Shown piece after piece: positions 1 through 64,000 of a stretch of DNA of 64,000 nucleotides. Both the position numbers and the translations under genes were made by a program. Source of the stretch: Scenedesmus sp. PABB004. Its lineage: Eukaryota. Within the stretch, counting starts at the first letter, position 1. The number at the start of each line of letters is the position of its first letter. The notes beneath the pieces are model-generated. The model saw only the letters and a list, made by a program, of their open reading frames with translations. It was not told the DNA's origin and did no database searches. The stretch covers positions 186,001-250,000 of the forward strand of contig JABVCE010000031.1 of the NCBI GenBank assembly GCA_014905635.1, written 5' to 3'.

Positions 1-104
1 GCGCGGCGCCGCGCGGCGTGTGCGCGACGGCGCCTCCGCCCGCCGCCGGGCTGCGCGGGCCGCCGGCTGAGATGCGCACTGCGCGCGCGCACGCGCGCGT
101 GCAG

Positions 105-575
105 CTTTGGCTCCCGCGCGCGCGGCATGAAGAGCCGCGTGACGCTCAACGTGCGGCTCAGCGCCGAGGCGCTCGCCGCGCAGCTGGCGGCGGCGCAGGC
201 CAAGGCACGGCGCGGCGCGCGCGCGGCTTGCGGCGGCCTGGCGCGCCGCCGCGCGGGCAGCTGCGGCCGCCCCTGAGCCTGCGCCGCCGCGCCGCCGCGC
301 TGCGCCCGTGGTGGCAGATCAAGGCGCTCGAGCAGCAGCTCGCCGACGGCCGCGCGGCGGCGGCGCTGGCGGCCGCCGCGCCGCCAGAGCCGCGCGGGAC
401 GCCGCCTGCGCCGCCCCTGCCCGGCTGCGGCGGTGGCGGCTGTGGTGGCGGCTGTGGCGCGCGCGTGCTGCCGTGGTGGCAGCACGCGGTGCTGGCGGGC
501 GTGAGCGTGCTGAGCATGGCGGCGTACATGGGCTGGGAGGCGCGCTGGCTGGCGACCCAGGCGGTGGTGGCCTGA
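105..575 (+). CDS. 3' end of a kinesin-like protein (end of motor domain, neck, short coil, C-terminal hydrophobic segment); 5' part lies outside the window
   Basis: Exon 105-204 reads FGSRARGMKSRVTLNVRLSAEALAAQLAAAQAK, resembling the kinesin motor end/neck (LRFGxRAKxIKN..VN..LSAEE). GC-AG intron 205-317. Exon 318-575 reads IKALEQQL...WWQHAVLAGVSVLSMAAYMGW...stop. Confidence 0.6.
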   Translation, partial: LWLPRARHEEPRDAQRAAQRRGARRAAGGGAGQGTARRARGLRRPGAPPRGQLRPPLSLRRRAAALRPWWQIKALEQQLADGRAAAALAAAAPPEPRGTPPAPPLPGCGGGGCGGGCGARVLPWWQHAVLAGVSVLSMAAYMGWEARWLATQAVVA

Positions 576-619
576 GCGGTCGGTGTGACAGCGTGACCGC
601 CACAGACACGGGCCCTCGC

Positions 620-624
620 TTACA
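620..624 (-). promoter_or_regulatory. Putative green-algal polyadenylation signal TGTAA for the TBC gene
   Basis: TTACA on + strand, about 320 nt past the TBC stop. Similar minus-strand TGTAA at 7131-7135 (after the protease) and 43362-43366 (after FtsY). Confidence 0.4.
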
Positions 625-940
625 CGCGGGCGCGCCGCGCTCGCTGGCCGGCGCCGCCGCCGCCCCCGGGCAGCGCAAGCAGGCGACCGCGCGACTAGGA
701 TTGAATCAATGAGCCAAAGCCGCCTGGGATGGATGACTCATCCCAAACGTCCGACCTGCCCGACACAGCCGCACGGCAGCGAGAGAACACACCGCGCCAG
801 GCCGAGAGCTGCCTGGCTGGCTGCTGGACAGGGGCTCGCCGGACCAACTCGATAACCGCAGCCGTCGACCCCGCGCACGGGCGGCTCGTGCCGCCAACCG
901 CTGCTGCTGCCGCTGCTGCTGCCGCTCGCGGCCGCCGCCG

Positions 941-3900
941 CTACCGCGGCGGGCCCATGCTGACCGGCGTGACGAGGCCCGCGCCGCCGCCGCTGCCGCC
1001 GCTCGCCGCAGCCGCGGCCTGCTGCTGGTACTGCCGGCGCAGCTGCTCCAGCCGCCGCGACACGGGGATGCGCAGCGCCGCCTGCGCGCACGGGCGGCGG
1101 TGTCGGGCCGGCGGCGCGCGGCGCCACAGCCGCCGCCTCGGCCGCGTGGCCAGCCAGCCCTGCGCGCGTCTGCCGACCCACGCACCTTCATGAGCGCGTC
1201 TGGGTGGCGCGCGAGCAGCGGGAAGCCGTTGCGGCTGTTCAGCGCGGCGACGAGCTTCTCAAACGGCAGCGCCGACAGCTGCTCCTGCGCGCTGACCAGC
1301 AGCGCGACGCCGACGCGGAACACGACCTGCGCCCGGCGGCGGCGGGCTCGGCGGCCGCGGCGCCGCGCCCACAGCGCCTGCGCCGCGGCACCCCACGCTG
1401 AGCCGCTCGCTGCCGGGCACGCTCTCCCGCCCGTTCGGCCCGCACCCACACGCGCACACCACGCCCACGCCCACGCCCACGCCCAGGCGGCTGTCTGCTC
1501 AACCCCCCAGCCCGGCGCACCTTCATGCCCTCAAGCAGGAAGACGTCCCACACGCGCAGCAGCTGCTCAAAGGGCAGGCTGTAGGCAAAGACGGTGTTGA
1601 ACCAGTGCGTGCAGTACATGCTCGGCACGACGCCCTCCTGCGAGAGCGCGCGCGGCCCAGCGCGGGTGGGGCGTTGGCGGCAGCGGCGGCGGGCGCGGCG
1701 CCGCGGGGCGGAGAGGGAGAGGGAGGGGCGAGGGAGAGGCGCGCGGGAGAGGCGCACGGGCGCCGCACCGCCTCCAGGTGCCCGCCGAGGCGCGGGTGCT
1801 CGGCCTTGAGCAGCTCCTGGAACTGGAAGAGGCACTGCGTCAGCAGCGGCATGCCCGCCTGGTACAGCCCCTCCAGCGGCGGGCTGCACGGCCCGGGCCC
1901 GCCCGGCCCGCGCAGCGGCGGCGGCCGCAGCTCCGCGAGCAGCCCGCGCTCGCGCTCGCGCGGCGGCGCGCCGCCGCCGCCGCCGCCGCCGCCGCTGCCG
2001 CGGCCCGCCGCCGACCCGGGGCTGCCCGGCGCCCGCCCGCCGCCGCTGCCGGCCGGGCTGCTGGCGGCGCCGCCGCCGCTGCTCGCGCCGCCGCCGCCGC
2101 CGCCCGGGGCGGCGCCCGTGCCCTTGAGCAGCGCGGTGAGCGTCCAGAACGCCTCCTCCTCGCCCATGTACATGAGCAGTATGGCCGCCACAAAGCCCAT
2201 GCCCTGCACGTACCCGACCTGCGGCGGACGCGCAATGCGGCGGCAGCGCGGCGTGGCAGCGCGCGTGAGCGCTGGGCGCGGCGGCGGGCCTCTTGCCGCC
2301 AGGCAGGCGGCGGCGCGCGCGCCTGGCGGTCGGACGCGCTGTACGCGCGCAGGACGTGGAAGAGGCCCCGCTGCCCCGGGCCCTGGCGCTGCGCGAAGAA
2401 GACGTGGTTGGGGAACGTCCTGGGCGACGCCGGCGGCGCGGGCGCGCGCGCGGGCGCGGCGCGTGACGAGGGGCGGCGCGGGCGGGCCCGCGGCGGGCCC
2501 GGTGCGTGCAGCCCTCCTCAGCCCACGGCCCCGAGCCCCAACAGGCCCTGAAAACCCCAAGCCCTGCTACTGGAAGTTGCCGCCGCGTCCGCCGCCGCCG
2601 CGCCTGTTGAGGTCACGCATGATCTCCAGGTCTGTCGCTGCGTCCGCCGCCGCGAGCAGCGCGGCGTAGCGCCCCGGCGCGCCGCACATGAGCGCGTGGC
2701 CGCCTGCGCGGCGGGCGGCGCGGCGGCGCGAGCTCTGCGCGCGAGGCGCCCCGCCGCGCCGCGCCACGCTGTCCGCGCCGCGCCGCCCGCGCCGCGTCGC
2801 CCGCGCCGCCGCCGCGGCGCCGCGCCGTACCCGAGAGGTACTGCCAGACCAGGCCCCGGAACTCGTCCGGGATGCCCTTGCGCACGCGCCGCTTGACCTT
2901 GGCCGGCTTGGCCGCCCAATAAGCCTCGAAGTCGGCCCGCCCGCCGCCGAGCATGCGGCGCCACTTGGCGACGCGCCGCGTCTCGCGCCGCACCTGCCCC
3001 GCCGGGCGGCGCCGCGGCGGCGCCGCGCCCGCGGCGCCGGCGGCGTGCGCCGTGCCCCGCGCGCCGCCGCCGCCGTCGCCCGGTGAGAGAATGAACCCGT
3101 ATCGGTCCAGCTGCAGGCACTGCGCCGACGAGAGCAGCACCTGCGTCTCGGTGAGCTTGCCTGCGTGCGGCACGCGGGGCGCGGCGGGGCGGTGCGGGGC
3201 GTGGCCGGCCCTCCCTGGCGGCGCCGCGCGCGCGCGCCCGGCAGCCGGCGCAGCGATGGACGGCGCGGGCGCTGGCGGCTCACCCTGCGGCACCTCGTAA
3301 TCTGGGTCGCTGCCGCCGCCTCGCCGCGGCTGCGGGGGCTGCTGCTGCTGCTGGTGCTGGTGCTGCTGCTGCAGCGGCGCTGCCGCCCCCGCCGCGCCTG
3401 CCGCCCCCGCCGCGCCTGCTGCGCCCGCCGCCGCCGCGGTGCCGCCGGCGCCGCCCGGCTCCGGTGCGCTGGGCTCGCTGCTGCTGCACGGCCGCTCGTC
3501 GGCTCCGCGCAGGGACGAGCTGCCGCTGCTGCTGCTCGGGCTGCTGGGGCTGCTATCGCCGCCTCTGCTGCCTCTGCTCCTGCTGCCTCTGCTGCCGCCC
3601 GGGGGGCTGCTCCCCCGCGGCGCCGCAGCCGCTGCCTGCTGCGCGCCGGGCGGCGCCGCTGGCCCCGTCGCGGCCTGCTGCTCGTGCGGGCCGCCGCCGC
3701 CGCCGCCGGCCGCCGCGCCGCTGCCGCTGGTCGACGTCTCTGTCGAGGACGAGTCGTCCAGGTCGCTCAGCTCGCCCAGCGTCGCGCTGCGCGAGTGGTG
3801 GGAGGCGCGCGAGCCCGCGCTGTCGCCGCCCGCGGCGCGCGCGGCCGCCGCCGCGCCCGCTGGCGGCGGCGGCGGCGTGCGCTGCTCGAGCCGCAGCGCC

Positions 3901-4265
3901 TGCACGCCGCAGCCCGCTGCTGCCGCTGCCCCAGGGCTGCCGCGCCCGGGCGACGGCTCGTCGCCGTGCTGCCGCGCCGCGGGCCGCTGCTGGCGCGGGC
4001 TGTGCGGCCCCGCCGCGTGCCGCGCCGCCGCTGCGCGCGCGGGCGTGAGCTTGGCCGCGGCGTCGATGCTGGCGTAGCCGCCGCGCGGCGAGCGCAGGCT
4101 GGCCGGCGGTGGCGAGCGCGGCGAGCGGCCCGGCGAGCGGCCCCCCGGCGAGCGGCCCCCCGGCGAGGCCAGCGGCTCCAGCGCCGCCGGGGGCGGGCCA
4201 CGCGCCACGCGGGCGCGCGCGCCCAGCTGCTGCTGCTGCTGCTGCTGCTGCTCCTGCTGCTGCAT
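941..4265 (-). CDS. TBC-domain Rab GTPase-activating protein (EVI5/TBC1D10-like), multi-exon, with a long low-complexity N-terminus
   Basis: Spliced motifs DRYGF, VAKWRRML, RKGIPDEFRGLVWQYLSG, IMRDLNR|TFPNHVFF (Arg finger), GYVQGMGFVAAILL (Gln finger), SMYCTHWFNTVF, LLRVWDVFLLEGMK|VVFRVGVALL. ATG at 4265, TAG at 941-943. Confidence 0.92.
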
Positions 4266-4773
4266 CGTGGCTGCCGGCACGCCGCCTCAGCCGGCGGCTG
4301 GCGGCGGCATCGCGGCCGGCCGCCGCGCGGCGAGCGGCAACAGCGCGTGCGCGCCGCCGGCGCTCAGGGGCCGCCTGCAGCGCCCGGCCCGCCCGCTGCG
4401 ACTGGCATGCGTTGGGCCCGCGCCGACGGCGCACCGCCCGGGCGCTGGGCAGGCCGGGAGCGGGTGTTGCCGGGGGTTGGGCCCGTTGTTGCGCGCCGCG
4501 CGGCGATGGCGGTCCTCCGGCACGCTCTCGGCGCCGCTCTGGATCCAGGAGGGCTCCCAGCGCGCTGCCGGGACGCTCACGCGCGGCGTAAGCCCGGCCG
4601 CGGTCCCGGAAACCAGCCCCGCAGCGCCCGCGCCTCCGCACCACAATCCCCGGCCCCCACTGACTCCTCCCCAGCACCCCACCGCGGTCCGCGAGACCGC
4701 ACTCCAGCAAGGGCGCGCGCGCCGCTGCGCCGGCGTCGCGGCCGCGCCCGCGGGCGCCGTGCGCCGCCGCCGC

Positions 4774-5256
4774 ATGCAGCCGCGCGGCGGCGGCGGGGCG
4801 CGACGCGGCAACAAGTGGACCCGGGCCGACGCCGGCGGCGGCGCCGGCGGCGCTGCGACGCCTGCCGCTGCTGCGCCAGCGGCGCCGCCGGCCGCGGCGG
4901 GCCATGCGCAGGCCGCATATGCCAAGCCCAGCCGCTTCAGCCTGCGGCTGCAGCCCGCCGGCGGCGAGGCGGCGCGGCCGCATCAGGCGCGCAGCGCGGC
5001 GCCTGCGGCCGCCGCCGTCGCCGCCGCGACGGCGCGGGCTGCCGCCGCGGCCGCGGCCGCGTCGACGCGGCGCGCTGGCGCCGCGAGCAGCAGCAGCAGC
5101 AGCGCTGCTCCTGCCGCTGGGCGCGCAGCTGCCGGACCACCGCGGGCGCAGCAGCAGCAGCCGCGGCGAGAGCAGGTGCCGGCGGCGCCGCGGCGGGCGC
5201 CCGGCGTGCCTGCTCGGCCGCAGCAGCCGGCGCCACCACAGCAGCCAGCGGCGGCA

Positions 5257-5296
<40 letters not shown>

Positions 5297-5359
5297 AGCA
5301 GCAGCAGCAGCTGGTGCACAAGCCGTGGCCGCGCCGCCAGCAGAAACCGCCCGTGCCGC

Positions 5360-5408
<49 letters not shown>

Positions 5409-7051
5409 GCGGCGTGCGCCGCCGGCGCTGCCGCTCGGGCCGCGGCCGGCGGCCAAGCAGCGCGGGCGCCCGCTGCCGGGCGGCCCGCAGCAGCGGCCGG
5501 GCGGCGGTGCCACGCAGCTCATCGTGCGCCCGGCCAAGGTGGGGGCCGCCGCATGGCTCGTGCCGTGTGCGCGCCGCGCAGCGCGCCGCGTGGCTCACGC
5601 GCTGCCCGCCGCGCCGCCGCCGCCCCAGGAGGGCAGCAACGCCAGCCTGCTGTACCGCCGCAGCCGCACCAAGCTGGAGCGCACGCGCGTCCAGGCGGCG
5701 GTGCCGTGCGCGAGCCTGACCTGGGTCAACGCGGCGGCCTCGCCGCACCTCGCCGCGGCGGCCGCAGACGCGGCCGCCAAGCGGCAGCAGCAGGTGGCGG
5801 CGCGCCAGGCGGCGCTGCAGCGCGCGCGGCAGGCGCGGGCGGCGCTGCTGGCGAGCAGGCGCGGCGGCGGGCAGGGCCTGGCGCCGGCGCCGGTTGTGGG
5901 CGGCCGGGCGCGCGGCGGCGTCGCGCCCGGCGGCGGGGCGGGGGCTGGCGCGCTCAAGCTGGTGCGCGTCGGCAGCCAGCTGTTCTACTCCACTCCGCAG
6001 GGCCTCCGCTCGCTCGCCGCCGCGCCGCTGCGGCGCGCGTTGCCGCTGCGGGCCCGCACGGCCGGCGCGGCCGGCGCGGCGGCGGGCGCGCTCGGCGCAG
6101 GGCGGGCGGGCGGCGGCCGCGGCGGCAGCAGGAGCTGGCGCAGGGGCGGCGCGACCGCCGGCGCGGCCGCCGCACGCAGCGCTGGCGGCGCGGCCGGCCG
6201 GGCAGGACCTGCACCAGCGCCGCGCGCCCCGCGACCGCTGGCCCCGACGGGCGGCGTGGTGAAGCGGCTCGCGAGCAGCAGCGCCGTCGCGCGCAGCCTC
6301 GCGCTCGCACGCGGGCGCAGCGCGGCGCGGCGCGCGGCCGCGCAGCGCGGGCTCTGCCTGGCCTTCTGCCGGCACGGCGTCTGCGCCGACGCGCTCGCGG
6401 GGCGCTGCGACGCCGTGCACGACCCCGCGCGCGTCGCGGTGTGCGCCGCCTGGCTCGCGGGCGCGTGCGCGGCGCCGTCCTGCAAGCTGCAGCACAAGGC
6501 CGTGCCGGAGCTCATGCCGCTGTGCAGCTTTTTCCTCAAGGTGGGCGCCGCGCTGCGCAGCCGCCGCGCCCGCCGCGGCCGCCGGTGCTGCGGCGGCCCC
6601 CCGCGCGGCCGCCGCCCGCGCTGCACGCCGCGCCGCCCGCCCCGCCCCGTGCGCCCGCCCGCGCCGCGGCGCTCGCGCCGCCGCCGCGCAGGGCGTGTGC
6701 GGCAACCGGGACTGCCCCTACCTGCACGTGAAGCTGCCGGCCAACGCGCCGCCCTGCGCCGCCTTTCTGCGCGGCCACTGCCCGCGCGGCGCCGCCTGCC
6801 CGCACAAGCACCTCACGCAGAAGATGGTGAGGGAGCTGCGGCAGGAGCAGCGCGCCGCCGCCGCTCAGGCGCGGAACGGCGGCGCGGGCGCACGCCCCGC
6901 GGCGGGCCAGCAAGCCGGTGGCAGCGCGGCGGCGCCGCCCGCCGCCGCGGCGGCCGCATGCGGCGGCGCGCGGCGCAGCAGCTCCGCCAGGCTGGCCGCC
7001 GAGCTGGCGGCGCTGCTGCCCGACGCGGCGGACGAGCGAGCGAGCGAGTGA
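4774..7051 (+). CDS. CCCH zinc-finger protein, ZC3H3-like (four tandem C-terminal fingers)
   Basis: Exon 4774-6540, intron 6541-6691, exon 6692-7051. Fingers CLAFCRHGVC..RCDAVH, CAAWLAGAC..CKLQH, CSFFLK|GVC..DCPYLH, CAAFLRGHC..CPHKH. Poly-Q/poly-A N-terminus. Confidence 0.85.
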
Positions 7052-7698
7052 GCGCGGGCGCGAGAGCCGTACAGCCGGTCGGCGCTGCACAAGCGCTGCC
7101 GGCTGCGTGGGTAACGGGTTCGCACACTTATTACAGCCCCGGCAGTGCCACGGTCGGCGCGTCCGTGTCCGCGCCGCCGCCCGCGCCAGGCCATAGCCAG
7201 TGCCGCGCTGTCAGCACACTGCGCGCGCCACGTGGCCACCGGGAGGCAACCGGGAACGCACCGGGAAGGTCTCGTCGTCCCAGTGCACGCACTCCGCCGC
7301 CGCTGGCCCGGACCGGCCAGGCCCATGTTCCGACCGCGCTGCAACCGCCAGCGCTCGAGCGTGACAGGCCCGACCGCAGCGCATCGCATCGCTGCGCTCG
7401 CCACGCGCATTGCTGCATTTCAATGATCCGCCGGCCGGCCACCAACCGCCAAGGCTGCTATGGCGACCGCTGAGTTTAGGGGCTAGGGGTTGTTGAATGG
7501 GGTTCAGACCACAGGTTTATTGGGTTGATGATGCGCGCCGCAGCGCAGCTCGCGACTTCTTGGCTGAAGGGCATGCCATGCCACCGTCAAGGCAATAAAG
7601 CGAGGCAAAGGCAAAGCGAGGCAAAGGCAGGAAGGAGCAATCACTACTGCGTACGCGCGGCATTGCAAACCAGGGGGGCGGGGGAGGGAGCCGTGCCC

Positions 7699-10430
7699 TT
7701 ACCACGTCACAAACGCGGTTGTCTGCGAGGCCGTGGCGTTGAGCGCGAACCCGCTGAGCGTCGCCGACGTGAGCGTGAAGGTGCAGCGCTTGTCGGTCTT
7801 GGCAAAGTTGCTGTTGGCCAGCGCGACCGTGCCGGTGCTGCCGGTGCTGCCGCTCGTGGCGCTCCCCGTCGGCGTCCAGCTGCCCGACACCGCGACGCCC
7901 GCGAGGTTGGCGCCCGTGTCCTGGCGCACCACGCGCACCGTGGCCGTGCAGCGGTACTTGCTGCCGGACGGCGCCGCCACGACCGTGATCGACGGCACCA
8001 CCATCGCCACGGGCCCCACCGGCGGCGGCGGCCGCGGCAGAGGGCTGCGTTGCAGTGGGCGCGGGCGCGGCGGCGGGTGAGCGCGCGCGCGCGCACAGGC
8101 GCGGGGCGGGCGCGGGGCGCCGGGGAGCTCGCGCGCGCGCGCGGACCTCGGGCTGGGGCTCGGGCTGGGGCTCGGGCTGGGGCTCGGGCTGGGGCTGGGG
8201 CTGGGCGTCGGCGCGGGCCTGAACGTGACGTCCAGGTTGAACGTCCCCAGGCTGCCGTACGCCGTGTAGCTGGTGCCCAGGCCGGTGCCCGCCACGCTCG
8301 CGTAGATTGTGCCCGCCGCCGCGACGGTCAGGCTCGCCGACGCGCTGAGCGTCGCGTCGCTCGGCGCGCCGGTGGGGTTGGCCGACACGAGCGGCGTGAC
8401 GCCGTCGGGGCCGAGCAGCGTGAGCAGGATGTCGAGGTTGGTCCGCACCACGGTCGCGCTGAACGGGGACACGCCGCGCGCGCTGACCGTCAGGCTGCCC
8501 GCGCTCGGCAGCGCGATCGCAAACACCTCGGCGCCGCCCGCCGCGCGCACGACGCCCGCGGCCGCGCCGGTCGACGCGCCCGCGGTCGCGTTGGCGAGCA
8601 GCGCCAGCGGCGCCGCGGCCGCGGCGCTGCCGCCCGACGCGGCCCGCGCGGGCGCGAGGCCGCCCGTTGCAGCCATGACCGCGAGGTCGTCCTGCGGGCG
8701 GCCGGTGGGGTTGGAGGCGCAGGTGTAGGTGCCGTCGCTCCACGTTGAGATGGTGCTGTAGTACCCGGCGCCCTGCGGCAGTGACGCGGCAGGTCGGCGG
8801 GCAGGTCGGCGGGCAGGTCGGCGGGCAGGTCGGCGGGCTGCGCGGCGCGCGGCGCGCGGCGCGCAGGGCGCATCCCCCAGGCGCGGCGCGGCGCGCGGGG
8901 CGCGAGCCTCTGGCCGCTTGGTCGTGCGCACCATGATCGGGGACCAGTGGTAGCTGTGGAAGCGGCCGTCGTAGGTCTCCATGGCCGTGACGTTAGCCGC
9001 GCACGCGGTCGTGCCGGCGTGGTAGAGTCCGAGGGTGTGGCCCACCTCGTGGGAGACTGCGCGCGCACGGCGGGGCACGGGGCGCGGCGGGCGGCGGGCG
9101 GCGGGCGGCGGGCGGCGGGCGGCGGCGGTGTGGTCGGCCGCGGCGCGGCGAGGGCGAGGGGGGGGGGGCGGCGGGCGGGGTGCGGGCGGGTGCGGGCGGG
9201 TGCGCGGAGCGCGGCGCACCGGCCTCCCAGATGAAGCGCGTGCTGTTGCGCAGCTGCACGGGGAAGACAAACGCGGTGTTGGCCTCGCCCGCGGACGTGG
9301 TGCTGCTCCAGCTGCCGACGTACGCGAGGCCGCCGTAGGCCGCGCCCGACCACGCCGTGCTGCTGCCGCCGATCGCCACGCGCACGCCCGCGCCCGGCAG
9401 CAGGCTGCCGTCGTCCTTGGTCGTGACGTCGACGTCAAACGGGCTGCGGCGGGCGGCGGTGCGCAGACCCGGTCGGCGCCTGGGCGGCGCCGCGGACGCG
9501 CCACGCCGCCGGCGGCGCGCCGTGCTGCCCACAGGCGCACCCCACACACCCACGGGCGCACGCCCAAACGCGCGCACCCCCACACGCGCGCACCTGAAGT
9601 CCTCTGCCACGGAGCGCCAGATGGCGACCATGGCCGCCAGCTCGGCGGTCGAGAAGGCCGCGGGGTTGCCGTCGGTGTCAAACGCGGGCGTCACGATCGG
9701 CGCGCCGCCCGTGTAGGCGGCGTTGAACTGGGAGTTGGACACGGTGCAGCCGTCAAAGTCGAGCAGGATCTTCTTGGCCGCGCCGGGGCGCGACGAGAGC
9801 GCGAGCACCGCGGCGGGCGTGAGCGGCACGGTGCTGTCCGGCGCCTGCGGCTCCACGCTGCCGCCGCCCGGCAGCGGCGCGGCCTGCGCGAGCTGGGCGT
9901 CGGGGTGCGTGGCGTCGCTGGCGTCGGCGCCGCGCCCGGCCCGGCCGGGCGGGTCCACGCGCTCCAGCACGCCGTCGGGCACCCGGCCGCGGCCGTGGCC
10001 CGGCTCGTCGTGGTCGTGGTCGTGGTCCTCCTCGCCGTGGTCGGGGCCGCTGCACATGTAGGTCAGCGCCTCCGCATGAACGTCCACAAACTGCACGAGC
10101 GGAGCGGCGGGGGCGCGATCGGTCCCGAGCGGCCGCGGCGGCCGGGCCGGTGACGCGTGGCCCGCGGCGGCTGCAGCGCCCGTGCGCGCCCCCGCGCACC
10201 AGGTCGTGGTCGCGCTGGAGGAGCGCGTCCAGGTCGTCCACGCTGCCGCCGAAGCGCGCGCTGGCGGCGATGCGGCGGAGCTTGTCCTCGCCGAGTTCGG
10301 CTTTCGGCCCCGCGCCGCGCGTCTCCGCGCGCGCCCAGCCACGCATGCGGCTGGGATCAGGCTGCGCGCTGGCGGCGGACGCCAGGAGCAGGAACAGCAG
10401 CCCCGCGAGCGCGAGGGCGCGCGGAGCCAT
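7699..10430 (-). CDS. Secreted zinc metalloprotease (metzincin, bacterial reprolysin/M12-like) with PPC-like domain, (SP)n linker and C-terminal beta domain
   Basis: Signal peptide MAPRALALAGLLFLLLASAASA; prodomain YMCSGPDH..DHDHDH; KILLDFDG, WRSVAEDF|SPFDVDVTT, GGLAYVG; zinc motif HEVGHTLGLYH (9019-9051); Met-turn WSPIM|GAGYY; QDDLAVM; NLDILLTL..YGSLGTF; PSPSPS. Stop TAA at 7699. Confidence 0.88.
8789..8838. repeat. 12-bp tandem repeat (GCAGGTCGGCGG)x4 inside a protease intron
   Basis: Directly visible in the sequence. Confidence 0.85.
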
Positions 10431-10876
10431 CGTCTCTCGCTCGGCGGCTCGCTCCGGGGGGCGCCTAGGGCTGCCGCGGCTAGGTGCGGCGGCAAAACCG
10501 TTTCTTCAGACCAGTTTGGCGCGATGGAGGCACGCGCGGCGCGGGGGCGCGCTGCAGCGGAGCTGGACAGCTCGGTCCGCACATCCATCGGCTGCCGAGG
10601 ACGACGACCGCCCGGCGACCGCCGCGCCGCCATGGCGCGACGCCGCCAGCGGTGGCGCGGAAGCCGAAGGAGGCCTCGCAAGCGACGGCGGCGGCTGCGG
10701 CCTCTGCGCTCGGCCGCCGCCGCGGGTGACGCCAGCCCCCCGGGCTGGAAGGGCCGCTGCCGCCACGTCGCGCCTGCCGTCGCGTCTGGCCCGCGTGAGA
10801 CCGCAGGTTGCCTCGCGGCCGTCCCGCCGGTGCGCCGCACGCCGCAGGACGTCGCCGCGCGGCGCGCGCCGCGCAG

Positions 10877-11482
10877 TCAGCGCCCCCCGGCGGCGCCGCT
10901 GCCCTGCGCCGCGAGCCGCCGCTCCAGCGCCTCAAACGCGTCCAGCCCGGCGGCCATCGCGCGCGCCTGCGCGACTGCCGCGACGTCCAGGACCGGCACG
11001 CCCGGGTGGTGCGCGGCCATGTGCTCGACGTACGCCTGCAGCTTGTCACGGTACAGGTCCCACACGCACACCTGCGCGCAGCGGCCCGTGGCGCGGCGTG
11101 CCAACCCGCCGGCCGCCGCCCGCGCCGGCAGCGCGCCCCGTGCCGCGCCGCACCTTGCAGCCGCGCCCGCAGCACTCGCCGGGCGCCGGCTCGCGCGGCG
11201 GCGCGGGCGGCGCGGCGACGGGCTGGGCGGCGGCGGGCGGGGGAGCGGCGCTGCCGGCGGGCGCGGCAGCAGCGGGCGGGCCGCGGCGGGCGGCGGCGTG
11301 AGCGGCGCCGCAAATCGAGCGCGCGATGAGCGCGATGAGCGCAGGGAGCGGCGAGGCTCGTGCTTCCGGCCGCCGCTTCGACAGCGTTCGAGCGAGCGAG
11401 CAGCGCGCGATGCGGCGGCGCTGCTCTGCTGTCCTGCCGCGCGGCGGCCGCTCCTGCTGCCCCGCTCACCCGGCTTCAACAT
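10877..11482 (-). CDS. Oxidoreductase-like domain protein (OXLD1 / Oxidored-like, PF09791 type)
   Basis: Splicing across an intron at about 11072-11153 gives PPREPAPGECCGRGCK|VCVWDLYRDKLQAY, matching the PxxCCGxGCxxCVWxxY signature. The start (ATG 11482 plus intron) is uncertain. Confidence 0.75.
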   Translation of the reverse strand: MLKPGERGSRSGRRAAGQQSSAAASRAARSLERCRSGGRKHEPRRSLRSSRSSRARFAAPLTPPPAAARPLLPRPPAAPLPRPPPPSPSPRRPRRRASRRPASAAGAAARCGAARGALPARAAAGGLARRATGRCAQVCVWDLYRDKLQAYVEHMAAHHPGVPVLDVAAVAQARAMAAGLDAFEALERRLAAQGSGAAGGR

Positions 11483-11876
11483 TCATGAGAGAGCGCGCCA
11501 GCCCGGGGGCGGCGGCAGCGGCGCGTCTGGGCAGTGGCAGCGGCGGCGGCGGCGGCGGCAGCGGCGTGGCTGTGCAGACGGCGGTGGTCGCGCGGGGGCG
11601 AGGGCGCCGTGACTGTGGGCCAATGCTGGCGAGTTCTCTCGCCGCGCCGGTGCTGCGCGACCCGCCTGCTCGCCTGCCGCGGGTGGCCGTTCGCGCGCCG
11701 TGCCGCGGTGACCGGACGTCCGAGCCGGGGACGCTCGGCCGGGGCCGTGCCCAGCAGCAGCACTGCAGTTCATGCGCTCGACAAAGGCACTGCCACCCCC
11801 ACAACAACGCGGCGCTCAAGCCTGGCCAGCCAAGATGCAGCTGAGCTCAGCGCCGAGCTCAGCCGAGCGCACGCCG

Positions 11877-13641
11877 TCACCGGCCCGCGGCGATCAGGCC
11901 GCCAGGCAGCGCGCCGCCGCCGCCGCCGCCGCCGCCGCGCTTGGCCAGCAGGGCGGCCAGGCCCGCCGCGTCGTCGGCCGCCGTGGCGCCGGACTCGCCC
12001 TCCGCGCCGTCGGGCGCCAGCTCGGCCGCCAGCAGCGGCGCGAGCCGGCCGCTCGCGCTCAGCGCCCGGCGCGCCGCCGCGAGCAACGGGCGCCGCAGCT
12101 GCGGCAGCGCGCCCGGCTCGGGGCTCTCGCCGCGGCTGGGCGTGCCCGACGGCGGCCGGCCGGCGCCGGGGCCGCCCGCGCCCGAGCCGCCCCAGGTGCC
12201 GCCCGGCGCGCCGTCGCCGGTGCCGGGCAGCCCCGAGGGCAGCCGGCTGCCCTGCAGCACGCGCAGCAGCGCGGCGTCGCCGGCGAGCGCCTTGGGCCGC
12301 TGCGCCAGGCAGGGCGGCAGCGGGATGCGCGACGCGCCGCTCGCGAGCGCCGCGCTCAGCAGCGGCGGCGAGCCCGCGGGCGAGCCGGGGCGGCTGCTGC
12401 CCGCGCGCGACGCGCGGAGCGCGCCGGCGGCGGCAGAGCGCGGCGCGCCGCCCGCGTCGCCCGTGTCGCCCGCGTCTCCCCGGGCTGCCGCGCCGGCAAA
12501 GGGCGACGTGAGCCAGATGGGGTTGATCCCGCTCCCGCAGTCGGGCGCCTCGCCGTGCTGCGCGGGCTGCTGCACCGCCGCCAGCGCTGCGGCCGCGGCG
12601 GCCGCGAGCGCGGCGCCGCCGCTCGCGCTGCTGGCGCGCGCGGGCGGCCCGCCGGCCAGCTGGCACGGCGTTTGCGCCGCGCTGGCGGAGCCACCGGCCG
12701 GCGCGGCTGTGGCCGCGGCCGGCAGCCCGCTGCCGTAGCTCGCCCGCAGGCCGCCGACCGCGGCGAGCGCCGACCTGGGCCGCGCAAAGGCCGAGTTGCC
12801 GCGCGGCGGCGGCGGCGACGCCGGCGGCGACGCGCCGCCCCCGCCGCCCGCGACGGGCGCGGTTGCGATGCGGCTGGGCAGGGCGCCCGCGGCCGCGCCC
12901 GCGGCGCCGCCCCCGGGCGCCGCGGCCGGCGCCGCCGCCGCGAGGCGCGCGCGCAGCGCGGCCGCCTCGCCCGCCGCCGCGGCGTGTGCCTCGGCGAGAC
13001 GCTGCACGCGGCCGTAGAGGCTGTACGCCGTGTCGTACAGCTCCGCCCGTTCCGCCTCGGCCTCACGCAGCACCGCCGCATAGCTCGCGAGTGACTGCTC
13101 CGCCTCGGCCAGCTTGTCGCGCAGCAGCGCGCGGTCGGCCGCGGTGATGGTCAGCCGCAGCTGCAGCGCCTGGCCCTGCGCCTGCGGCGGCGCGCGGCGG
13201 CGGCGCGCTCAGCGGCGGGGGCCTGCCCGCAGGCCGTCGCGGCGGCCTGGGCGCGGCGCGGCGCGGGAGGCGGGCCGGCGCACCATGTGCCGCGCCTCTC
13301 GCAGCAGCGTCTCGTTGTTCTCCAGCTGCGCCGCCAGCAGCTCCAGCCGCACCTCGAGCTGCGCCGTCCGCGCCGCCGCGCCGGCCGCGTCAGCCAGCGC
13401 GCCGTGGCACGCGGTCGGCACGGGGCCGAGCCAGTGCGCGGGCTGCGCGCCGCCGCCGCCGCCTGGCGGCGCCGCGCCCGGCAGGGCCAGCGCGAGCGTC
13501 TTGGAGGTGCGGCGCGCGCCAGGGAAGTAGACAGCACACGGCACCACCGCCAGCGGCGGCGGCTCCGCCGCCGCCCCCGGCGCAGCGCCGTGCGGCTGCA
13601 GCTGGCGCGCGCTGCCGCCGCGGCTGGCGCCCCGCGGCGAC

Positions 13642-13700
<59 letters not shown>

Positions 13701-16371
13701 CACCAGGTCCTCGCTGCTGCCGCCGTCCGACAGGCGCAGCAGCTCGCCGGCGCTCAGCAGCTCCCGCGTCGCGTCGCGGTCGCGCGCCCGCGCCGCCGCG
13801 CCGCCCTGCCAGCTGCCATAGTGCGCGAGCGACCCGGCGCTCAGGCAGCGCCGCAGCGCCGCCGCCGACGCGCACGCCCGGCCGCCGCCGCCGCCGCCGC
13901 CGTCGCCCGCCCCGGCGGCGGCCTGGAGGCCGCCCCGGACCTGCTCCACGAGCGCCGCCAGCATCGCCCGGTTCATGCCCAGCAGCTGGTCCCGCTCCAG
14001 CGCAACGATCGCGTGGCACTCGTGCAGGTACGCCGCCTGCGCCGCTTGGTCGGCGAGCGCGTCGGCCGCGTTGGCGCTGCTGCTGCCGGCGAGGCCCGCG
14101 GTCATTGCCGCGAGCACCACCGGCGACAGCGCGCCGCCGCCGGCCGCCGCCGCGCCTGCGCGCGCGGGCACGGGGGCGGGCGGGCGTGCGCCGGCACGCG
14201 CTCGGCCGCGCCCCTCGCGCCGCGCGCCCCTTCCCCTCCCCCGCCGTGACGCGCGCGCCCTGCCCCCGGCTCACTGCTGAGCGCGGCGAGCTGGCCCTTG
14301 AGCGCCTCCACCTCTGCCTGGTAGCGCGCGACGACCGCGGCGACGTCGAGCGCCTCGTTGCGGGTCGCGGCGACCTTGATGCGCTTTGCGCCGTCGGCAA
14401 AGCGCAGCGTGTTCCACGTCTCCTCGCTCTGGCTGCTCGCGGGCGTGACGTTGCAGATGATCGCCACGCGCGCGCCGCCCCCGGTCAGCGACGGCTGCGG
14501 CGGGCGCGCCGGCGCGCGTCGGCGCGTCGGCGCGGCGCGGCCGCCCGTGTCGCACGGCCGAGCAGCCGGCGCGCCGCCGCGCGCAGCCGCACCTTGAGCA
14601 GGCGCGTGAGCAGCGAGTCGCGGAACGGGACGTGCCCGCCGCCGGCGCCGCCCTTGGCGAGCTCGTGCACGACCTTGCCCAGCGTGAGCAGCGAGCGGTT
14701 GATGTCGCGCGCCTCCGCCTGCTGGTCCTTGGACAGCGCCGCACGCGCGCCCTCGCTGCCCGCGAGGTCCACGAGCGTCAGCCACGCGCTCGTGCGCGTC
14801 GTCGCGCCGCCGGGCCCGCCGCCGCCCGCGGGCGCGCTCTCGACGAGGAAGCGGCAGAGCGTGTGGCTGCGGCTGGAGGTGTCGTTGTACGCCGTCGCGC
14901 CGACCTGCGCGCCGGCCGGCGGCGGGGCGCGGGTGTCCCCGGGTCAGCCGCAGCGGCGGCACGCTCGGAGGACCCCTCCAAGCCCCGCCGCCGCCGCCGC
15001 CGCCGCACGCGGGTGCCGGGCGGCCGGCCGCCTGCCCGCCCCGGCCGCGCCGCACCTTGCGGTTGTCCTGCCCCTGCTGGATAAGCGCGAGCGCCTCGGC
15101 CGCGCTCGCGACGCGGCCCTCGGTCAGGCCCTTGACCACCAGCTGGCTGCTGCCGCGGCCCTCGCGCTCCTGCGCGCGCGCGGGCGCCGCAGCGTGGGCG
15201 TTGTGGGCCGCGCCCGCCGCCGCCGGCTTTGCTGCCGCCGCCGCGGCGCCCGCCCCCGCGCCTGCACGTCCAGGTTGAGCTTGCTCGGGTCCAGCAGGTC
15301 GTTGAGCATCTCGCAGTAAATCTCCATCATTGAAAAGGTCACCACGAACGACCTGCGCCCGCCGCGGCGGCGGCACGGGGCTCGGCGGCTGCCCCGGCGC
15401 CGCCGTTGCCGCCGCCGCCACGCGGTGGCCCTCGTCCCCGCCCGCGCGCCGCGCGCGCGCGGCCCGCCCGCGCGCCGCACCGCTCGGCGGCCTGCTGCGT
15501 GATGAGGTCGAAGAGCGCAGCGATCGCGCGCGGCGCGACGCCCGGGTCGGCGCCCGTGCCCATCATCGTGTGCGTCTTGCCGCTGCTCGTCACGCCGTAC
15601 GCAAACACCGTCCCGCTCACGCCGGTCACCACGGGCTCGACCGCCGCGCGCGCGGCGCACTCAAACACCTGGGGCGCGGCGGGCGCCCGGGCGCGCGCGC
15701 AAGGTCGGCGGCTGCCCGCGCGCGCGCGCGCGCTGCTGGGCGGCGCGGGTCAGCTCGCCGAGCTCAGGCCCAGGCTATTGCGCCCAACCTGTTCGTTGTT
15801 TGAGGTCTCATCAAAGACCAGGTCGTACGCATACTTGATGCTCAGCCGCCCCGGCTCGCGCGGCGACGCGAGGCCCACGCCGCCGGCGCCGTCGGTGGCC
15901 CACACGCCGGCGTCGCCGCGCGCGCGCTCCTTGTCGCTGCGGGCGGGAGCGGCGTGGCGCGGGGCGCGCAGCGCGCGCGGCGCGTGGGTGGTCGGCGGCC
16001 CCGCAGCGCGTCGCCCGCGCGGGCGGCGCCGGTGGCGGCAGGTGCCACTGGCGCGCCTGGCTGCGGCAGCGGCGGCCGCGCCACCAGGCGGGCCGGCTCC
16101 GCGCGCGGCGTTCGGCGGCACGCGCGCCGCCGCCGCTGCTGCGCGCCGGCGCCGCCGGCTCGCGGCCTCACCTCAGCGGGCGGATGCGGACCGCGACCCG
16201 TATGTTGTCCCTGCTGCGCTGCGGCTCGCCGCCGCCCTCGCCGGCGCTGCGGCTGCTGCTGTCGGAGCGCAGGCCCCCTGGCCCGCCCTCGTCGCTGCTG
16301 GGCCCGCGGCCGCCCCGGGGAGTTCGCGGGACGTCCCCGGGCGCCACTCCGGGCTTGAATATGGTCGCCAT
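11877..16371 (-). CDS. Kinesin-7 (CENP-E/plant KIN7-like) motor protein, multi-exon
   Basis: NIRVAVRIRPL, YAYDLVFD, P-loop FAYGVTSSGKTHTM, SMMEIYCEMLNDLL, YNDTSSRSH, LVDLAGSE, INRSLLTLGKVV, HVPFRDSLLTRLLK, ETWNTLRFA, followed by coiled-coil and low-complexity tail. Confidence 0.93.
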
Positions 16372-16611
16372 GTGCTGTCCGCGCCCAGCAGCAGCAGTAC
16401 AGGCCCGGGAACGCCCCTCCCGGGCTGGCGGGGCTGCGGGAGGGCGCGCCGAGCTCGGGGCGAGCTGGTGATAAGCGCTGGAGCTGTGGGAGCGTGCGAG
16501 CTCGACCGCCGCGTGTCACACACACCCGCGCCGCAGCTGCGCCGCGGCCGGCTGGCCGCCGCCGGCGCCGGCACGCCGCGGCGACGCCAAGCGCGCGTGG
16601 CGTCGCTCGCC

Positions 16612-17760
16612 TCAGCTCGCGGCGAGCGCGCCGGCGGCCCAGGCGTCGAGCTCGGTCGACGGCACGTGCTGCGCGGCGGCCAGCACGCGCGCGATGCGCG
16701 CCGTCGTGCCCGGCGACCCGCTCGTAAGCCAGACGCGGCCGTTCATGCCGACCGCGACCTCGAACTGGTGCGCCGCGCCAACGGCGGCGAGCAGCGGGTG
16801 CGGCGGGCGCGCGAGCAGCGCGCGCGCGTGGCCGAGGCCGCACTCGAGCTGCGTGCCGCCCTTGAGCTGACCAAAGCCCGAGGCCTTGCCCATCGCGTCG
16901 ACGCAGGAGAGCACGGGGTCCATGTCCCGGCTCGCCGACACGACGCGCGCATAGACCAGGTCGCCGGCCACGAGCGCGGGGCGGTTGCGCCGCGTCGCGC
17001 CCTCGAACGAGAGCATCGGCAGCTGCGAGGGGAAGGGGCCGCCCACGTCGACGATGAAGTTCTGTGGGAGGCACGGCGGGTGGGAGGGTGGGTGGGTGGG
17101 TGTGGGTGGATGGGGCAGTGTGGCAGGGGCGGCGCAGGCGGCGGCAGGCGTGGAGGGCGGGCACGGGCGGCGGGCGGCGGCGCTGCCGCGGGCGCGCGCT
17201 GCGTGCCGCCCCCGCGCCGGCCAGCCAGCCTCGCTCCCGACCCTGCCTCCCTCCGCGCGGGAGCCCGCGCACCTCGCCCCGCCGGTCGGTGACCGTGCCG
17301 ACCACGAGGTCATCTTCGGCAGGGATGTACCTGCGGCGATGCGGCGCAGGCACAGCACAGGCAGAAGCGGCGGCGGCGGTGAGTGAGTGGCGGCGGCAGT
17401 GGCTGCCAGGCCAGCCATCCGCAGGGGTCGCGCGCGCGAGGCGGACGCGCACAGCCGCCGGTGCAGGCCGCGGCAGCGCACCGCTTCTGTCGGCCCTCGA
17501 GCCAGAGCTGGCCCTTGCGCGTCTGCCGCAGCACGCCGGCCTTGGACGCTAGCACGAAGCCCTCCTCTGCGCGCAGCCCCGGCCCGATGCGCACCGCGCC
17601 CGACGCCGGCAGCGCCTGCACCGCGTCCCCGGGGCCCACCACCTGCGCACGCGCCGCGGCGCCGCGCGGGCGTGCGCGACGGCAGCGGCGCCGGCAGCGC
17701 GCGGCGCGAGCAGCCGGCCGCGCGGCGCTCCCGGCGCACCTGTCCCACGAGGTCCGCCAT
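16612..17760 (-). CDS. RRP40: Exosome complex component RRP40 (EXOSC3)
   Basis: MADLVGQ|VVGPGD..IGPGL..KAGVLR..QKR|YIPAEDDLVVGTV..|NFIVDVGG..LSFEGATRRNRPALVAGDLVYARV..FEVAVGMNGRVW. Confidence 0.95.
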   Translation of the reverse strand: MADLVGQVRRERRAAGCSRRALPAPLPSRTPARRRGACAGGGPRGRGAGAAGVGRGAHRAGAARRGGLRASVQGRRAAADAQGPALARGPTEAVRCRGLHRRLCASASRARPLRMAGLAATAAATHSPPPPLLPVLCLRRIAAGTSLPKMTSWSARSPTGGARCAGSRAEGGRVGSEAGWPARGRHAARARGSAAARRPCPPSTPAAACAAPATLPHPPTPTHPPSHPPCLPQNFIVDVGGPFPSQLPMLSFEGATRRNRPALVAGDLVYARVVSASRDMDPVLSCVDAMGKASGFGQLKGGTQLECGLGHARALLARPPHPLLAAVGAAHQFEVAVGMNGRVWLTSGSPGTTARIARVLAAAQHVPSTELDAWAAGALAAS

Positions 17761-18200
17761 GCCGGCTCGCCCCGCGGCCTGGGAGGCCGCGCCGGCCGCT
17801 GCTTGCCGAGAAGCCGAGCTGCTGCTGCTGCTGCCCTGTCCGGGCGCGGGAGGCCACCGCCGGCTGCTGCACCGCCGCCGGACGAGAGGGCACTTCCGAC
17901 ACGAGCGCAGGCCCTGCGCGCTGATCGCTGGCTGGCTGCGGGCGGCGCTGCGGCGGCGGCGGGCGCTGGAGCGGCGGCTGCGTGCGGGGGCGCGCTTGCA
18001 GGAGGGTTTGTTCTGTCGGGGGGGGGGGGGGGGGGGCAGGCCGCGTTGCCTCGCCGGGCACTCACTCACGCCGCCGCCGGGCCCTGCACCCCGACCGCCC
18101 TGACCGCCCGGCTGGCCGCGCGTGCTGGTCGGGACGCGGCGCCGCGGGGCGCTGGGACACCGCCTTGGCAAAGATGCTCACGCGACGCCGCCGGGCAACT

Positions 18201-21200
18201 TTACGAACCCAGCACGGCCTTGGCGAAGACGCTGACCCAGAGCGTCACGGACAGAACTGCGGCGGTGTAGAGCTGCAGCAGCAGCCGCGCCGTCGCGGGC
18301 GCGAGGCCGGCCGTGGCGGGCTGCAGCTGCATCATCAGCACCAGGTTCTGCGCCGGCGGCTGCGCGTGCGCGGGCGCGGCGCGGCGTGGGCGCGGCGCAC
18401 GCGGCGCGCAGCACGCGCGGCGCGCGGGCCGCCGCCCCCATCAGCAGCGGCGCGGCCGCACCATGGCGCTCTGCAGCAGCAGCATGAAGGCGCAGACGGG
18501 GTCCGGCGGCAGCAGGCCCAGCGCGCGGCCGCCGAGCACGAGCCCGAGCGTCGCGGCAGGCAGCAGCACGAACCGCACCGCCGCGACCGCGAGCAGCGTG
18601 CGCGCCTCCCACGCGCTCTGCGGGCGCAGCTGGCCGAGCACGCTGCTGCTCGCGTCGTCGGCCGTGCCCGCGGCGGGGTGGGTGATGCGGATGCCGCTCA
18701 CAACCGGCGCGCCCAGGCCGGCCGCGGCGCCGGCGCCGCCGCTGCCCGGGCCGGCCAGGCCCGGCGGCGGCGCCGCCAGCCCGCCCGCCGCGGCGCCGAG
18801 CGACGCGAGCGCGCCCGCGCCGGCGGCGGCAAAGCCCTGCGGCCCGCCGCCCGGCGCGTCGCTGGCGGCGCCGTCGGGGGCGAGGCTGTCCAAGTCGAGC
18901 GGCGCCGCGCCGCCGGGCGACTCGACCTCCACAGTGCCCCGCGCCGGCCCCCCGCCGGCGCCGCTGCCGCCGCCGCTGCCGCCGCCGCTGGCTTTTGCTG
19001 CAGGCTTGCCCGCAAAGAGCGACGCGGCGAGCACGACCGACTGCAGCGCCAGCGTGCCGCCCGCGAGCAGCTCGACAGTCTCCCAACAGCACCGCATGAC
19101 GCCCAGCAGCGTGCCGAGCTCCCACGCCGTGAACGGCGACGTCGTGTGCGCCGCCACAAACGCGGCCGCCGCGTCGGCGCTGACCAGCAGCGGTCCCACC
19201 GGCGTGAGCCCCAGCGTCACGCCTGCGGGCAGCGGCAGCGGCAGCGGCGGCGGCGGCGGCGGCGGCGTTGCCGTCCGCGCCCGCGGCGGCGGACGCCCGG
19301 CGCGGCGCGGCGCAGGCGCCCCACCTGCGATGACCGCCGCCACTGGCGGGTTGATGGCCTGCCGCAGCGAGCGCACGGCCTCGAGCTGCCCCAGCACGCG
19401 CGCCACGGCCAGCGCCTTGCGCAGCAGCCGCTCCGCGGGCGTGTCGTGCTCGCGCGCCGCGTCCTCGTCGTCGCTGTCGCTGGACACAGCATACACGGCG
19501 CGCGCCGCGCCGCCGGCGCCCTGGCTCCCCGCTGTGGGCAGCTGCTTGGTTATGAGCACCGCGGGCTGGCTGCTCGGCGGCGCGAAGCCGCCGCCGCCGC
19601 CGCTGCCGCTGCTGCCGCTGCCGCCGCCGCCGCCGCCGCTGCTGCTGTCGCTGCTGACCGCCGCTGCCAGGCGCGCCCAGAGCGTCCGGAGCCGGCTGCC
19701 GAGGCCTGCGCGCGCGGTGTGCGCGGTGTGCGAGGTGAGCCGGGCGCGCTGGCCTGCGCGCCAGCGCGCGGCTCGCGGCCGCAGAGCGCACCTCGCCGCC
19801 GCCGCGGCGCCTGCCCCGCCGCCCGGATGGTGCTGTAACCAAACAACCACAGGCAGGGACTCCAGGCGGCGTGGAAGAAGCTGCGAGTGGCGGCGCGGCG
19901 GCGCGCGCGCGTCGGCGGCGCGGCGCCCGGGCCCCATGCGCGGCGGCCCGAGCGGGCGGGCGCAGCGCGCGGGCAGGCCAGAGCGCACGCGGCGGCGGCG
20001 CGCGCGGCGCGGCGGCGGCGGCGCGCGCGCGCGGCGGCGGCGCGCGCGCGCTCGCGTAGCCCATGGCGCGCGCTGCATCGGGCGGCGGCAGCATTGTAGT
20101 GAGATACATGAAGGGCAGGGTCACCGTGTTGCCGTACGCGCACGCGAGCTGCGTGAGCTGCGCGAGGCCCTCCGGGTGGCTCGGCGTCCGCGGCAGCAGC
20201 GCGGGCGCGGCCTGCGCGGCGGCGGAGGCGGCGGTTGCCGTGGCGGCGCGCCCCGCGCGGAAACGGCTGGCTTGCAGCGCGCGGGCGCGCACCGCGGGCG
20301 CGCGCAGCGCCGCTGCGGTGCTTGCGGCGATGGCCGCCGCCGAGGGCGTGGGGTTGAGATCACCCCTGCGCCGCGGGCGGCGGCGCGGCGGCGATCGGCG
20401 CCGCGCCCGGCGCGCCGACGCGCCCGCGCGCCGCCGCACCAGCCGAGCAGGCGGCGCGTGAGCGGCAGCCGCCCGAGCACCGCGTCCGCCGCGAGGCGGC
20501 CAAGCGCGGCGCCGAGCCCGATCTGCGCGACGGCGAGCGCCGGGATGGCGGCGAGCGCGGCGGGCGCCTCGGCGGCGACGAGGGTCTTGGTCGTCGAGGC
20601 GAGCAGGAAGGCAGGGATGATGAGGTGGAAGGCCACCTGGGTTTAGGGTTGGGTTTAGGGTTTAGGGTCACGCGCCACGGGCGGGCCGTGAAGAGGGGTC
20701 GCGGCGCGGGCGCGCGCGTTGCGGGCGGCGCCGCTCGCCGCGCGCGCCCGCGGAGCGGCGGCGCTGCCGCCGGCGCTGCCGCGCGCCGCGCCGCACCCGT
20801 GACATGACCTGGCCGGTCGCGGCGGGGATGAGGCCGCGCTGCTGCATCCCCGCGACGACGGCGCAGAGGAAGAGAAGTTTGAACGACGCCGCGCCCGCCG
20901 CCGCGACGAGCGCCGGGTCGACCAGCTGCCCCAGCTGCCCCAGCGCCCGGGCTCCAGCGCCCGTGGCGGAGCCCGCTGCCGCGAGCGCGGCGTCGGCGCC
21001 GGCGCCGCTGCGCACGCGCCGCCGCGCCGGCGCCGCGCCGCGCCGCGCCGGCGCAGCGGCGCGGCCCTCGCTGCAGCGCCCGCCGCCCGCGCGGCGGCAG
21101 GACGGCCACAACGACGTGGGCGCGCCCTGGAGCTGCTGCCGGCAGCGGCAGGGCGGGGGGACGCGCGGCTGCGTGCGCCCCGCTGCTGCCGCTGCCGCTG

Positions 21201-21207
21201 CCGCCAT
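18201..21207 (-). CDS. Auxin efflux carrier / PIN-LIKES (Mem_trans) family membrane transporter
   Basis: FKLLFLC..VMSR|VAFHLIIPAFLL, CAYGNTVTLPF, WSPCLWLFGY, central loop, INPPVAAVIAG, VRFVLLPA, DPVCAFMLLLQSAM|PPAQNLVLM, final TM helix. Stop TAA at 18201. Confidence 0.85.
20639..20669. repeat. Interstitial telomere-type repeat (TTTAGGG)n at the 3' end of a PILS intron
   Basis: gggtttagggttgggtttagggtttagggt: three TTTAGGG units plus one variant. Confidence 0.85.
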
Positions 21208-21614
21208 CGCCGCGCGGCGCGCCGCTGCCGGGCGGCGGCAGTGCTTCACCGTGAGAGAGCCGGCGAGAGCGGCCTGCGCCGGGACCACTGCGGGGACAGC
21301 AGGAAGGTCCGCGCGCACAGCGGCGACCGCCGCAGCGTCGCAGCGCCGCCGCGGTTCAGACCTCCGCCGCTCAAGCCGCTGCAGCGGGGCCTTGACCGCA
21401 CCGCCCCGCCGCCCGCCCGCATCGCCTGCGCATCGCCCGCGAGCTGCCGTGCGCGTGGGGCCCTTCAACGCGCGCGACCAGCTGTTGCAGCGCGCCCGCG
21501 CGCGCCCTCGCGGCGCCACCGCCCAGCAGCGCGCCCGGGAGCTTCGGGTCTGCCCTCTCCACCCTCGAGCACCGGCGTCGCCGCCAGGCAGGCTGGCGCG
21601 TGGGCGTGGGGCCG

Positions 21615-24221
21615 ATGCAGCAGCCGGTGCAGGTGACGGTCGGGGAGTACGTTAACGAGTTCTTCCGCAAGTACCGAACGCGCGCCTATGGCAAGAGCAT
21701 CGCCGCCAACGCAAAGGGAGGAGCCGAGGCGCTCATGGGTGCGCGCGGCGGCGCGCCGCCTGCAGCGGCGCCAGGCGCCGGGCCGCGCCGCGCCGGCCGC
21801 CCCGTCGCTGACCACGCGCCCGCGCCCGGCGCAGGCATGCTCAAGCTGGTGCTGTCCAAGGGCGGGCGGGAGGAGCTGCGCATCGCGCTGCACTGCTTCA
21901 AGGACCAGATCGCCGCCGCGCTGCACGGGTGCGCGGCGCCGCGCTGCTCGCCCGCGGCGGCGCCGGCCGCAGCCCCGACGGCGCTGACCCCGCCCCGCCC
22001 CGCGCAGGCCGCTGCTCAGCCGCCACACCGCCGTGGAGGAGCTGTTCGCGGTGCGGCGCGCCGCGGCAGCGGAGCCACGCGCACGCGCGCCCGCTCGTGG
22101 CGAGCAGCCGCGCGTCGCACGTGCCCACGCGTGCTCACACGCGCGCGCCCGCGGCCCGCTGTGCGCGCAGCTGCTGGCCTCGCTGATCGACGCCGCCGAG
22201 CGGCTGCGGCAGTTCAGCCCAGTCAAGGAGAGCATCAGCGCGGCGGTGCTGGAGGAGGTCCGCTGGCGCCTCTACCGCGTGGTGTGCGCGCACCGCCGCA
22301 CCGCAGCCGCGCCGCAGCGGCGACGGCCGACGCGCCACGGGCTGCACGCGGGCGCGGCTGCAGGCGCTGCCGTTCCGCCGCCGCCGCCGCTGCTGACGAC
22401 GACCCGCCGACGCGCCGCTTGCGCCGTGCAGGTCGTGGGCGACGCGTTTGTGGAGCAGGCGGAGGTGCGGCGCCGCGCGCTGGACATAGTTTTCACCGCA
22501 TACATGCGCGAGCAGGCGCTCACGGCGCAGCAGCAGGCGCGCTCGCGCCAGCTCGCGGCCGCGCCGGGCGCGGCGGCGGCGGCGCCGACGGCCGCGGCCG
22601 CGGCGGCGGGGCCGACGGGCGGCTCGGCGACGTCCGCGTCGTCGGGGCGCTCCGGCTCGCCGCGCAAGCTCATGCAGCACCTGGGCATTGCGGGCGGCGG
22701 CCGCCCGGGGTCGCCGAGCAAGGGCAGCCGGCTCGCCTTCCGCAGCGGCGCGCTGGCCGGGCCCGACGTGGGCAGCTGGGAGGGGCTGTGGGGCAGCCTG
22801 GCGGCGATGAGCGGGAGGCGAATGCTCCCGCTGCTGCAGGTGCGCGGCGCGGGCGCGGGCGGGGGCGCGCAGCGAGGCGGGCGGGGTCCCGGGGGCGGGC
22901 GCGCCGGCGCGCGCGGCGGCAGCCGCGGTCCGCCCGACCCGCCCGACCCGCCCGCCCCGCCTCCCCGCCCGCCCGCCGTGCCCAGTCTGTGATGGTCGAC
23001 CACTACCAGGGCAGCAGGCACATTGCCGGCTCGCCCGCGGCCGCAGCGGCGGCGGCGGCGGCGAGCAGCAGCAAGGCGGCGGCCAAGCAGCAGGCGGCGC
23101 AGCAGACGGTGCAGCAGCACGCGCAGCAGCCCGCGCAGGCGCAGCAGGCGGCGCCGCCGCTGGCGCCACTCAGCCGGGACGCGAGCGGCAGCTCAACCTC
23201 GGGCGCCGCCGCCGCGGCCGACGCCGCGGGCGCCGGGGGCGGCCGCAGGTCGCTGGAGCAGGCGCCCGCGCCGGGCGCTGAGCAGCAGCAGCGCTGTGCC
23301 GGCGGCGACGGCGGCGCGGGCGACGGCGACGCCCCGAGCGACGCGGGGCGCGCGGCCGCCGACCAGCCTTGCGAACCGCTGCCGCGGCAGCCGCCGCAGC
23401 CGCAGCGGCAGCAGCAGCGGCGGCAGCAGGCCCGCAAGTCCAAGCCGGGCTTCAAGCAGCGTGCGCCGGGCGGGGACGCGGCGGCTGGCCTCGACACCGC
23501 GGGCAGCGGCAGCGACGGGGACGCAGCGGCGTCCGACGGGGACGCAGCGGCGTCCGACGGGGACGCAGCGGCGTCGGGGTCGCCGGGCTCGCCGGACGCG
23601 CTGGTCGTGAGCGCGGCCTGCGCGCCGGCGGCGGGCGACAAGCACACCGCCGCCTGGCTCAGCGCCGCCAGCAGCTTCTGCGCCGCGGACGCCAGCTCCG
23701 GCGGCGGCGCGCCGCCGGTGGCGCTCACCGCGCGCGCGGCGGGCGCCTCGGCCGACACCGACGGCGACGGCGGCGTCGCGAGCCCGTGCACCAGCCCCAC
23801 CAGCGGCCGGCGCGGCCTGGTGGCACGGCTGCGGGGCATGGGGGAGGGCGTGAAGGAGAGTGTGCGCGAGATGCGGGGCGGCCTGGCGGCGCGCGAGCGC
23901 GGCGACCGCAGCGACGCGCCCAGCGGCGGCGGCGCCGCGGCGAGCGCCGCGAGCGGCGGCGGCGGGCCCGGCTGGGTGCCGCGCGGCTGGGTCAAGTTCG
24001 GGGAGAGCCACGGCGGCCACAAGGGCGGCGGCAGCCCGCCGGGCGACGCGCCCGGCGCTGCCAGCCCGCGCGCGCAGGCTGGCCCGGCAGCGGCGGCGGT
24101 CGGCGCCGACGCGGCGCCGGCGTGCTTTGCCGAGGAGGCCGCCGACTGGAGCAGGTGCAGTGGGGCAGCGGGCGGCGGCGCCGCGGCCCTCGCGCCCTCG
24201 CCGGTCGTCAAGACGTCGTGA
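21615..24221 (+). CDS. Hypothetical protein, about 6 exons, helical N-terminal domain and long low-complexity C-terminus
   Basis: Coherent splicing: MQQPVQVTVGEYVNEFFRKYR..ALM|GMLKLVLSK..LHG|PLLSRHTAVEELFA|LLASLIDAAERL..LYR|VVGDAFVEQ..LLQ|SVMVDHYQG..VVKTS*. No family recognised. Confidence 0.7.
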   Translation: MQQPVQVTVGEYVNEFFRKYRTRAYGKSIAANAKGGAEALMGARGGAPPAAAPGAGPRRAGRPVADHAPAPGAGMLKLVLSKGGREELRIALHCFKDQIAAALHGCAAPRCSPAAAPAAAPTALTPPRPAQAAAQPPHRRGGAVRGAARRGSGATRTRARSWRAAARRTCPRVLTRARPRPAVRAAAGLADRRRRAAAAVQPSQGEHQRGGAGGGPLAPLPRGVRAPPHRSRAAAATADAPRAARGRGCRRCRSAAAAAADDDPPTRRLRRAGRGRRVCGAGGGAAPRAGHSFHRIHARAGAHGAAAGALAPARGRAGRGGGGADGRGRGGGADGRLGDVRVVGALRLAAQAHAAPGHCGRRPPGVAEQGQPARLPQRRAGRARRGQLGGAVGQPGGDEREANAPAAAGARRGRGRGRAARRAGSRGRARRRARRQPRSARPARPARPASPPARRAQSVMVDHYQGSRHIAGSPAAAAAAAAASSSKAAAKQQAAQQTVQQHAQQPAQAQQAAPPLAPLSRDASGSSTSGAAAAADAAGAGGGRRSLEQAPAPGAEQQQRCAGGDGGAGDGDAPSDAGRAAADQPCEPLPRQPPQPQRQQQRRQQARKSKPGFKQRAPGGDAAAGLDTAGSGSDGDAAASDGDAAASDGDAAASGSPGSPDALVVSAACAPAAGDKHTAAWLSAASSFCAADASSGGGAPPVALTARAAGASADTDGDGGVASPCTSPTSGRRGLVARLRGMGEGVKESVREMRGGLAARERGDRSDAPSGGGAAASAASGGGGPGWVPRGWVKFGESHGGHKGGGSPPGDAPGAASPRAQAGPAAAAVGADAAPACFAEEAADWSRCSGAAGGGAAALAPSPVVKTS

Positions 24222-24544
24222 GGCGACCGTGCAGCGCGGCGCGGCGCAAACCCGACCCGCCCCCTTATTCATTTGGAGCTAGGCCCCTTTGCTTTCTAGG
24301 CCCTTTGCTTGTTAGTGGGCGAACTCACACGCGGCAAGCAGAAGCATTGCGGGGCGGCGCGCGCTGCCCCGGCGGCAGACTGCAGAGTGTGGCTGCGGGG
24401 CGCGCTTGGGGGCGTGACTCTCTGCGTGTGCGACGGGCGTTCCGAGTGTTGCGCGGGCTCGCTGCGCAGGGCTGCGGCCCGCCCGGGCCATGACCTGCGG
24501 CTGTCCGAGGCGGGTGCCAGGTAGCTCGGGCGGCCGGCCGGGGC

Positions 24545-24574
24545 TGTGTGTGTGTGTGTGTGTGTTTGTGTGTG
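24545..24574. repeat. (GT)n microsatellite
   Basis: Directly visible. Confidence 0.9.
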
Positions 24575-24635
24575 CGCGCCTTGTCGTGGGCTGGCTCGCC
24601 AACAATCGAGTTGCCGCACGCCCGCCCGCAAGACG

Positions 24636-26587
24636 TCAGAGCCTGCTGCGCGCTTCTCCAGCGCCGCCGGCCGCCTCCTGCCGCCGCTGCTCCGCCGCCA
24701 GCGCGTCTTGCAGCGCCGGCTTGACCACCTTGCCGCTGCTGTTGAGCGGCAGCGCAGGCAGCGCCGCCAGCAGCCGCGGCAGCTTGAACGGCGACAGCCC
24801 CAGCGCGCGGCAGTGCGCCTGCAGCTCCGCCGCGCCCACGCGCCGGCCGCCGCCGCCGCTGCCGCCGCCGTCGGCCCACGTCCAGCCCGGCGCCAGCACC
24901 ACGCCCGCCGCGACGAGCTCGCCGAGGCGCGCGTGCGGCAGGCCCGCCGCCGCCGCCGCGCGCACGCCCGGGTGCGACAGCAGCGCGGCCTCGACCTCGG
25001 ACGCGTGCACGTTCTCGCCGCCGCTCCGGATCGTGTCCTTGGCCCGCCCCAGCAGCCACAGCGCGCCGCGCGCGTCGAGGTAGCCCAGGTCCCCGGTGCG
25101 CAGCCAGCCGTCGCGCGTGCGTGCGGCCGCGCTGGCGGGCGCGTCGCGCCAATACCCCTGCATCACGTGCGGCCCAGCGCTCACCACCTCGCCCACGCCG
25201 CCGCCGCCGTCCCCGCCGCCGCCGCCGCCGCGCGCCGGCGCGTGCCCGGGCGCGGGGTCGACGCGCACGCAGACGCCGGGCGCGGGCCAGCCCACGCACA
25301 CGCCGGCGCCGCCGCCGGCACCGCTGCCACGGGCCGCGCCGGCGGCCTGCTGCTCCGCGAGGGGAATGAACGTGAGTGAGCTGGAGCACTCGGTCATGCC
25401 GTACGCGGTCAGCAGCTCCGCGGCGGGGAAGAGCGCGGCCGCGCCGCGCGCCAGCGCCGCGCCCAGCCCGCCCCCGCCGACCAGCACGCGGCGCAGGCTC
25501 GGCAGCGCCGGCGGCGGGCCGGGCGGCGCGCCGGGCGCGCCGCGCCGCTCGCCAGCCGCCGCGGCGGCGGCGAGGTCGGCGACCATCGTCGGCACCACGA
25601 TCAGCGCGCTCACGTGGTGCCGCATGATGAGCGACAGCGCCGCGGCGGGCGTGTAGCTGCGGGCGGCGCGGCGCGGGGCGGGGCGGGGCGGGGACGGGGC
25701 GCGCGTGAGCAGCAGCGCCCTGCGCTGCGCGGCTCCCCGGCCGCCCCCCCTGCCGGCGCCGCCGCCCCTGCTGCGGCCGCCGCCGCCGCCGCCGCACACC
25801 GCGGCAGGAACACGTGCGCGCCGCCCGCGAGCAGCAGCGCGAGCGCGGAGGAGAGCCCGCCGACGTGGCAGAGCGGCGGGACGTGCAGGTAGACCTCAGC
25901 GGCGCAGTAGCCGACCACGGCGAGCTTGGCCATGCCCTGGTGCAGCAGCGCGCCGTGGCCCAGCACCGCGCCCTTGCTCGCGCCGGTCGTGCCGGACGTG
26001 AAGCACACGACCGCGCCGCCGGGCGCCTCGGACAGCGGGCCGGGCTGGCGCAGCTGCAGCGCCGGGCGCGCGCCCGCGCCGAGCGCGGCCGCGCCGGCGG
26101 CCGCGAGCGCGCGCGTGTCGGCCGGCCGCGCCGCTCCGCCCGGCGCCGGCGACTGCCGCGCCGCCGCCGCGTCGCCCGGCGGCAGCAGACGCAGCTGGCG
26201 CGGCGGCGCGCGGAGGCGCGCCGCCGCCGCCGCCGCGAGCGGCGCGCACGCGTCGTCGACAAGCAGCACGGCCGGCTGCGTGAGCTCGAGCGCCGCCGCG
26301 AGCTCCGCCGCCGACCAGCGCCAGTTGAGCGGGCACGCGAGGCCGCCCGCGTCCAGCGCGGCGAGCAGCGCCACCAGCCAGGCGTCGCTGTTGTGGCCCA
26401 GCAGCGCGACGCGGTCGCCGGGCGCGAGCCCGAGCGCGGCCGAGAGCCCGCCGCTGAGCAGCGCCACAGCGTCGTGCACCTGCGCGCCAGAGAGCACGCG
26501 GCCCTCGCACAGGAAGGTCGGACGCCTGCCGTGAGCCTGCGCGAGGGCCAGCAGCGGCGCCGCGAGGTGCGGCGCGGCGGCGCACAT
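24636..26587 (-). CDS. AMP-dependent acyl-CoA ligase, likely o-succinylbenzoate-CoA ligase (MenE/AAE14-like), with C-terminal PTS1
   Basis: PLNWRWS, FTSGTTGASKG, YLHVPPLCHVGGLSS, AYGMTECSSSLTF, GWLRTGDLG, GRAKDTIRSGGENVHASEVE, LPLNSSGKVVK. Ends in SRL*. One intron at about 25658-25799. Confidence 0.85.
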
Positions 26588-26951
26588 CGCCGCTGCGCCG
26601 CTCCCGCTGCCGCGCGGCGCCGGGCCGGGCGCGCCGCGGGGGCGGTCGCGGCCACGCGCGAGACGTGTGCGCGGCTACGGGGTCTCCGAACGGGCACGCC
26701 AATTGGCGCGGTCGCGGCCCCGCGCGCGGCAAGAGCCAGCGGCGGCGGCGGCGCGTGCCTAAACCGCTCCACGCGCTCGATTGGCCGCGCTGCGCGCTGC
26801 GGCGCCCTCACAGTGTGACTCCCTTCCTTCCTGGGTCGCGGCAGGCCGCCACGCAGGCGCACGCAGGCGCCGCTGGGAGGCGGCGGCTGTCGCGCAGCAG
26901 CAGCAGCATCAGCAGTGCCCCCCAGGGCGCACCCCAGCCCGGCTCCCCATC

Positions 26952-28938
26952 ATGGCGGCAGCGGTGCAGGACGGCGTGGGCGTCGCGGCTGCACAGGCCG
27001 CGGCCTGGCGCCTGGCGGCACGGCGGCAGGCGCCCGCGGCGGTCGCGGCGCTCGAAGCGGCAGGCGCGCTCGACCTCGGCGCCGGGCTGTGCCTGGCGGC
27101 GCTGGCGGGTGCGTGTGCGCGCACCGCGCTCCTGCTGGCGTGTGCGAGACGCCGGCCCTGCCGCGCGCACGCTGACCGCGGCCCCCGCCCCGCCCGCGGC
27201 GCGCGCAGGCGGCGAGGCGCGCTGGGCGTGCGCGGCGGCCGCGCTGCGCGCCGAGGCGGCGGCCAAGGGCCAGACCAACCTCGCGGCGATGCTCGCCCTC
27301 GCCCTGCACGACCCGCACGGCGCGGTCGCCACGTACGCCGCCGCCGGCTGCCTCCGGGAGGCGGCGGCGGTCGCGAGCGCGCAGCTGCTGCCCGCCGACC
27401 CAGCGGCGGGCGCGGCGCGGCGCGGCTACGCCGAAGCGCTGCTGGCAGCCGCGGCGGCGGCGCCTGGCGACGCCGCTGCTGCTGCTGCTGCTGGTGGTGC
27501 GGCTGCAGAGGAGGCGGCGGGGGGCGGCGACCCGGGCGCTGCGCCGCCCGCCGCGGCGGCCGGCGGCGGCGCCGTCGCCTGCCCGGAGGCCGCGGCGGCC
27601 AACCTCCTGCTGCTGGGCGAGCCCGCCGCGGCGGCGCGCGCGCTGCTCACGGGCCGCGCCGGCGACGGCGGCAGCGCGGCGCACGCGGCGGCGCGGGTGG
27701 CGGCGCTGGCGGCGGCGCACACGGCGGGCGCGGATCATCAGGAGCTGTGCGCGCTCGCGGCCGAGTGCAGCCTGCGCGCGGCGCTGGCGGCGGGCCCCGG
27801 GCAGGCGGCGCTCGTGGGCGGCCTGACGCAGCTGCTGCAGCCGCTGGCGGTGGCGTCGCGGCCCGCGCTGGCCGCGCTGCTGGTGCTGGACCTGGCGCTG
27901 CAGCTGCGCGGCGTGCTGGCCCGGCTGGGCGCGGCGCCTGGGCCTGCCGCGGCGGGCGCAGAGGGCGTGGACGGCTGCAAGGCCCAGACGGCACTCGCCG
28001 CCGCCTGGCAGCAGGCAGGCGGCGCCCAGCAGCCCGCGGCGGCCGCCGAGGTGGGCGCCGCGCTCGCGGCGCTGCTGGCGCAGCTGCCGGAGGAGGCGCG
28101 GGAGCTGGCGCGTGCGCGCGCGCCGGGCGAGCCGTGCGGGGCCGGCGAGCAGCAGCAGGAGGGGCAGGCAGTGGGGGGCGCAGCGGCGCTCGCGCTCTGC
28201 ACGGCCGCGGCGGCCACGTGCTGGGCGGCCCAGCTGCAGGCGGCAGCGGCGGGCAGCGGCAGCGGAGCAGAGGCGGCAGCGAGCTGGGGCTTGCTGTGGC
28301 AACAGCGCGTGGCGCCGCTGCTGCAGGCGGCGCTGCAGCAGGCGCGGCAGGAGCCGCCGCCCGCGCCCGCCGGTGCGCCCGCGCGGCGGCCGGCGGCGGG
28401 GCGGCCGCAGCCGCCTGTCGCCGGTGGCGCCGCCAGCAGCGCGCGCGGCGACCAGCCGGACGCGGCGCCCCGCGGCGGCCCCCGGCTTTGCTACAACAGG
28501 CACCAGCTGCTGCGCCTGCAAGTGACGGTGCAGCAGCAGCACCCCGCGGCCGTGGCGGCGCTGGGGCAGCAGCTGGAGGGCACCGGCGTGCCGTTGCAGG
28601 ACGCCGGCAGTGGCGGCAGCGCGGGGCCGCGGGGCCCGCCGCCGCCGCCGCAGCCGCAGTGGCAGCCGCCGCCGCCGCCGGCGGCGCAGCCGCAGCCGCA
28701 GCCGCAGTTTCTGCCGCCGCCGCCGCCTCCGCCCCCACGCCGGCAGCCCCTGCCCCCGCCGCCGCCGCCGCCGCCACCTCGGCGGCGGCAGGCCTACAGC
28801 CAGGAGCAGCTGCTGGGGCTGCGCGGCGCGGGTGCGGCGGAGCAGGTGCAGGTGCTGCAGGCGCTGGCGGCGGCGGGCGCGCCTGCTGCCGGCGGCGACG
28901 GCTGCGGCGGGTGCGCGGGGGGCGTCGCGCCGGCCTAG
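26952..28938 (+). CDS. Gemin5 TPR-like helical domain protein lacking WD40 repeats, with two YxxxxLL motifs and poly-Pro
   Basis: ATG 26952, intron about 27109-27208. LAALA|GGEARW..KGQTNLAAMLALALHDPHGAVATYAAAGCLREAAAVASAQLLPADP resembles the Gemin5 central TPR-like region (AASHLL..AVELL..YREAIAIAKARLRPEDP, from recall). Confidence 0.6.
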
Positions 28939-29118
28939 GCTCGCTAGGAGGGGCGTGGCGATGTGAAACCGTTGCACGCAGCGAGACACCTGGCCGCAGC
29001 GCGCGCGCGCGCGCGCGCGCGCGTCGTAGCGCGAGCAGGTGGCTGCAGCGCCCAGCTGCGCGGAGGCCCCTCCCTGCGCAGCCAGCCGCTGCCCGTGCGT
29101 GTGTGTGACGGTCGGCGC

Positions 29119-30177
29119 TCACAGGCGCAGGTTCTTGATGCCCTCGCTCGTGCTGCGCCGGCCGCCGGCCGGCGCGGGCGCCGCGGGCGCCTCGCCCGTG
29201 CTGCAGCGGGCGGCCGGGATCCGGCCGTCGCCCGTGGTGCGGCGGCTGCCGGCGCCCGAGCCGGGCGCGTGCTTCACGCCGCGCACGTCGGCGCTGCTGC
29301 GGTCGCAGAGGCCCGCGAGGTTGGTCGGGTCCATGTCGACGTTGGTGGGGCCGCCCTTGCCGTACACACCTGCACGCGCTCGCGGTGCTGCGCTCAGTGT
29401 GCGCGCAGTGTGCACGCGCTCGCTAGCGCTCAGTGTGCGCGCAAGGAGGGGTGGAAAGGTGTGAGAGCGGCGCCCGCACCTGTGTACAGCGACTTGTCGT
29501 CGTGCCACTTGACCGCCTCCGCCTTGGTCCCGCTGTCCTGCGGCCCGCCGCAGCCCGTGACAACCGCGACGACCTCGGCCAGCGAGCAGCCCTGCGCGCG
29601 CCCAGCAGCGAGCGGGCGTGCTGGGCTCGCGCGCGCCGCGCGCTGTGCTGTGCTGTGCGGCGGCGGCCTGCGGGCCCCGGCGGCCGCCCGCGCGCGCCTT
29701 CTTGGCCGCCACGCCATCGAGGGCGCGCATGAACTCGGGGAACGTGATCTTGCGCGCGCCCTTGGCCTTGACCTTGGCGAAAAGCAGGTCCACGTCCGTC
29801 GTGGTCAGCGCCTTGCAGAGAAGCTTGGCATCCTTGCAGAGCTTGATGAAGTTCTTGCCCTCCATGTCCACGGCGCGCTGAATGGGAGGAGGGAGAGCCG
29901 CCGGCGGTCAGCCCCGCCGCGCGCTGCTAGCGCGGCCGCCCGCGCGCGCGCACCTGAGAGCTGCCGAAGCTGGCAAAGGCGTAGAAGGCCGCCTTGAGCT
30001 CGCCTGCGCGCGGTGTGGCGCCGCTGAGCGTGCGGCGCGTGCGGCGGCGCGGCGGCCGAGCGCTGCTGCTCGTCACGCGGCGCGGCGCGGCCCCGGCGGC
30101 GGCCCTCCGCGCGCTCCGGAAGCGCGGAGAGCCATACGAAGGCTCTCACCCTCGGTAGCGGGGTCGAGCTGCGCCAT
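29119..30177 (-). CDS. Tubulin polymerization-promoting protein (TPPP/p25-alpha family)
   Basis: LKAAFYAFASFG, MEGKNFIKLCKDAKL, TTTDVDLLFAKVK, ITFPEF, WHDDKSLYT|GVYGKGGPTNVD, DRSSADVRGV. Confidence 0.93.
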
Positions 30178-30377
30178 GGCGCGCGGCGGAGCCGGTCAGC
30201 ACTCGGTCGATCAACGCTCAACTCGGCGAGCTGCACGGACGGGTGTGCGACGCCTGCCGCGCGCCGGTCGGAGCGAAACCAAGATCTGCCGGCAGCCGAG
30301 CGGTCGGCGCGCGCTCGACGACGGTCAGGTCACAGACCGGCCTCTCGCGCTCACTCGCTGCCGCCGCCCGCGCGGCC

Positions 30378-33107
30378 TCACGCCACGTGCGCGTTAGGGA
30401 TGGTGGACGCCACGGGGCCCCGGCTGGTCATGAAGGGGACGCCCTTGTACGTCGGCGTGCCCTCTGCGCGCGGCGGCGGCGCCACGCCAGCGGCGGCCGC
30501 GTCGGCGCGGCGCCGCACGCGGCACGCGCGCCTCGCGCCCGCCCCCGCGCCCCCGCGCGCCCCGCGGCGCCGCACCGGCGTTGGTCGTGAGGTCGGGGAA
30601 AAGCCGCTCCAGGATCTTGCGCTTGGGGTTGACCTCCTCCAGCGGCGCGCCCCCAAAGCTGCGGCGCGGCGCGGCGCGCGTCAGCGGCGCGGCGCGGCGC
30701 GCGTCAGCGGCGGGGCGCCGCGCGCCCGCGCCCGCGCGCCCGCGCCGCCCGCGTCTGCACGACTGCGCCCGCACTGCCCGCGCCCGCGCCGCCCCCGCGC
30801 ACCCCTCAAACGTGACGCGCTCGCCGTTGGGCACGCCCTCAGGCGGCGTGATGGGGTCCACCGCGTCGTGCGCGTCGTTGGAGGCGCACAGCACCTGGCG
30901 GCGGCGGCAGCCGCGGCGGCAGCTCAGCCGCCCGGCGGGCGGGCGCGGCGCGGCGCGGCAGGCAGCACTGCGGCCCCACACGCCCCGTCAGCCGCGCGCC
31001 GGCCGGCGCCTCAGATATTCTCAAACTTTTCATGCACCGCGCAGCGGGGCGCCCCGGGGGGCGCCCCTTGCGAGCGATGTGGTGTCATCACCGGCGGCCG
31101 GCGGACGCGCGGGCAACCCGGCGCGCGCGCAACGGTAAACCGACGCAGGCCACCAGACCGACCGCCAGACGCACAACGACACAGACGCACAGCAGCGCCC
31201 AGCGCCGCCCAGCCACGTGGCGCGAGCATGCGCGAGCGCGCCGGCGCCGCCTCACCATGCCGTAGCTCATGACGTCGCGCATCTTGGCGGGCTTGAGGTT
31301 TGTCACCACGACCACGCGCCGCCCCTGCATCGCCTCGAGCGGCACAAAGCGCACGAGCCCGCTGATGATCTGGGGGGGGGGGGGGGGGGGCGCGGCGGAC
31401 GCGGCGCGGCGTGAGCGCGCGCCCCGCCCAGCGCGGCCGCCGCCGCCGCCGCCGTGCTGCCGCCGGGCGCGAGCCGGGCGCCGGCCGCGAGCCGGCCGCC
31501 GGCCGCGAGCCAGCCACGACTCCGCAAACACGCGTGCTGCGGCCACGCACACGCGCACCCACACACACACGCACGACCGCGCGCACCTGGCGGGGCTTGT
31601 CCTCGCCGACATCAATCTCCTCCAGGTACAGCGCGTCGGCGTTGGGGTGCTGCTGCACCGACACGATCGTGCCTGAGACGACGACACAGGGGCATGGCGA
31701 CGCGGCGTGCGGGTCGGGCGCGCGGCGCGCGGGGCAGTCGCAGCCGCCGCTGCCATCGCCGCTGCTGCAGCGCGCTGCGTGCTGTGTGCCGCGCCGCGCC
31801 GCGCGCCTCACCCACGCGGATGTCCAGCATGTCAATGCGCGCCTCCTCCGCCTCCTTCTGCTTGCCACCGCCGCCAGCTGCGGCCGCTGCGCGCGCGGGG
31901 CGACGGGCGGCGCAGCAGGCGGCGGCGCGGCGTGGGGCGGGGTGCACGGCGTGGCACGGCGCGGCCGCGCGGCGCGTCCCCGGGCCAGGGGCGCAGCGAC
32001 AGCCGGCCAGCCAGCCGCCCCGCCGCTCACCGGCTGCCTTGTCCTTCTTGCCCTCCTTCTTTTTGCTGCCCGCCTCGACCGCCGCCGCTGCGCCTGCAGC
32101 CGCGCCCGCCGCCGCCGCGCCCACCGCGGCGACCGCTGCAGTGGTCGCAGCGCTGCTGCTGCTGCTGCTGCTGGGCGCGGCCGCCGCCTTGTCGCCCTTG
32201 GCCGCCGCCTTGTCGCCGCCCTTGGCCGCCGCCTTGTCGTCGCCGCCCTTGGCCGCCTTGTCGGCCTTCTTGCCGCCAGCGGCCGCCTGCGGCAAGGCAT
32301 GGGGCGCGACGTGCGGGCGTGAGGCCGTGCGCACGGCGCTGCGCGGGGGCGCGCGGCGCGGAGCCCGCCGCGCGCGCACCTGGCTGCCGCCGGACGGCGC
32401 CGCCGAGCCCGCCTTGCTCGCGCGCTCCGCCGACGGCGGCGGCGGCGGCGGCACGAACGCGGGGAGCACGATCGGCACGCGTGCGAACTCGCCGCCCGCG
32501 TCGGCCGTGTGCTGCAGCAGGTCCAGCCAGCGCAGCAGGTTGGTGAACGCGCCCGCCTGCGCGCCCGGCAGCGCCGCGACCGCGTCGTGCACGAGCCCAA
32601 ACGCGACCAGGTCGGCCAGGGTCAGGTGCGTGCCGCCGGCGAGGAACGTGCGCGGCTCGAGGTGCGCGTTGAGCCGCGCCAGCGCCTCGTCGCTCACGGC
32701 CGACAGCTCGGTCGTCGCGTGCGTGAGCCACTCCAGGACCTGGGCGGCGGCGCGGCGGGCGGCGGGCGGAGGGCGGTCGGCGGCGCCCGCCGGCGGCGTG
32801 TGCAGCGCGGCGGCCCGCCGCAGCAGCGCCGCCGCCGCCCGCGCCGGCCCGCGCGGGCGCTGCGCCAGCCAGCGCCGCTCGCCTGCGCCTTCTCCGACGG
32901 CGTGGCGCCCAGGAGCTGCTCGGCCTGGGCGCTGGCGCGCGCCAGGGACTGCGCCACGGGCACCAGGCCCGCCACCACCTCGCCGCCGAGCTCCAGCTGC
33001 ACCACCGCCGCCCCTGCCTGCTCGTCCACCTCAACGCCGGCGTAGCGCGCCACCAGGCGAGCGGTGGCGCCCGGCGCGCCCTCGGGCGCGCCCAGCTTCG
33101 CGCTCAT
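30378..33107 (-). CDS. Arc1p/AIMP1-like aminoacyl-tRNA synthetase cofactor (GST-like N domain, Lys-rich linker, EMAP II-like tRNA-binding OB domain)
   Basis: LNAHLEPRTFLAG..LTLADL..NLLRWLDLLQ; KAAKGGD repeats; LDIRVG, HPNADALYLEEIDVGE, IISGLV, NLKPAKMRDVMSYGM|VLCAS, GERVTFEG, YKGVPF. Confidence 0.88.
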
Positions 33108-33394
33108 CACTGACTCGTGCTGCTGCGGCGGGCGGCGGGCGCACGCTGGGCGCGCACAGGCAGCGGCGTGTGCCCGGAGGCGATGCGGGTTGCACGAAGC
33201 GGCGTGGCGGGACTGCGGCGAGTGCGCCGGCGCGACGACGCGGCGGCTTAAGGCACGGCCGCGCAGCGGCACCGCCGGCGCGGCGTGTGGCGCCACGCCG
33301 ATCGGCGCCCGGTGGCGCCACCAGACCCCCCCCCCCCCCGTTACTTGCGCGACGGCCGGGCGGCCCTTGCTGCTGGCCCGCACGCGCCGCCGCG

Positions 33395-35397
33395 ATGCGC
33401 GCGCCGCAGCTGCTGGCAGCGCTGCGGCGCGTGCCGGGGGCAGCCTGCTGCCAAGGCGTCGCTGGTGCGCCGCGCGGCGCCGCCGCCGTGCGCACAGCAG
33501 CGGCCCCGCGCCGTGCCACCTGCGTGCCGCCCACGCCCGCCCGGCGCGCGCTCGCAGGGCCGGCGGCGCCGCGGTGCTGCTGCCGCGCGCAGGCGCGCTG
33601 GGTCGCCGCGGCCGCCAGCTTTGCCTCCACAGCGCAGCCGCAGCAGCTGGTCACGCTGCGGCAGCCGCCGGGAGAGGACGGCGGCGGCGGCGGCGGCAGG
33701 CGCGGCAGCGCGTGGCTGCTGTGGGGCGGCGCCGCGGCGGCGGCCGCTGGCGCGGCGGCCGGCTGGGCGGCGTGGTCCGACGGCGGCGCGGCGCGGCGCA
33801 GCGCCGCCGCGCTGGAGCGGCGCGGCGCCCTCGGCGGCGCGCTGTCGACGTCGCCCGCCGCGCAGGCGGCGGTGGCGGTCTGCGCCGGGGGGCCGCTCGT
33901 TGCGCTGCTCGGCGGCGCCCCGCCCGGCGGCGCGGCGCTGGCGGCGCTGCCCGACGCGCTGGCGGCCGAGGCCGGCGCGCTCGCGCCCTGGGAGCTGGTC
34001 GACGCGCTGTGGGGGCTCGCGCTGCTCGGGGTGCCGCTGTCGCCGCGCGCGCTGGAGGCGCTCGCGGGCGCGGCGCTGGCGCAGCTGAGCTGTCTCAGCC
34101 TCTACCGGGCGATCGTCTCCGCCTGGGCGATCACCCTGCTGGCGGCGGCAGACAGCGGCGGCGGCGCCGCCGCCGCCGGCGCAGCGCGCCTCGCGGACGC
34201 CGCGTGGGCGGGCCTGCTCGCGCGGCTGGCGGGCGTGCGGGCCGAGGAGCTGGACGAGGCAGCGGTGCTGTACCTGCTGCACGCGGCGGCGCAGCGTGCC
34301 GCGGCGGCGCTGGGCGCCGCCCCGGCAGCCCAGCCGCGGCCCAGCCGGGGCGAGGTCCTCGCGCAGCTGCCCGGCGTGGATCGCAGGCTCGCCGCCGCGG
34401 TGTCGGCAGCGTACACGGTGCGCCTCCGCCGGCGCGCGGCGCCCGCCGCCTGCGGCCGGCCGTGCCGCCGCGCCACGGCACGCGCCGCCCGCGCCGCGCC
34501 GCAGGAGTACGTCCCATTTGCGCCGCACGTTGAGGGCGGCCTCATGCCGCTCCTGCACACAGCCAAGGCCCTGCAGGCGCACGTGGCAGCGGCCGCGGCG
34601 AGCGGTGGCGGCGGCGGCGGCGGAGGCCCCTACGTGCGGGCCTTTCGCGGCCTGAACCGCACCGACGCGGACGCCGCGGCAGCGCTGGTCTCGGACCGCG
34701 GCGGCACGCTGGGAAAGCTGCGGCGCAGCCTTTCCATCGGCTGGCGCAGCGGCGAGCTCCTGGACCGCCACCAGCGGCTCGTCAACCAGGCGGGTGCCGC
34801 GCGGGCCGGGCGCCGCGCGCGGCGGCCGCGCGGCCGCCGCGCGGCCGCCGAGCCGCGCCCGCGCCGGGCCCGCTGTGCGGCGCCGCAGGTGGCGTTCGTC
34901 CTGGGACGGCGGCTGTCGCTGCAGGTGGCGCAGCCGGCGGACGTCGACGTCCTGCTGCCGACGCTGCGCACCGCGCTGCTGCTGGTGGACGGTGCGCCCG
35001 CGCGCCGCGGCCGCAGCGCTGCAGTGCTCGCGCACTGCTGCCGGCGCTGACCGGCGCGCGCGCCGCAGACGGCCGCCCGCAGGCGCAGCCACAGCAGGCG
35101 CCCAGTGTCGACGCACAGCTGGACGCGTGCCACGGCGCGCTGCTGGCCCTCGTTCGCAGCCGCTTCGCCCCGCCGCCGGGGGGATTTGCCGCGAGGCTGG
35201 CGCCGGGCCTGGCGGCGGCCAAGGAGCGCAGCCTGGCGCAGCGCGGCTGGTGCGTGGTGCGGCTGGGGATGGGCGAGGTGGAAGCGTGCGCGGGTGCGCC
35301 ACGGCCGCCGCCGGGGCAGCGCCGCGGGAGCGCCGCGGCAGCGCTGCCGGACCGCGACGCGGCGCTGGCGGCGCTCCTGCGCGCGCGGCTCGCGTGA
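33395..35397 (+). CDS. Putative organelle-targeted helical-repeat protein with a C-terminal RAP-like domain
   Basis: Arg/Ala-rich presequence MRAPQLLAALRR; helical repeats (ELVDALWGLALLG, AIVSAWAITLL); C-terminus VDVLLP..LLLVD|DG..AKERSLAQRGWCVVRL, similar to the RAP signature. Confidence 0.6.
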
Positions 35398-35481
35398 CGG
35401 CGCTGGCGTGGCGTGGGCGCGGCGCCGCTTCGAACCGATTACGCCCAGGTGCACCGCATGCTCGTGCTCGCCGCCCGCGCG

Positions 35482-37847
35482 TCATGCACCGCCGTCGTGA
35501 CCCGCCACCACCACCGCAACGCCCATGCTCGCGAGCTCGGCCGCCTCCTCGCTGCTCAGCGCCGCGCATGCGCGCTGCACTGCCCACGTCCACGGCGGCA
35601 GGCCGTCGCTCGCCGCGCCGCCCGGGCGGCTCAGCACGCAGAGCGGGTCTGGGCAGAACAGGCGCACCTGGCCGTGCACGCTATCGATGCAGCCCGCCGC
35701 AATGCTGCCCGCGCGCAACACGGTGCTGCACTGAAAAAGTTCGTAGTCGCCGCTCACCGTCTGCATCTGCACTGTGCCCTCGCGCGCTGCGCACGCGACC
35801 GGCGCCGCCAGCCGCACCAGCTGCCAGCTGCGGCGGGTGGGCGCGGGCGGCGGCGTGAGGCGGGCCGCGGCGGCGCAGGCGCTGTGGACAGCACGCCGCG
35901 CGCGCAGCACAGCGCAGCCGCTCACCAGCCCCGCGCCATGCACTGCCCGTCCTGCACGTGTGCCAGGCCCTCGACCAGCTTGCCGTCAGCCAGCGGCAGC
36001 GACGTGTCGGTGGCGGCGTCGGCGGCAGGCAGGCGCGCGCGGCTGCCGCTGCCTGCTGCAGCCGCCGGGGCCGGCGCGCGCGCGCCGGCGTGCTGCTGCT
36101 GCAGCTGCTGCTGCAGCGCCGCCAGCTCCTCCAGCTGCTTTGCGCGCTTGGCCACGCCGCCGCGCGCCACCAGGGCGACCGAACAAGACGCGGCCTCGCT
36201 CAAGCTGCTCCGCGCGCTGTCGGGCCCGCTGCCGCCCCGGCTGTCGGGCCTGCTGCTGGCCCGGCTGCTGGCCCGGCTGCTGGCCCTGCTGTGGGCCGCC
36301 GGTGTGGCACAGCGGCTGCTTCCGCCGCTACCCGGCGGCTCCGCCGACCACGCCCTGCTGCCTCTGCTGCTGCTCCTGCTGCCGCCGGCGGCAAAGGGCG
36401 AGGCGGGTGTGGCAATGCCGTCCAAGCTCCACGGCGGCCTGCTGCGCGGCGGCTTGGCGGCGGGCGTCGCCTCGAGGCCGCCAGGCTGCGTTGTGCGCGG
36501 CGGCGTGGGCGCGTCGGCAGCCTCTGCTGCCTCGTCCGCCTCCGCCGCCGCTGCGGCAGCCTCCGCCGCCTCAGCTGCAGCGGCCAGGGCGGCAGCGCGC
36601 TTAGCCCGAGCAGTCACCATGCCGGCCACGCGCGGCAGCGGGAGCTCGCGCGGCCTGCTGCCACCAGCGCTGCGGCCGTCGCCACCGCTGCCGCTGCTCG
36701 TGTTGCTGCTGCCGCCAGCTGGCTGCCCGCCGGGGTCGTCGCTTGGCTTGCTGCCTGCCCCCGGGGTTTCCGCGCCGTCACCGCCTGGCGCCGGCGCGTC
36801 CGCGGGCTGCGCTGGCTCAGCTGCTGTGGCAGTGCCGCCCCCGAGCGCCGGCCGCGCCGGGCGCTTGCGCTGCGCCCCCGCGGCCTGGGCGCTGGCGCCT
36901 GCCGCCGCCGCTGGCTTGCCCGCCGCGGCGCTGCTGCCGCCCCCACTGCCGCCTGCGCGACGGGGGGCGCCGCCTGGCCCCAGCGTGGCGATGCGTGGCA
37001 GCGGCCTTGGCCGCTGCGCCGCGGCAGGCGGCCGCTGCACCCGCCCCCGCGCCGGCGGCCTGGCGCCGCCCTTTGCGGGGCGGCTCGCACCGGCAGCCCC
37101 TTCCACTGCCGCTGCTGCGCCCGCGTCCGCCGAGCTGGCCTGCTGGTCCGGCGGCGCCGTTGGCTGTTGCGGCGGCGGCGGCAGCAGCTGCGGCTGCACC
37201 AGCTCGAGCGGTGCTGGCTGCGTCGCCTGCGCCGGCTCCAGCGGCTGCGCCAGCTCTGGCGGCCCCGGCAGCTCCAGCGGCTGCGCTAGCTCTGGCGGCC
37301 CCGGCAGCTCCAGCGGCTGCGCCAGCTCGGGCGGCCCTGGCGGCTCCGGCGGCTCCAGCGGCTGCGGCTCTGGCGGCTCCGCCTGCTCCGCCGCCTCTGG
37401 CGGCGCCGCCGACTGCCGCTCCGCCTCCTCGAACGGCTGCGCCGGCTCAAGCTGCACCGCCTCGAGGGCCGGCCGCTGTGACGCGCCATTGCTGGCAGCG
37501 TCGCCCCCAACCGCCGGCTGGCGGCGGCCCAGGCAGGCCCCGAGCCTGCCGCGAGCCTGCTTCGCCTGCGCCCACGCCGAGCTCGCGCGCGCCGCAGCGA
37601 GCCTCAGCACGGCCCTGGCGGCGTCGGCAGCGGCGCCAGCGCAGGGCGCTGTGACCGCAGCGCTGCCGGCCGTCGGCTCGGCGTCGGCGCCGCCCTCAAA
37701 CGCCAGGGACAGGTGCAGCGTGGCGGCGGTCAGCGACGCGGCGCGCGACACGGCGGCGCTGCTGCCGTACGTGGCATCGCGCGGCGTCGAGAGCTCGGAG
37801 CCCTCTGCGCCCAGGCCAGGCGCGGTTGGGCTGTCGACCTCGCCCAT
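35482..37847 (-). CDS. Hypothetical protein: Pro/Glu/Ala-rich body with tandem ELAQPLELPGPP repeats and a small Cys-containing C-terminal domain
   Basis: Large exon 37847-35926, intron to about 35822, last exon WQLVRL..YELFQCSTVL..RLFCPDPLCVL..stop 35482. The true start may lie in an upstream exon. Confidence 0.55.
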
Positions 37848-38148
37848 GCATGCCAGCGGGCGGAGCTGGCTGGGGCGTGCTGCACCCCCCCGGCTGTCGG
37901 CGTTCGAAAAACAATGGCGCCTGGCGCTGTCCGCCTGGCCACCGCTGGCGCTGTACCGGCGGCCCTGTGTGCGCCCAAGGCGCCCGGCAGCGACAGCACT
38001 TAGTGCCAGCCGCGCCGGCGGTCTCGTGGTTCAGCGCGGGCGGCGGGCTGGCCGGGGGCGGCGCAGTGCCGCTGCTGGCGGGGGGCCCCGGCAGGCGCTA
38101 CAACAGCGCTGTGGCGCAGGCGAAGCAGCATCTGGCCGGGAAAAGGCA

Positions 38149-38188
<40 letters not shown>

Positions 38189-38804
38189 GCGCCGCGCTGG
38201 GTCGCGCGCGAGCGGCGGCCGCGGTCGCAGCTTCAGCCGCCGGCCGGCTGGACGGCGCTGCCCAGCGCGGCGCCCTGACTGGACGGAGCGCGCTGGATTG
38301 AACCGCTGGCCCAGTGGCCGGGGCGGTGGCCGCTGCCGCGCGCCCGGCGCGGCCGGTCTAATCGCCCAGGGCACTAGACTCAATGGTGACGCACCCCCTC
38401 GGCTCTCAAAAGCCCGCAAGACTGCTAACGCAAGCAAGTAGTGAGCCATTCCAGTGGGCGGCAGGGCCGCGGGAGGGGCGTGGGCGGCGCGGCTGGAGGG
38501 CTTGAAGTGACATGGTTCCGCTCGTGCTGCCGCGCCGCGCGCCTGGTGCCCGCCCTGACGCCCCCGCCCGCACAGACGCTCCCGGGCGCCCTGGCACCAC
38601 ATAGACGTCCGCGCCCGGCGCAGGCGGCCCCAGCGCGCGCGCCCCGGCTGGGAGCAGCAGCCCGCCGCGCGAGTGCCGAACGCGCCAGGCCGCCGCGATC
38701 ACCGGCTCCGCGGTGCACGTGACGGGAAACGTCGCGCAGATCGTCGCGCGCGGCGCGCCCGCGGCCCCGGCGCCCGCCCGAGCTCCCCGCGCGGGCTGAC
38801 CGCC

Positions 38805-41430
38805 ATGAGCAGCTCGGACGACGGCTGCAACTCGGCAGCGGCGTGTTCCGACACGCGCAAGGGAGCCTGGACCGCCAAGGTGGGGCGCTCGGACCGCGGT
38901 GCGGCGCCCGTCGCCGCGGCGCGCCGCGTGAAATCCCGCGCCGCGCCGCGCCGCGCGGTCGCCCGGTCGCAGGAGGACCAGGCGCTCAGCCAGCGCGTGG
39001 CCAAGTATGGTACCAAGAGCTGGACCACCATCGCGGCCGGCGTGGAGGGGCGGAGCGCCAAGAGCTGCCGCCTGCGGTGCGCGCCCGCCCGCGCCGCGGG
39101 CGCCGCGCCCGGCAGCCCGCCCGCGAGCCCGGGCGCCCTTTCCGGCCTTCCCGCGCCCAACGCGACGCCGCGGCGCGCCGCGCAGGTGGTATAACCAGCT
39201 CTGCCCCGGCGTCAAGCGCACGCCGTTCAGCGAGTGGGAGCAGGCCGTGATCATCAAGGTGCGGCCCCGACGGGCTCCGCGCGACCCCGGGCAGCGCGGT
39301 CGGAGCGCGACGGGCGCCGGCGGGGCCCGGCGCCGCACGTCACCGGGCACCGCTCACGAGCGCTGCTGACGGGCGCTGCTTACGCGCGCCGCCCCGCGCC
39401 GCCGCGCCGCCGCCGCAGGCCCAGACCGTGCACACCAACAAGTGGGCGGCCCTGGCCAAGCTCCTGAAGGGCCGCACCGACAACGCGATCAAGAACCACT
39501 GGAACGCCACGCTCTCGCGCAAGCTCAACAACCCGGCCGAGGTCTTTGTCAACCAGTTCATCGACAGCGGCGCGACGCTCGAGTGGCTCCTGCAGCACCC
39601 CGAGCTCGACACCAGCAACGACATCGAGGAGGCGCTCGCCGTCGGCCGCGGCAAGGTGCGGGCCGGGGCACGCGCGCGGCGCGGCGCGGCGCGGCGCGGC
39701 GCGGCCCCGCCGGCGGCCCCGCCGCGCGCGCGGCGCGGCGCCACGCGGCTCCCCGCGGCTCCGCTCACCGCCCCGCTCGCCGCCGCGCCGCGCAGGCGCT
39801 GGGCGTGCTCGGCAAGGCCATCCGCAAGAAGAAGCACCGCGTGCCCAGCAGCCCGAGCTACAGCTTCAGCCCCAGCCCGCCGCCGCAGCGCGCCAAGCCC
39901 AGCAGCGCCGAGCGCGCCGCAGCGGCGGCGGCGGCCGCGGCCGCGGCCGAGGGCTGCTGCGCCGAGTCGGGCGTGTCGGGCGGCTCCAGCGCGACCGCGG
40001 CCAAGCGGCGCGGCGGCGCCGCGTACCAGCAGCACGCGCCGCCGCTGCAGCAGCAGCAGCACTTGCGCGGCGCGCTCGCGCAGGCGGGCGGCTGCAGCCC
40101 CTGCAGCCAGACCGCGCCCGGCGAGTCGCCGGCGGTGCGGCGCTGCCAGGTCGACACGTGGTCGGCGCCGTACGGCCTGGAGTGCAGCGCCACCAACGCG
40201 AGCTACGTGAGCTGCCAGGACACCGCGCACCACGGCCTGCCCTGGGCGCCGCCGCCGGGCCAGGCGCCCAGCGGCGACGCGTTCAGCAGCGGCGCGGAGC
40301 AGTACGGCCTGGGCGGCATGACCAGCCACCCCTCCGACTGCAGCCTGCACGCGATGGGCGCGATGGCGGCGCGCTGCGGCGGCGACGCGCCGCTCGGCGG
40401 GGGCGCGCTCGGCGCCAAGCACGAGCCGCTGAGCAGCAGCCCGTTTGAGGCGTGCGCGGGCAGCGCGCGCGAGAGCCCCGTCAAGGCGGAGCAGCAGGCG
40501 CAGCACAGCAGCAGCAGCATGAGCAGCGGCAGCCCCATGGGCGCCGGCCTCGGCGCCGAGCGCTGCCACAGCAGCAGCGAGCCGGCCGCCGGCGGGCCGG
40601 CCGGCCTGGGCAGCTGGGGCGGCTGCGCGTGGCCGGGCCTGCCCGCGGGCCTGTCGGGCCTGCCGCCGAGCGACTGCCTCGGCCCGCTCGGCATGCGGCC
40701 GCTCGCGGGGCAGGGCAAGCTGCTCAGCCCCGCCGCGTACGACATGATGATGGCCGGCGTGTCCAGCCGCAGCGGCGTGGAGGTGCAGCTCTGCGGCGGC
40801 GACGCCGCGGCGCTGCAGGCGCACCGCTCGGTGCCGCAGCCGCCCGGCGCCGCGCTCGCGGCGGCCAACTGCCTCATGAGCGCGCGCGGCCCGCCTGGCG
40901 GCCTGGGGCGCAGCCACAGCTACGCGCCGGGCGCGGGCTTTGGCGCGGCGGGCTGCTTCGGCGGCGGCCACGCGCAGAGCTACGGCGGCGGCCTGATCCC
41001 GCACCCGAGCGCGCACGCGGAGCTGGCGCCCGTGGGGCGCTGCCACAGCACGCCCATGCCGGCCGGCGGCGCGCCCTGGCAGCTGTCGCACGGCGGCGCG
41101 GCGCCGGGCCTGGACCCGCTGTGCGGCCTGCCCGCGTCGCTGCTGGCCGCGGCGCCTGCCACGGTGCTGCTGCAACAGGCCGCCGCCGCGAGCGCGCTCG
41201 AGCCGGAGCTGCCGGCGGGGCTGCTCAAGGACCCGCAGGCGCGCGGCCGCCTCGCGCCGCCGCTGCCGCCGCCGCGCCTGCCGGCGGCGAGCCCGCCGCT
41301 CGGCGGCTGGGACGCCGTCGCGGAGGAGCTGCGCGGCGGCGGTGGCGGCTTTGGCGACGGCCTGTCGTGGGACACGTTTGAGCTCCCCGACCTGCAGGGC
41401 CACGAGGTCGAGGAGCTGCTCATGCTCTGA
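38805..41430 (+). CDS. R2R3-MYB transcription factor
   Basis: [76 protein letters not shown]; acidic C-terminal tail. Confidence 0.95.
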
Positions 41431-43033
41431 GCGACGGGCCGCGCGCCGCCCAACGCACGAGCCGCGTCGGCGCGGCGCCCACACGCACGCGGGCGCACGC
41501 CGCGCGCACGGCCGCCGCCGGCCCGAATAAACCAAACAGAACGAACGCACTCTGTGGCAAACAACCTCCTGTGGCGGCGGGGCTGGGATGCGGCCGAGTC
41601 GTCCGCAACGCTCGGCATACGAGCAGGTGACGGTGCCGAGCGCTGCAGCTGCCACCCCAGCGCGCTAGAGGTGCGCGAGCTCGTGCGCAACGTTTGCGTA
41701 TGGTGCTGGTGAGGGTGCGTGGGGAGGGTAGCCAGGGCGGGGGCGGCGGCGCCGCCTGTGGGCGGCGCCCCGCGCGGACGACGAGGCGCTGTGCTGCCCA
41801 TGCTGGCGCGGCGCTGCGGCAGGGCAAGGGTCGGCAGGCCCTGCCGCAGCGCCGCGCCGCGCGCTTTGCCTGTGCGCTGCTTGCTTGCGTGCGCGCAGGC
41901 CCTCGCCGCCGCGCTCGGCCGACGCCGATGATCGCGGGCCGGCGCGGCGGCGCGTCGACGACGTAGGCAGGCCTGCGCGCGGTCGGCGGTGCACTGCATG
42001 TATTACTGCCGGCGGCGGCTCGCAGCCCGCGCCTCGCAGCATTTCAGCCGTCTGTGTGGCTGCAGTGGCTGCGGCGGCGGGGACCGCCGCGCGCACGCGT
42101 ATGCGGCTTGCGCAGCCCGGGTTGCGCCGGGCTGCAAAAGAAATGCGAGCATCCCGTGTTGAGTAGGAGCGCGCGCCTCCACAGGTGTGTGTCAGCACAT
42201 ACCAGGTGGTGCCGCAGCTTGAGGGGCGCTCAGCAACCTCGTGTGCCTGAGCAGACGCCCCCCGCGCAGCCGCACTGTGTGCGGCTGCCCGCCCTCGGTC
42301 GGCCGGCCGCTCAACTTGCATTCAGCATGCCTTCCTCCTTTGACAGTGCGGCTCGCGCCCGTTTGCGCGCCGCCCCCGGGGGCGGCAAGTGTGTGCGTTG
42401 TCTTCTGATGTGGCCCCGTCCGTCCGACTGGTTGGAAAAGCAAACAACAACGAATGACCCTCATTTAGGCACACAACAACGCATGCGGCTGCCTCCTGAA
42501 CTCGCGGGCGGCGCGCCGCCCACGGCCCCGCGGCGGCGGTGCCTGCGCCCGCGCGCGTGCGTGCGGCCGGTGCGGCGCGTGCTTGGACAGCGGCCGTCAG
42601 ACGACGGCGCGCAGAGGGACGGCGGGCGCCCGTCATTGGCGCCTGTGATCATCGTCGTCGTTGCGCGCGGCACGCACGCGCGCAGCGGCGGCAGCAGGCA
42701 CAAGTCGCTCGGTCAACCCTGCCAATGGCCATCACACTACAGCGCATCCACAGATGTGCCTACAAGCGATGCGCCATGCGTGTGGATGTGGATGGACGCG
42801 TGGATGTGTCGCGTTGCAGGAAGCTGCGACGACGGGGGCGGCTCGAGCCCGCACAAATGCAGACTCCGCAACGCACGCACACACGCACGCACGCCGCTCC
42901 CCGCAACCTTGGCGCACTGACGCAATGACTGACGGGCCTGTGCCCTCTGCTGCCTGTGCGGACAGAGCGCGCGCTGCATCTGTGCCCCTGCAGCGGCCCT
43001 GGCCTGGCAGGCAGCGCGAGCCTCGTGAGCGCG

Positions 43034-43035
<2 letters not shown>

Positions 43036-43094
<59 letters not shown>
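43036..43094. repeat. (GT)n microsatellite, about 29 units
   Basis: Directly visible. Confidence 0.95.
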
Positions 43095-43097
<3 letters not shown>

Positions 43098-43453
43098 ACG
43101 ACGGCGGCGGCTGCTTTCACGCAGAGGTGCTTCTGCGGTCGCGCCACGCGGCAGAGGCCGCGCTTGGACCGTGCTGCTCACGGGACCGGTGTCGGGAAAA
43201 GCAAACTCGCCCTTCCATTGCTTCCTTCTCCTTCTTGCACTGCCGCTGGTGTTAGCACGTTGCTGCTGCGCTGCACGCATGGCTTGGCCACGGCCTCGGC
43301 TGGGCTGCAGGCGCCCCGGCGGCGGCGGTAACTCCCAACGCCCTTGCCTCCAGCGCGCGCGTTACACGCCAGGCGCGCGACCGCCGCAGCTCAATGCAGC
43401 CCCAAAACTGCCGCCGGCAGCCGCGCGCCCTGCGCTGCGCGCCGCGCGCGCGC

Positions 43454-43784
43454 CTACTGCGGCGCCGCGGCCGCGGCCGCGCCCGCCGGGAAGAGCGCCT
43501 CCGCAAACGTCGCGGCGTCAAAGGGCTGCAGGTCCTCCGGCGCCTCGCCGACGCCGATGAACTTGACGGGCAGGCGCAGCTGGTCGACGACGCTCACGAC
43601 CGCGCCGCCGCGCGCGGTGCCGTCGAGCTTGGTCAAGATGAGCCCCGTCAGCGGCACCGCGTCGTTGAACTCGCGCGCCTGGTTGAGCATGTTGAGCCCT
43701 GCGCGCCGCCAGGCGAGGCGGCGGCGGCGGCGGGGGCGGCGGCGTGTCAGCGGCGGCGGCGCGTCGGGTGGCGGCGGCGGCAGC

Positions 43785-43824
<40 letters not shown>

Positions 43825-45460
43825 GCAGTGGCACGGCCAGCGGCGGCGGGCGCGCGAGCGCGGGCGGCGGCGCGCGCGCGCACCCGTGGTGCCGTCGAGC
43901 ACCAGCAGCGTCTCGCAGGGCTGCCCTGGCAGCACGTTTGCGATCGCCTTGCGCGCGGTGGTGAGCTCCTCCATGAGCGCGTAGGCGGTGTGCAGGCGGC
44001 CCGCGGTGTCAGCGATGACGACGTCGATGTCCTTGGCCTGCTTCGCGTCGTTGCACGCCGACGCGAGCACGCCGCCGGGGCGCGCGCCCTCCTTGAACGC
44101 GCCCATGCGCGCGCCGGAGCGCGCCGCCCACGCGGAGAGCTGCTCCGCGGCGGCCGCACGGAAGGTGTCGCCGGGCGCGAGCAGCACCTGCGCGGACGGG
44201 GCCGGCGTCGGCGGCGTCGGCGGCGGGCGCGGCGTGGCGCGGGCGGACTGCAGCGGGCGCGGCGCGCCGCGGCGCCGCGCGGCAGCGCCCGCCGCGCGCG
44301 CCGCCGCACCCGCGCGCCCTCCTTGCTGAGCCGGTGCGCGAGCTTGCCGATTGTCGTCGTCTTGCCCGCGCCGTTGACGCCAACGATCAGCAGCACCGCG
44401 GGCGCGCCCGACAGCTGCAGCTCGCTCGACGCGCCGCCCGCCGACGTCGCCGCGTCGAGCAGCGCGACGATCTGGGCCTTGAGCGCCGCGCGCACGTCGT
44501 CCGCGGTCTTCACGCTGCCCGCCTTGAGCTGCTCGCGCAGCCCGTCCACGATCGCCAGCGCCGTCTTGGGACCAAAGTCGGCGGTCTGCGCGGCGGCGGC
44601 GCGGCGCGGCGGGCGCCGGCGCGGCGGGCGTGCGTCGGCGGCGCTCGGGCGCCGCGCACGCCGGCGGGCGGGCGCCGGCTGCCCCGCGCCCGCCGGCCCC
44701 GCCCCGGCCGGGCCGGGCGGCGCGCCGCCGGCGCCGCCGCGCGCCCCGGCCGTCCCTTTCCTTTCCCTCTCTCCCTCTCCCCCCTGCCCGCCCCTCCTGC
44801 TCCTTCCCAGCCCGCGCCGCCCCCGCCCGCCCCGCCTGCCGCTCCCTCCCCCGCCCCGCCGCACAATGAGCGCCTCCTCAAGCTCCTCCAGCGTGTCCTC
44901 ATAGTCTTCGAGGCTCCAGAACGTCAGCAGCTCCTCGACCAGCTGCGCGCGCGGGCGGGCGGGCGCGGGGCTTCGGCGCGCGGGCCGCCGCCGCCGCGCG
45001 GGACGGGGCCGGGGCCGCGCCGCCAGCGCTGGGCGCGCGCAGGGGCGGCGCCGCGGCGGCGGCGGCGCTCACGCCGAGGCGCTCGCGCGTCTTGCTCGTG
45101 CCCGCGAAGAAGCGCTCATAGTCGCCGGCCGCCTTCTCGCGCAGCACGCGGCCCAGCTTGGCCAGCATGCCGGGCGCCTCCGCCTGCTGCTGCGCGGCGC
45201 GCGCGGCGGCGGTGCGCGGCGCGCGGGCGGCGGCAGCGGCTGCGTCGCTGCTGGGGCGCGCGCCGGCGCCGGCGCGGGGCGCCGCCGATGCCGCGCCGCC
45301 GGCAGCGGCGCCATGGGCGTCCGCCCGGCACGACGCGCCCGAGCCGCACCTGCGCGCGGCAGCGCGGCGCCCGGGATCTGCTCGCCCGCGCGGGGCACGG
45401 CCCGCAGGCGCGCCGCGGCGCCGCGGCTGCCCGCGGCGCCCGGGTCTGTGAGTGGAGCAT
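43454..45460 (-). CDS. FTSY: Chloroplast SRP receptor cpFtsY
   Basis: Transit-like MLHSQTRAPR..RCRAQ|QQAE; RFFAGTSKTRERL; LEELEEALI|TADFGP; GVNGAGKTTTIGKLA; DTFRAAAAEQL; DTAGRLHT; VLDGTTG|LN; TKLDGTARGG; FIGVGE..DLQPFD. Confidence 0.96.
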
Positions 45461-45779
45461 GGCGTGCGCGACCCGGGGCGATGCAATTGGCGGTCGCTGG
45501 GGGCCGGGCCGAGCAGCTGGCGTGCGGCGGGCGCGGCAGCAGCAGCAGCGGCGTCTTGAGCTCTCGTCCGTTTTCGTGCGGCGTCAACGTTCGGTCGCGG
45601 TCAGAGCGAGGGCGCGACCTGCTTGTGCCGCGCGGGGCTTCGCGCCCGGTCTCGACCGCCGCTCTTCGCCTGCTCAGTCTCCCGCCGGCACGGCCGACGT
45701 ATCACGCCCCGCCACCGCTCGACGCGCACGGCCGCCCGCCGCCACGAGCCGCCGCCCGCCGCTGCTCGCGCGCGCCACG

Positions 45780-47688
45780 ATGTGCGGGCGCACGCGCGTG
45801 GCGATGTCGCGCGAGGAGGTGGTGGCCGCGGCGGGCGTCCCGCCGGAGCGCTGGACCGACGCACAGCTGTGCGGCGCGGCGCGCAGCAGCGCTGGACCGA
45901 CGCGCAGCTGTGTGGCGCGGCGCGCCGCAGCGACAGCGCGCGGGCGCCCCGGCCTCACGCGCGCGCGCAGCCCCCCGCGGGCGCGGCGCCCACGCAGCCC
46001 ACCGCTGCCGCGCCCAGGTACCGCCCCAGCCACAACGTGCAGCCCGGCGCGGCCACGCCGGTGCTGCGGCTCGACGGCGCGGGGCGGCGCGCGCTGCAGA
46101 GCATGCGCTGGGGGCTCGTGCCCTCCTTCACCCGGGCCGGCGAGGCGCCAGACCACTTCAAGATGGTGGGCTTAGGTTGGGTTGACCCCTGCGGCCCCTG
46201 CCTCGGCGGCCGCGCCGCGCAGCTCCGGCGGCAGCACGGCCCCACCCCGCCAGCACCAGCGCGGCCCCGCCCCGCCAGCGCCAGCGCGCTGCGCGCCGCG
46301 CCGCGCGCCCCAGTCCACGGCGCGCCCGCCGCCGCCGCGGCGCGCGCCGCGCCGCGCCGCCACAGTTCAACGCGCGCAGCGAGACGCTCGCTGAGAAGCC
46401 CATCTTCAGCCGCCTGCTGGCGCGCCGGCGCTGCGTCGTGCTCGTGGACGGTTTCTACGAGTGGAAGGCCGCCGGTGCGCCCCGCGGCGCGGCCCCCGCG
46501 CCGCCGCGCGCCGCGCAGGCCCGCCACACGTGCGTGTTCAGCGCTCACGCCCTCCCCGCGCGCGTGTGCGCGCCGCGCCGCCGCCCGCCCGGCGCCGCAG
46601 GCAAGGGCAAGCAGCCCTACTATGTGCACCTCTCCCGCGAGGAGGGCGCGCTACCGCGGCCGCTGCGCATGGCGGGCCTCTGGGACTCGTGGGCGGGTGC
46701 GCGCGCGGCCGGCGCGCGCCGCCGCGCGGGCCACTGACTCGGGCCGCCGAGCCGGCGCCGCCGAGCCCGCGCCGCCGAGCCCGCGCCGAGCGCGCGCCGC
46801 CGCTGCCGCCGCCGCCGGCGCCAGGCCCCGACGGCCCGCTGAACACCTACACGATCCTCACAACCGAGTCCAGCGACAAGCTCGCGTGGCTGCACAACCG
46901 CATGCCCGGCGAGTGCCTCTGCGCCCGCCGGCGACGGGGCCTGCCGCCCGCGCCCACTGCCGACGCCGCTGCGCCCGCGCCCGCCCGCCGCCGCGCCCGC
47001 GGCGCCCGCTGCCCCTTCCCTCCCCTTCTCCTCCCAGTGCTGCTGATGGACGACGACGCGGTGGCGGCCTGGCTCGGCGAGGAGTCTGCGGAGCAGCGGC
47101 AGCCCGCGCCCGCAGCCGAGGGCGAGGCGCACCCAGCGGCGGAGCAGTCGGCGGCAGCAGTCAAGGCGGAGGCGCAGCCGGCGGCGCCGGAGCAGCCCGC
47201 GGCGGCAGAGGTCAAGGCAGAGGCGCAGCCGGCGGCGCCGGAGCCTGCGGCGGCGCAGCAGTCGGCGGCGCTCGAGGAGGCGGGCGAGGACGAGGCGCCT
47301 GCAGCGGGCGGCGGCGAGCGCGACGCCACCGAGGCCGCCGCGGCGGGCGCGAGCGCCTCGCCGCGCAAGGCGCTCGCAGCGGTCAGCCTGATGAAGGCGC
47401 GCGCGCGCCTGCCGCCCCCCGGCGCGCCCCGCGTGCCTCTGCCGGGCCGCGCACCGAGCGCTGCGCTCGCGCTTGACCACTCCGACCGCCGCACGCGCGC
47501 GCGCGCCGCAGATCTGCCGGCCCTGCAGCGACCCCGCGCTCGCGTGGCACCCGGTGACGACGGAGATGTCCAAGCCCAGCTACGACCGCCCCGACGCCGC
47601 GGCCGACGTGCGCAAGCGCAAGGGCGCCATCTCCAGCTTCTTCAAGCCCGCCGCCTCGCCGGCGGCCAAGAAGCCGCGCGGCGCGTGA
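45780..47688 (+). CDS. HMCES: SRAP-domain abasic-site processing protein (HMCES/YedK-like)
   Basis: N-terminal MCGR (catalytic Cys2), HNVQPG, MRWGLVPSF, FNARSET, RCVVLVDGFYEW, AGLWDSW, YTILT, WLHNRMP|VLL; C-terminal PIP-like KGAISSFF. Confidence 0.93.
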
Positions 47689-48101
47689 GGGGTGTGTGGG
47701 GAGCGTGGGGGGGGGGGCGTGAGAAGCAGGCAAGTTGTGGTGTAGCTTGTAGCGCCCGCGCTGCGACACGCGCGGCCGCGCTCGGCGGCGCGCCCCGAGG
47801 GTTTTTGGTGTGACGCCGCCGCCGCTGCCCCTGCCGCCGCGCGCATTCGGCTCCAGCACGGTCGCCCGTTTCCGTGGAGGTCGGCTGGGTCGCGCTCGCC
47901 TCCTCCGGCTGCACGCTCGCACTCTGTGACCCCACCTGCTCCTCGGCGCAGGGGGGCTCCACACAGGCAGGGGACACTGGCGATCGTCCAAGGCCCGCCA
48001 TGACGGGGCGGTGGGGCGCCCGCTAGGCCTCGCCAGCCGGCAGCGAGAGCGGGGCCGCTGGATTCAGCAGCAGCTCGCGCCCTCACCGCTGCGCCTGTGC
48101 G

Positions 48102-50023
48102 ATGGCGGAGCGCGCGGAGGCGCTCCGGGTGCTGGGTCTGGCGCCCGGGGCCAGCGATGAGGAGATCCGCGCGGCCTACAGGGCGATGTCCCTCAAATGG
48201 TGCGCGAGCAGCGAGCAGCGCGCGCCGCGCCGCCGCGCCGCGCCGCCGCCAGGCCCGCTGGATCCCAGGCTCAGCCCCGGTCCCCCAGCGGCGACGGCCG
48301 CCCCGTCGGCGCGCGCGCCGCGCGCAGGCACCCGGACAAGCACAGCGCCGACGTGGCGGGCGAGGCGACGGCGATGATGCAGCGGCTCAACGCCGCGCGC
48401 GACCACCTGCACCGCGGCGGCGACGGCGAGAGCGACAGCGGCGACGACGACGAATACTCGTACAGCGACGAGGATGAGGAGTACAGGTGTTTGTCGGCGC
48501 GGCCGGCGGTTGCAGCGGTTGCGCGCGCGGCCCTCCGCGGCGCCGACGCGCGCCGCCCTCGCCCCCGCGCGCCGCCCTCGCTCTTGCGCGCCGCGCCGCG
48601 CGCGCAGCGACGAGTACGAGGGCGAGTACGACGACGACGGCGAGTGGGACCCCTTTGCGGGCGGCTCCATGGACTTCACAGGCTTCCTGCACCTGTGCGC
48701 GCGCGGCGGGGGGCTGCGCGCGCGAGGCAGCGCGCCGCGCAGCGCGCGTGCGCCCGCGCCGGCGCGCCCGCCGACCGCCGGCCGCCGCCGCCGCGCGGCG
48801 CCCCGGCGGCGCAGGTACGGTCACATGCGCGCGCAGGGCTTTGCGGGGCCCGGCGACGATGGCGACGGTCCATACATCTTCACCGGGCAGCTGCCCACCG
48901 GCGGCGGGTGCGTGCACGCGGCGCGGCGCGCGCGGCAGCAGCGGCGGCAGCGAGGCTCGGGCGCCGCGCGGGCGCGCGCGCGGGCCTCACCGCGCCGCGC
49001 CGCGCCACGCGCGGCCGCCGCCGGAGCGCAGGCCGGGCGGCTCGTGCCCCTGCCCGGAGTGCTGCCGCCAGCGGCGCGCGTACAAGGAGGTGCAGCGGCA
49101 GGCTCGGCGCGCCGAGGCGCGCGCGGAGCGCGTGGAGCAGTGAGTGCCCGCCGCGCCCGCGCCCGTGCGCCGGCCCGGGCGGCCGCAGCGGGTCGGCCGC
49201 CCGCCGCCGGCCGCTCACGCTGCGGCCGCGCTGCCCGCCGCGCGCGCTGCGCCGTGCAGGGAGGAGGCAGCCGCCGCGGAGCGCGCCCAGGACGAGGCGG
49301 ACCGCCAGGTGCAGCGCACCGACCCCAAGGCCAGCCTCGCGTGGCGCCGCGGCGGCGAGAGCAGGGTGCGCGCCGCGCGGGCCCCGGCTGCACGCTGCGC
49401 CCGCGGCTGCGCCGCCCGCAGCGGTGCCCGCCGCGCCCAGCACCCCCGCCCGCGCCGCCGCGGCCGCCGCGCAGGAGCGGCTCGTGCGCGACCACTTCCT
49501 CCGCCAGCCGCCGCGCCTGCTGCTGCGCGCGGCGGCCGACGGCGCGCTCACGGTGCTGCTGGACGTCCCCGACCGCAGCCTGCTGGAGGGCGGCAAGCTG
49601 CCGCCCAAGGGCGTGGAGTGGGAGGTCGGCTACTGCGCGGCGGGCGGCCGCAAGTGGGCGTCGCTGCTCGCGAGCCGCGAGTTTGACAACGCCTACATAC
49701 CAAAGCTCCTCCCGGGTGCGTCCGCGCGCCCATGCCCGCGCCGGCGGTGGTGGGCCGCGGCGGCGGCGGCGGTGGGCCGCGGTGGCGGCGGCGGTGGGCC
49801 GCGGGGCGCGCCGCCCCGCGCGGGCGCCGCGCGGCGCCGCGCGCGCGCGCGAGCGCCGCCCCCGCCGCGGCGCGCTGCCGCTGCCGCCGCAGGCACCAGC
49901 TACTCGGTGCGTGTCCGCACCGGCCCCGCGGGCGCGCACACGTGGAGCGGCAGCCCCGACTGGGGCGCCTGGAGCGAGCCGGTGACCCTCAGCACGACTG
50001 GCGAGCCGCCGAGCGGCGGCAGC

Positions 50024-50054
<31 letters not shown>

Positions 50055-51993
50055 GCGCGAGGGCGGCAAGCGGAGGAAGAACCGCGACGCCGCGTTTGCC
50101 AAGCTCACGCGGCAGGAGGCGGCGGCGGACAGCAGCGAGGACGACGCCGACGGCAGCGGCGGCGGCGACGGCGACACGGAGCAGCGGGCGGGCGCCGCGG
50201 ACGCGGTTGAGGAGGCCGCGGCGGTTGAGGCGGGGCCGGGCGCGGAGGCCGGCGGCGCGGCGGCGGCCGACGCGCAGCAGCAGGACGACCAGGACGCGGG
50301 CGCGGACGCGGCGCGCGGCGAGCCCGCCGCGCGCGCCAACGGCGGCGGCAGCGGTGGCGGCGGCAGCGGCGGCAGCGGCGGCGAGGCGGAGCCGGGGCCC
50401 GCCGCCGCGCCGCTGGAGCCGGCAGAGTCGGAGCCCGCGCCGGAGCCCGCGCCGGAGGCCGCGCCGGCGCCGCGCGCGGCCGCTGCGGCGCCGCGCGGCG
50501 GCGTGACGCACGTGCCCAAGTACCCGCAGCGCTGCGCCTACTTCCCCCTGGGGCGGTGCAAGCACGGCGCGCGGTGCAACTTCCAGCACGTCCTGCCCGG
50601 CCAGGAGCCGGCCGGCGGCGGCGGCGCCGCCGCGCCCGGCGGCGGCGCGACCGCTGCGGGCGGCAAGGCGGAGGTCGCGATGCTCGACCAGCTGCTGGGC
50701 AGCTTTGGCGGCCCGCCGTCGCTCGCGCGCGCGCGCGAGGTCGTGGCGCTGTCGGCGGCCATCGCGGCGCGGCCGGCGCCGGCGCGCTACCAGCCGTCGC
50801 CGGTCGGCCCCGACGGCGCCTACCTGCGCCCGCTGTTCCTCTCGGCATACAACCTGCCAGAGGCCTCCTACGCCGCGTGGTATCGGGACCTCCAGGCCGG
50901 CGGCGCGGGCCGGCGCGTGCGGAGCGCGGCCGAGGTGCGTGACGTGCAGGCCCGCCTCGCCGCGGCGGTCGCCGACGGCCCGCCGCCGCCGCGGCCGGCG
51001 CCGGTGCCGGCGCCGGCGCCGGCCGCGCCCTTCAACGGCCTGCCCGTGCCGCCGGGCGTCGCCGAGGCGGCGGCCGCCGAAAAGGCCAAGAAGGCGGCGG
51101 CCGCCGCCGCCGCGGCGGCCGCCGCCGCCGGCGGCCCCGCCGCGCCGCCGCCGCCGGCGCCGCCCGGCGGCGGCGAGCCCGCGGTGCACGTGCCCAAGTA
51201 CCGCTTCACGCCCTGCAAGTACTTCCCCGCGGGCCGCTGCAAGTACGGCAACCGCTGCCTCTTCGCGCACCCGGCGCCGGGCCACGCGGCGGCGCCAGCG
51301 CCGGCGCAGGCGCCGAGCGGAGCCGGCGCCTATGGCGGCGGCCCGGCCGCCAACGGGCCCGGCTACGGTGGCGGCGGCGGCTTCAGCGCCGGCTTTCCGC
51401 CGGCGCCCCAGCAGCAGGCGTCGCCGCCGCGGCCGGCCGTGGCGTTCCACCAGCAGAATCCACCGCCGCCGCCGCCGTACGTCCACCAGGCGCCGGCGCC
51501 GGTCGCGAGCTACCCGGCGCCGGCGCACGCAGGCCACCACCAGGCGCCGGCGCCGGCGCCGCAGCCGCAGCAGCAGTACGGCTACGGCCAGCCCCCGCAG
51601 GCGCAGGCGCAGGCGCAGGCGGGCTACGGCTACGCCGCGCCGCCGCAGGCGCAGCCGGCGCGGGTGGCGTACTTGCAGGCGCCGCTGCAGCCGGCACACC
51701 AGGGCCCGCCGCCGCCCCAGCAGCACGCGCACGCGCAGCACGCGCAACGCCAGCAGGCGCCGCCGCCGAGCTACGGCTACGCGCCCGCGGCCGTGGCGCA
51801 GGCGCCGCTGGCGCCGCAGCAGGCGCCGCCCGGTGTCGTCTACGCGCGCCCCGCGCCGCCGCCGCCGGCGCCGGCGTCGTACAACCCGCTGCAGCCGCAG
51901 CGGCCGGCGGCGGCACCGCAGCAGCAGCAGCCGCCGCCGTACGTTTACCAGCCGGCGCCGCCAGCGGCGGCGTACCGGCCGTACGGCCAGTGA
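48102..51993 (+). CDS. DnaJ-domain protein with an FN3-like domain, two CCCH zinc fingers and a P/Q/Y-rich tail
   Basis: ALRVLGL..IRAAYRAMSLKW|HPDK..LNAARDHL; FN3-like WEVGY..LLP|GTSYSVRVR..WGAWSEP; CAYFPLGRCKHGARCNFQH and CKYFPAGRCKYGNRCLFAH. Frame change near 50055. Confidence 0.75.
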
Positions 51994-52022
51994 GCGGCGG
52001 GCCGCCGCGGGCAGAGAGGGGC

Positions 52023-52082
52023 AGAGAGGGGCAGGGGGCAAGGGGGGGGGGGGGGGGGGGGGGGGGGAGGGGGGAGGGGGGG
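52023..52082. repeat. G-rich/poly-G tract in the 3' UTR region
   Basis: Run of more than 20 G plus GGGGA/GGGGC units. Confidence 0.8.
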
Positions 52083-52977
52083 CAGAGGCGCAGCACAGGC
52101 AGCGCCGAGCGGGGGGAGGGGGTCGGGCGCCAGCCGGCGAGAGGGCGCTGGCTGCCTTGCGGCGCTCGCGCCGGGCGGCGCCCAGCGCGGGGCTGTGGTT
52201 GCGTGTGCGCGCGCGGGCGCAAGACTTGCGCAGCAGCCTCAGGACGGGGCCAGTCGCTGCACTGCAAATCCCAGGGGGTGCGGGCGAGTGGTTTGGTGGG
52301 CGGCTTTCGTGATCAGCTGCGAGGCAACCGTGAGCGCGGAGCCGCGAGCCAGCGCGCGCGCCGCGGCTGGGCCGCCGCGCCCGCCGCCCGCTGCGCTTGC
52401 CGCCGCGGGGCCCCAGTTGTGATGATGGAGCTATGAACATCTCTGGGGCGGGCGCGCGCGCGGTACTGGTGCGCGCGGAGCAGCCGGCGGCCCGGCGTTG
52501 GGTGCGGTTCGAACCAGCGCCGCCCCCCTGCACTCACTGCTCCCGCCACATCGCGCGCGCCGGCTCGTCGGCGTTCTAAACTCAGCGCCTAGCGACCGAT
52601 CTGCACCCGCGCGCACGCCCTCCTCGCGCGCACCGAGAGCCGTGACGACCGAGGTCACCCGCCCGCGAGTGCCAAGCGCTGCCCTGCCAGGTGCGCTTGA
52701 CCGCCGCGCCGTCTGCGCACAGTCGTGAGAAGCGAACGCGCCTGGCGGTGCGCCCGCGAGCCGGAGCAGCGAGGAGCGGAGACCAACCCCGCCACTCCCA
52801 CCTCAGCCGCGCCCGTCCGCGCTCTCCTGGGCCGGGAGATGCTCGCAACGCGTCTCAAACGTCATAGTTTAGTGACTGCGCCAGCGCCAGGGCCGGCACG
52901 GCCCCGCAAGTTTATACGCGGCGTTGGGCTGCACGCCGCCCGCGCGCCGCCGCCGCGCGCAGGCGTCGACCAGCGCG

Positions 52978-55900
52978 ATGCGCCGCCCCGTGGCCGCCGT
53001 CCTGGCCGCCGCGTTGTGCCTGGCCGCCCTGGCGCGCGCGCAGCCCGAGGCGGAGCTGGTGGAGCTGGAGCCCGCGGCCGCGGCCGCGGCTGGTGACCCC
53101 GCCGCCGAGCCCGCGGGGGGCGCGCGCCAGTTCCTGCAGTTTGCACTCACCATCAAGGGCACCTGCGCGGTGTTTGACGGCTTCAACGCCGTCTTCGCCG
53201 AGGCCGCGCGGTGCGGGCCACGGGGGGCGCCCGTGCTGCCGCGCGGCGCCGCGCACGCGCCTCGCGCCGCGCCTCACCCGTGGCGCGCCCCCGCCCCGCC
53301 GCGCGCAGGGCTGATGTCGCTGACGTCATGGGCCTCCCGCTGCGGCAGGTCGTGGTGCGCCGGCCCAGCCGCAACGTGCCGTACAACCCCTGCGTCGTGG
53401 TCAAGTCGGAGCGCGAGGTGCGCGCACGCCCCGCCCGCCTCCGGTGCCTGCCCTCCCTTTTCCTCCTCCCGCGCCCGCCGCTGGCTCAGCCCGCCGCTCA
53501 CCGCCGCGCCCCCGGCGGCACCCCCTCTCCCTCCCCCCGCGCCCCCCAACCACCCCCAGGGCGACGGCGCCTCGTACGCAGGCTTCCGCGTGTGGCTGAC
53601 CTGGCCCGCGCCGCCCGGCGGCTCGACGGCGCGCCGGGACCGGCTGTTCCGCGCGGCCGCGCGCCGCGGCTGCGCCGGCGGCTTCAACGACGACGTCTTT
53701 GCCGGCGTGGGCGCGGCGCTGCGCGGCATCCGCAAGCGCGCGGCTGCCAACAGTGAGCGCGCGCCGCGCCGCGGCCCCAGGCTGCGCGCGCGCCACCCGC
53801 GGCGCCGCCCCCCGCCCGCCCGCCCACCCGTCGACCACCCGACCGCCTCTGCGCGTGACGCAGACGCGTCCCGCTCCGGCGGCTTCCTCCAGCGCCCGGC
53901 CTACGCGCGGCCGGCTGACTGCCCGATGCGCGACCGGAGCCCCTCGCCGTCGCCTGTGCCGGAGCCTGTGCCCAGCCCCAGCCCCTCGCCGTCGCCCTCG
54001 CCGTCGCCGTCGCCCTCGCCGTCGCCGTCGCCCTCGCCCAGCCCGTCCCCGTCGCCGAGCCCCAGCCCGCCGCTGCAGGTGGGGCGCGGGCGGCGGCGCG
54101 CTGCGCGCGCGCACGCGCGCCTCGCCTGCCGCGCGGCGCCGCCCAGCCCCCGCCGCCCGGGCCCCCCGCCGCCGGCGCGGCCGCAGGCGAGCTGCGCCGA
54201 GCGGGTGCCCAACAGTGCGGCCGACCCCGGGACGGCACCTGCAAGTGCACGCTGCCCGGCTTTGGCGTCCAGGGCCTCAGCGGCGCGGCGCTGTCGGCCT
54301 GCCTCGAGGACGCGGCCGTCGCGGCGGGCGGCTGCCCGCCGGCCTTCCCAGTCCCGGCCAAGGACAACTCGCTGCCGGCGTCACGCGTCGTCGCCTGCCT
54401 CGCGCTCGGCAGCCCCTGCCCCGCCGGCTTCAGCCTGCCCCTGTTTTCGGGTGCGTGCGTGTTCACATGGCGCCGCGCTGCCGGCACCACCGCCGTCGGC
54501 GGCGCGGCCTGACGCGCCCCCGCCGGCGCGCCCCCGCGCCAACTCTCCGCCGCCGACTCTCCGTTGCAGGCGCGCCCTCGGCGCTGCGCGAGTGCCGCGT
54601 GGACGTTGGCAGCTGCTCGTACGCCGGCTACGACCTCCCCATCACCAACGCCGCCGGCGGCCTGGCCGGCTGCGTGCGCAGCGCCGACGGCGCCTGCCCC
54701 TTCGTCGCCTTCCGCGCGGCGCCCGGCTGGGCGCTGTCCGCCTGCCGCGACGTGCCGGCGTGCCCCGGCGCCGGCGGCAACTCGGTGCCCGCGACGACCG
54801 CGGGCGGCCGCCTCGCGGCGTGCCTCACCCTCGGCGCCGACGGCGCGTGCCCCGACCTCGCGCCGGGGCTGGCGTTCCCAGTCGAGGTGGCGTCGGCGTC
54901 GCCGCTCGGCTGTGGCGGCGCGCTGCCCTGCGACTTCTCAAACGCCACCGCCACGCCGAGCCGCACCGCCGCGTGCCTCGAGGCCGGCGCGCCCTGCCCG
55001 CCCGCCCAGTCGCTGCAGGTGCGCGGCCGCCCGCGCGGCGCGTGACAGAGGGTTCAGCCTAAACCCAGGGGGTTTAGAACCCATGACGCGCCCCCCGCGC
55101 GCCGCCTGCCCGAGAGCGCACCCACAACCGCCGCCGCCGCCGCCGCCACCGCCGTCAGGTTTACCGGGTCCCCAGCGCGGGCGCCGCGCCGACGCTCGCG
55201 GCGTGCCGCCCCGGGCGCGCGGCGTGCGACCTCACCGCGGCGGGCATGGGCGCGGGGGACCCGAACGCCGGCACGTTCGGCATAACCATCGGGGCCGGGG
55301 ACATCACCCTCGGTTGCGTCGCCACCGGCGCGAGCCGCTGCCCCGCCGGCTTCTCGCCGTCCGTGATCGCCGCCGGCGTGCTGCTCGAGTGCCGCCCCAA
55401 CTCGACGTCGCCCGTCGTGAGCTGCACCGGCCTCACGCCCGTACCCGCGCGCGACGCCGGCGGCGCCACGCTCGACTGCCTCGCCTATGAGGGCCCCTGC
55501 CCGCCGGCCTTCCCCGTGACGCTGCGCAACAGGCGCGCTGCGCGCCGCGCACGAGCGCGCGGGGCTGGCGCCGCCCCCCAGCACGCTGTGCGCGCGCGCT
55601 GACGCACGGGGCTCGCGCTCGCGCGCCCGCCGCCGCGCGCAGCCTGAGCGGCAAGGTCGAGTGCTGGGCGGCCGGGCTGTCGTCCTGCCCAGGAGACTTC
55701 ACCGTGCCCTTCTACGCCGAGCTCACGCCAGGAAACACGACCCTCACCAACTGCTTCCGCCCCGCCGACGTCGCGGCCGACGCGTGCAGCGCCGTGATCG
55801 GCGTCGGGCCGCCAGGCACGACCGGGTCGTACGCGCGTGCCATCCGGGGGCCCGGCGGCGTCGGCCGCCTCGGGTGCATGCTGTCAGGCACGACCACCTG

Positions 55901-57861
55901 CCCGCCCGCCTTCCCCTTTGCCTACGTGACGATGCCGGGGAGCGTGCTCGAGGAGTGCCGCCCCGCCGGCGAGCCCGCGTGCGCGGCGGCGCCGCCATTC
56001 AACGTCCCCGCGCGGGTGCGCGGCGCGCGCGGGGGCGGGGCGCGGCGCGCGGTGCGGCGCGCGGCGCGCGCGTCCCCCCCGCCCTGCTCGCCGACGCCGC
56101 GGCGCCGCGCCCGCGCCCGCTCCGACAGGACAACGGCGCCCTGAGCGGCTGCGTGACCGCCACGACCGCGTGCCCCTCCAGCTTCCCGGTCGAGGTGGCG
56201 CCTGCGCTCGGCGCGCAGGTGCAGGAGTGCGCGAGCGCGCGCTCGCCCTGCGCCGCCACGGTCTGGCCGTTCTCGCTCATTGCCGGCAGCAGCCTGCAGG
56301 CGTGCGTGCAGCCGCTGCTGGGCACCGACACCTGCAGCGTCCCAGGCACGGCGCGCGGCGCTCACGCGCGCGCCGCCCGCGCGCCGAGGCTCGGGCCGCT
56401 CACGGCCGCGCCGGGCCGCTCCGTGCCGCAGGCTACGCCGGCCCCGAGATCTTCAGCCCCTCTGGCATGAGCCTGGAGGGCTGCATCGCGACCGGCCAAA
56501 CCGCCTGCCCGCCCAGCCACCCCGTCGCGTTTCTGGACGCCGGCGCGCTGCTGTCCTGCCGCGCGAGCGTCGCGGGGGCCTGCCCCGTGGCCGGCGCGCC
56601 GAGCGGCGCGTTCCCCGTGCCCGTGCTCGGCGTTGGCGGCGTCATCGCGGGCTGCATGACCGCTGGTAGCAACTGCCCCGTCGGCCCGACGACGCCGCTC
56701 GCCGAGAACGCGACGTCGCCCGTGCTGTCGTGCTGGCTGCCGCCGCTCGCCAACTCGTGCGACGGCGCGCCCGGCGGCTTCTCGTTCGGGCTGTACGACC
56801 GCGACGGCAGCGGCCAGGTGCGCGCGGCGCGTGAGACCCCCCTCGGCCGAGGGGCCGCCCCCACGACCCTGCGCGGCCGCTCACCCACCCCGCGCCGGCC
56901 GCCCGCGCGGTCTCGGCCAGGCGCGCCTGCTGCGGTGCGTGCTGCCCGTGCCCGGCGCGTCCAATTGCAGCCAGGCGGCGTATTCGAATTTCAACCGCGA
57001 GCTGAAGTCGGCGGACGGGCTGAGCCTGCAGGGCTGCTTCCGCGGCACCGCGTGCCCGCTCAGCTCCCTGCCCAAGGCGTGGACCTTCTCGCTTTTCGGC
57101 CGCAACAACGCCACCGACGCGACGGCCTCGCTCGTCGAGGTGCGCGCCGCGCGCGCGGCGCCCGGCGGCGGCGCAGCCCGGCGGGCCCCGACCGCCGCGC
57201 CGCGCAGAGCGCGCGCGCGCGCGCGCACGCGCCCAGCGCGCGCACCCAGCCGCCGCCGCCGCCGCCGCCGGCGGCGCCGCAGTGCCGCGAGGGCGTGTCG
57301 CTGACGGTGGGCCAGGGCTGCGCCGCGCTGGCCAACACGAGCGGCTACGACGTCGAGCTCTCCGCGGCGGGCGGCTTTGCCAACCCGCTGCTCGGCTGCA
57401 GCCGCACCAACGCGCGCTGCCCCGAGTCGGCGCCCAAGTTCATGCTCTCCGCCTCCGGCGGCCTCCTCAGCTGCCAGGGCAGCCTGCTGAGCGGCGACTG
57501 CCCGCTCACCGCGCCGCTGCCCATCTACAGTGGCTTCGCGGCGTCCGGCGGCGGCTACGCGCAGGAGCGCCCGCTCGGCTGCGTCGCGGCGGGCGCGACG
57601 CGCTGCCCGAGCAGCGCGCTGTGGGGGCCCTTCACCTTCCCGGTGGTGAGCGTCGCGCCCGGCCCCACCGCGCTCCTCGCGTGCCTGCGCCCCGGCGCCG
57701 CCGACGCGGGCGGCTGCGCGGTTCCAGACTTCCCGACGCCCGCGCGCGCAAACGCCACTGCCGGCGGCCCGATCGCGGCCTGCACCAACGGCGGCGAGGC
57801 CGAGTGCACGGCGTGGTGGGCGGGCTACAGCGGGGAGCCGTCCTGGTTCTGCAAGGCGTGA
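52978..57861 (+). CDS. Large secreted cell-wall-type protein: signal peptide, N domain, (SP)n shaft and many ~25-aa two-Cys repeats
   Basis: MRRPVAAVLAAALCLAALARA; SP repeat at about 53938-54068; about 12 exons with recurring CPxxFPV-x(4-9)-GxLxxC units; stop TGA at 57861. Confidence 0.8.
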
Positions 57862-58901
57862 GGCGACGCTGGCAGAGGGCTGGCGCTGGGGGCTCGCAGC
57901 GAGCGAGCAACGACGGCGCGCCGCGCGAGCGGCGACAAACGACTGCACGAACGACTACCGGCTGCGCCCGCTGGTGCGCGCGTGGACGAAACGAAAGTGA
58001 TTGCGCGTGTGCGCTGCGTGTGTCGGGGCCGCCGACCTGCAAAGCGGTCGGCCCGGCGGCGTGGGGGGGGCCTCGGGCTCATTTCATGGCGCCGGCGCGC
58101 GCCGACGCTGGCGCGTGCGCGGCGCCGCCTTCATGGTTGGGGGGGGGGGGGGGTGACCACGAGACGAACTCACTCGCTGCAGCGCGGCCCCACGGCGCTC
58201 CGCCATGGGGCGGGCGCGCGACCTGACGCGCGGCGTGCGTGTGGGCTGCTGGGGTGGGAACCTTGTCGATGCGCCGGCGACGGCCGTCCGTGCGGACCTG
58301 CGGCGCGCCGCTGATGGTTTGCGTGCACGCGCGGCTTCCTCGGCCGCTGCGTGAGAAGATGAAAAGGAGCGGCACACGGCTTCAACCACGAGGGGGATGC
58401 ATCGCAGCACACCGCAACGCAACCACCAATCACCGCAACAACCACCAATCACCACCGCTGACGTAACCGGGTGCGGTGCACCGCATCACTGCAGTGCCGA
58501 GTCCTGACTCTGCACCGCGCAGCGCGCGTGCGGGCCCTGCATGGTGGGGCTGCGTGCGCGGCGCATGGTCGGAGAGGGGGCCGAGCCGGGCCGGCGCGGC
58601 GGGGCAGAGAGGGCGGGTGACCGTCGCCACGGCTTCGCTCAACGGCGGCCGCCGTTCCGCGGACTGGGGCCAGGTTCAGCCTGACGTGCATCTCCCCCGC
58701 GCCGCTGCTCACGCCACCCACCGCCGCCGCCGCGGCAGCTACCTTGCCCGCCGCTCAGCAGCCCGCCGCCGAGCGCGGAGGCCGCCGCCGCCGCCGGACC
58801 GGCCCTGATCACTGCCCGCGGCTTCGCGCCACCGGTGGCGACGTCGCACCACGCCGGCGCGGCGGCGCGCGGGGCACGGGACACACTGCAGGGCGGCGCA
58901 G

Positions 58902-59201
58902 CCCGTCACGATGGCCCAGCTCTGCAGCGCCGTCGGCGGCGTGCTCGGCCGGCCGAGCTGGCTGCCGGTGCCGGACTTATCCATCACCACGCTGCTGGGC
59001 GAGGGCGCGCAGGCGCGCAGGTGTGCCGCGCCGCGTAGCGCAGCGCTGCACGCCGCCGCGCGCCCGCCCGCGCGCTCAGCCTCCGCCGCGCCGCAGGTGG
59101 TGCTGGAGGGCCAGAAGGTGCTGCCCACGCGCGCCCAGGCGGCGGGCTTTGCCTTCAAGTACACCGAGCTGCCGGACGCGCTGCGCAGCATCCTCAAGTG
59201 A
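58902..59201 (+). pseudogene. Orphan C-terminal fragment (DUF1731) of a TIGR01777/SDR39U1/GC1-type epimerase
   Basis: PVTMAQLCSAVGGVLGRPSWLPVPD..LLGEGAQ|VVLEGQKVLP..AAGFAFKYTELPDALRSILK*, intron 59013-59096. No upstream Rossmann-fold exons found between 57861 and 58900. Confidence 0.7.
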
Positions 59202-59691
59202 CGCTGAGTGTGGCACGCGGCGCCGATCCGGCGCGCGGCGGCGCTCGCGGGCGAGCGGCCCGACGGACAGGGCGGCGCGTGCTGCCGAGAGAGGCCGGGC
59301 GGCTGTGTGGTACTGGTCAGTAATGCTGGCATGCGCGCTCCATCGCGCGCCGCGGAGCCGCGGGCGCCGCACAGGCGGCGCGCGCCGCGCAGCGGCGGCA
59401 CTCGGCGGCCGGGCGGCGGCGCCCGGCGGCCCGGCGCCCGCGCCGCCGCGCGCGTGAGGTCTGAAGCCCCGGGCCTGGACCGTGGGCGGCCGCACGCGGC
59501 GCGCCGCCGCCGGCACCCGCGCGCGAAAGCAGCGGCGCCGCCGCTCGCCGACGCCGCGGCCGCGGGTGCCCCGCCGCGCGGCTGGCGCGCGGCGCGCGCC
59601 AGCCAGGGCGCTAGCGCGGTCAGCGAGGAGCGCGAAACAGCGGCGGCTCGCAAACCCCGGCCGCTTGGCTGCCGGGTGGGGCTGCCGGGGG

Positions 59692-59698
59692 TATAAAT
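59692..59698 (+). promoter_or_regulatory. TATA box for the repeat-array gene
   Basis: TATAAAT in an otherwise very GC-rich context, 180 nt upstream of ATG 59872. A similar TTTATA lies at about 52911, before ATG 52978. Confidence 0.6.
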
Positions 59699-59871
59699 TC
59701 ACGCGCCCCCCCTAGCCGAGCACACAACCGACCGTCCGCAGCTCGGCTGAAGCTCCCAAAGCGCTCCCTGCTGCTTCTACGGCCAGCCACGCGCTCGCAC
59801 CAGCAGTCGTCGAGCTCCCCTCGCCGGTGACCGCCTTTTCCGGCACCTTCAAGCTTCACCACCTCGCTGAG

Positions 59872-62800
59872 ATGGCACACAAGTCGTTCTACGGCTACTC
59901 GGCCAAGCAGACGGGCGCCGCGCGCGCCGGGGCGGCCACGGTGAGGCCGCGAGCTCCGGGGCTGCCGCCCGGGCAGCTGGGCCGCTGCCGCGCCGCGCGC
60001 GCCCGGACAGGGGTGTGTCTGGTCGGCCGCCGTCCGGGGCGCGCGCGCCCGACACCGCCGCGCGGCGCCAGCGCGCGGCCGGGCGCCGGCATGGCGCCCC
60101 ACGCCCACGCCGCTGCCTGCGCCGCGCCGCTGCCCCAGGGCCGCCACGCCATGCCCCAGGCGACCAAGACGGTGGCGCCGGCGTCCGTCGCGCGCGCCGA
60201 CGCGGCCAGCGAGGTGCGGCGCGAGCGGGACGCCCCGCGCCGCGAGAGGGCCGCCGCTGCGCTGCAGCCCCCTCCGCGCCCCCCTGCCGACGCCGGCTGC
60301 CGCCGCGCGCAGGCCACGGCCATGACCAGCGCGCCGGCGCCGGTCGCGCCCCCCGCCGCCAAGAGGAGCTACCTCGAGGCGGTCCTGGGGGTGCGCGCGT
60401 GCTGCCGCTGCGCGCGTGCGCGCCCGACAGCCCCCCCCCTCTGCGCTCGGCTCCGCTGCTCACGGCGGCTGCCGCCGCCGTGGCGCAGGCCGCGCCCAAG
60501 ACCGAGGTGGCGCAGGCCGCGCCCAAGGTGAGCGAGGCGGTGCCCTGCGCGGTGCGGCGTGAGAGTGGCGTGGGACGCCAGCCTGGCGGACCGCGTCCGG
60601 CCTGATGCCCCCTCCGCACACGGCTGCTGCTGACGCCACCTATCGCCGCCGCTGCGCGCAGCCCCTGCCCAAGCCCGCCGCGGCGGTGCTCAAGGCGGCG
60701 CCGGCGCCCACGGCCGCGCCGGCGCCCCAGGCCGCGCCCAAGGCCGCGCCCAAGGCCGCGCCCACGGCCGCGCCCATGCCCAAGGCCGCGCCCAAGGCCG
60801 CGCCGGCGCCCCAGGCCGCGCCCAAGGCCGCGCCCGCGCCCAAGGCCGCGCCCACGGCCGCGCCCGTGCCCAAGGCCGCGCCCAAGGCCGCGGCGGCGCC
60901 CCAGGCCGCGCCCAAGGCCGCGCCCGCGCCCAAGGCCGCGCCCAAGGCCGCGCCCGCGCCCAAGGCCACGCCCCAGAAGACCTACGCGGCGGCGCTCAAG
61001 GTGTGGCGCAGGCGCTCCACACCGCGCGCTGCCGCTGCACAGCACGCGGCGGCCCTCCTCACGCACCACCGCTGCCGGCGCACGCAGGGCTCGGCCATGC
61101 CCGCCGCGGCGGCGCCCAAGACCGCGCCGGTGGCCGACAACGACAAGGCCTGCGAGGTGCGGCGCGAGCGGGGCGTCCAAGCCGCTGCGCGGCCAGGCAG
61201 CCCCCTCTGCCGCGGTGCTGCCGCAGCTTTCGGCGCCCGCGCCTGCTCGCCCACGCGTCCGCTGCCGTGCGCGCCGTGCAGGCTGCCGACGCGGCGCGCG
61301 TGGCGGCGGAGGCGGCGGCCGCGCTCAAGGCGCGCGTCGTCGCGGCCGAGGCCGAGGCGGCGGAGGCCAAGGAGCACGCGGCGAGCGAGGTGCGGCGCGC
61401 TGCGCGCTGCGCGCACGCGCTGGGCGGGGCCTGCTGCGGCGCGGGCCCCACTTTCGGCGCCCGCGCCTGCTCGCCCACGCGTCCGCTGCCGTGCGCCCTG
61501 CAGGCCGCCAACGCGGCGCGCGTGGCGGCGGAGGAGGCGGCCGCGCTCAAGGCGCGCGTCGTCGCGGCCGAGGCCGAGGCGGCGGAGGCCAAGGAGCACG
61601 CGGCGAGCGAGGTGCGGCGCGCTGCGCGCTGCGCGCACGCGCTGGGCGGGGCCTGCTGCGGCGCGGGCCCCGCTTTTGGCGCCCGCGCCTGCTCGCCCAC
61701 GCGTCCGCTGCCGTGCGCCCTGCAGGCCGCCAACGCGGCGCGCGTGGCGGCGGAGGAGGCGGCCGCGCTCAAGGCGCGCGTCGTCGCGGCCGAGGCCGAG
61801 GCGGCGGAGGCCAAGGAGCACGCGGCGAGCGAGGTGCGGCGCGCTGCGCGCTGCGCGCACGCGCTGGGCGGGGCCTGCTGCGGCGCGGGCCCCGCTTTTG
61901 GCGCCCGCGCCTGCTCGCCCACGCGTCCGCTGCCGTGCGCCCTGCAGGCCGCCAACGCGGCGCGCGTGGCGGCGGAGGAGGCGGCCGCGCTCAAGGCGCG
62001 CGTCGTCGCGGCCGAGGCCGAGGCGGCGGAGGCCAAGGAGCACGCGGCGAGCGAGGTGCGGCGCGCTGCGCGCTGCGCGCACGCGCTGGGCGGGGCCTGC
62101 TGCGGCGCGGGCCCCACTTTCGGCGCCCGCGCCTGCTCGCCCACGCGTCCGCTGCCGTGCGCGCCCTGCAGGCCGCCAACGCGGCGCGCGTGGCGGCGGA
62201 GGAGGCGGCCGCGCTCAAGGCGCGCGTCGTCGCGGCCGAGGCCGAGGCGGCGGAGGCCAAGGAGCACGCGGCGAGCGAGGTGCGGCGCGCTGCGCGCTGC
62301 GCGCACGCGCTGGGCGGGGCCTGCTGCGGCGCGGGCCCCGCTTTTGGCGCCCGCGCCTGCTCGCCCACGCGTCCGCTGCCGTGCGCCCTGCAGGCCGCCA
62401 ACGCGGCGCGCGTGGCGGCGGAGGAGGCGGCCGCGCTCAAGGCGCGCGTCGTCGCGGCCGAGGCCGAGGCGGCGGAGGCCAAGGAGCACGCGGCGAGCGA
62501 GGTGCGGCGCGCTGCGCGCTGCGCGCACGCGCTGGGCGGGGCCTGCTGCGGCGCGGGCCCCGCTTTTGGCGCCCGCGCCTGCTCGCCCACGCGTCCGCTG
62601 CCGTGCGCCCTGCAGGCCGCCAACGCGGCGCGCGTGGCGGCGGAGGAGGCGGCCGCGCTCAAGGCGCGCGTCGTCGCGGCCGAGGCCGAGGCGGCGGAGG
62701 CCAAGGAGCACGCGGCGAGCGAGGTGCGGCGCGCTGCGCGCTGCGCGCACGCGCTGGGCGGGGCCTGCTGCGGCGCGGGCCCCACTTTCGGCGCCCGCGC

Positions 62801-64000
62801 CTGCTCGCCCACGCGTCCGCTGCCGTGCGCGCCCTGCAGGCCGCCAACGCGGCGCGCGTGGCGGCGGAGGAGGCGGCCGCGCTCAAGGCGCGCGTCGTCG
62901 CGGCCGAGGCCGAGGCGGCGGAGGCCAAGGAGCACGCGGCGAGCGAGGTGCGGCGCGCTGCGCGCTGCGCGCACGCGCTGGGCGGGGCCTGCTGCGGCGC
63001 GGGCCCCGCTTTTGGCGCCCGCGCCTGCTCGCCCACGCGTCCGCTGCCGTGCGCCCTGCAGGCCGCCAACGCGGCGCGCGTGGCGGCGGAGGAGGCGGCC
63101 GCGCTCAAGGCGCGCGTCGTCGCGGCCGAGGCCGAGGCGGCGGAGGCCAAGGAGCACGCGGCGAGCGAGGTGCGGCGCGCTGCGCGCTGCGCGCACGCGC
63201 TGGGCGGGGCCTGCTGCGGCGCGGGCCCCGCTTTTGGCGCCCGCGCCTGCTCGCCCACGCGTCCGCTGCCGTGCGCCCTGCAGGCCGCCAACGCGGCGCG
63301 CGTGGCGGCGGAGGAGGCGGCCGCGCTCAAGGCGCGCGTCGTCGCGGCCGAGGCCGAGGCGGCGGAGGCCAAGGAGCACGCGGCGAGCGAGGTGCGGCGC
63401 GCTGCGCGCTGCGCGCACGCGCTGGGCGGGGCCTGCTGCGGCGCGGGCCCCGCTTTTGGCGCCCGCGCCTGCTCGCCCACGCGTCCGCTGCCGTGCGCGC
63501 CCTGCAGGCCGCCAACGCGGCGCGCGTGGCGGCGGAGGAGGCGGCCGCGCTCAAGGCGCGCGTCGTCGCGGCCGAGGCCGAGGCGGCGGAGGCCAAGGAG
63601 CACGCGGCGAGCGAGGTGCGGCGCGCTGCGCGCTGCGCGCACGCGCTGGGCGGGGCCTGCTGCGGCGCGGGCCCCGCTTTTGGCGCCCGCGCCTGCTCGC
63701 CCACGCGTCCGCTGCCGTGCGCCCTGCAGGCCGCCAACGCGGCGCGCGTGGCGGAGGCGGCGGCCGCGCTCAAGGCGCGCGTCGTCGCGGCCGAGGCCGA
63801 GGCGGCGGAGGCCAAGGAGCACGCGGCGAGCGAGGTGCGGCGCGCTGCGCGCTGCGCGCACGCGCTGGGCGGGGCCTGCTGCGGCGCGGGCCCCGCTTTT
63901 GGCGCCCGCACCTGCTCGCCCACGCGTCCGCTGCCGTGCGCCCTGCAGGCCGCCGACGCGGCGCGCGTGGCGGCGGAGCAGGCGGCCGCGCTCAAGGCGC
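59872..64000 (+). CDS. Ala/Pro/Lys-rich protein followed by tandem 36-aa helical repeats, each encoded by its own exon; runs off the window
   Basis: MAHKSFYGYSAK..|ATKTVAP..SE|..KRSYLEAVLG|..|(AAPK/APK)n..KTYAAALK|..KACE| then at least 13 phase-0 exons AANAARVAAEEAAALKARVVAAEAEAAEAKEHAASE flanked by CAG/GTGCGG. Confidence 0.8.
61229..64000. repeat. Tandem array of 222/224-bp exon+intron units with 668-bp higher-order periodicity
   Basis: Exon starts at 61282, 61504, 61726, 61948, 62172, 62394, 62616, 62840, 63062, 63284, 63508, 63730 and 63949. Confidence 0.95.

Follow-up and report, generated by a model that had tools for sequence, protein, structure and literature searches.

The window, meaning the whole 64,000-nucleotide stretch of DNA that was analysed, contains a real tandem array of exon-plus-intron units that ends at the window edge. 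The best explanation of the whole, which we hold with good though not full confidence, is that the array belongs to a nuclear, protein-coding gene (gene A), one of four members of a young family that is restricted to a single contig. On the sequence comparisons below, the family shows concerted evolution of the kind described for Argiope MaSp2, LPA KIV-2 and NBPF. The route of gene growth is a known one, and the family appears to be a new example of it, with a rod lengthened by copying exon and intron together in what looks like a very GC-rich, alga-type genome.

Units and period of the gene A array

Acceptor-type starts were located at 13 positions (61282, 61504, 61726, 61948, 62172, 62394, 62616, 62840, 63062, 63284, 63508, 63730 and 63949), and their spacing (222, 222, 222, 224, 222, 222, 224, 222, 222, 224, 222 and 219) matches exactly the series given in an earlier note on this DNA. 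That note counted at least 13 units, which is too many: start spacing and TRF delimit 12 complete units (61282..63948, + strand), and the thirteenth start opens a 204-nt terminal exon, T1 (63949..64000 in the window and on to window-equivalent 64152, + strand), which is unit-like for only about 17 codons. The unit described earlier, a 108-nt phase-0 exon followed by a 114- or 116-nt intron, was recovered, with 11 exons of 108 nt and a twelfth of 105 nt, and with GT-AG introns of 114 nt (9/12) or 116 nt (3/12). In the gene model all exons of gene A are phase 0, and each unit exon codes for a 36-aa Ala/Glu-rich repeat. Length changes keep the frame, as the note had also proposed, the 2-nt differences lying in introns and exon 12 being 3 nt shorter. 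The array is far beyond chance (TRF score 5331-5407, 98-99% matches). Its 5′ junction lies within the pre-array intron (61157..61281, + strand), the 5′ half of which is its own and the 3′ half common with the unit intron.

Exons and introns are both very uniform, and 10 of the 12 unit exons are identical; the two are not equally homogeneous as had been claimed, exons being slightly more so (mean pairwise difference 0.59% vs 0.86% for introns). The edge units are indeed the most divergent, since private differences are confined to units 1 and 12 (6 columns in 2667 bases). The intron variant CCCCACTTTC recurs every third unit as described, in introns 1, 4 and 7 only.

The 668-bp trimer reported earlier is real. 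The longest exact self-match in gene A is 1291 bp at offset 668, vs 448 bp at offset 222, and a permutation test was significant at lag 3 (p=0.005; p=0.04 over all lags). Together the exact run and the lag test define a stretch of exact 668-bp period of about 2.9 periods (61493..63451, + strand). The trimer is marked solely by two linked SNPs and one 2-nt indel: these changes set one of its three monomers apart from the other two, which are identical, the fully marked intron occurs twice (introns 4 and 7), and half-variants occur at introns 1 and 10. The description of a satellite-like higher-order structure was therefore overstated, because the period rests on so few markers, the units are about 99% alike and there are fewer than three rounds. 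A multi-unit period was found; well-diverged monomers in a many-times-repeated multimer were not. The period may be the trace of recent exchanges in three-unit steps.

Gene model, splicing and selection

The gene A model comprises 20 exons encoding an intact protein of 845 aa. Exons 1-4 (59872-59940, 60139-60213, 60313-60390 and 60489-60527, + strand; GT-AG introns, phase 0), conserved in all four paralogs, encode a basic Ala/Pro-rich head. They are followed by exon 5 (60662..61000, + strand), which is an exonic Ala-Pro-Lys minisatellite, and by exon 6 (61088..61156, + strand), which is absent from paralog D. The last exon, with the stop codon, lies beyond the window (window-equivalent 64247-64618, + strand). 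A TATA-box-like hexamer is located 180 nt before the gene A ATG (59692..59697, + strand); in 341 kb there are 6 copies of TATAAA, of which 4 stand 178-180 nt before the four paralog ATGs; these 4 are not independent cases, because the hexamer was inherited by duplication.

Exons and introns of gene A were assigned from sequence, and every intron is inferred, since no splice joint was found in four contig sets aligned to the 3′ end of A and the DNA beyond it, a stretch holding only the last unit. As a control we used an epimerase gene with 7 introns (81-196 nt), whose exons adjoin in the ThyD profile; its donors are GTGCGC in 5 introns and GC in 2, and all end in CAG. The unit introns resemble these control introns in size and ends. 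The AT content by codon position was 0.11/0.42/0.00 in the unit exon and flat (0.11-0.22) in the unit intron. It is extremely unlikely that the 114/116-nt segments are not introns and that the array is an unspliced coding minisatellite. The array of A is stop-free in all three + strand frames, but at 83% GC few stops are expected; the 114-nt segments keep the frame, and the array of A as a whole is back in frame by T1, but 116-, 112- and 115-nt variants shift the frame within arrays, and the segments lack codon-position bias and share their donor and acceptor words with the introns of the control gene.

Outside the arrays, indels were multiples of three in 4/4 exon cases vs 1/16 intron cases (Fisher p=0.001), and within the arrays in 5/5 exon cases vs 1/7 intron cases. 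The indel argument is weakened because codon-run sequence is prone to slip by three bases on its own; four of the five within-array exon indels stem from one unit of paralog B. No frame-breaking change was found in 77 unit exons (8850 bases). Among the metagenome contigs, X2 crosses a unit exon-intron border (156 bp, 10 differences); it was considered as paralog B, matched at only 2 of 4 checked differences, and was left without a paralog. Contigs X1 and X5 match the 3′ flank of A exactly (244 and 234 bp, 0 differences), and this flank is the lowest-GC part of the stretch (0.52-0.60), which makes them uninformative on expression.

The C-terminal part, or tail, gave a pN/pS of 0.44 (binomial p=0.003), and this comparison indicates that it is under purifying selection. 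Purifying selection was not detected in the head (pN/pS 0.91, p=0.84), the comparison of units was not significant (pN/pS 0.65, p=0.24), and there was no sign of positive selection in the family (pN/pS at or below 1). We consider it improbable that these are decaying or near-neutral orphan genes whose arrays are in effect internal satellites, with a frame that survives through the recency of the expansions. The head value, the missing exon 6 and end of exon 5 in D, the failure to find a homolog and the presence in D of only 4 private differences in 12047 bases all fit such decay, and, most units having been copied recently, the frame has been exposed to few independent mutations. However, the constrained tail, the in-frame exon indels beside out-of-frame intron indels, the in-frame deletion in D and the intactness of 4/4 copies, with TATA box and all splice sites, speak against it. 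In the reading that we prefer, selection would preserve both the frame and the C-terminal part, whereas the length of the rod may be under loose constraint only and change mostly through the instability of the array.

Paralogs and exchange of units

Three paralogs lie on the contig of A, and the family thus comprises four copies, all on one contig and dispersed in both orientations, with 12 (A), 9 (B), 4 (C) and 52 plus a partial unit (D). The predicted proteins measure 845, 745, 538 and 2395 aa, respectively. All four models are open, without internal stops, every exon is phase 0, and 104/104 introns are GT-AG. Units encode 36 aa in A and C and 39 aa in B and D, and range from 222 to 231 bp across the family. 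Eleven weak blast matches on other contigs were checked (31 weaker ones were left out), and none held a similar array. Exon 5 measures 339, 291 and 285 nt in A, B and C; in D, which is without exon 6 and the end of exon 5, an in-frame deletion has fused it in frame to a unit exon.

The duplicated blocks have ragged edges, with 5′ edges at window-equivalent 58893, 59319 and 59411 and differing 3′ edges. The blastn edge of the block of A falls in an orphan 3′ fragment (58893..59201, + strand) comprising the last 1.5 exons of a TIGR01777/ThyD-like epimerase gene, identified by DUF1731 and ThyD/TIGR01777 matches; the whole epimerase gene sits upstream of paralog B. Flank sites group the copies as AC|BD (22 sites), AB|CD (8) and AD|BC (1). 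Local segmental duplications of this ragged-edged kind may have spread the gene and produced the sister pairs A+C and B+D. That the gene is instead cargo or an ORF of a mobile or selfish element, such as a transposon, an endogenous virus or a driver, is very unlikely. The family is young, without homologs, dispersed in both orientations and built on a fast-changing repeat, and its basic ends recall the nucleic-acid-binding proteins of mobile elements, which have basic ends. However, there are just 4 copies on one contig, the block edges vary from copy to copy and include parts of adjacent host genes, and no relative occurred among viral contigs. Pfam matched 42 of 144 scanned contig segments, with no transposase, reverse transcriptase, integrase or viral family among the matches. 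Neither fixed common ends nor a transposase, reverse transcriptase or partner was found, as a transposable element would have.

Within the arrays of A, C and D, exons differ by 0.6-1.2% and introns by 0.9-3.0%, whereas between genes unit exons differ by 10-18% and unit introns by 9-15%, except between B and D (2.6%). Non-array parts differ between genes by 3-8% and the last intron by 2-11%. In the unit tree, A units cluster at 100/98 and C units at 95/91, B and D units are intermixed, and the last unit of B groups with A; units, introns included, are thus closer within a gene than between paralogs for A, for C, and for B and D as a pair. One unit is identical in B and D (p 3e-4 to 1e-6 for that pair, with many pairs compared), and B and D appear to have shared units recently. 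In D, 20 of 105 column pairs showed four-gamete incompatibility; in A such cases depend on the 2-nt indel, which slippage could recreate. The 52 units of D fall into 15 distinct types, with recurring multi-site haplotypes in non-periodic order. No significant period was found in D over all lags (p=0.12), and a seven-unit period of 1621 bp called by TRF did not hold up in this test over lags (p=0.10 at lag 7 and p=0.013 at lag 14).

The proposal that the whole exon-plus-intron unit was duplicated, with recent unequal exchange and homogenisation, is supported by the clustering by gene, by the presence of all four marker combinations and by the range of 4-52 units despite about 3-8% flank divergence. 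The unit contains a whole exon and intron, as judged from DNA alone, with donor and acceptor sites alternating strictly in all four genes, and recombination or conversion among units was found. The unit may go back to an internal duplication that began in a phase-0 intron and reached into the first part of the terminal exon; each added unit would therefore come with splice sites of its own and with whole codons only. Recombination or conversion between misaligned units would then expand, contract and homogenise the arrays one or several units at a time, affecting exons along with their introns.

It is also very unlikely that the unit numbers are assembly artefacts, with repeats expanded or collapsed. 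A triplicated 2829-bp sequence (99.8-99.9% identity) found 10 kb downstream could point that way, but the multi-site haplotypes of D, with few private differences, the presence in every array of divergent edge units and of unique flanking sequence at either end, and the related unit DNA in an independent metagenome argue for true arrays.

Predicted protein and comparison with known systems

Each gene begins with a basic Pro/Ala/Lys-rich head, continues with a stretch of repeated exon-plus-intron units and closes with a conserved helical segment that carries a basic tail. T1 was predicted as one continuous helix (pLDDT 93.5, 4-row alignment), and a helix was also predicted at the start of the last exon. 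There is one Pro per rod. The heptad signal is clear only at the end of the rod; in the repeat, a/d enrichment is weak (0.10 in A and C, 0.36 in B) and the Fourier spectrum is dominated by harmonics of the unit length, so that a coiled coil is not established for the repeats. We give about an even chance to a model in which the basic head is disordered, the far end bears heptads and an Arg-rich tail, and the two are connected by a long alpha-helical spacer of some 240-2160 residues, equal to 35-320 nm if the whole of it is helical. The likeliest role of such a protein would be that of a tether or scaffold that self-associates and serves nucleic acid or some other polyanion.

Homologs were searched for with single exons or their alignments, and none was found among public proteins, viral contigs or metagenome contigs. 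The best Pfam (E=0.012) and NCBIfam (E=0.008) matches were both generic and below the cut-off. The sole match among 1.84 billion proteins (E=7.5e-6) covers the heptad stretch only and was rejected as a relative. Atlas recognition was low, with CDK5RAP2 and TACC coiled coils as neighbours at 0.86, under the threshold. The repeat and the head may resemble LEA 11-mers and histone-H1-like tails, respectively, although no such Pfam match was obtained. By these searches, the protein appears to belong to no known family.

Rod length might itself be selected, as in a molecular ruler, with paralogs kept at different lengths, exon skipping yielding a ladder of lengths, or both; we regard this as unlikely. 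The ninefold range of rod length between near-identical ends fits such a ruler, but unstable arrays also give a wide spread of copy numbers without selection. Any skipping would keep the frame, because all exons are phase 0. CCCAC, which could weaken the branch site, stands at about -30 in 13/13 array introns of A, where B, C and D mostly have CTCAC or CTCAT; it also occurs at -29 in 1/7 control introns. A more specific version, a little more doubtful still, is that the four genes form a natural ladder of rulers holding a near-identical head and tail about 35, 66, 78 and 320 nm apart, the distance depending on how many units each gene has. Finer steps would come from skipping among the identical phase-0 exons, which the array-wide branch-site change might promote in A. 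If this were true, turnover of intron-containing repeats would directly and heritably control a physical distance inside an algal cell.

The family offers a small, fully assembled model for intron multiplication and for length change in repeat proteins, in which four paralogs about 3-8% apart in their flanks are yet thirteen-fold apart in unit number. Since units are only 222-231 bp, single long reads can span each array (2.8 kb in A, 12.4 kb in D), and exchange rates, step sizes, conversion between paralogs and skipping of identical exons are all measurable in one microbe. A limited open-access text search returned no description of such exon-intron arrays in green algae; the architecture is already known from spiders and primates.

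Among the closest known systems is Argiope MaSp2 (PMC9779670), which likewise has clustered paralogs of repeated exon-intron pairs, introns alike within a gene (homogenised to 97.6% on average) and divergent between genes, and intergenic conversion; its authors noted that skipping would alter length only. It differs in being an unrelated protein and in having alternating intron types, which the present family lacks; here the unit is 222-231 bp with a phase-0 intron and encodes a helical repeat of Ala/Glu type, and the algal protein looks intracellular. The human LPA kringle IV type 2 VNTR, at 1 to about 40 units per allele, sets protein size and is also a coding VNTR with introns inside the unit (PMC11462820). 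Its unit is a 5.6-kb, two-exon folded domain, and it varies between alleles of one gene, whereas here the variation is between paralogs in one assembly. The NPIP core-duplicon family (PMC12790995) resembles ours in that gene copies are scattered along a single chromosome and accompanied by duplicated flanking segments, in interlocus conversion and in a coding VNTR that makes ORF length vary several-fold; unlike here, that VNTR lies inside one exon and NPIP is under positive selection. The NBPF genes with their Olduvai triplets (PMC9584774) share tandem exon-and-intron units in same-chromosome paralogs with very different copy numbers and a three-unit period. Theirs are true higher-order repeats, with monomers about 18% apart, trimers about 1.6% apart and 7-19 trimers, whereas our monomers are about 99% alike and the period runs for fewer than three rounds.

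Gene A, its unit array and the predicted introns

The predicted model of gene A, which carries the array and begins at window 59872, comprised 20 exons encoding 845 aa without an internal stop, with every exon in phase 0 and GT-AG borders in 19/19 introns. All unit starts and spacings, the lengths of exons and of introns, and the CCCCACTTTC intron variant given in the earlier note were reproduced. Its count of at least 13 units was too high: the thirteenth start belongs to a 204-nt exon (T1, from window 63949) whose likeness to the repeat, read past the window, is lost after about 17 codons. The array (window 61282-63948) thus contains 12 complete units and ends at the window edge. Ten of the 12 unit exons were identical, and the mean pairwise difference was 0.59% in exons versus 0.86% in introns, so the introns were slightly less homogeneous than the exons, contrary to the earlier note.

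As a control, we modelled the intact epimerase gene of this contig (L020:6806-8836, minus strand), which encodes 380 aa and has seven introns between 81 and 196 nt long. Its donors were GTGCGC (5) or GC (2), all seven introns ended in CAG, and the five exons scanned matched successive parts of the ThyD profile, three of them abutting (144-193, 195-235 and 236-272). Two consecutive introns of the seven are GC-AG, and the exons around the first of these adjoin in the profile. Introns of the array units (GTGCGG...TGCAG, 114-116 nt) matched the control pattern. By codon position, the AT fraction of unit exons was 0.11-0.18, 0.38-0.42 and 0.00-0.03, and that of unit introns was flat at 0.11-0.26 in all frames. 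An unspliced array, with the "introns" really coding, would agree with the lack of plus-strand stops and the frame regained at T1; however, few stops are expected at 83% GC and the 116-nt introns shift the frame within such a reading, and the evidence is against it.

The three-unit period proposed earlier is real, although it rests on minor markers and does not amount to a higher-order repeat. The longest exact self-match was 1291 bp at offset 668 versus 448 bp at offset 222, and the lag-3 test was significant (p = 0.005; p = 0.04 over all lags). The markers are two linked SNPs and a 2-nt indel, found together in introns 4 and 7, with the SNPs alone in intron 1 and the indel alone in intron 10. 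We read this period as probably left behind by exchanges in which the units were misaligned by three. It was not called higher-order because in NBPF, as described in passages of PMC9584774, monomers are ~18% apart and trimers ~1.6%; higher-order structure in gene A is minor. About 30 nt before the acceptor, CCCAC occurred in 13/13 array introns (window 61157-63948), and at that position CTCAC or CTCAT occurred in 5/5 introns of paralog C, 53/53 of D and 9/10 of B. CCCAC may be a branch-site change that swept through the whole array.

Three sister genes and probable exchange between units

DNA and protein searches of the whole genome revealed three further copies of the family, all on the same contig (C26, JABVCE010000031.1): gene B (C26:133131-129019, minus; 9 units, 745 aa), gene C (C26:61988-59070, minus; 4 units, 538 aa) and gene D (C26:153283-167172, plus; 52 units and a partial one, 2395 aa). 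All four models were open and in phase 0, with GT-AG in 104/104 predicted introns; in D, an in-frame fusion into a unit exon has removed exon 6 together with the last part of exon 5. There are just six TATAAA hexamers in the 341 kb, and four of them are promoters of these paralogs (window 59692; C26:62161, 133306, 153105). The 3' flank of all four genes is unusually GC-poor (0.53-0.57 over 400 nt) and crowded with short CAT-rich words; in gene A it lies at L016:5620-6020.

Between genes, non-array exons, introns and promoters differed by 3-8% and the last intron by 2-11%. The commonest units were 10-18% (exons) and 9-15% (introns) apart; B and D were closer, at 2.6% for exons and for introns. 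Flank sites favoured the sister pairs A+C and B+D (22 sites, versus 8 and 1 for the alternatives), in agreement with unit lengths of 36 aa in A and C and 39 aa in B and D. A tree built from 27 unit rows, whose bootstrap was not fully settled, placed A units in one group (100/98) and C units in another (95/91); B and D units were intermixed, with the last unit of B (35 aa) beside A (97/94). A 231-bp unit present four times in B recurs unchanged once in D, with p = 3e-4 to 1e-6 for one pair at flank divergence, weaker given many pairs; this points to recent sharing between these genes. Within D, 20/105 pairs of shared variable columns showed all four combinations, as would be expected of recombination or conversion; no significant period was found over all lags (p = 0.12).

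Clustering of units by gene and the four-combination column pairs of D bear out the unit duplication and concerted evolution suggested in the earlier note. On the sequence evidence, we regard the array as a genuine, clear example of exon-intron units amplified under concerted evolution; the three paralogs, with 4, 9 and 52 units, add to its value, and the protein family is without known relatives. That the unit numbers are an assembly artefact is argued against by the order in which unit haplotypes recur and by the scarcity of private differences (4 in 12047 bases of D). Six public runs, none on record as RNA, contained a small fraction of the sequence words of the region. We compared contigs over the stretch holding the last unit of gene A: in a freshwater metagenome, a 156-bp contig spanned a unit exon-intron border with 10 differences, so unit-type DNA exists outside the assembly, and a 288-bp contig crossed the last intron. 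Contigs over this stretch, from runs none of which is on record as RNA, contained no splice joint. Two runs of unknown type matched the 3' flank (L016:5620-6020) exactly.

Constraint and predicted protein

Pooled over the four genes, T1 and the last exon had a pN/pS of 0.44 (p = 0.003, from 25 synonymous and 32 non-synonymous changes). The ratio was 0.91 in the head (p = 0.84) and 0.65 among unit types (p = 0.24). Outside the arrays, indels were multiples of three in 4/4 exonic versus 1/16 intronic cases (p = 0.001); inside them, the counts were 5/5 (four from one unit) versus 1/7. None of 77 unit exons carried a frame-breaking change. Because codon runs are prone to slippage by three bases, this comparison somewhat overstates selection. 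The family is probably functional, with its frame and C-terminal part under constraint.

The predicted proteins consist of a head (142-223 aa, 17-19% Pro, net +16 to +21), a rod (239-2157 aa, a single Pro, net -14 to -159) and a tail (94-97 aa, net +6 to +8). AlphaFold2 predicted T1 as one helix (pLDDT 93.5, 4-row alignment); for the last exon (mean 57) it gave a helix connected to a second, short one through a linker of low confidence. Heptads were clear at the rod's end only (0.51 versus 0.10-0.36 for units). Queries with single exons or their alignments found no family or homolog. From composition, we give roughly even chances to a self-associating, nucleic-acid-binding protein in which a helical spacer separates two basic ends; that the paralogs serve as molecular rulers tuned by unit number seems unlikely. 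The heads share two Lys/Arg-Ser/Thr-Tyr-x3-4-Leu words (window 60364-60390 and 60977-61000), one of which D keeps, and the tails conserve a Trp followed by an Arg run (L016:5550-5580); these short motifs are candidate binding motifs.

Spread of the copies, contig setting and known systems

The edges of the shared blocks differ in each copy. Copied along with gene A was an orphan 3' fragment (window 58893-59201; last 1.5 exons) of the plastid-type ThyD/TIGR01777 epimerase, the intact gene of which sits upstream of B. This fits a spread by local segmental duplication; a transposon with fixed ends is disfavoured by the copy-specific edges and the carried fragment. The gene A block is flanked by two pieces (window 58765-58875; L016:6566-6981) resembling C26:196.6-197.3 kb (window 10610-11308) at 77% identity over 112 bp and 90% over 426 bp. 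Their order is swapped relative to the source locus, which could reflect a circular or tandem intermediate.

The assembly spans 40 Mb in 80 contigs, and the window covers positions 186001-250000 of C26 (341 kb, 79% GC). Short GC-rich introns, the plastid-type epimerase and short TTTAGGG-type words suggest a green-algal genome. A Pfam scan of 144/518 coding-like segments (best two per 4.6-kb bin) gave matches in 42, all ordinary cellular families, including presenilin, kinesin, RRP40, SRP54, COG7, CWC15 and kinases, with no transposon or viral families among them. At C26:260550-269039 (L017:5550 to L018:4039), a 2829-bp unit is present in three tandem copies (99.8-99.9% identical), either a very recent triplication or an assembly effect; by eye it contains a kinase gene 3' end, a small LEA-like gene that has introns, and a gene of BTB-like type, and its scanned segments had no Pfam match at 1e-4. 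Exonic-looking coding minisatellites with intronless units lie at C26:24145-24647 (75 bp, x6.7) and 304539-304818 (75/108 bp). The multi-exon gene 3' end at window 56130-57860, rich in spaced cysteines by eye, perhaps encodes a cell-wall or secreted repeat protein; the one segment scanned had no Pfam match.

We found no description of exon-intron unit arrays in green algae among the open-access texts searched. Intragenic tandem-repeat expansions and contractions are documented in Chlamydomonas, and the passages concerned describe no exon-intron unit array (PMC9977147; 10.1101/2022.06.16.496473). A survey of animal repeat proteins, in the part consulted, treats concerted evolution of repeats as the exception (PMC5100051). 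Going by excerpts of the respective papers, LPA KIV-2 (PMC11462820), NBPF (PMC9584774) and NPIP (PMC12790995) share parts of the pattern of the gene A family, and Argiope MaSp2 shows the same picture: repeated exon-intron pairs, introns that are homogenised inside each gene but diverge from one gene to another, and conversion between paralogs (PMC9779670).
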